Origin: Cylindrospermopsis raciborskii Cr2010
Lineage (GTDB): Bacteria > Cyanobacteriota > Cyanobacteriia > Cyanobacteriales > Nostocaceae
NCBI RefSeq assembly: GCF_003367075.2
Contig: NZ_CP065936.1
Span: 540,001-572,000, forward strand
Direction: 5' to 3'
DNA: 32,000 bases
Shown: positions 1-32,000 of the stretch, piece after piece
How positions within the stretch are numbered: position 1 is the first letter of the stretch
Layout of the letters: each line of letters begins with the position of its first letter
Position numbers and translations under genes: made by a program
The notes under the pieces: model-generated
Databases searched by the model: none
What the model saw: only the letters and a program-made list of their open reading frames with translations
What the model was told of the DNA's origin: nothing

Positions 1-215
1 AAAATGCCCGTGATTATGTGAAGCTGGTGTTGAGAACAAGATTGGGTGACATACCAGTGAAAATTGAGCAAGCTGTGGATAAAATATCAGTATTGTCTAT
101 TTTAGATGAGCTGTTAAAAGTGGCAATCAAAGTTGATTGTTTTGAGGACTTTCATCAATCCTTAGTCAAATTGTCTCCTAAAGTTCCCGAATCAAATGAG
201 TCAGATAAGAGCTAA
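1..215 (+). pseudogene. 3' end of an array copy (unit 0, cut by the window edge): DUF4351-like tail, KNARDY variant
   Basis: Identical to 1542-1756 and 2457-2671. The reading frame is in phase from nt 3 and the stop is at 213-215. Confidence 0.7.
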
Positions 216-303
216 TTATGACGAACCATGGAAAGAAGCATTAACCGAGTATTTTGAACAATTCTTCTTCTTCTTTCCTTCAATTCACCAATTAAGTGGG
301 TGA
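196..303 (+). pseudogene. 35-codon N-terminal remnant of the Rpn/YhgA-like gene (MSQIRANYDEPWKEALTEYFEQFFFFFPSIHQLSG*)
   Basis: The ATG lies inside the last codons of the preceding copy in another frame. The TGA stop lies in the MITE TIR (aagtgggTGA). The YDxPWKE..YF..FFFP pattern matches what I recall of the N-termini of cyanobacterial Rpn-like proteins. Confidence 0.5.
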
Positions 304-805
304 AAAGACAAAAGCAACCACCCGGAACCTAGGGGAGAGAGAAAAATGGAAATGGAGTTTAATCAGGGGATTATATGATAAGGGGTTCGATAGAGAGCAA
401 ATAATTCGATTATTTGGGATAATTGACATCATGATGGAGTTACCCAAAAAGTTACAGGAAAGTTTGGATAGTAAGATAAAGACATTTGAGGAGGATAGAA
501 AGATGCCGTTATTAACTAATATGGAGTTAAGAGGAATAGAAACTGGTAAGGAAATCGGTAAGGAAATCGGGAGGGAAATTGGCATATTAGAAAAAGCTCA
601 TGAAGATGTGAAGCTGGTGTTGAGAACAAGATTGGGTGACATACCAGTGAAAATTGAGCAAGCTGTGGATAAAATATCAGTATTGTCTATTTTAGATGAG
701 CTGTTAAAAGTGGCAATCAAAGTTGATTGTTTTGAGGACTTTCATCAATCCTTAGTCAAATTGTCTCCTAAAGTTCCCGAATCAAATGAGTCAGATAAGA
801 GCTAA
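296..805 (+). pseudogene. Array unit 1: Rpn/DUF4351 C-terminal fragment with a further 325-bp internal deletion (3 GKEI-type repeats, EKAHED variant)
   Basis: The track ORF opens at a GTG inside the residual MITE TIR. The sequence jumps from gtgggtga directly to aaagacaaaagcaacc, which are 325 bp apart in full units. Confidence 0.6.
545..580 (+). repeat. 12-bp in-frame tandem repeat ggtaaggaaatY (GKEI), 3 copies
   Basis: Direct reading gives 545-556, 557-568 and 569-580 (the last is gggagggaaatt). Confidence 0.9.
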
Positions 806-893
806 TTATGACGAACCATGGAAAGAAGCATTAACCGAGTATTTTGAACAATTCTTCTTCTTCTTTCCTTCAATTCACCAATTAAGTGGGTGA
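786..893 (+). pseudogene. 35-codon N-terminal remnant of the Rpn/YhgA-like gene
   Basis: Identical to 1737-1844. Confidence 0.5.
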
Positions 894-1000
894 GTGGAAT
901 TAAATATAAGATCAACGTAGGTTGGGTTGAAGTATGAAACCCAACATCCCCATGGGTCTCGTTACTCGACCCACCCTACAAATAATTGTGCCTCCCTTAT
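883..1000 (+). mobile_element. MITE (~118 bp, TIR family ATAAGTGGG...CCCACTTAT; right TIR shortened to cctcccttat)
   Basis: Matches the full copies at 31059-31180 and, in reverse complement, at 10355-10482 and 19431-19552. Internal hairpin gttgggtt/aacccaac. Confidence 0.8.
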
Positions 1001-1756
1001 AATTATCGTGCTTTTGACCTAAATCAAAAACCGGTGATTAGTTTGGCAATTCTGGGAGATGAGAGAGCTGATTGGCAACCAGAAAGTTATAATCATAACA
1101 TAGGAGGGTGTGAAGTAACCCTGAAATTCCCCATAGTAAAATTACTCAGCTATGAAGCCAAATGGTCAGAGCTAGAAGAAAGTAATAATCCTTTTGCTAT
1201 CATAGTGATGGCACATTTAAAGACAAAAGCAACCACCCGGAACCTAGGGGAGAGAGAAAAATGGAAATGGAGTTTAATCAGGGGATTATATGATAAGGGG
1301 TTCGATAGAGAGCAAATAATTCGATTATTTGGGATAATTGACATTATGATGGAGTTACCCAAAAAGTTACAGGAAAGTTTGGATAGTAAGATAAAGACAT
1401 TTGAGGAGGATAGAAAGATGCCGTTATTAACTAATATGGAGTTAAGAGGAATAGAGACTGGTAAGGAAATTGGCAAGGAAATTGGTAAGGAAATTGGTAA
1501 GGAAATTGGTAAGGAAATTGGTGAGGGAATTGGCATATTGAAAAATGCCCGTGATTATGTGAAGCTGGTGTTGAGAACAAGATTGGGTGACATACCAGTG
1601 AAAATTGAGCAAGCTGTGGATAAAATATCAGTATTGTCTATTTTAGATGAGCTGTTAAAAGTGGCAATCAAAGTTGATTGTTTTGAGGACTTTCATCAAT
1701 CCTTAGTCAAATTGTCTCCTAAAGTTCCCGAATCAAATGAGTCAGATAAGAGCTAA
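986..1756 (+). CDS. Array unit 2: Rpn/YhgA-like protein lacking the N-terminal nuclease core, DUF4351-like tail (6 GKEI-type repeats, KNARDY variant)
   Basis: 256-codon ORF from a TTG inside the MITE. Motifs YNYRAFDL, NPFAIIVMAHLKT and a helical tail RLGDIPVKIEQAVDKISVLSILDELL resemble cyanobacterial Rpn/DUF4351 proteins. The true start is uncertain; an internal ATG lies at about 1208. Confidence 0.6.
   Translation: MCLPYNYRAFDLNQKPVISLAILGDERADWQPESYNHNIGGCEVTLKFPIVKLLSYEAKWSELEESNNPFAIIVMAHLKTKATTRNLGEREKWKWSLIRGLYDKGFDREQIIRLFGIIDIMMELPKKLQESLDSKIKTFEEDRKMPLLTNMELRGIETGKEIGKEIGKEIGKEIGKEIGEGIGILKNARDYVKLVLRTRLGDIPVKIEQAVDKISVLSILDELLKVAIKVDCFEDFHQSLVKLSPKVPESNESDKS
1460..1531 (+). repeat. 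12-bp in-frame GKEI repeat, 6 copies
   Basis: Direct reading: six consecutive 12-mers, the last being ggtgagggaatt. Confidence 0.9.
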
Positions 1757-1844
1757 TTATGACGAACCATGGAAAGAAGCATTAACCGAGTATTTTGAAC
1801 AATTCTTCTTCTTCTTTCCTTCAATTCACCAATTAAGTGGGTGA
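1737..1844 (+). pseudogene. 35-codon N-terminal remnant of the Rpn/YhgA-like gene
   Basis: atg agt cag ata aga gct aat tat gac gaa cca tgg ... tta agt ggg tga. The stop lies in the MITE TIR. Confidence 0.5.
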
Positions 1845-1951
1845 GTGGAATTAAATATAAGATCAACGTAGGTTGGGTTGAAGTATGAAACCCAACATCC
1901 CCATGGGTCTCGTTACTCGACCCACCCTACAAATAATTGTGCCTCCCTTAT
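1834..1951 (+). mobile_element. MITE copy (array unit 3)
   Basis: Identical to 883-1000. Confidence 0.8.
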
Positions 1952-2671
1952 AATTATCGTGCTTTTGACCTAAATCAAAAACCGGTGATTAGTTTGGCAA
2001 TTCTGGGAGATGAGAGAGCTGATTGGCAACCAGAAAGTTATAATCATAACATAGGAGGGTGTGAAGTAACCCTGAAATTCCCCATAGTAAAATTACTCAG
2101 CTATGAAGCCAAATGGTCAGAGCTAGAAGAAAGTAATAATCCTTTTGCTATCATAGTGATGGCACATTTAAAGACAAAAGCAACCACCCGGAACCTAGGG
2201 GAGAGAGAAAAATGGAAATGGAGTTTAATCAGGGGATTATATGATAAGGGGTTCGATAGAGAGCAAATAATTCGATTATTTGGGATAATTGACATCATGA
2301 TGGAGTTACCCAAAAAGTTACAGGAAAGTTTGGATAGTAAGATAAAGACATTTGAGGAGGATAGAAAGATGCCGTTATTAACTAATATGGAGTTAAGAGG
2401 AATAGAGACTGGCAAGGAAATTGGTAAGGAAATTGGTGAGGGAATTGGCATATTGAAAAATGCCCGTGATTATGTGAAGCTGGTGTTGAGAACAAGATTG
2501 GGTGACATACCAGTGAAAATTGAGCAAGCTGTGGATAAAATATCAGTATTGTCTATTTTAGATGAGCTGTTAAAAGTGGCAATCAAAGTTGATTGTTTTG
2601 AGGACTTTCATCAATCCTTAGTCAAATTGTCTCCTAAAGTTCCCGAATCAAATGAGTCAGATAAGAGCTAA
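1937..2671 (+). CDS. Array unit 3: Rpn/YhgA-like C-terminal fragment with DUF4351-like tail (3 repeats, KNARDY variant)
   Basis: 244-codon ORF, the same as 986-1756 apart from repeat number and a silent atc/att change. Confidence 0.6.
   Translation: MCLPYNYRAFDLNQKPVISLAILGDERADWQPESYNHNIGGCEVTLKFPIVKLLSYEAKWSELEESNNPFAIIVMAHLKTKATTRNLGEREKWKWSLIRGLYDKGFDREQIIRLFGIIDIMMELPKKLQESLDSKIKTFEEDRKMPLLTNMELRGIETGKEIGKEIGEGIGILKNARDYVKLVLRTRLGDIPVKIEQAVDKISVLSILDELLKVAIKVDCFEDFHQSLVKLSPKVPESNESDKS
2411..2446 (+). repeat. 12-bp in-frame GKEI repeat, 3 copies
   Basis: Direct reading. Confidence 0.9.
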
Positions 2672-2759
2672 TTATGACGAACCATGGAAAGAAGCATTAA
2701 CCGAGTATTTTGAACAATTCTTCTTCTTCTTTCCTTCAATTCACCAATTAAGTGGGTGA
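2652..2759 (+). pseudogene. 35-codon N-terminal remnant of the Rpn/YhgA-like gene
   Basis: Identical to 1737-1844. Confidence 0.5.
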
Positions 2760-2866
2760 GTGGAATTAAATATAAGATCAACGTAGGTTGGGTTGAAGTA
2801 TGAAACCCAACATCCCCATGGGTCTCGTTACTCGACCCACCCTACAAATAATTGTGCCTCCCTTAT
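2749..2866 (+). mobile_element. MITE copy (array unit 4)
   Basis: Identical to 883-1000. Confidence 0.8.
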
Positions 2867-3610
2867 AATTATCGTGCTTTTGACCTAAATCAAAAACCGG
2901 TGATTAGTTTGGCAATTCTGGGAGATGAGAGAGCTGATTGGCAACCAGAAAGTTATAATCATAACATAGGAGGGTGTGAAGTAACCCTGAAATTCCCCAT
3001 AGTAAAATTACTCAGCTATGAAGCCAAATGGTCAGAGCTAGAAGAAAGTAATAATCCTTTTGCTATCATAGTGATGGCACATTTAAAGACAAAAGCAACC
3101 ACCCGGAACCTAGGGGAGAGAGAAAAATGGAAATGGAGTTTAATCAGGGGATTATATGATAAGGGGTTCCATAGAGAGCAAATAATTCGATTATTTGGGA
3201 TAATTGACATTATGATGGAGTTACCCAAAAAGTTACAGGAAAGTTTGGATAGTAAGATAAAGACATTTGAGGAGGATAGAAAGATGCCGTTATTAACTAA
3301 TATGGAGTTAAGAGGAATAGAGACTGGTAAGGAAATTGGCAAGGAAATTGGTAAGGAAATTGGTAAGGAAATCGGGAGGGAAATTGGCATATTAGAAAAA
3401 GCTCATGAAGATGTGAAGCTGGTGTTGAGAACAAGATTGGGTGACATACCAGTGAAAATTGAGCAAGCTGTGGATAAAATATCAGTATTGTCTATTTTAG
3501 ATGAGCTGTTAAAAGTGGCAATCAAAGTTGATTGTTTTGAGGACTTTCATCAATCCTTAGTCAAATTGTCTCCTAAAGTTCCCGAATCAAATGAGTCAGA
3601 TAAGAGCTAA
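2852..3610 (+). CDS. Array unit 4: Rpn/YhgA-like C-terminal fragment with DUF4351-like tail (5 repeats, EKAHED variant, D->H substitution)
   Basis: 252-codon ORF. GFHREQ replaces GFDREQ. Confidence 0.6.
   Translation: MCLPYNYRAFDLNQKPVISLAILGDERADWQPESYNHNIGGCEVTLKFPIVKLLSYEAKWSELEESNNPFAIIVMAHLKTKATTRNLGEREKWKWSLIRGLYDKGFHREQIIRLFGIIDIMMELPKKLQESLDSKIKTFEEDRKMPLLTNMELRGIETGKEIGKEIGKEIGKEIGREIGILEKAHEDVKLVLRTRLGDIPVKIEQAVDKISVLSILDELLKVAIKVDCFEDFHQSLVKLSPKVPESNESDKS
3326..3385 (+). repeat. 12-bp in-frame GKEI repeat, 5 copies
   Basis: Direct reading. Confidence 0.9.
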
Positions 3611-3698
3611 TTATGACGAACCATGGAAAGAAGCATTAACCGAGTATTTTGAACAATTCTTCTTCTTCTTTCCTTCAATTCACCAATTAAGTGGGTGA
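3591..3698 (+). pseudogene. 35-codon N-terminal remnant of the Rpn/YhgA-like gene
   Basis: Identical to 1737-1844. Confidence 0.5.
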
Positions 3699-3805
3699 GT
3701 GGAATTAAATATAAGATCAACGTAGGTTGGGTTGAAGTATGAAACCCAACATCCCCATGGGTCTCGTTACTCGACCCACCCTACAAATAATTGTGCCTCC
3801 CTTAT
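3688..3805 (+). mobile_element. MITE copy (array unit 5)
   Basis: Identical to 883-1000. Confidence 0.8.
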
Positions 3806-4234
3806 AATTATCGTGCTTTTGACCTAAATCAAAAACCGGTGATTAGTTTGGCAATTCTGGGAGATGAGAGAGCTGATTGGCAACCAGAAAGTTATAATCA
3901 TAACATAGGAGGGTGTGAAGTAACCCTGAAATTCCCCATAGTAAAATTACTCAGCTATGAAGCCAAATGGTCAGAGCTAGAAGAAAGTAATAATCCTTTT
4001 GCTATCATAGTGATGGCACATTTAAAGACAAAAGCAACCACCCGGAACCTAGGGGAGAGAGAAAAATGGAAATGGAGTTTAATCAGGGGATTATATGATA
4101 AGGGGTTCCATAGAGAGCAAATAATTCGATTATTTGGGATAATTGACATCATGATGGAGTTACCCAAAAAGTTACAGGAAAGTTTGGATACATATTGGGA
4201 TCTTAAAACTGTAAACACACAAAAACGGTTCTAA
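3791..4234 (+). pseudogene. Array unit 5: 3'-truncated copy; homology to the other units ends at about 4190-4192, and the ORF then reads into the flanking direct repeat
   Basis: Identical to the other units up to ..KKLQESLD. It then diverges (TYWDLKTVNTQKRF*) into sequence that recurs at 12961. Confidence 0.7.
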
Positions 4235-4360
4235 TCAATTCCTGTCTCTAAAGAGCAGGGAGAAGTCCACTCCACAATGGGAACTCTATTTTCAAATTCC
4301 CACCTGATAATTACCACATTTTTTGAGTCACGCATTAAGCGATCGCATTTTATTTTAACT
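4193..4360 (+). repeat. Left copy of a ~125-bp direct repeat, carrying a 45-bp extra insert at 4233-4277
   Basis: atattgggatcttaaaactgt...tgggaactctattttcaaattcccacctgataattaccaca...gcattaagcgatcgcattttattttaact recurs at 12961-13085 with a few mismatches. Confidence 0.9.
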
Positions 4361-4482
4361 AGAATTAAGAGAGAGAGTGCTTTGTAATCGCCCTTATGAT
4401 TTAAACTGGAATATAGCGCAACTTCATCATGCAGTCTAAATTTTAGGGTATTGTTATCAACAGAGTTGACAAAGGGAAAAAT

Positions 4483-5499
4483 ATGTTGTACTGCGATGTG
4501 GCTGTATTTGAGGCAGTAATGTTTGTGTTAGAAAAAAGGATTTTTGACTTAATTATCTACCCATTCCAATTATTCTTTCTGGGATCATCCCAAATATATT
4601 GGGTATACTTGTTGGGATCTGTGCTAATTGCTATAGTAATATATGTTTACGTTAAAAAGTGGCAAGAAGATGTGACTTTTTTGCAATACATATTACCCAA
4701 AGAAGTCTATACACATCCATCATCAGTTACTCAGTACAAATACTTTTTTGCCATTGCCTTATTTGAAATAGTTTTTGTAGAGCCAATAGCAATATATTTA
4801 GATAACATTGCGGATATAACTAACAAAGCTCTGACAGAAATAACGAATATTACAGCACCCTGGGCTATTTCTAACGCCCATATCTGGCATAACTTAATAT
4901 TTACTTTGTTCATAGGATTATTGGCTGACTTCGCTAATTTTTTCTACCATTATCTCTCTCACAAAAACCAGACTTTATGGCAATTTCATAAGGTGCATCA
5001 CTCTGCTGAAGTGATCACACCTTTGACTGTATATCGAACCCACCCAGTTGAGTTGCTTGTGGGAATAATAATCATTACTACAGCCACGGGTTTAGGAACT
5101 GGTATCTGGAGCTATTTGTTTGGTACAGAAATAAAACGTCTATTAGTTTGTGGAGTTAGTCTCGATCTCTTTATCTTTTATTTAGCTGGATATAACTTGC
5201 GTCATTCTCATATCTGGTTAGCTTACCCCAAATGGGTTAGCCACATTTTTATCAGTCCAGCACAACACCAAATTCATCATAGTGTGGATCCAAAGCATTA
5301 TGATAAAAACTTTGGTTATATTTTTGGAATTTGGGACTGGATTTTTGGCTCTTTATATATCCCAACTAGTTATGAAAAACTGAATTTTGGTTTGGCTAAT
5401 GGAGAATCCAATTTATTTAATAGTGTCTCCAATATATTTTTACAACCATTTAAATCAATTTTGCAGCAAATCAAGCAAATCAATCAAACCACAGTCTGA
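4483..5499 (+). CDS. Fatty acid hydroxylase / sterol desaturase superfamily membrane protein
   Basis: Three histidine boxes (HYLSH, HKVHH, HQIHH) and several hydrophobic segments. AAGGGA lies upstream of the ATG. Confidence 0.75.
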   Translation: MLYCDVAVFEAVMFVLEKRIFDLIIYPFQLFFLGSSQIYWVYLLGSVLIAIVIYVYVKKWQEDVTFLQYILPKEVYTHPSSVTQYKYFFAIALFEIVFVEPIAIYLDNIADITNKALTEITNITAPWAISNAHIWHNLIFTLFIGLLADFANFFYHYLSHKNQTLWQFHKVHHSAEVITPLTVYRTHPVELLVGIIIITTATGLGTGIWSYLFGTEIKRLLVCGVSLDLFIFYLAGYNLRHSHIWLAYPKWVSHIFISPAQHQIHHSVDPKHYDKNFGYIFGIWDWIFGSLYIPTSYEKLNFGLANGESNLFNSVSNIFLQPFKSILQQIKQINQTTV

Positions 5500-5560
5500 A
5501 TTCCAGTGATCAATTGTAGTCCCGTCTATATTACATATAAGTTAATACTAATCTGATAGT

Positions 5561-8500
5561 ATGATATATTCTCAAAACAAGTCTGTTCACGAGCTGTTTA
5601 TGCAGCAAGTAGAAAAATCGCCTGATGCAGTGGCAATAATCTTTGAAAATCAGCAGTTGACCTATGGAGAATTAAACTGTAAAGCCAATCAACTAGCGCA
5701 TTATTTGCAATCGATTGGTGTAGGACCAGAGGTGTTTGTAGGTCTTTGTGTAACTCGTTCCATAGAAATAGTTATTGGAATTATGGGTATCCTCAAAGCG
5801 GGTGGTGCTTATGTTCCTTTGGACCCTGCTTATCCCCAGGAAAGGCTAGCATTTATGCTAGAGGATGCCAAGCCAAAGGTAGTTTTAACTGAAAATCAGT
5901 GTTTAGAGGCGCTGCCTATTATCAACGCCACGGTTTTATGTTTAGATGCGGACTGGCAAAAAATTGAGCAACAAAGTGAAGATAATCCCAGTTGTGATGT
6001 TACACCAGATAATTTGGCCTACTTAATATATACTTCTGGCTCTACTGGTAAGCCAAAAGGAGTACAAATGCCCCATAGCAGTATTGTGAATTATCTCCAG
6101 GGTATAACTAAAATAATCCCGGTTGATAACCAAGATATTTACCTGCATACAGCATCTTTCTCATTTACTGCTTCAGTCAGACAACTATTCCTACCCTTAT
6201 CCCAAGGCGCAGCTGTTGTTATTGCTACCCGTGAAAAAACCAGAGATCCCCTTAGGTTATTTGAACTAATTGAAACACAAGAGGTCACTATCTGTGATGG
6301 CGTGCCCTCGGTGTGGCGTTATGGACTCATGGCTTTGGAAAGTTTAGACAAAAAATATACAGTAGCTATAGGGGAATCAAAGCTAAAATACCTCATATTT
6401 GGCGGGGAGTTACTACCTTATCAACTAATTAAGAAATTACGTAACCTATTTCAAACTCCACCTCAATTTTTTAATATCCTAGGTCAAACGGAAACTATTG
6501 GTAATGCTTTTTATCCCATTCCTGAAAACTGCGATATTGAACAAGGATATGTTCCCGTTGGTAATCCCCTCCAAGACATGCAACAGGTTTACGTCCTCAA
6601 CTCCCAACTGGAACCGGTGAAAAATGGAGAATCTGGAGAACTGCACATAGCTGGTGGTACATTAGCACGTGGTTATTTAAACCGCGTCCATGCCAATGCT
6701 GAAAAATTTATTAATAATCCCTTTAATCCCCAGCAAAAACTTTTCAAAACCGGGGATGTAGCTCGACACTGCCAAGATGGTACTTTAGAAATTCTTGGTC
6801 GGATTGACTTTCAGGTAAATATCCGAGGGATGCGCGTAGAACTGGAAGAAATTGAAGCCATATTAAAACTGCATCCCTCAGTTCGAGAAGGTGCAATTAG
6901 CCTCCGAGAGGATATACCGGGAGATCAGCGCTTGGTTGCCTATATCGTCCCTAACACTCAAACCTTAGACTTGGCAGAAATTCGGAACTTTATAGAGCAT
7001 AAACTACCAGATTATATGGTTCCTAATGCCTTTGTGTTGATAGAAAAACTGCCAGTATTACCCAACGGAAAGTTAGACAGGAATAATTTACCCGTACCAA
7101 ATCTATCTGCTGGAATTAGTAACTTTGTTGCACCCCGTAACCCCCAAGAAGAACTAATAGCTAACATTTGGGGAGAAGTTTTAGGACTGGAGAAAGTAGG
7201 CATTTATGACAACTTTTTAGAATTGGGGGGACATTCTCTACTTGCCAGTTTAGTTGTATCAAGATTGCGCGAAGCCCTATCTTTGGAGCTATCCATCAGC
7301 ATTTTATTTGAAGCGCCAACTATAGCTAGTTTAAGCGAAAAAGTTACAACTTTTCAGGATGATTTTCATCCCACTAATTCCCTCCCAATTTTACAGCCAG
7401 TTTCCCGAACTGCAGAATCACCTTTATCTTTGATTCAACAGAGATTTTGGATTCTTGACCAAATGGAAGGAGCAAATGCAGCTTACAATATTACCAGAGC
7501 TTTGCACTTATTTGGTTCCCTGAATTTAATGGCACTTCAACAAGCAGTGCAGTCAATTATTCAACGTCACGAAACCCTGCGTACTTCTTTTGGTATATCA
7601 GAAGGAAAACCAGTGCAATTTATTGCAGAAACTTTATCATTCACCTTACCATTAGTAGATTTACAAACCCTAGCAGAAGTTGAAAGAGAGGCAGAATTAC
7701 AACGCTTAATTACCGCTGAATATACAGAAGCTTTTGATTTAAGCCAAGCCCCTCTACTAAGAGTAAAACTGATTCGCCTGGAATCAAATTCCCATATTTT
7801 GCTAGTCACCATGCACCACATAATCTCGGATGCTTGGTCAGTAGCAATTTTCTTCAAGGAATTGTCGAGTTTATATGGAAATTCTCCCCTGGCAAACTTG
7901 CCAGTTCAGTATGCAGATTATGCTTACTGGCAACGTCAAGGGCTGCAAAATGATGTTATCAATACCCAGATAAGCTATTGGAAACAACAGTTAGCAGACG
8001 CTCCATCAATCATAGAATTACCAACAGATTACCCCCGTTCCGCTGTTCAAACATTTCGCGGTAGTATCCACCGGTTTAGATTGGGTAATGACCTGACTAA
8101 CAAACTGAAAATATTAAGTCAGAAGTCGGGTACTTCTCTATTTATGACGCTGCAAGCAGCTTTTGTCACCTTTCTTTATCGTTACACTGGCCAAGAAGAT
8201 ATTGTTATTGGCTCCCCTATTACTAACCGCAATCGTCAAGCCCTCGAGTCATTAATTGGGTTTTTTGTCAACACTTTAGTTTTACGTACTCGCTTAGAAA
8301 ACAATCCTACGTTTAAACAACTATTATCCCAGGTGCGACAGGTTGCTCTTGATGCTTATGTTCATCAAGACTTACCTTTTGATACCCTAGTTGAAGCTCT
8401 ACAACCCAAACGGCACAAAAATCTCAGTCCCCTGTTTCAGGTAATGTTTGTATTGCAAAATTCTCCCTTGGAAAAATTCAACTTACCAGGTCTGAATGTA

Positions 8501-10297
8501 ACCCAAATTGAATTAAATAGACCTACAGCAGGAGCGACTTTTGATTTGACCCTGTCGATGCAAGAAGTAAATTTAGAACTCATAGGAGCCTTTGAATATA
8601 ACGCCAATTTGTTTGACACCACAACCATCGCCCGCATGGTAGATAATTTTCAAACTTTGGTGGAGTCTATTGTTAGTAATCCTGATGAAAAGGTGGGAGA
8701 ATTACCATTACTCTCAGCAGCGCAAAAACATCAGCTACTTGTGGAATGGAATAACACACAAACTGATTATCCTCACCAATGTATTCATCAATTATTTGAG
8801 CAACAAGTAGAAAGAACACCAGATGCGATCGCTATCCAATGGGAAAATCAACAACTTACCTATCGGGAGTTAAATAATCAAGCCAATCAACTAGCCCACT
8901 ATTTGCAGTTTCTGGGTGTTAGTGCACAAACTTTGGTGGGAATTTATTTAGAGCGATCGCCTAAAATCATCATCGCCATGCTAGGGATCCTGAAAGCTGG
9001 AGGTGCTTATTTACCATTGGATCCTAGCCATCCGAGCGATCGCTTGACATTTATGCTGCAAGATGCAAAAGCCTTTTTACTTTTGACAGAACAGCAGCTA
9101 GGGGGAAAACTGACCAATGTTGAGCAGATTTGTTTAGATCGGGACTGGTCCATCATTGCCCAAAGGAACCAACAGAACTTGAACTGCGATACTACCCCGG
9201 ATAATTTGGCTCATGTTATTTACACATCAGGGTCAACGGGTCAACCTAAAGGTGTGATGGTTACTCATTGCGGGGTAGTGCGGTTAGTAGTCAATACTGA
9301 CTATGTAAACTTGCAACCGACAGATGTAATTGCACAAGCTTCTAATACTGGCTTTGACGCTGCTACCTTTGAGATTTGGGGAGCATTACTCAATGGTGCA
9401 AAACTCGTAATTCTCGATAGAGAAACCATACTATCACCACGAGATTTTGCCAGTAGCTTACAAACCCACGGTATTACCATCTTGCTTATCACGACCGCAC
9501 TATTTAACCAAATGGTTCAACAAGTACCGATGGCATTTCGACATTTACACTACTTATTAAAGCAGTTGGCCTATTGGGTAGAGAAATTAACCAATACCTC
9601 ACAAATAGCTGATAATTTTTCTAACATTCCGCCACAGGTGAGTAGGAGTGCATCCGTTTATTCCATAGTTTTATCAGCCAGTATGGTTAGGTCAATTGAA
9701 GCCTTCAGTCTTGAGCAAAAAGTTACTATCTTTGTGATTATCATCACTGCTCTGAACATACTTTTGTTTAATTACAGCGGTAAAAACGATATTTTAGTAA
9801 TGACAACAGTTGGTAATCGTAGTTCAGTGGAAACTGAAACAATGCTCGGTTGCTTCATCAACGATGTAATTTTGCACTCTCATTTCTCATCTGAGGAAAC
9901 CGCACTTACTCTTCTAGAACAAGTCCAACAAACCCTCATAGAAGCAATCAACAATAAAGAAATTGCCTCTCGAACAGTCATTGACACTATCACCAGTAAA
10001 CAACCACTGAATATCTCTGCATCCCTAACTATGTTACCCCCACAAAATTGGCATAACCGGATGTTGGATTTTGAATTTGTATCGATTAAGCGTGATCTGA
10101 GTTTATGGGATGAAGAAATTCCTTTAGAAATTTATGTTTCTTCACCTTCAGTAAATAATCCCACCATTGAAATTAAAGTTTTTTACAGCACGGAGCTATT
10201 TACAAATGATACTATAGAGTTTATGTTTACTTATTACCAAGAAATTCTCCAAAAAATTGTGCAAAATCCAAACAGACCAATTACCCAATTTGGATAA
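5561..10297 (+). CDS. Non-ribosomal peptide synthetase: A - T - C - A(N-terminal part only) fused in frame to a C-domain C-terminal half; no TE
   Basis: - A1 cores: LAYLIYTSGSTGKPKG, GELHIAGGTLARGY, FKTGD, GRIDFQVNIRGMRVE, NGKLD.
- T: LGGHS, with the Ser codon at 7235-7237.
- C: SLIQQRFW, RHETLRTSF, MHHIISDAWS (7811-7837), IGFFVNTLVLR.
- A2 cores: LAHVIYTSGSTGQPKG and FDAATFE, then a break after ..FRHLHYLL (about 9559).
- After the break comes a C-domain-like QLAYW...NRSSVETETMLGCFIND segment. Confidence 0.9.
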   Translation: MIYSQNKSVHELFMQQVEKSPDAVAIIFENQQLTYGELNCKANQLAHYLQSIGVGPEVFVGLCVTRSIEIVIGIMGILKAGGAYVPLDPAYPQERLAFMLEDAKPKVVLTENQCLEALPIINATVLCLDADWQKIEQQSEDNPSCDVTPDNLAYLIYTSGSTGKPKGVQMPHSSIVNYLQGITKIIPVDNQDIYLHTASFSFTASVRQLFLPLSQGAAVVIATREKTRDPLRLFELIETQEVTICDGVPSVWRYGLMALESLDKKYTVAIGESKLKYLIFGGELLPYQLIKKLRNLFQTPPQFFNILGQTETIGNAFYPIPENCDIEQGYVPVGNPLQDMQQVYVLNSQLEPVKNGESGELHIAGGTLARGYLNRVHANAEKFINNPFNPQQKLFKTGDVARHCQDGTLEILGRIDFQVNIRGMRVELEEIEAILKLHPSVREGAISLREDIPGDQRLVAYIVPNTQTLDLAEIRNFIEHKLPDYMVPNAFVLIEKLPVLPNGKLDRNNLPVPNLSAGISNFVAPRNPQEELIANIWGEVLGLEKVGIYDNFLELGGHSLLASLVVSRLREALSLELSISILFEAPTIASLSEKVTTFQDDFHPTNSLPILQPVSRTAESPLSLIQQRFWILDQMEGANAAYNITRALHLFGSLNLMALQQAVQSIIQRHETLRTSFGISEGKPVQFIAETLSFTLPLVDLQTLAEVEREAELQRLITAEYTEAFDLSQAPLLRVKLIRLESNSHILLVTMHHIISDAWSVAIFFKELSSLYGNSPLANLPVQYADYAYWQRQGLQNDVINTQISYWKQQLADAPSIIELPTDYPRSAVQTFRGSIHRFRLGNDLTNKLKILSQKSGTSLFMTLQAAFVTFLYRYTGQEDIVIGSPITNRNRQALESLIGFFVNTLVLRTRLENNPTFKQLLSQVRQVALDAYVHQDLPFDTLVEALQPKRHKNLSPLFQVMFVLQNSPLEKFNLPGLNVTQIELNRPTAGATFDLTLSMQEVNLELIGAFEYNANLFDTTTIARMVDNFQTLVESIVSNPDEKVGELPLLSAAQKHQLLVEWNNTQTDYPHQCIHQLFEQQVERTPDAIAIQWENQQLTYRELNNQANQLAHYLQFLGVSAQTLVGIYLERSPKIIIAMLGILKAGGAYLPLDPSHPSDRLTFMLQDAKAFLLLTEQQLGGKLTNVEQICLDRDWSIIAQRNQQNLNCDTTPDNLAHVIYTSGSTGQPKGVMVTHCGVVRLVVNTDYVNLQPTDVIAQASNTGFDAATFEIWGALLNGAKLVILDRETILSPRDFASSLQTHGITILLITTALFNQMVQQVPMAFRHLHYLLKQLAYWVEKLTNTSQIADNFSNIPPQVSRSASVYSIVLSASMVRSIEAFSLEQKVTIFVIIITALNILLFNYSGKNDILVMTTVGNRSSVETETMLGCFINDVILHSHFSSEETALTLLEQVQQTLIEAINNKEIASRTVIDTITSKQPLNISASLTMLPPQNWHNRMLDFEFVSIKRDLSLWDEEIPLEIYVSSPSVNNPTIEIKVFYSTELFTNDTIEFMFTYYQEILQKIVQNPNRPITQFG

Positions 10298-10354
10298 TTA
10301 CAATTCCATGCCTGTTTTAACTGCCAAATTACCTTGCTAACTGAAAATATTGAA

Positions 10355-10482
10355 ATAAGTAGGGAGGCACAATTATTTGTATTTGTAGGATGGGTCTCGT
10401 TCCTCGACCCGTGCGGGCGTTGGGTTTCATACTTCAACCCAACCTACGTTCATCTTATATTTAATTTCACCCACCCACTTAT
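10355..10482 (-). mobile_element. MITE, full-length copy, reverse orientation, in the NRPS-MFS intergenic region
   Basis: ataagtagggaggcacaattatt...gttgggtttcatacttcaacccaacctacgttcatcttatatttaatttcacccacccacttat is the reverse complement of the array MITE. Confidence 0.85.
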
Positions 10483-10500
10483 ACAGTCATAACTGTTACT

Positions 10501-11904
10501 ATGTTAGATAACGACCCAACAGAATTAAAACAAAAACCCAGTTTTGCATCATCTTTATTTAAGTGGACTGGGGACCGTTCCAATCAGCAAGCAGAGAAAG
10601 CTCCCAGCATGAGCGTTTTTGTCCTCATCTGGATTGGCCAAGTATTATCTCTGGTTGGCTCTCGCATGACCAGTTTTGCTTTAAGTATTTGGCTTTACCA
10701 ACATACTAATTCAGCCACCCAATTCACCCTCCTAATTCTATCAACGACTTTACCTACGATTATTATCTCTCCCATTGCAGGAGTAGTTGTTGACCGCTTT
10801 CCCCGACGCTGGATTATGATTATTAGTGACTTCTGTGCTGGTTTATGTACCTTAACTATTGCTTGGTTATTTATGAATAACCAGCTAGAAGTGTGGACTC
10901 TGTGCCTAATTAGCGCCTTTAATGCTAGTTTTAGTGCATTTCAAGCCCTCGCTTATTCTTCAGCTACCACATTATTAGTCCCAAAAGAACAACTGGGTCG
11001 CGCCAGTTCCATGACCCAAATTAGATTAGCTGTTGCAGAAATTCTCTCACCAGTGGTAGCAACTGTACTCTTAGTGAGCGTTGAAATTCCCGGAGTGGTT
11101 CTCATTGATTTATGTACTTTGTGTTTTGCCTTGCTTTGCTTATTGGTCGTGAATTTCCCCGAAGTTAAAACCAAAGAAACTGAAACCGAGGAAGCTGGTT
11201 TATTCTCTTCATTCTGGCAAGAATTATCCTTTGGATGGTATTATTTTATCGAGAGACCTGGACTAATTGGCCTAGTCTTTCTTATTGCAATCGCCAACTT
11301 TCTTATTGGTGGTGCTGAAGCTCTCACCACACCTCTAGTTCTTTCCTTTGCTTCAACAGAAGCACTAGGTACAATCTCTTCCATAGCAAGCTCTGGAATG
11401 TTAGTTAGCAGTTTTATCATCAGCATCTGGGGAGGACCAAAGCGCCAAATCAACCTCATCTTTACCTCGATGTTTTTCTTAGGTATATTCTATATTGTAG
11501 CCGGGTTACGTCCTAACCCAATTCTGTTTACCATCTCCGATTTCTTTATATTTCTTATGGTCCCCATTGTTAATGGTGCAATCCAGGTAATTTATCAAAA
11601 GAAAGTTGCTCCAGAAGTGCAAGGAAAAGTCTTTGCCTTCCGCATAGCAGTTACTCAAGGTTTTCTACCCCTTTCTTTTCTGCTAGCAGGACCACTAGCT
11701 GATCAACTATTTGAACCCTTTATGCAAGCTGACGGACCAGCAGCAAACACCATTGGACAAATAATTGGTATTGGCCATGGTCGCGGTATTGGTTTAATGT
11801 TCGTCATCATGGGCCTATTTAGCATCCTTTTTACTTTCATTTGCTACTTTTATCCCCGTCTGCGTCTTGTAGAAGATGAGTTACCAGATACAAGGTTGGG
11901 TTGA
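10501..11904 (+). CDS. MFS transporter (enterobactin-exporter-like subfamily suspected)
   Basis: 467 aa with about 12 hydrophobic segments and a DRFPRRW-type loop after TM2. Its position next to the NRPS suggests an exporter. Confidence 0.75.
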   Translation: MLDNDPTELKQKPSFASSLFKWTGDRSNQQAEKAPSMSVFVLIWIGQVLSLVGSRMTSFALSIWLYQHTNSATQFTLLILSTTLPTIIISPIAGVVVDRFPRRWIMIISDFCAGLCTLTIAWLFMNNQLEVWTLCLISAFNASFSAFQALAYSSATTLLVPKEQLGRASSMTQIRLAVAEILSPVVATVLLVSVEIPGVVLIDLCTLCFALLCLLVVNFPEVKTKETETEEAGLFSSFWQELSFGWYYFIERPGLIGLVFLIAIANFLIGGAEALTTPLVLSFASTEALGTISSIASSGMLVSSFIISIWGGPKRQINLIFTSMFFLGIFYIVAGLRPNPILFTISDFFIFLMVPIVNGAIQVIYQKKVAPEVQGKVFAFRIAVTQGFLPLSFLLAGPLADQLFEPFMQADGPAANTIGQIIGIGHGRGIGLMFVIMGLFSILFTFICYFYPRLRLVEDELPDTRLG

Positions 11905-11961
11905 GTTTAATACGAAACCCAACCTACGTTAATCTTATATTTAATTCCACTGAGCCACTTA
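11893..11961 (-). mobile_element. Partial MITE (half element), overlapping the last codons and stop of the MFS gene
   Basis: aggttgggttgagtttaatacgaaacccaacctacgttaatcttatatttaattccactgagccactta matches one arm plus the hairpin of the MITE. The MFS ORF ends ..RLG* inside it. Confidence 0.7.
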
Positions 11962-12031
11962 ATAATTTCTGATACTATATTGACATGGGGTAATTAACCC
12001 ACATCTAATAAATTATGCGAACAGTCCGGTT

Positions 12032-12961
12032 ATGGTAAGTAAAAAACCCAAACCTCAGAAAAAAAAGTCTTCCGACACCCTAAATAGAGACTGGCACCGC
12101 CTCTTAGGAATGTTTATGACCGTCCACTTCTATAATAGCCCTTATGAGGTAGAAGTAGAAAAGGATCTAACCATCAGAAAACAACTGCTAGACATCATAG
12201 TCATTAAGAGATATAAAGACAGTGGATTCAATTTGTATCCAGCAGGTTTAGAAAACATGTCTAAACACAACCTAATCAGCTATAAGTCCATTCATGAATC
12301 ATTCACAGTTTGGTCACTAATGGAACTAATAGGACACTATGTCAATTATCGGAAGCAAACAAGTAAATCCTTGTCGAACCTGCTACCAGAGGAGGATTAC
12401 AGACTGTACGGATTAACAACCCACGAACCGACCCAATTAATGGGGAGATTAAAATGGAAAACTGTCAGTGAAGGGGTTTATGATATAGAATGTGTTAGCA
12501 TGAACGTGAGACTGATAGTGCTGTCGAAAATACCCAAAAGTGTCAACAATGAGTTGTGGAGACTGTTTAGTGCGAGAGCAGAAGTGGTGGAAGAAGCGAT
12601 TAGCCATTATCAAGAAAGTTATCGCAAGAGCGAGTATAGCATATTAATGCAACAACTATATGAGTTTTACTTAAAGGAGAAACTGCCAATGACATACACA
12701 TTAGAGCAATTCAAAAAAGATTTTGTAATAAGTCACTTGAGAGAGATACCAACTGAAGAAGTGTTGAAGCAATATTCTCCCGAAGAGGTATTAAAGCAAT
12801 ATTCTCCCGAAGAGGTGTTAAAGCAATATTCTCCCGAAGAGGTGTTAAAGCAATATTCTCCTCAGGACCTCCTAGAAGGACTTTCACCAGAGACGCTACA
12901 GCACTTGGCAGTTATTCTGTCTCAATTGGGTGTCAACCAAATAAAAAATCAGGAGCAATGA
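12032..12961 (+). CDS. Hypothetical protein, possibly a second Rpn/YhgA-like PD-(D/E)XK-type putative nuclease/transposase, with C-terminal EEVLKQYSP x4 repeats
   Basis: 309-aa ORF. The N-terminal half has an E..E..D...LDIIVIK pattern. The repeat-rich C-terminal tail resembles ..SPEE..K.LSPEE.. tails that I recall from cyanobacterial Rpn-like proteins. The family assignment is tentative. Confidence 0.4.
   Translation: MVSKKPKPQKKKSSDTLNRDWHRLLGMFMTVHFYNSPYEVEVEKDLTIRKQLLDIIVIKRYKDSGFNLYPAGLENMSKHNLISYKSIHESFTVWSLMELIGHYVNYRKQTSKSLSNLLPEEDYRLYGLTTHEPTQLMGRLKWKTVSEGVYDIECVSMNVRLIVLSKIPKSVNNELWRLFSARAEVVEEAISHYQESYRKSEYSILMQQLYEFYLKEKLPMTYTLEQFKKDFVISHLREIPTEEVLKQYSPEEVLKQYSPEEVLKQYSPEEVLKQYSPQDLLEGLSPETLQHLAVILSQLGVNQIKNQEQ
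12755..12862 (+). repeat. 27-bp in-frame tandem repeat, 4 copies (EEVLKQYSP)
   Basis: gaagaRgtRttRaagcaatattctccY at 12755, 12782, 12809 and 12836. Confidence 0.9.
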
Positions 12962-13085
12962 TATTGGGATCTTAAAACTGTCAACACACAACAACCGTTC
13001 TTGGGAACTCTATTTTCAAATTCCCACCTGATAATTACCACATTTTTTTTGAGTCCGCATTAAGCGATCGCATTTTATTTTAACT
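12961..13085 (+). repeat. Right copy of the ~125-bp direct repeat
   Basis: Aligns with 4193-4232 plus 4278-4360. It starts at the last base of the stop codon of the 12032-12961 ORF. Confidence 0.9.
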
Positions 13086-13156
13086 CGTAAGTAAGTCTAT
13101 TGCACCTTTATAACTTTATAAAGTGTTAGGAGAAAAAACCTACTCAAAAAACCTAC

Positions 13157-13783
13157 TCATTGTAAACCTATATATTTGTGTGTTTGTAAAGAAAGTTTAT
13201 AATCGGGTTTTTGTTGTAATAACTGCAAAATCAGAGCCAGTGATTTTGATGAACTATTCCACTCAGGTTGTAGGTAGACACACAAATCAGGGTGTGCGGA
13301 TAACTGTTCTTGATAAAAATCAATTTCCTGACCAGTTTCTATAACTATTTTCGCTTCATTAGCTCTACTCCAAAACTGATTCTGTACTGGATATTTAGGG
13401 TTAATATGTTCCTTGGGAGATAGGGTGATCCAAGCTGATAAAGGAACTTCTTTCCAAAAAGATCCTGATGTTTCAATATTAACTTGTTTACCAGCATCTA
13501 ACAAGGCCTCAACTAATTCAGGTAAATGCTTGTGAATGAATGGTTCTCCACCACTAATAACTATTCTCGGAGATTTTAGTTCTGCTAGAAGCTCACCAAT
13601 GGTACGCTCAAATCGTGGTAAGTTTGCCCCACCATCCGCATAACCAGTGTCACACCAAGGACAGCTCAATGGACAACCAGACAAGCGAATAAAATCTACT
13701 AAAGAACCAGTCCAATACCCTTCACCTTGAACTGTACTCTGAAAAGTTTCATGAATGGGTAGCTTGATTTCTAAAATCGACAT
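13157..13783 (-). CDS. queE: 7-carboxy-7-deazaguanine synthase (radical SAM)
   Basis: N-terminal [35 protein letters not shown] (Cx3Cx2C cluster) and C-terminal [12 protein letters not shown] closely parallel E. coli QueE (MFQTLQGEGYFTG..FIRLQGCPVGCAWCDT ... RLSMQTHKYLNIA). Confidence 0.9.
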
Positions 13784-14007
13784 TTCTCTGGTTTTCTACT
13801 CATAAGGTGGATGACTATATTTTCTTACGAGAAAATATTCTCAAGTTTATTTTATACCAATAAAACTTACCTAAAACTACTCCAATTGAACTTTTAAGAA
13901 AAGTTGAGTTACTTGTATATATATTACAAAAATGAGTCAGTCCCAAGATTTGGAATTACACTGCAGGTACATCAGATAAATAGCATAATAATAAGGAGTC
14001 GAAGTTT

Positions 14008-14160
14008 ATGATGATCTCCAAATCGCTTTCTAGAGTTGTTCAATTTCTCAGTGAAGCTTTTATGCGCATATTCAGCCCCACCGATGATGCTTATCCCATG
14101 ACTGGTTTTCAACCTTTTACCGGTGTACCCTATAAGAGGGGTAGATTAGCATCCTGGTAA
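14008..14160 (+). CDS. Small hypothetical protein (50 aa: MMISKSLSRVVQFLSEAFMRIFSPTDDAYPMTGFQPFTGVPYKRGRLASW)
   Basis: Not in the ORF track because it is under 60 aa. AAGGAG lies 9-14 nt upstream of the ATG. The ORF is open to the TAA at 14158-14160. Confidence 0.4.
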   Translation: MMISKSLSRVVQFLSEAFMRIFSPTDDAYPMTGFQPFTGVPYKRGRLASW

Positions 14161-14174
14161 GTGGATATTACTAC

Positions 14175-14206
14175 AGAACCGCGCTACGGTCTATAAACCT
14201 AACTGG
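14175..14206 (+). repeat. 32-bp imperfect direct repeat, copy 1 (agaaccgcgctacggtctataaacctaactgg)
   Basis: Recurs at 14270-14301 as agaaccacgctatggtctgcaaacctatctgg. Confidence 0.7.
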
Positions 14207-14269
14207 TTGAATGATCCTAGCGCTTTGACTTCTCTATCAAAAAGAAGCTTTGCCAATTGATGCTTCATA

Positions 14270-14301
14270 AGAACCACGCTATGGTCTGCAAACCTATCTG
14301 G
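14270..14301 (+). repeat. 32-bp imperfect direct repeat, copy 2, about 90 bp upstream of brxB
   Basis: See 14175-14206. Confidence 0.7.
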
Positions 14302-14388
14302 ATAAAACATAACATAAAATATAATAGCCCCTCCTCAAAAATGCGATCGCCTGTTATACTAGTTCTTGAGTGCTGCTAACCTAAACAG

Positions 14389-14991
14389 ATGTCTAAATTG
14401 AGTATTCAGGAACGATTAAATCAACTACTACCTAAACTACAAGACTCCCGACTGTTGGGCAATCGTGGTATTGGCAATGAGATTGGTTTCTACGTTTTTG
14501 ATTATGCTCCAGAAGATGAACTATATGTCCAAGAATATACTAAAATACTTATTTCGCAGTTAACTAGGGATCCAATAAATCTAGTCGTTAAAGAATTCAA
14601 TCTGTATAACATAATCCTAGAGATATTACAAGAAAAAGGAATTCTCAATAAAGCTTTTATTGTAGAAGCGAAAGAAGGACACAAATCTCTCTGGAATAAA
14701 ATCCAACCCATAGTTAGACCCGAAAAGGTGATTACTCAGATCCAAAACCATCTCCAGGGGAACGAACAATTAGTATTCCTGACTGGAGTTGGAGCGAGTT
14801 GGCCCCTAATTAGATCCCACAGTATTTTGAATGGTCTACAACCTTATCTTGACCACATTCCCTTAGTGCTGTTCTTTCCTGGATCCTATGATGGACATGA
14901 ACTCTGTTTATTTAATACCTTTAAAAGTGATAACTATTATCGAGCTTTTGCTTTAATACCACATCATGGAGCTGTCTATGAACATTGCTGA
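14389..14991 (+). CDS. brxB: BREX protein BrxB (DUF1788)
   Basis: 200 aa. The FYVFDYAPEDEL motif near the N-terminus and the LVLFFPGSYDGHELCLF....NYYRAFALI motif at the C-terminus match the BrxB pattern, not the helical DUF1819 BrxA. It lies immediately upstream of brxC and overlaps it. Confidence 0.8.
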   Translation: MSKLSIQERLNQLLPKLQDSRLLGNRGIGNEIGFYVFDYAPEDELYVQEYTKILISQLTRDPINLVVKEFNLYNIILEILQEKGILNKAFIVEAKEGHKSLWNKIQPIVRPEKVITQIQNHLQGNEQLVFLTGVGASWPLIRSHSILNGLQPYLDHIPLVLFFPGSYDGHELCLFNTFKSDNYYRAFALIPHHGAVYEHC

Positions 14992-17900
14992 ACTGTTTGC
15001 CAAGGATATTAACCGCAGTATTAATGGTGTCATCAAGGTGGGACAGCAGGATGATACTAATATCCGTCAAGAGTTAGAAGAGTATGTAGTTACCGAAGAA
15101 CTCAAAAAGCATTTTTATACCTTTTTTGGCAGATTTGCTGAATCAATTGAAAGTCCCACGGATAAGATGGGTGTGTGGATTTCCGGATTCTTTGGTTCTG
15201 GCAAATCTCATTTTTTGAAAATACTTTCCTATCTACTAGAAAACCGTTCAGTGGGAAATAATCGGGCTTTAGATTACTTTGATTCCCAAAGAATTCCCGA
15301 TCCATCCCTGTTGGCAAATATTGCCTTATCAGCACAAACTCACTGTGATGTAATTCTCTTTAATATTGATTCTAAGGCGGATGCCAATAACAAAAATGAC
15401 AAAGAAACCATTACCAAGGTGTTCCAAAAAGTCTTTGACGACCATTTAGGGTATTTTGGCACAACACCGGAAATTGCCCGATTTGAACGTCAATTAGCGA
15501 GTCAAGGTAAGTATCAGCCCTTCAAAGAGGCTTTTTATCGCCAAACCAACCAATCCTGGGAAGAAACTCGAGAAGCTTGGGCCTTTTATCAAGATGATAT
15601 TGTTGCTGCTTTAACCGTTAGCACAGGAATGAGTGGAGAACAGGCTAATCGCCTATTAAAGTTCAATGAGAAATATACTTTAAGTCCAGAAGACTTTGCT
15701 AAAACGGTTAAAGAGTATTTACACACCAAGGGACCAAAACATCGCCTAGTTTTTATGGTAGATGAAGTAGGTCAGTATATTGGCGAAGATACCAAATTAA
15801 TGCTCAATCTGCAAACAGTAGTGGAAGATCTGGGTATCCATAGTCAGGGAAGAGCTTGGGTGGTGGTGACATCCCAAGAAGCTATGGATGAAATCACCAA
15901 AAACAAAATCAAGGGGGAAGACTTCTCTAAAATTATTGGGCGCTTTCATCGTCCTCTGAATTTATCTTCTGCTAATACTGATGAGGTAATTAAATTACGG
16001 TTATTGTCTAAAACTGACGAAGCCAAAAAACGTTTAAAAGTTTTATATACCGAAAAAATTGCCATTCTCACAAACCAAATCACATTTAAGGACTCTGCGG
16101 ATATGCCAGGGTATAAGGATGCACAGGATTTTGTGGCAGCCTATCCGTTTATTCCCTATCAGTTTTATCTGTTGCAGAAGGTATTTACCCAAATTCGGCT
16201 AATGGGTTCTGCGGGTAAACATTTAGCATCAGGAGAACGCTCCTTGCTGGATGCTTTTCAGGTTGCTTCCCAAGCAATTTCCGCACAATCCCTGGGTAAG
16301 TTAGTTCCTTTTCATACTTTTTATTTGGCCATTGAGGGTTTTTTGGATAGTGTTATTAGTCAGGTGATTACCCAGGCTACGAATAATCCCCAACTAAAGG
16401 AGTTTGATATTCAGCTCTTAAAAACCCTATTTATGATTAAATATATTAAAGAGATTAGGGCAAACTTAGAAAACTTAACGACTTTGAGTTTAACCGACAT
16501 AGATGAAGATAGACTAGGCTTGAAAAAACAAGTAGCAGAAGCCCTGGGAAGATTGGAAAAACAAACCCTAATTCAGCGTAATACAGATGAATACATATTT
16601 CTCACAAACGAAGAGCAAGATATTAGTAAAGAAATTAAAAACACAAGGGTGAACCCAGGGGAGATTTACAAAAAACTGCAAGAATGGGTGTGGGGATCAA
16701 TTTTGACCGATAGGGAATTCAAATTTGGTAAACGTAAGTATTCATTCAATCGAAAGTTAGATGAGCGTGATCATGGAAAGAAATTACAAGAACTAACTGT
16801 GCATATTATTACTCCCTATGGAGAAAACTATGCTGAATTTGAGAACAATACAAAGTGTCTAATCACAACCCAGTCAAGTCCAGAGTTATTAATTAGGCTA
16901 GGGAATGAGGATCACCTTTTGCAAGACTTAGAGACGTTTAGTCAAACCGATCAGTATTTGCGCCAAAAAGCCGGTAGTAATCTTAGTCCCAGTATTCAAA
17001 AGATTATAACAGCACGGAAAGATGAAAATACACAGCGGGAGAAAAATATCAAAGATAGCCTACAAAAACTTATTGCCAGTGCGGATGTGTTTAGTTATGG
17101 CAATAAAGTAGAAATTACTCGAACTGAATTTGCAACAGAGTTATTAAAACAAGCTCTTACCTATTTAATTAACAATGCCTACAGCAAGTTAAAATACATC
17201 GATAGTGGATTTGAAAATTCAGATCAGGTGAAAAATGCCTTAACTCGTCATATCCAAGAAAAGACCACCGATGGAGAGGTGGTTAAGGACGTTAATATAT
17301 CCGCACGAAAAGACATGGAATCTTTTTTGCATAGTCAAAATAAACATCATCCAACTACGATTAAATCTTTAATAGATAAATTTACCTGTACTCCCTATGG
17401 TTGGTCAGAGCTAGACACCCTAGGGATAATGGCAGAGTTGGCTAATGCAGGTGTAGTTGAATTGAGACACGCACAAAATAAGGTCAATCTACAAGAGGAA
17501 GGACTAATAGATAAGTTACTTTCTCGCGATGGTAAAGAAACTTATATTGTGAGATTGGCTAGTACCATTGATCCAGCTAGTTTAAAGGTGGCTAGAGACT
17601 TAGCCAGTCAATTACTTGATAAGAATATACTAGACATACCTACGGAAAGTGGCAAATTATTTCAAACCTATGAAGAACTTTTATGGCAACATGTTCAAAG
17701 GTTAAAAGAATGGTTAAAACTGACTCAAGAACAGCAATTACCATTTGGGAATTTGCTGAAAGACCACATAGCCATGCTAGAAGAGCTAAGAACGGATAAC
17801 TCTCATGAACAGGAGTTTTTTCAGCTTGTTCGTGGTCGTCGGGATGACCTGGAAGAATATATTGATGACTTACAAAAGTTAAGGTCTTTCTTCACCTCAC

Positions 17901-18532
17901 AACTGAAAATATTTCAAGAAGCTCAACAGAGTTTAAAAGAGTTGAAACCAGAATTGCGCCATATTGAGGAAGAGGAACTGCTGGAGCAGGTAAAATCAGT
18001 TGAGGAAATTCTCAATATGGATGACCCAACCAGTAAAATACAGCTGTTGCCAAATTTGCTGAAACCAGTGCAGCAAAAAATACAGGAAATCCTCCGACAA
18101 AAGATTGGAGAACTGCATCGGGAAATGGAAAACCAAGAAAAAGAAATACGCGATTATATTCAGGAGCAATACCCAGCGATTGTCAATGAAATTTCTGAGA
18201 TCACGCAGGAGATAAACAATTTTCACCCATCGGAAATCAAAACTATTGATTCAGCGATCGCCCATCGGAGCGAATTAAGCGACAAGACAAACCAGTTATG
18301 GAAGAAAATAGATGCTGAAGCTCAAAAAGTTCAAGAAAAATTGGGCAAATCATATCATACAGCAAACCACATACCAGAGCAAGTAAAACCCATCACTTTT
18401 ATTCAGTTGGGGAGGTTTACTCCCAGCAAAGTGCTAGAAAATGAAGAAGATGTGGAGGTGTATCTGGGAGTATTGCGGGAGGAATTTCTCAAACAGATTC
18501 AAACAGGTTACAGAATCCGTTTGGAGAGATGA
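14978..18532 (+). CDS. brxC: BREX ATPase BrxC/PglY
   Basis: MNIAELFAKDINRSINGVIKVGQ parallels the E. coli BrxC N-terminus. Walker A GFFGSGKSHFLK and Walker B-like MVDEVGQY are present. The protein is about 1184 aa. The track ORF opens 12 nt earlier (14966), but 14978 fits homologue N-termini better. Confidence 0.9.
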   Translation: MNIAELFAKDINRSINGVIKVGQQDDTNIRQELEEYVVTEELKKHFYTFFGRFAESIESPTDKMGVWISGFFGSGKSHFLKILSYLLENRSVGNNRALDYFDSQRIPDPSLLANIALSAQTHCDVILFNIDSKADANNKNDKETITKVFQKVFDDHLGYFGTTPEIARFERQLASQGKYQPFKEAFYRQTNQSWEETREAWAFYQDDIVAALTVSTGMSGEQANRLLKFNEKYTLSPEDFAKTVKEYLHTKGPKHRLVFMVDEVGQYIGEDTKLMLNLQTVVEDLGIHSQGRAWVVVTSQEAMDEITKNKIKGEDFSKIIGRFHRPLNLSSANTDEVIKLRLLSKTDEAKKRLKVLYTEKIAILTNQITFKDSADMPGYKDAQDFVAAYPFIPYQFYLLQKVFTQIRLMGSAGKHLASGERSLLDAFQVASQAISAQSLGKLVPFHTFYLAIEGFLDSVISQVITQATNNPQLKEFDIQLLKTLFMIKYIKEIRANLENLTTLSLTDIDEDRLGLKKQVAEALGRLEKQTLIQRNTDEYIFLTNEEQDISKEIKNTRVNPGEIYKKLQEWVWGSILTDREFKFGKRKYSFNRKLDERDHGKKLQELTVHIITPYGENYAEFENNTKCLITTQSSPELLIRLGNEDHLLQDLETFSQTDQYLRQKAGSNLSPSIQKIITARKDENTQREKNIKDSLQKLIASADVFSYGNKVEITRTEFATELLKQALTYLINNAYSKLKYIDSGFENSDQVKNALTRHIQEKTTDGEVVKDVNISARKDMESFLHSQNKHHPTTIKSLIDKFTCTPYGWSELDTLGIMAELANAGVVELRHAQNKVNLQEEGLIDKLLSRDGKETYIVRLASTIDPASLKVARDLASQLLDKNILDIPTESGKLFQTYEELLWQHVQRLKEWLKLTQEQQLPFGNLLKDHIAMLEELRTDNSHEQEFFQLVRGRRDDLEEYIDDLQKLRSFFTSQLKIFQEAQQSLKELKPELRHIEEEELLEQVKSVEEILNMDDPTSKIQLLPNLLKPVQQKIQEILRQKIGELHREMENQEKEIRDYIQEQYPAIVNEISEITQEINNFHPSEIKTIDSAIAHRSELSDKTNQLWKKIDAEAQKVQEKLGKSYHTANHIPEQVKPITFIQLGRFTPSKVLENEEDVEVYLGVLREEFLKQIQTGYRIRLER

Positions 18533-18539
18533 TGCCAAA

Positions 18540-18567
18540 ATAATGTGATAAATATAATGTGATAAAT
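18540..18567 (+). promoter_or_regulatory. Perfect 14-bp tandem duplication (ataatgtgataaat x2) creating a TATAAT hexamer at its junction (18553-18558); candidate promoter for the RNase T2 gene
   Basis: Direct reading. It lies between the brxC stop (18530-18532) and the RNase ATG (18597). I could not call a convincing -35. Confidence 0.3.
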
Positions 18568-18596
18568 TTTGTGTGTTTTCTAACGAATCTGAACTT

Positions 18597-19352
18597 ATGA
18601 CTAGACGACTTATGCAATCTGTAAGACTAGTAATAGCATGTATACTAGCTTTCCTACTTACTCATCAAGGAACTGCAATAGCAGATAATTGTCCCACCAA
18701 AGGATGCGCTCAAAAATATACTTTAGCATTATCCTGGCAACCTGGATTTTGTGAAACCCATGGGGATAAAGCAGAATGTCAGGAACAAACAGCAACCAGC
18801 TACGATGCTAGTAACTTCACCTTACATGGATTATGGCCGGATAAGTTGGAATACTGTAATGTTTCCGCTAGTAATATCAAGAACGACAAAACCGGGAACT
18901 GGAAAGATTTACCCACAGTGGAGGTAGACGGAGAAACTACTGATGAATTAGATGAAGTAATGCCGGGTTTTGGAGAGTCTAGTCTTGAACGTCATGAATG
19001 GATCAAACATGGAACCTGTGATGGGAGAAACTCGGATGATTACTATGATTTATCTGTAGACCTACTGAAGGAATTTAATGATTCTCAAGTGCGAAATTTG
19101 TTTGTTGAGCACATAGGTGAAACAATCTCCCTAGATCAGGTAAAAACAGCATTTGAAGGAACTTTTGGCAGTGGTAGTTCTTCCAGTTTGAGTCTTAAAT
19201 GCGATTCTAGGAACAATTTGGCCACCGAAATTCGTCTGAAAATCAAACGCCCTCAGGTTGGTCAAAAACTGGCGGATCTCCTACTTCCCAGTGGTGGTCA
19301 GTCTTGTAGTCAAGTTGTGGTTGATGGCTTTGGTGTTAGCAGTTTAAACTAA
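18597..19352 (+). CDS. Secreted/periplasmic RNase T2 family ribonuclease (RNase I-like)
   Basis: CAS I FTLHGLWPD and CAS II HEWIKHGTCD. The N-terminal signal peptide MTRRLMQSVRLVIACILAFLLTHQGTAIA/DN favours the ATG at 18597 over the track GTG at 18573. Confidence 0.85.
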   Translation: MTRRLMQSVRLVIACILAFLLTHQGTAIADNCPTKGCAQKYTLALSWQPGFCETHGDKAECQEQTATSYDASNFTLHGLWPDKLEYCNVSASNIKNDKTGNWKDLPTVEVDGETTDELDEVMPGFGESSLERHEWIKHGTCDGRNSDDYYDLSVDLLKEFNDSQVRNLFVEHIGETISLDQVKTAFEGTFGSGSSSSLSLKCDSRNNLATEIRLKIKRPQVGQKLADLLLPSGGQSCSQVVVDGFGVSSLN

Positions 19353-19389
19353 TAAAGATTTTTTAAAAAATTTTTTGGTTTGCTAGAGT

Positions 19390-19410
19390 CCCTGGTGTTT
19401 TCAACCAGGG
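19390..19410 (+). terminator. Hairpin ccctggt-gttttca-accaggg downstream of the RNase T2 gene (weak terminator candidate)
   Basis: 7-bp perfect stem. It is followed by A-rich rather than T-rich sequence, so intrinsic-terminator status is doubtful. Confidence 0.25.
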
Positions 19411-19430
19411 AAAAGTCAAAAATAAAACTA

Positions 19431-19552
19431 GTAAGTAGATATGCACAATTATTTGTAGGATGGGTCGAGTAACGAGACCCATGGGGGTGTTGGGTTTCAT
19501 ACTTCAACCCAACCTACGTTCATCTTATATTTAATTCCACCCACTTACTTAT
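19431..19552 (-). mobile_element. MITE, full-length copy, reverse orientation, ending 12 nt upstream of the pglX ATG
   Basis: ...gcacaattatttgtaggatgggtcgagtaacgagacccatgggggtgttgggtttcatacttcaacccaacctacgttcatcttatatttaattccacccacttacttat. Confidence 0.85.
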
Positions 19553-19564
19553 TCAACTTTTGTT

Positions 19565-22500
19565 ATGAATAGAACCACTATTAAAAACTTTGCCATTTGG
19601 GCACGGAACCATCTAAAAGAACAGGTAAGCACTCGTGCTACCCAACTTACCATTACCGAAAAAACCATTACCGAAAAGACCATTACTGACCAAAGGACCT
19701 TTGCGGGAGGTTTATTGAGTGGGGAGCAAACTCTCAATAGCGAGGAAGCTAAACAATATCAACAACTACATTCCCATATAGAATATTTATTAAAACAACA
19801 AGCATCTAAAAATTTAGACAAAAAGTTAACTAAACAAGTTGATAGTGTTCTGGATATACTGATTGAGGAAATTGCCTATACCTGGTTTAACCGATTAGTA
19901 GCACTGCGCTTTATGGAGGTTAAGGGCTATATCGGAAGGGTGTTAAGTAGTAGCGATCGCAGTTTGGTAGATCCGGACATTTTGCGAGATAGGGATTCCA
20001 TAGCAGATACGGGAGAAATAGCTGGAATTAATCGAGAAACCCTGAAAAAATGGGAGGATCTAGCAAGTAAACAGACTAATCCGGATGAATATCTATACCG
20101 TCAATTATTATTAGCCCAGTGTCAGGCCTTGTCTTCTAGTGTACCAGCTTTATTTGATACGGGATATCCAGCATTATTTTTGCCAGTTAATCTACTAGGT
20201 CAAGATTCAATCGTCGGGAGACTGGTGAAGGAAATTGCCCAGGAAGATTGGGAAGATATAGAAATAGTGGGATGGCTATATCAATTTTATATTTCTGAGC
20301 GCAAAGACCAGGTAATTGGAGCCAAATCTAAGATAGAAGCTAAGGATATACCAGCAGCAACTCAACTATTCACACCTCGTTGGATTGTGCAGTATATGGT
20401 AGAAAATAGTTTAGGCAGGTTATGGTTAGAAAACCACCCCCAATCAAATTTACGGGAAAAAATGCCCTATTATTTGGAGGGTGAGAAAATCAGGGGTGGG
20501 GAAGAACAAGAAGAACAATCAGGGGACACAGCTCCATTGTTGGGATTATTGAACCCAACACCCCCCAGTTTCAAGAAGGTAAGTCCAGGAATTCCTTTAA
20601 CACCGGAGGAGTTAACAGTAATTGATCCAGCTTGTGGGAGTGGACATATTTTGGTCTATGCTTTCGATTTGTTGGTGGAAATTTATAAGGAGCAGGGATA
20701 TTTGGAAAAGGATATTCCCGGACTCATCTTAACTCATAATTTGTATGGATTGGATATAGATGAAAGAGCTGTACAGTTAGCAAGTTTTGCAGTTTTAATG
20801 AAGGCAAGGGCTATAAATAAGCGTGTTTTTAAAAATGCTCCTACCGCTCCTACTTTGAATATTAAAACTGTGCGCTGTACACGGGGGTATAAGTTACCAA
20901 CCATACAAGGGGTTGTTGAGAAGGATTGGCAACCTCTAGTGGAGGCTTTTTCTGATGCAGATAATTTAGGGAGTTTGATTACCCCGCCATCTTTTAATGG
21001 CACGATTTTGAGAAAGCAATTGGCAGATTTAGCATTGGATAATCCTCTTTTTCAACAGGAAGTTGTTGGTTTTTTACGTCATTTAGTTGATCAGGCTGAA
21101 TTATTGAGTAATCAGTATTGGGTAGTGGTGGCAAATCCTCCTTATATGGGGAATAGGAGTTTGAATGATGTCCTCAAGACCTTTGCTAGTAAAAATTACG
21201 CCAATTCCAAGTCAGATGCTTTCTCCATGTTTATTGAACGCTTTTTGACCATGATTTTCAAAAACGGGTTCATTGGATTCATGACACCTTTTACATGGAT
21301 GTTTCTAAGCTCCTATGAAAAATTACGTAAAAATATATTAAATACCACAACAATAACAAGTTTGATAAGACCAGAATATCATGCCTTTTTTGATTCTGCT
21401 TATGTCCCAATATGTACCTTTACCTTATTAAATAGAAGTTTACCAGAACATCAAGGAATATTTATTGACCTTAATCAATTTTATGGATCAGAGATCCAAC
21501 CAGTCAAGTTGCTAGAAGCTATCAAAAATCCTAATTGCGGGTATCTTTATTATGCTAAGTCGGCTGATTTCTGCAAAATTCCAGGAAGTGCGATCGCCTA
21601 TTGGGTGAGTGATAAGATTTTAGAGATTTTTCAACAATCCAAACCCCTGAATGATATTGCTAACCCATGTGTTGGACTGCAAACTGGTAATAATGATAGA
21701 TTTCTGAGATTATGGACAGAAGTTAACATTAATAATATAGGTTTTGGATTAGATAGCAGAGAAGCGGCAAAAAAATCTGGAAAAAAATGGTTTCCCTATA
21801 ATAAAGGCGGGGAATTTAGAAAATGGTATGGCAATCAGGAATATGTTGTTAATTGGGAAAATGATGGTTTCGAGATTCGTAATTTTGGCACTGAACATGG
21901 ACTAAAAGCTAGATCCCGTCCCCAAAACACAGATAAATATTTTCAAGAAAGTATAACTTGGTCTTTTGTAAGTTCTTCATATTTTGGAGTTAGATATTCG
22001 CCCAAAGGATTTATTTTTGATGTAGGAGGATCTTCCATATTCCCGCACTCTCAAATAATCATTAACCTAGTGGGACTCCTATGCAGTAAAGTGATTTCCA
22101 GTTTCATGGAAATCATGAACCCCACCCTTAATTTTCAAGTAGGAAATGTTGCTAACCTACCTATTATTACCTCCCTACAAGATAGTGTTTTTAATCAATC
22201 CATAGAACAAGCGATTAACATTGCTAAAGAAGACTGGGATAACTTTGAAACTTCCTGGGACTTCCAAACCCACCCCTTACTGCGAGAAAACTCCCCCAAT
22301 ATATCCACATCCTTCACCAATTGGCAAAACCGCACAGAAACCGCATTTCGACAACTCCAACTGCTAGAAGAAGAAAATAACCGATACTGGATAAAATCCT
22401 ACGGACTAGAAACAGAACTCACACCAGAAGTCCCAGAAGACCAAGTCACCATCCACCGCGCAGACCCACAACGAGATATGCGCTCCCTCATTTCCTACAT

Positions 22501-23230
22501 AATTGGCTGTATCATGGGTAGATATAGACTTGACAAACCCGGAATCATTCACGCTGGAAGCAAATTCGACCCATCCCTACACCAAAAATTCCCAGCTAGT
22601 AATGATGCCATAATCCCCATCACAGATCAAACCTACTTCCCCAATGACATCCTTACTCGTTTTGAAGAATTCCTGCAAATTGCCTGGGATCCCAATAACC
22701 TGAGTGCAAACCTCAAATTCATTGCTGACACCCTCACCATCAAAAACTCAGAAAGTCCACGAGAACGGATCCGACGCTACTTCCTACAAGAATTTATCTC
22801 CGACCATATCCAAACCTATAAAAAACGCCCCATATACTGGTTATTCACTAGCGGGAAAAAACGAGCCTTTAATGCCTTAATCTATTTACACCGCTACCAG
22901 GAAGATACCCTTTCCCGTATGCGCACAGACTATGTCCTAGAATTACAAATCAAACTCCAAGGAGAAATCACTAAATATCAAAAACAACTGGAAATCAGCA
23001 CTAACAATGCAGATAAAAAAATTGCCACCAAGCGTCTCAAAGAATTACAAGACCAACAGTCAGAACTAGCAGAATATCAAGAAAAACTGCAACATTTAGC
23101 TGATGCTCGAATTAAACTAGACTTAGATGATGGTGTAGCATATAACTACTGTCAATTCAAAGGACTAGTCTATGAGGGCACTGACCTTAAAATTGCTGAC
23201 TTAGAAAAAGCATCACAATGGAAAAATTGA
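19565..23230 (+). CDS. pglX: BREX N6-adenine DNA methyltransferase PglX
   Basis: 1221 aa. SAM-binding VIDPACGSGHILVY, catalytic VVVANPPYMG, and N-terminus MNRTTIKNFAIWARNHLKEQV are typical of PglX. It is followed by pglZ. Confidence 0.9.
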   Translation: MNRTTIKNFAIWARNHLKEQVSTRATQLTITEKTITEKTITDQRTFAGGLLSGEQTLNSEEAKQYQQLHSHIEYLLKQQASKNLDKKLTKQVDSVLDILIEEIAYTWFNRLVALRFMEVKGYIGRVLSSSDRSLVDPDILRDRDSIADTGEIAGINRETLKKWEDLASKQTNPDEYLYRQLLLAQCQALSSSVPALFDTGYPALFLPVNLLGQDSIVGRLVKEIAQEDWEDIEIVGWLYQFYISERKDQVIGAKSKIEAKDIPAATQLFTPRWIVQYMVENSLGRLWLENHPQSNLREKMPYYLEGEKIRGGEEQEEQSGDTAPLLGLLNPTPPSFKKVSPGIPLTPEELTVIDPACGSGHILVYAFDLLVEIYKEQGYLEKDIPGLILTHNLYGLDIDERAVQLASFAVLMKARAINKRVFKNAPTAPTLNIKTVRCTRGYKLPTIQGVVEKDWQPLVEAFSDADNLGSLITPPSFNGTILRKQLADLALDNPLFQQEVVGFLRHLVDQAELLSNQYWVVVANPPYMGNRSLNDVLKTFASKNYANSKSDAFSMFIERFLTMIFKNGFIGFMTPFTWMFLSSYEKLRKNILNTTTITSLIRPEYHAFFDSAYVPICTFTLLNRSLPEHQGIFIDLNQFYGSEIQPVKLLEAIKNPNCGYLYYAKSADFCKIPGSAIAYWVSDKILEIFQQSKPLNDIANPCVGLQTGNNDRFLRLWTEVNINNIGFGLDSREAAKKSGKKWFPYNKGGEFRKWYGNQEYVVNWENDGFEIRNFGTEHGLKARSRPQNTDKYFQESITWSFVSSSYFGVRYSPKGFIFDVGGSSIFPHSQIIINLVGLLCSKVISSFMEIMNPTLNFQVGNVANLPIITSLQDSVFNQSIEQAINIAKEDWDNFETSWDFQTHPLLRENSPNISTSFTNWQNRTETAFRQLQLLEEENNRYWIKSYGLETELTPEVPEDQVTIHRADPQRDMRSLISYIIGCIMGRYRLDKPGIIHAGSKFDPSLHQKFPASNDAIIPITDQTYFPNDILTRFEEFLQIAWDPNNLSANLKFIADTLTIKNSESPRERIRRYFLQEFISDHIQTYKKRPIYWLFTSGKKRAFNALIYLHRYQEDTLSRMRTDYVLELQIKLQGEITKYQKQLEISTNNADKKIATKRLKELQDQQSELAEYQEKLQHLADARIKLDLDDGVAYNYCQFKGLVYEGTDLKIADLEKASQWKN
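19649..19690 (+). repeat. 15-bp in-frame tandem repeat, about 2.8 copies (TITEK TITEK TITD) near the pglX 5' end
   Basis: accattaccgaaaaa / accattaccgaaaag / accattactgac. Confidence 0.85.
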
Positions 23231-23249
23231 GAGAGACGAAAATGAACAC

Positions 23250-25868
23250 ATGAACATCACACGTATCAAAAACCTACTGCAAAATCTATTTCAAGAAGAT
23301 TCCCGTTGGCCTCACCACCAAAGACGAGTTGTATTTTGGTATGACCCAGATGGGCAATTTGTCAGTATTTTTGAGGAGTTAGAAATAAATGATGTCAAAA
23401 AAATTCAACTGGGTGACACCCCATTCACTCTTAAATATCGTCTCTTTATTGAAGAACCTGAGCAAAATTTCTTACTTTATGCCCCCTTTCCTCCACCGGA
23501 ACCCCAAGACAACTGGCTCTTAGATATCGAAAAAAGCAGTTTAACCTTCTCCGCTGACCCAGCAGCTCTAATTTATGCTGACCTGGGTCTACGCGATCGC
23601 TCTTTAGAAGAGACTATTCGCCAATATCTCAAAAAATTCTTTAATTGTAAAAAGCGGATAGGTCATTTACAATCCATGGCTATTTCTCCCGACACGGAAG
23701 AAAAAGGACTACTACTGGCCATGCTTTCGGTTTTAGTCAATTTAAAAGTTCCTGATGGTAATCTTTTAATTCGTGAAGTATTACTAAAAGGATTATTAGA
23801 GTCTGATAACCCTATCTGGCAAGATATTGTGCGATTTGTTTCCGCTCAAGCTTTTTGGGATGTGGTAGAAGAATACACTGGTTTCTCATCTAATACTCCT
23901 AGCCTAAATAAGCTATTCACCCATCTGCTCATTACCCATTTTAGTATATCCTTAAATACCCCATCTTCACGAACCCTAATTAAAGAATCACCATTAACTG
24001 AAAAAATAGCAGATAAAATTATCAAACCAGGACAACGAGCCTACTCATTCATAGACCAGTGGATGCGCGATGATAAACATCGCGAAGGTTGGCAAAAACT
24101 CAGTGAAGAAATTAGCGAACAATTACAAATATTTGACCTCATCGAAAATGAACCACCAGAGATTCTATACAGATCTGCTAGTTTTGAAGTGATAGACCAA
24201 GTGTTAATTCGTAGTTGTGTAAAAACCCTCCGCACTGCTTTTGCACAAATCTCCCTTCCAGAAACTGTACCCCTAGAAGTAAAATCCTGGAAACAATGGT
24301 TAAAACCTCGTTCCGAGTTGATTTGGTACTCTAAATACAAATATGTCTATCAAGCTCTAGAATCAGCGATCGCACTTTGGGAAATACAACAACAATATCC
24401 AAAAGGATTTGAGTCAACTCCCAAACCCCTATTTCAAGAATATACGGAAAACCTATACAAATTCGACCAAGAATATCGCCACTTCATTTTAGCCAGTACC
24501 CAATCTTTAGGGGATATTATTAAAGAACTAATGGAAGATATAGACAACTTTTATACCCAATGGTTTTTAGAAAATCTCGGTTCCTCCTGGTCTAATGTTC
24601 TCAGCAAGAATAGCAATTGGGAACTAACGGATATTCCCCCCCAACAGCGATTCTTTCGTAGATATGTGTTACCCATTCTGCAACGAAATAACAAAGAAAG
24701 AGTATTTGTCATTATTTCTGATGCTTTTCGCTATGAGGTAGCCAAAGAACTGGTAGAAATAATCCAACAAAACTTACGAGGAGAAATCCAAATAGAACCA
24801 GTTCTCGGTGTTTTACCCAGTATTACCCGTCTGGGAATGGCAGCTCTCCTACCCGGATCTAAGTTGGAATTAATACCAAATAGTGAGGATGTGTTAGTAG
24901 ATAGCATGAGTACGAAAAGCAGTAAGACTAGGGAAAACGTACTAAATCAAAACAGCTCTGTACAAGCAAAAGTGATAGAAGCTAAAGAGCTATTAACAAA
25001 GAATACGGAAAACGCCAAAAAAATAGTACAACCCAACAGACTAATTTATATATATCACAATGTAATTGATGCCATTGGTGACCAAGCATCTAGTGAATCT
25101 CATGTTTTTTCGGCTTGTCAAACAGCTATTGAAGACCTGTTAAGACTAGTCAAAAAAATTTGTAATTCCCTGAATGGAAAAAATGTTATTATTACAGCAG
25201 ACCATGGATTCTTATATCAAAGACCTGGGCTTGAACCAAGAGATAAACTGGTCATGCCATCGGATCAATGTATCTTAGAGAAAACACGTCGTTATCTACT
25301 AACAAGTAAACAACTGAATGATAACACCCTACAGAATTTTAAACTCCCTTATGTTCAAGAGGAAGTATTTGCAGCGGTTCCCCGAGGGACATTAAGATTT
25401 GCAGTGCAAGGAGGAGGATCAAGATTTGTCCATGGAGGAGCATCCCTACAGGAAATTTGCGTCCCCGTAATCTATTATCAGCAAAAACCAGCCAAAGGTG
25501 ACGAAGGACTACCGCGCAAAGTGGAAGTAGAAACAATTGGCACTAATAAAAGAGTTAGCAATAACCGATTTACGGTCAGAATACTACAAACTGAGCCAGT
25601 ACAAGGAAGATGGCGTCCTCGTAAGATTACAGTTGCCATGTATGACATTCAAGGTAATATTCAAATTACAGATGAGTGCACCACCAACCTAGATAGAACC
25701 AGTCAGCATATCAAAGAGCGAGAAATGGAGATAAGATTAATGATAACCACAAGTGTTCCACCCACGGAAGGTTACCTAATTATCAAAGACCAAGAAGACC
25801 AAACTGAACTGGTCAAAGAAAAATGGAGAATCAGTCTCGGAATTGCCAATGATTTTGGCGACTTTTAA
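23250..25868 (+). CDS. pglZ: BREX alkaline-phosphatase-superfamily protein PglZ
   Basis: 872 aa. VFVIISDAFRYEVAKEL and IITADHGF motifs are typical of the PglZ domain. It sits between pglX and brxL. Confidence 0.85.
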   Translation: MNITRIKNLLQNLFQEDSRWPHHQRRVVFWYDPDGQFVSIFEELEINDVKKIQLGDTPFTLKYRLFIEEPEQNFLLYAPFPPPEPQDNWLLDIEKSSLTFSADPAALIYADLGLRDRSLEETIRQYLKKFFNCKKRIGHLQSMAISPDTEEKGLLLAMLSVLVNLKVPDGNLLIREVLLKGLLESDNPIWQDIVRFVSAQAFWDVVEEYTGFSSNTPSLNKLFTHLLITHFSISLNTPSSRTLIKESPLTEKIADKIIKPGQRAYSFIDQWMRDDKHREGWQKLSEEISEQLQIFDLIENEPPEILYRSASFEVIDQVLIRSCVKTLRTAFAQISLPETVPLEVKSWKQWLKPRSELIWYSKYKYVYQALESAIALWEIQQQYPKGFESTPKPLFQEYTENLYKFDQEYRHFILASTQSLGDIIKELMEDIDNFYTQWFLENLGSSWSNVLSKNSNWELTDIPPQQRFFRRYVLPILQRNNKERVFVIISDAFRYEVAKELVEIIQQNLRGEIQIEPVLGVLPSITRLGMAALLPGSKLELIPNSEDVLVDSMSTKSSKTRENVLNQNSSVQAKVIEAKELLTKNTENAKKIVQPNRLIYIYHNVIDAIGDQASSESHVFSACQTAIEDLLRLVKKICNSLNGKNVIITADHGFLYQRPGLEPRDKLVMPSDQCILEKTRRYLLTSKQLNDNTLQNFKLPYVQEEVFAAVPRGTLRFAVQGGGSRFVHGGASLQEICVPVIYYQQKPAKGDEGLPRKVEVETIGTNKRVSNNRFTVRILQTEPVQGRWRPRKITVAMYDIQGNIQITDECTTNLDRTSQHIKEREMEIRLMITTSVPPTEGYLIIKDQEDQTELVKEKWRISLGIANDFGDF

Positions 25869-25907
25869 TTTTGCCGACTTTTCATAAACCTCACCCAGCT
25901 CCCCCCC

Positions 25908-27926
25908 ATGCACGACCTCAATCACAAACTTAACACCCATTATCCTGGAAAAGTTGTACGCAAGGACTTAACCAAGCGTATTAAGGAAGGTGCTAATGTA
26001 CCTGTTTATGTGTTGGAATATCTATTGGGTATGTACTGTGCTACCGATGATGAAACTACTATTGAGGAAGGGGTAGAGCGAGTAAAAAAGATTCTTGCCC
26101 AAAATTATGTACGTCCAGATGAAGCAGAACTAGTAAAGTCTAAAATTAGAGAGTTAGGGCGTTTTACAGTTATAGATCAAGTTAGCGTCACATTAAATGA
26201 AAAGAATGATATTTACCAGGGGACATTAACCAATCTAGGGATAAAAAATCTAGTCATAGATCCGGAGATTGTCAAAACCAACTCTAAATTATTGGGTAGT
26301 GGAATTTGGTGCATTTTGCAACTAGAGTATGAAGCAGGAGCAAAACCAAGTCCTTTTATTGTGAGTAGTTTAAAACCAGTACAAATGCCCACAATAGACA
26401 TGGAAGAACTATTTGGTACTCGTTTAGCTTTTACCCGTAGTGAATGGATTGATATTCTAATTAGATCCACAGGAATTGAGCCAACTACCCTCAAAGAAGA
26501 AGTAAAATGGCACTTACTAGCTAGATTGATACCTTTGTGCGAGAACAACTATAATAGTTGTGAACTCGGACCTCGCTCCACGGGTAAGTCTCATGTGTAT
26601 AAAGAGGTTTCTCCCAATTCTATCTTGATTTCGGGAGGTAAAACCACAGTAGCCAATTTGTTTTACAATATGTCCACCCGTCGAATTGGACTAGTGGGTT
26701 TATTCGACGTAGTAGCTTTTGATGAAGTTGCGGGAATCAGCTTTCATGATAACGATGGTGTGCAGATTATGAAAGATTATATGGCATCGGGCTCTTTCGC
26801 ACGAGGAAAAGCGGAAATTAGTGCCAATGCTTCTATGGTATTTGTGGGTAACATTGATCATAGCGTAGAATCTCTAGTTAAAACATCTCATCTGCTGGCA
26901 CCTTTTCCTCAAGCAATGATAGACACGGCATTTTTTGACCGATTTCACGCCTATATACCAGGGTGGGAAGTGCCTAAATTTAGTCCGGAGAACTTTACCA
27001 ATCAATATGGTTTTATAGTAGATTATTTAGCTGAATGGCTGCGGGAAATGCGTAAACGTAGTTTTGCTGATGTCTTAGATAAATACTTTCGTCTTGGTAA
27101 TAATCTAAAACAAAGAGACGTGCAAGCAGTGCGCAAAACAGTTTCAGGCATGCTAAAACTAATTTTTCCCGATGGCTCATTTAGTAAGGAAGATGTACGG
27201 GATGCTTTAATATATGCCCTAAAAGTAAGGAGGCGAATCAAAGAGCAGCTGAAAAAAATTGGTGGCATGGAATTTTATGATGTGCATTTTAGCTACATTG
27301 ATTTGGAAACAATGGAAGAGCAGTTTGTTTCGGTTCCAGAACAGGGAGCAGCAACCCTAATTAGTCCAGATATTTTAAATCCCGGTCACCTTCACTTCAT
27401 CAGTCCCACAGACAACAATGTAATTGGCGCTTTCAAACTGGAATTACAAACAGTCATAGGTAGCGGTAAATTAACCCGCACAGGAATGGCCAACACATCC
27501 AAAATCAAAGATAGTTTAAACATAGCCATGAACTATTTTAAAGCCAACTCCCAACGAGTGAGCAGCGGTATTATTCCCACTAACTGGGACTTTTTGTTAC
27601 AAATAATAGACCTGCAAGGTAGTGGAATTCCCCAAGAAAGTGGACTAGCTCTACTCATCTCATTATGCTCCGCCACTCTTAAACGCAGTCTTCAAGCCCA
27701 ACTAGTCATTTTGGGAGAAATGACCCTAGGTGGTACTATTACACCAGTCACTAACCTAGCTACTAGTTTACAAGTAGCATTTGATGCTGGTGCTAAACGA
27801 ATTCTTTTACCCATGAGCAGCGCAGTAGATATTGCCAGTGTTCCTCCTGAATTGTTTGCCAAATTCCAAACTTCGTTTTACACTGACCCTGTTGATGCTG
27901 TATTTAAAGCCTTGTCCGTAGATTAG
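25908..27926 (+). CDS. brxL: BREX Lon-like protease/ATPase BrxL
   Basis: 672 aa. P-loop GPRSTGKSH, Walker B-like VVAFDEV and a C-terminal Lon-protease-like region (LVILGEMTLGGTI). It is the last gene of the BREX operon. Confidence 0.85.
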   Translation: MHDLNHKLNTHYPGKVVRKDLTKRIKEGANVPVYVLEYLLGMYCATDDETTIEEGVERVKKILAQNYVRPDEAELVKSKIRELGRFTVIDQVSVTLNEKNDIYQGTLTNLGIKNLVIDPEIVKTNSKLLGSGIWCILQLEYEAGAKPSPFIVSSLKPVQMPTIDMEELFGTRLAFTRSEWIDILIRSTGIEPTTLKEEVKWHLLARLIPLCENNYNSCELGPRSTGKSHVYKEVSPNSILISGGKTTVANLFYNMSTRRIGLVGLFDVVAFDEVAGISFHDNDGVQIMKDYMASGSFARGKAEISANASMVFVGNIDHSVESLVKTSHLLAPFPQAMIDTAFFDRFHAYIPGWEVPKFSPENFTNQYGFIVDYLAEWLREMRKRSFADVLDKYFRLGNNLKQRDVQAVRKTVSGMLKLIFPDGSFSKEDVRDALIYALKVRRRIKEQLKKIGGMEFYDVHFSYIDLETMEEQFVSVPEQGAATLISPDILNPGHLHFISPTDNNVIGAFKLELQTVIGSGKLTRTGMANTSKIKDSLNIAMNYFKANSQRVSSGIIPTNWDFLLQIIDLQGSGIPQESGLALLISLCSATLKRSLQAQLVILGEMTLGGTITPVTNLATSLQVAFDAGAKRILLPMSSAVDIASVPPELFAKFQTSFYTDPVDAVFKALSVD

Positions 27927-27927
27927 G

Positions 27928-29091
27928 TCAGCTGGCTGGTTTTCGATAAATCTTCAAGGAAAACATGCCATTTTCAAAGGCAAACTCCGGGTCTATACCC
28001 GTGCTTTCTCTAGCACTTTCAATAATCTTGAGTGTGCCCCCACCCCAGTTCTCAAACAAACCCATCATATAAAACACTCTGGCGATTAATTTATTACCAG
28101 GTCTGGATGGATGGTGCCGCTTGAGAGCGTCAATAGTAATAGTAGGCGTAAACAGTTGAGCAGGGTTGTAGAAAAGAATAAACGAGGGTCTGACTTCGAT
28201 GGTGGATTTAACATCCATACGGTAATCTCGGTGGGCGATCAGATTGACCAACGCCTCCCGCAGCATCAACCTGGGGAATTCAAGAATTTCAACACCTTGT
28301 TGTTCGCCCTTCCCATAGGATTTCCTTATGCTACCCAAAAGGAAATCCATGGACTTGCCAAAGGTATCGAGTAAATTACCTGTGTACTCATGATTATTTG
28401 TCATCTCATCATAACCCGTATCTGTAGGAAAACTTGCAACCTTGACCTCATAATGGGTCAAAAAGAAGCGGGCGGGGTTTTTTCCAAAAAGAAGCACTGC
28501 TGCATTGCTAACTATGCCATTCTTGACTAGATCCAGCTTTTCCATAACCTGATCAACTGGTAGGTAGAGATTCTGATTGAAGTCACGCACAACATTGGCT
28601 GTTTCCATGAACCTTTGCACGCTTGTTTCATCTATATCTGCTAAAGTGGCACCAGGACAAGGCTGGAAATCAAAGCCATAACCGTTGGTTCTTTGCTGAA
28701 GCAGGATTCGGTACTGCTCCTGATCCAACTGCTGGGTGGTGGGGCCAATCCGGATATAGGGTCTACCATAGGCAACATGGGGTTTTAATGGGCTCTGCTC
28801 AATGCATACCCGAATACAAGATTTGCCTTCAATCTCCACTTTTTCCACTTGGGGATACAATTTGGGATCTGTGTTGAGCTTAATGGTATTAGCAATGTTT
28901 TTTAATGTGTCATTACTTACCATCTGTCCAACCACGGTTCCGTCATCGGATATACCAAAGTACAGTACGCCGCCTTTGTGATTAGCAAAAGCACATAGAG
29001 TCTGGGTGGCTTCTTTTAGTAGAGAGGTGGAGCGTTTAAATTCCAGTTCTTCCGATTCTCCAGATATGATTTCTTCTCTATAGTCAGTCAT
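27928..29091 (-). CDS. AlbA_2 (Schlafen-like) plus HATPase_c_4 (RecG-C-terminal-like) domain protein; usually annotated ATP-binding protein or putative transcriptional regulator
   Basis: N-terminal ESEELEFKRS....LCAFANHKGGVLYFGISDDGTVVG and C-terminal LREALVNLIAHRDY ... NWGGGTLKI. Confidence 0.7.
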   Translation of the reverse strand: MTDYREEIISGESEELEFKRSTSLLKEATQTLCAFANHKGGVLYFGISDDGTVVGQMVSNDTLKNIANTIKLNTDPKLYPQVEKVEIEGKSCIRVCIEQSPLKPHVAYGRPYIRIGPTTQQLDQEQYRILLQQRTNGYGFDFQPCPGATLADIDETSVQRFMETANVVRDFNQNLYLPVDQVMEKLDLVKNGIVSNAAVLLFGKNPARFFLTHYEVKVASFPTDTGYDEMTNNHEYTGNLLDTFGKSMDFLLGSIRKSYGKGEQQGVEILEFPRLMLREALVNLIAHRDYRMDVKSTIEVRPSFILFYNPAQLFTPTITIDALKRHHPSRPGNKLIARVFYMMGLFENWGGGTLKIIESARESTGIDPEFAFENGMFSLKIYRKPAS

Positions 29092-29146
29092 TTAGTAAAG
29101 TCCCTCAGTATTAATCATCTCCCGTAGGGAGTGCTTCGCAATCGCC

Positions 29147-30565
29147 CTAAAATTCCTGTGACTTTCGCAACCAATCCCTCCCCACTTGAATAGTAATGTC
29201 AGAACCAATATCACCAGTGCTTTCTACCCGTACCTCACCAAAACCCAAAACCTGACGAACAGACTCCGCACTGTTACTATCACCCTGTTGGGCCACAATA
29301 TGGGTTGTTTCCAGCGGTTCCCCCGCACCACGAGAAACGCGACTAACATTCACATATCCAGCTTGTTGTAAAGTATTAATTAGACCCCTAACCGATTGTC
29401 CTTCTCCCGTGCTATCTTGAATAGCAATGCGTAATCTGGAAGGGTCAATGGTTTCCTGGGTATCCATCCATGATGCTCCCAAACCAAAGTTTTTCACCGC
29501 TAGTTTTTGAATGGCCTCTTGATCCGGTATCCAGTAACTTGCACCATATTTACCGTTTTCGCTGAATCCACCAGGAAGCATTAACATTTCTATATTAGAC
29601 CTATTTGTTCCTGTGCCAAAACCCAGCAGGGCAATTAGCTCTTCAATAGATAGATTAGTGTCAATATGCTCCTTAATAGTTTCTAAAATCTGCGGAAATC
29701 TGGTCAGGGTTGCACCATTCACACTTTGTTCAAAAAGCGCCCTCAGTACCATTTGTTGTCGTTGAATTCTGCCAATGTCACCTAAAGCGTCATGGCGAAA
29801 TCGCAATAATTGTAGTGCTTGGTCACCACTAAGATGTTGCTTACCTGCTTTTAAATTAATATATAAATGTTGGGAGTCATCCTGATATTTCATATCTTTG
29901 GGAACATAAACTGTTATCCCACCCAAAGCATCAATTAGTTTACCTACTCCTAAAACATTAATTCGGATATAACGATCAATAGCTACTCCACCTAAAAGAT
30001 TACTAACGGTTTTAGCTGTTAATGCAGGTCCACCGTTCACATTAGCCGAGTTAATCTTCTTTGTGCCAACCCCTTCAATTTCGGCGCGGGTATCCCTTGG
30101 AATAGAAAGCATGACAATTTTTTTGGTCTGGGGGTCAAATTTGAGCAGGAGCATCACATCTGAAAGACCGTCAAAAGAGTTAAGTTGGGGTAAATAACCC
30201 AAATTCTTGGTGTGGTCAGGTGGGTTTTGTATGTCGGGGGGTAGTACGCTCATACCCATGACCAAAATATTCACAGGGCGAGTTAACTGAGAAAATTGCC
30301 AACCATTACCAGAAATGGGATTTCTGGCAAAAACCGAAGCCTGCTCTGGGGTGAGGTTGGCTTGCTGTAAGGGGGTGCTATCAGAAACAGCTAATAGGGC
30401 TCCAGCTAACCCCGATAGCACTGCAATTCCCCCCATTCCTATCACAAATAATAACCAGCGCCCGGATTTTGACCTCCTGGGTTTTTTATTTCTGGATTTA
30501 CTTCTGACTGGTTTGTTACCCGCTGCTGATGTTCTTTGACTACTCACAGATTTCCTCACACTCAT
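29147..30565 (-). CDS. LCP (LytR-CpsA-Psr) family protein with a C-terminal LytR_C-like domain
   Basis: Basic N-terminus followed by one TM. ILVMGMS...SDVMLLLKFDP...MLSIPRDT...KINSA...GGPAL...IDRYIRINVLGVGKLIDALGGI...LRFRHD..GDIGRIQRQQ. Confidence 0.8.
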   Translation of the reverse strand: MSVRKSVSSQRTSAAGNKPVRSKSRNKKPRRSKSGRWLLFVIGMGGIAVLSGLAGALLAVSDSTPLQQANLTPEQASVFARNPISGNGWQFSQLTRPVNILVMGMSVLPPDIQNPPDHTKNLGYLPQLNSFDGLSDVMLLLKFDPQTKKIVMLSIPRDTRAEIEGVGTKKINSANVNGGPALTAKTVSNLLGGVAIDRYIRINVLGVGKLIDALGGITVYVPKDMKYQDDSQHLYINLKAGKQHLSGDQALQLLRFRHDALGDIGRIQRQQMVLRALFEQSVNGATLTRFPQILETIKEHIDTNLSIEELIALLGFGTGTNRSNIEMLMLPGGFSENGKYGASYWIPDQEAIQKLAVKNFGLGASWMDTQETIDPSRLRIAIQDSTGEGQSVRGLINTLQQAGYVNVSRVSRGAGEPLETTHIVAQQGDSNSAESVRQVLGFGEVRVESTGDIGSDITIQVGRDWLRKSQEF

Positions 30566-30795
30566 GGATAAAACAATGTACCTTTTTTCTTTATGTTATT
30601 AAATATATTAACTTCTACTTGATATGACCCCCGGTCTAAAGACACGGGGACTTACCACAAACCCAAAACAGGCCGTCTTGATTACTAAAAAGAACTTTCA
30701 TGCCATTCTCCGGATTTATGAGCAATCCGGAAAGGTTGATGGTGGCCCCACAGTAATCAATGCAATTTGATTATATTGACGAGAGTATAACCTAT

Positions 30796-30912
30796 TAAGT
30801 TTCTTAATAAATCCAATCTTTAGATGGACGTAGGTTGGGTTGAAGTATGAAACCCAACGCCACGGGTCTCCTTACTCGACCCATCCTACAAATAATTGTG
30901 CCTCCCTACTTA
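30796..30912 (+). mobile_element. MITE copy with a diverged left arm
   Basis: acgtaggttgggttgaagtatgaaacccaacgccacgggtctccttactcgacccatcctacaaataattgtgcctccctactta. The left 34 bp have the same length as the consensus arm but are diverged. Confidence 0.7.
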
Positions 30913-31058
30913 CTTTAGGTAAATTCTTAGTTTCTTAGTTAGATATAGCTTTATTTAGGCTATACAAGGGGTTAATAGGTAAAAGCGAGGGGTTGGCAGT
31001 TGAACCACCTGGAATTGTCAAGGATACGGCAAATCGACTATGATAGTTACTTACCACC

Positions 31059-31180
31059 ATAAGTGGGTGAGTGGAATTAAATATAAGATGAACGTAGGAC
31101 GGGTTGAAGTATGAAACCCAACGCCCGCATGGGTTTCGTTCCTCAACCCATCCTAGAAATAATTTTGCCTCCCCACTTAT
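31059..31180 (+). mobile_element. MITE, best-preserved full copy (perfect 9-bp TIR ataagtggg / cccacttat)
   Basis: ataagtgggtgagtggaattaaatataagatgaacgtaggacgggttgaagtatgaaacccaacgcccgcatgggtttcgttcctcaacccatcctagaaataattttgcctccccacttat. Confidence 0.85.
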
Positions 31181-31267
31181 TTTTGAATAATGGTTTTTAA
31201 GTCATAGGTTTTTCCTAATCTGTAACTTGTCTCCGGTCATCTTCATTTTTACCCCAATCAACCCAAA

Positions 31268-32000
31268 ATGCACACGAGAAAGCTACTAGAATGGTGGCAA
31301 AGATTTACACCATTGTCCCGTATCGGGGCGATCGCTCTATTTGCTCCCCTATTGGTGATCAATGGTTGGGCTTTGTCCTCAATTTTCAATTATTTCCATT
31401 CATTGATAGTAATTTTGGTAGGAGCTTCAGTCCTGGCATTTTTGCTTAACTATCCACTTATCTGGATGGAAAAACAGGGTGCTAAAAGGGAACAAGTGGC
31501 CATACTAGTATTTTTGATAGCCTTATCAATTCTCCTAGCATTGGGTGTGACCCTATTTCCCTTAGCTTTGACCCAGGCTAGACAATTAGTAAACCGCTTA
31601 CCAGAATGGATAGATTCCGGGCGATCGCAATTAATGATCTTAAATGAGAAAGCGGAGATGATGGGTTTACCAATCAATCTTGATGCCATTGTGGTGCAAA
31701 TTAATGATCGTGTCAAGAGTCAACTACAGGCAATTACCGCTCAGGTTTTAAACTTAGCTGTGGTGACTGTGACCAGTCTATTAGACTTTCTGCTAACTAT
31801 GGTTTTAACCTTTTATCTGTTGCAACATGGGGGTGAACTTTGGCAAAGCTTAGTAGAATGGTTACCGAGTAAATTTCGGGAACCATTTTCTCGAACAGTC
31901 CGATTGAGCTTCCAGAACTTTTTCATCACCCAACTGATTTTATCCACATGTATGGCCTCAGCCCTAATTCCCTCATTTTTGTGGTTAAAAGTTCCCTATG
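31268..32000 (+). CDS. AI-2E family transporter (PerM/UPF0118), 5' part; runs off the window
   Basis: I translated the ATG at 31268 to the window end and found no stop. MHTRKLLEWWQRF... has multiple TM segments and FLLTMVLTFYLLQHGGELW, typical of AI-2E family proteins. It is absent from the track because it has no stop in the window. Confidence 0.75.
   Translation, partial: MHTRKLLEWWQRFTPLSRIGAIALFAPLLVINGWALSSIFNYFHSLIVILVGASVLAFLLNYPLIWMEKQGAKREQVAILVFLIALSILLALGVTLFPLALTQARQLVNRLPEWIDSGRSQLMILNEKAEMMGLPINLDAIVVQINDRVKSQLQAITAQVLNLAVVTVTSLLDFLLTMVLTFYLLQHGGELWQSLVEWLPSKFREPFSRTVRLSFQNFFITQLILSTCMASALIPSFLWLKVPY

Follow-up and report, generated by a model that had tools for sequence, protein, structure and literature searches.

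Introduction

The closest described relatives of the locus analyzed here are the Rpn systems of E. coli (RpnA-E and RpnP2), which pair a toxin with an intragenic antitoxin, RpnS (Kingston et al., 2017, PMC5350276; Zhong et al., 2023, PMC10400941). RpnS carries KGIE-type repeats 8-20 residues after its start, and the number of repeats sets its specificity (PMC10400941). Arrays of rpn genes form by tandem duplication, stand-alone DUF4351 copies exist, and stand-alone RpnS genes have an experimental precedent (PMC10400941).

Results and Discussion

A tandem array that varies in copy number between strains

The window, i.e. the whole stretch of 32,000 nucleotides of Cylindrospermopsis raciborskii DNA that was analyzed, holds at positions 1-4190 a series of 5.5 head-to-tail units of about 0.9-1 kb each, all on the + strand; this count refers to the window only, the left end of the array lying upstream of its start. 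Pairwise identity among these units is 98.6-99.9%, far above chance, in agreement with the proposal of a first-pass annotation that at least 5.5 near-identical units are repeated in tandem. Nearly all differences in unit length are due to a 12-bp minisatellite encoding GKEI repeats (1459-1533; also 545-579, 2410-2448 and 3325-3387, delimited with Tandem Repeats Finder). In this bloom-forming cyanobacterium the array is flanked by queA and a fatty-acid hydroxylase gene; with these neighbours and an NRPS gene the locus is not a defence island, and PADLOC returned no match.

The three-part anatomy described in that annotation (a 35-codon micro-ORF, a MITE and a 244-256-codon ORF) was found in three full units (786-1736, 1737-2651 and 2652-3590) and in a truncated one (3591 to about 4190). 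The micro-ORF, termed (a), spans 786-893 (copies at 196-303, 1737-1844, 2652-2759 and 3591-3698) and consists of codons 1-34 of the gene followed by SG and a stop codon that comes from the MITE; its ATGs, at 196, 786, 1737, 2652 and 3591, are 590, 951, 915 and 939 bp apart. The long ORF, termed (c), runs from 986 to 1756 (copies at 1937-2671 and 2852-3610, truncated copy at 3791-4234). At each junction the ATG of (a) lies 20 nt within the preceding long ORF in a different frame, as had been claimed, so that the end of one gene overlaps the start of the next (ATGAGTCAGATAAGAGCTAA, 1737-1756; also 196-215, 786-805, 2652-2671 and 3591-3610).

The units can be told apart. Unit A (1-195) is a 3' part from which the array extends upstream; it has the tail haplotype KNARDY, matches residues 266-334 of the intact protein (tblastn) and is 100% identical to the corresponding part of units C and D. 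Unit B (196-785) contradicts the statement that every unit carries the MITE: according to the unit alignment, its micro-ORF is followed by a 9-nt vestige of the element (AGTGGGTGA) and then by the gene from codon ~173. Units C (786-1736), D (1737-2651) and E (2652-3590) are full and MITE-bearing, with six, three and five 4-aa repeats, respectively; the 256-aa ORF of unit C is identical to one ORF in strain Cr2010, unit D is not present in the Cr2010 array, and unit E has the tail haplotype EKAHED. Unit F (3591-4190), also MITE-bearing, is cut in the middle of the gene (..QESLD|TYWDL..) at about 4190, where array homology ends; the last ORF continues through positions 4191-4234, which belong to the flanking DNA. 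This right edge is fixed, and together with its flank it is found in Cr2010 with 1 mismatch in 1411 nt.

Comparison of strains for copy-number change gave between 4.6 and at least 15 units at the same locus, with both outer edges constant. None of the units visible within the window is intact; in other strains, intact units of 334-366 aa are mixed with MITE units and share the 20-nt overlap junction in the same array. One strain has one intact and about 2.6 MITE units, another has a frameshifted unit besides one intact and about 2.6 MITE units, and in a third array of at least 15 units (~14 kb) five intact units are interleaved with nine MITE units. The locus is thus a tandem array of a cyanobacterial Rpn-family gene whose copy number varies between strains. 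Short-read assemblies break at the array and do not span it, as could be expected if the repeat had been over-expanded or mis-joined during assembly. We regard such an artefact as extremely unlikely, given that the units differ from one another in their SNPs, in minisatellite length and in one large deletion, that differently composed arrays independently occupy the same site on long contigs from four further strains (two or more being complete-genome records), and that a fifth record has an array at a second locus.

The MITE and the lesion it left

TA-targeting MITEs of the IS630/Tc1-mariner type occur in cyanobacteria. The element in the array measures 113 bp (885-997; copies at 1836-1948, 2751-2863 and 3690-3802), rather than the ~118 bp first estimated, and its insertion site is the TA at 883-884. 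At the right terminus it is truncated, the last 3 nt and the flanking TA being absent, and it contains a hairpin at 921-945. As the annotation had noted, its left end provides the TGA of the micro-ORF and its right end contains the TTG from which (c) opens. Four further copies, whose cores are at 10419 (-), 19489 (-), 30830 (+) and 31094 (+), lie between genes elsewhere in the window; their alignment revealed TA flanks and imperfect terminal inverted repeats. The MITE is a genuine dispersed element, similar to other TA-targeting cyanobacterial MITEs in being short and non-coding, with TA flanks, imperfect terminal inverted repeats, internal hairpins and dispersed intergenic copies. It differs from them in that the array copy is truncated at one end with a 192-bp deletion alongside, and in that its high local copy number would derive from host recombination, not from transposition.

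Alignment with the intact 346-aa unit of the Cr2010 array showed that the MITE stands in place of exactly codons 35-98 (192 bp), and that apart from these codons the MITE units are collinear with it. The micro-ORF corresponds to residues 1-34 of the intact paralogues (85% identity, tblastn) and (c) to residues 99 to the end. The same lesion, with a linked 3-bp deletion, is present in all MITE units of four strains, which indicates a single event followed by amplification, and the idea of one founding lesion is upheld. All units in the window derive from one allele, in which a TA-targeting MITE entered behind codon 34 and the 192 bp next to it were lost; one unit later lost another 325 bp. Unit B carries the MITE-allele marker del3@70 and is best read as a MITE unit that underwent this secondary deletion.

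Probable remodelling by unequal recombination

Tandem gene amplification and concerted evolution by unequal crossing-over belong to general bacterial genetics. Like arrays of that origin, the one described here has a single junction type, near-identical units, variants spread between units, polymorphic copy number and fixed outer edges. It departs from generic tandem amplification in that each unit consists of one defence/toxin-type gene that itself contains a minisatellite, so that two nested levels of repeat instability act together.

The first-pass annotation had placed the MITE-associated deletion before amplification of the unit. While amplification of one lesion is borne out, its dependence on the MITE is not, since intact units occur in the same array, the array at a second locus (86% identical) lacks the MITE altogether, shows the same junction type and differs between two strains, and homologous arrays are found in Microcystis. 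The array would be older than the MITE. It may expand, contract and be shuffled through unequal homologous recombination and gene conversion between the ~1-kb units, and these processes could have propagated the dead allele through the array, either beside intact units or in their place.

The apparent lack of spacers may have a simple origin. At the junction, the position of the stop codon is occupied by TAG in Microcystis and by TTG or TTA in Cylindrospermopsis; loss of the stop codon in this lineage would let the ORF read across a spacer of ~22 nt into the next ATG, and the ORF overlap probably reflects this loss. The similarity of the junction spacer between both genera is marginal (p = 0.07).

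Coincidence of unit and gene boundaries had been taken to suggest concatemerization of a circular or rolling-circle intermediate. This coincidence is not informative, because the phase of a tandem repeat is arbitrary; both arrays end mid-gene at both ends, which lends no support to rolling-circle formation, and nothing was found in favour of such an intermediate. A concatemer of a gene-length mobile unit would accommodate the single junction type with nearly no spacer at two loci, plausibly homologous in Microcystis, and its inserted fragment would have ends of arbitrary phase. We nevertheless consider it very improbable: the units lack flanking terminal repeats or target duplications, there is no Rep/HUH or integrase gene nearby, and the combination of fixed edges and an interior variable between strains is what unequal crossing-over predicts. 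The published analysis of rpn arrays likewise points to direct tandem duplication, with no sign of autonomous mobility (PMC10400941).

Gene family and loss of the catalytic core

Among the Rpn/YhgA-like PD-(D/E)XK nucleases, the gene falls into a cyanobacterial branch whose DUF4351-type helical tail is divergent, a membership that rests on transitive evidence. Direct profile matches of (a) or (c) to curated Pfam and NCBIfam models were absent or sub-threshold, so that the proposed Rpn/DUF4351 assignment failed at this level and held at that of the family. A family profile aligned end to end with a bona fide YhgA-like and DUF4351 neighbour (hhalign probability 99.7%, E = 8e-27, 294 columns), DUF4351 was matched in 18 and PF04754 in 15 of 65 relatives, and homologues on plasmids carry the annotation Rpn family or DUF4351. 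Foldseek searches against solved structures, RpnA-S included, gave no significant match with either the full-length or the small-ORF model. D9, D63 and R95 are invariant in the family and E83 and Q85 near-invariant, equivalent to RpnA D11, D63, R94, E82 and Q84. The segment expected to be missing is indeed absent: codons 35-98 hold D63, E83, Q85 and R95 (RpnA D63, E82, Q84 and R94), so that four of the five essential residues of E. coli RpnA are lost with the MITE lesion.

The family thus resembles E. coli Rpn in its YhgA-like PD-(D/E)XK N-domain with five key residues in common, in its variable helical C-terminal domain with an internal start, in its 12-bp/4-aa repeats of variable number 8-20 residues after that start (KGIE in E. 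coli, GKEI here) and, like rpn genes generally, in being multi-copy, with tandem arrays reported. In contrast to E. coli Rpn, this branch falls under Pfam and TIGRFAM thresholds (~25% identity to recognized members), repeat number varies not just from strain to strain but also within one array (1-10), arrays reach 15 units or more with a 20-nt ORF overlap, and most units in the window have no nuclease core.

A small C-terminal ORF and the fate of the MITE units

Behind GAGGAGGA-N8-ATG, in which GAGGAGGA is Shine-Dalgarno-like, a C-terminal ORF of 92-128 aa is intact in all 36 units that have the C-terminal part, across five array instances. In the window it is found at 1418-1756 (112 aa), 503-805 (100 aa), 2369-2671 (100 aa) and 3284-3610 (108 aa). 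This ORF, with its GKEI repeats (1-10 across units and strains), parallels the intragenic antitoxin RpnS of E. coli. The internal start residue, preceded by EEE, is Met in 52 of 65 relatives and Val in 9 more (61/65).

By analogy with E. coli Rpn, the intact units would encode RpnL-type toxic nucleases together with an RpnS-type antitoxin from the conserved internal start, and the number of GKEI repeats could decide which antitoxin matches which toxin. The MITE units have lost the nuclease and could still supply the small C-terminal protein, in which case they would persist as antitoxin-only genes. We give roughly even credence to this reading as a whole, i.e. a toxin/antitoxin-type Rpn array remodelled by unequal recombination in which dead units are probably retained as antitoxin-only genes.

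Under the same structure and history, the MITE units may instead be inert pseudogenes. A null allele of the toxin gene, itself costly, would then have drifted or been favoured to high copy number in an unstable array, its C-terminal ORFs staying intact only through youth and continual homogenization. This is a possible though distinctly less probable alternative. With units >98.6% identical, intact small ORFs could indeed reflect youth or homogenization and not selection. Further decay can be seen in the 325-bp deletion of unit B and, in other strains, in the nonsense mutations G134* and S30* and in 1-bp indels; no promoter was detected for (c), and a test for identical repeat numbers in neighbouring units was not significant. 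Against it, none of the 36 small ORFs is disrupted, while all seven independent disruptive events fall upstream of the internal start, a bias that is marginal by length and short of significance (p ~0.07). In Microcystis, the arrays of several genomes independently include units that lack the core or consist of the C-terminal part only, with the small ORF intact, and stand-alone RpnS genes have the experimental precedent cited above (PMC10400941).

A functional product of (c) itself, a possibility raised by the first-pass annotation, would be a nuclease-dead scaffold of 244-256 aa that serves as dominant-negative partner or DNA-binding protein with selected dosage. ORF (c) is open in the three full units of the window and annotated as a protein in GenBank records. 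However, its TTG start has no Shine-Dalgarno-like sequence, the MITE contains no promoter-like site on the strand of (c), with nothing beyond weak consensus matches inside the units, in unit B the first ~75 codons of (c) are missing, and in other strains nonsense and frameshift mutations fall in its 5' half with the 3' third remaining open. We therefore hold this option to be unlikely; selection for dosage of a nuclease-dead C-terminal domain as such is possible, if unproven.

The proposed antitoxin-only retention of the MITE units has its nearest parallel in the stand-alone RpnS/DUF4351 genes downstream of rpn (e.g. rpnE-ypaA; PMC10400941), where a C-terminal-domain-only unit adjoins a full-length rpn. 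Microcystis arrays hold exactly such C-terminal-only units, and the MITE units could be functionally equivalent to them, with the difference that here this state would have been produced by MITE insertion and deletion, that the gene retains its central part and a stub of its N-terminus, and that the allele was afterwards amplified several-fold. An AlphaFold2 model of the small ORF (mean pLDDT 92.6) consists of one long helix and three short ones, and the GKEI repeats start 8 or 14 residues past a Met, in the long first helix.

Organization of the array

Positions 1 to 4190 of the window are occupied by units arranged head-to-tail, with pairwise identities of 98.6-99.9% and an exact 28-nt repeat, corresponding to the start of a micro-ORF, at 196, 786, 1737, 2652 and 3591. 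The left limit of the window falls inside the array and the homology ends on the right at around 4190, in the middle of a gene. Three full units (786-1736, 1737-2651 and 2652-3590) and a truncated fourth (3591 to ~4190) have the anatomy described in the first-pass annotation, consisting of a 35-codon micro-ORF (a), a MITE that contributes the TGA at its left end and carries a TTG in its right end, and an ORF (c) of 244-256 codons that overlaps the following micro-ORF by 20 nt. This description does not hold for the unit at 196-785, where the TGA is followed by just the first 9 nt of the MITE as a vestige, and then by codon ~173 of the gene. Since the 3-bp deletion that marks all the MITE-bearing units is also present in it, this unit is a secondary 325-bp deletion derivative and no exception to common descent, and the shared marker likewise bears out the idea of a single founding lesion. 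No intact units are visible in the window. The observation is real and largely as first described. An Rpn-family array that varies between strains is seen here in a degenerate state, and this makes the locus a variant of something described only recently and no new category.

Differences between units are chiefly found in a 12-bp minisatellite, plus a short cluster of substitutions directly after it. Two tail haplotypes, ..GILKNARDYV.. and ..GILEKAHEDV.., can be distinguished directly past the GKEI repeats, where they differ at roughly six amino acids over a stretch of 12 residues (unit gene coordinates 804-841; e.g., window 1546-1563 vs 3401-3418). These are reshuffled across units and strains, and the region looks like a local hypervariable patch.

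Loss of the catalytic core

The closest proteins to the window ORFs are from Cylindrospermopsis raciborskii, and the 256-aa ORF of the window is encoded identically at the same locus in Cr2010 (CP091284.1). Alignment of an intact unit with a MITE unit revealed that both are identical except for gene nucleotides 103-294 (192 bp, exactly codons 35-98), which are swapped for the MITE, and tblastn of the window against the intact protein recovered residues 1-34 and then 99 to the end. The deletion of the catalytic core, proposed on first inspection, was thus confirmed with an intact paralogue. In intact family members, residues D9, D63, E83, Q85 and R95 are invariant or at least 90% conserved, and they align on D11, D63, E82, Q84 and R94 of E. 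coli RpnA. Mutation of each of these abolishes RpnA-promoted recombination, and all the mutants except Q84A and R94A additionally lose toxicity and SOS induction (PMC5350276). Codons 35-98 are missing from the window units in every case, D9 being the sole survivor of the five essential residues. With this segment absent and four of the five residues gone, the window units are Rpn-family derivatives and not functional nucleases.

Family assignment

A direct match of (a) or (c) to Rpn or DUF4351 models, as would be expected from the initial assignment, was not obtained, neither sequence giving significant matches in Pfam or NCBIfam searches. ORF (c) had no match to PF04754 and reached only 14.5 bits (E = 0.023) with TIGR01784, for which the cutoff is 52.1; DUF4351 (PF14261) was not matched at E <= 1 by the window ORFs or by their closest intact paralogues, which also stayed below the cut-offs of PF04754 (15 bits vs 21) and TIGR01784 (21 bits vs 52). 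The family itself was nevertheless borne out by transitive evidence. An exhaustive search yielded 5,611 cluster representatives (E <= 1e-3), of which 65 were aligned (A2); in this alignment D9, W12, K13, D63, R95, D119 and K146 are invariant positions and H81, E83 and Q85 nearly invariant ones. DUF4351 was matched by 18 of these 65 relatives (best E = 3e-9) and PF04754 by 15 (E <= 0.01). The A2 profile aligned with the catalytic core of two E. coli proteins, RpnA (E = 3e-3) and RpnC (E = 3e-4), and, using hhalign, with a Microcystis DUF4351 and YhgA-like protein end to end, over 294 collinear columns (probability 99.7%, E = 8e-27). This reference protein scores 72.9 bits with DUF4351 and 21.0 bits, at the cutoff, with PF04754; in this comparison of profiles, the family's tail fell on the DUF4351 region of that genuine member. 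In addition, plasmid homologues with 42-57% identity are labelled as 'DUF4351 domain-containing protein' or 'Rpn family recombination-promoting nuclease'. Taken as sequence evidence, this transitive homology makes a strong case for membership in the Rpn / YhgA-like family (PF04754, TIGR01784, COG5464).

For an intact paralogue, the AlphaFold2 model is confident (mean pLDDT 92.6) and has an N-domain with a four-stranded sheet and flanking helices. Its best Foldseek matches in the PDB were the PD-(D/E)XK nucleases Cap4, NucS/EndoMS, EcoO109I and TnsA, all of them weak (E > 0.1); neither the full-length model nor that of the small C-terminal ORF discussed below had a significant match in the PDB, and a profile search against PDB sequences returned nothing relevant. 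A large cyanobacterial branch of the family (~5,600 cluster representatives) is missed by curated profile thresholds and mostly labelled as hypothetical, and in the bloom-formers Cylindrospermopsis and Microcystis it is arranged as long, strain-variable arrays.

The inserted element

The inserted element is a MITE: it is short and non-coding, and its dispersed copies agree at both ends, carry terminal inverted repeats and are bordered by a duplicated target. Further cores are located in intergenic DNA of the window at 10419-10447 (-), 19489-19517 (-), 30830-30858 (+) and 31094-31122 (+), and copies are also found at other loci. When the four dispersed copies were aligned, both ends were in common and each copy was flanked by TA. 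The terminal inverted repeats are imperfect (TAAGTGGG... / ...CCCTACTTA) and there is an internal 8-bp hairpin. The array copy spans 113 bp (885-997), begins directly past a TA and lacks the final 3 nt and the TA; alignment to the intact unit indicates that the TA at the insertion point is single in the intact gene. The idea that the MITE or the unit is a known RNA found no support, a search of the whole window against Rfam giving no match to either. Nor did a role of the MITE as promoter of (c), there being no promoter-like site in it on the (c) strand.

The two copies near 31 kb are separated by only ~260 bp, and the left arm of the one at 30830 is different. A contig of a Microcystis novacekii MAG (L065, 5224-5252) also contains 29 nt that are identical to the core of the Cylindrospermopsis MITE, which could reflect a common MITE family, horizontal transfer or mis-binning.

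Variation among strains and formation of the array

Comparison among related strains, envisaged in the first-pass annotation, revealed that copy number at this locus (locus 1) varies from one unit fewer than in the window to at least 15 units. The lower figure corresponds to Cr2010 (CP091284.1), where a left partial unit is followed by one intact unit of 346 aa, directly upstream of the MITE units, two MITE units and a truncated MITE unit. GCA_006523545.1 carries a left partial unit, one intact and one frameshifted unit, two MITE units and a truncated unit, with a deletion adjoining, and in GCA_051062915.1 the array extends over ~14 kb (at least 15 units), with five intact units (338-366 aa) interleaved with nine MITE units. 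The site, between queA and the hydroxylase gene, is the same one, with constant left and right edges in all strains, and the interior alone varies. A literature search did not turn up any account of such arrays in C. raciborskii. On the practical side, short-read assemblies break at the array, and ORFs opened by the MITE are labelled by automated annotation as if they were ordinary hypothetical proteins.

GCA_006523545.1 (L078, 14341-15990) lacks the fatty-acid hydroxylase gene, together with the 5' portion of the NRPS gene, directly beyond the right edge of the array, which suggests an array-adjacent deletion. In L001 (7975-8040), a scrambled and diverged remnant of gene residues ~116-137 lies just left of the array and may represent an older copy that decayed at its edge.

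A second array (locus 2), which comprises at least six intact units, is free of the MITE and has the 20-nt overlap junction of locus 1, is present in two other strains (CP195152.1 and CP073250.1); its DNA identity to locus 1 is only 86% and it is polymorphic between these two strains. The existence of this MITE-free array, together with the presence of intact units within the same locus-1 array, runs against the link initially drawn between the MITE and array formation.

It had also been proposed that amplification was specific to gene boundaries, as judged from the 'spacer-less' junctions. A tandem repeat has no intrinsic phase, and it is the array ends that are informative. The array at locus 1 starts at residue ~87, past a degenerate remnant, and ends at residue ~227, and that at locus 2 starts at residue ~232 and ends ~57 nt into the next unit, so that both terminate mid-gene at either end, contrary to that proposal. 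Between the units of Microcystis there is a stop codon and a 21-nt spacer, and the homologous codon is TTG or TTA in Cylindrospermopsis; with the stop codon replaced, the Cylindrospermopsis ORF therefore crosses a 22-nt spacer and enters the next gene by 20 nt. The 'spacer-less' architecture would thus be most simply explained, from the sequence of the junctions, by a lost stop codon. Spacers of both genera have lengths within 1 nt and the stop-to-sense change affects the same codon; homology of the spacers themselves was tested and is unsupported, their similarity alone being marginal (p = 0.07).

The other mechanism put forward initially, concatemerization of a rolling-circle or circular intermediate, did not gain support either, because the arrays keep their outer edges while their interiors are reshuffled, terminal repeats are missing from the units and no Rep or integrase gene was found near the arrays, where the flanking genes are housekeeping ones. 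Array termini are also out of phase with the junction. Tandem direct duplication is already noted as the origin of rpn arrays in the published analysis of rpn genes (PMC10400941).

Homologous arrays are present in Microcystis genomes, with full-length, core-deleted and C-terminal-only units. In the core-deleted units (L022, 8228-8990; L052, 9764-10567; also in contigs L014, L015, L053, L054, L058 and L060), residues 1-66 are joined to ~157 onward via a short 'SVISYQ' repeat (SVISYQLSVISYQ). This variant, which recurs in several Microcystis genomes, parallels the MITE allele and is of independent origin. A distinct Rpn paralogue, ~25% identical, with GIEQ repeats and bona fide DUF4351 and YhgA-like domains, is located directly upstream of the GKEI-type arrays of Microcystis (L052, 8781-9713; similar in L014, L017, L019, L025-L028, L036 and L055).

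A small C-terminal ORF and the proposed toxin/antitoxin role

Rpn proteins of E. coli are toxin/antitoxin-type antiphage nucleases, in which the full-length protein (RpnL) is a toxic endonuclease blocked by a small protein translated from an internal start (RpnS), which may also exist as a separate DUF4351 gene (PMC10400941). Repeats of four amino acids are found 8-20 residues past the internal start, in the first helix (PMC10400941). It is already known that the number of these repeats sets specificity, RpnL being neutralised only by an RpnS of equal repeat number (PMC10400941).

A comparable arrangement is present in the family analyzed here, with one to ten GKEI repeats across units, starting 8 or 14 residues past a Met and lying, as in RpnL/RpnS, within a long predicted helix. 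Each unit has GAGGAGGA, 8 nt, an ATG (MPLLTNMELRGIET) and then the GKEI repeats. The internal Met is present in 52 of the 65 relatives in A2 and replaced by Val in nine more (Met/Val in 61/65), with EEE directly before it. These features constitute the sequence signature of a putative separate small protein made from an internal start. The corresponding small ORFs (92-128 aa, 1-10 repeats) are intact in all 36 cases from five array instances at two loci, and their structure was modelled with confidence as four helices, one of them long and three short; Foldseek gave no structural match of this model to RpnA-S. The features matching the Rpn model, together with the intact small ORFs, favour by analogy the reading of intact units as RpnL/RpnS-type modules. 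MITE units, although nuclease-dead, may nonetheless provide the small protein.

The main rival explanation, with which the data are also compatible, is that the MITE units are mere young pseudogenes, kept alike by recombination. All seven independent disruptive events counted (the MITE-associated deletion, the deletion in the unit at 196-785, G134*, S30*, two 1-bp indels and the locus-2 frameshift) are located upstream of the small-ORF start, a distribution with a probability of ~0.07 by chance from the relative lengths.

Along with the RpnL/RpnS-type reading of intact units, a broader proposal can be made, to which, as a whole, we assign a low probability. According to it, the arrays would be natural libraries of Rpn toxin/antitoxin pairs that are orthogonal to one another, with the GKEI repeat number (1-10 within a single array) as the 'barcode' of each pair; nuclease-dead units, generated by the MITE here and by other deletions in Microcystis, would have been retained and amplified as an antitoxin-only reserve that buffers or tunes the toxins of intact units in the same array, of the second array or of incoming elements, and recombination between units plus minisatellite slippage would continuously yield new specificities. 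Equal repeat numbers were found in none of 31 pairs of neighbouring units (shuffling P = 0.05-0.37), and avoidance between neighbours is not significant once shared ancestry is considered. Assignment to a known defence system or to phage-borne genes found no support either, with no matches in PADLOC and no homologues in a phage collection, and the neighbourhood of the array is no defence island.

What this locus adds is the coexistence of several repeat numbers in one genome and the recurrence of nuclease-dead units that keep the putative antitoxin part. Arrays of this type are a natural test system for the repeat-number specificity code and permit testing whether toxin-less units act as antitoxin reserves. 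At the family level, the long arrays, the many repeat numbers per genome and the recurrent toxin-less units make experimental follow-up worthwhile.

Length variation in neighbouring genes

The NRPS gene adjoining the array (window 5561-10297) encodes 1578 aa in the window and in three draft genomes, and its orthologue has 2112 aa in Cr2010 and in metagenome contigs. This difference implies an internal deletion of ~534 aa, through which the second module has lost its AMP-binding_C and PP-binding parts. Further along the window, a 27-bp tandem repeat in four copies (12755-12861) lies within the ORF at 12032-12961. The length of its product appears to differ between strains, with 309 aa in the window and in one metagenome contig, and 281 aa in Cr2010.
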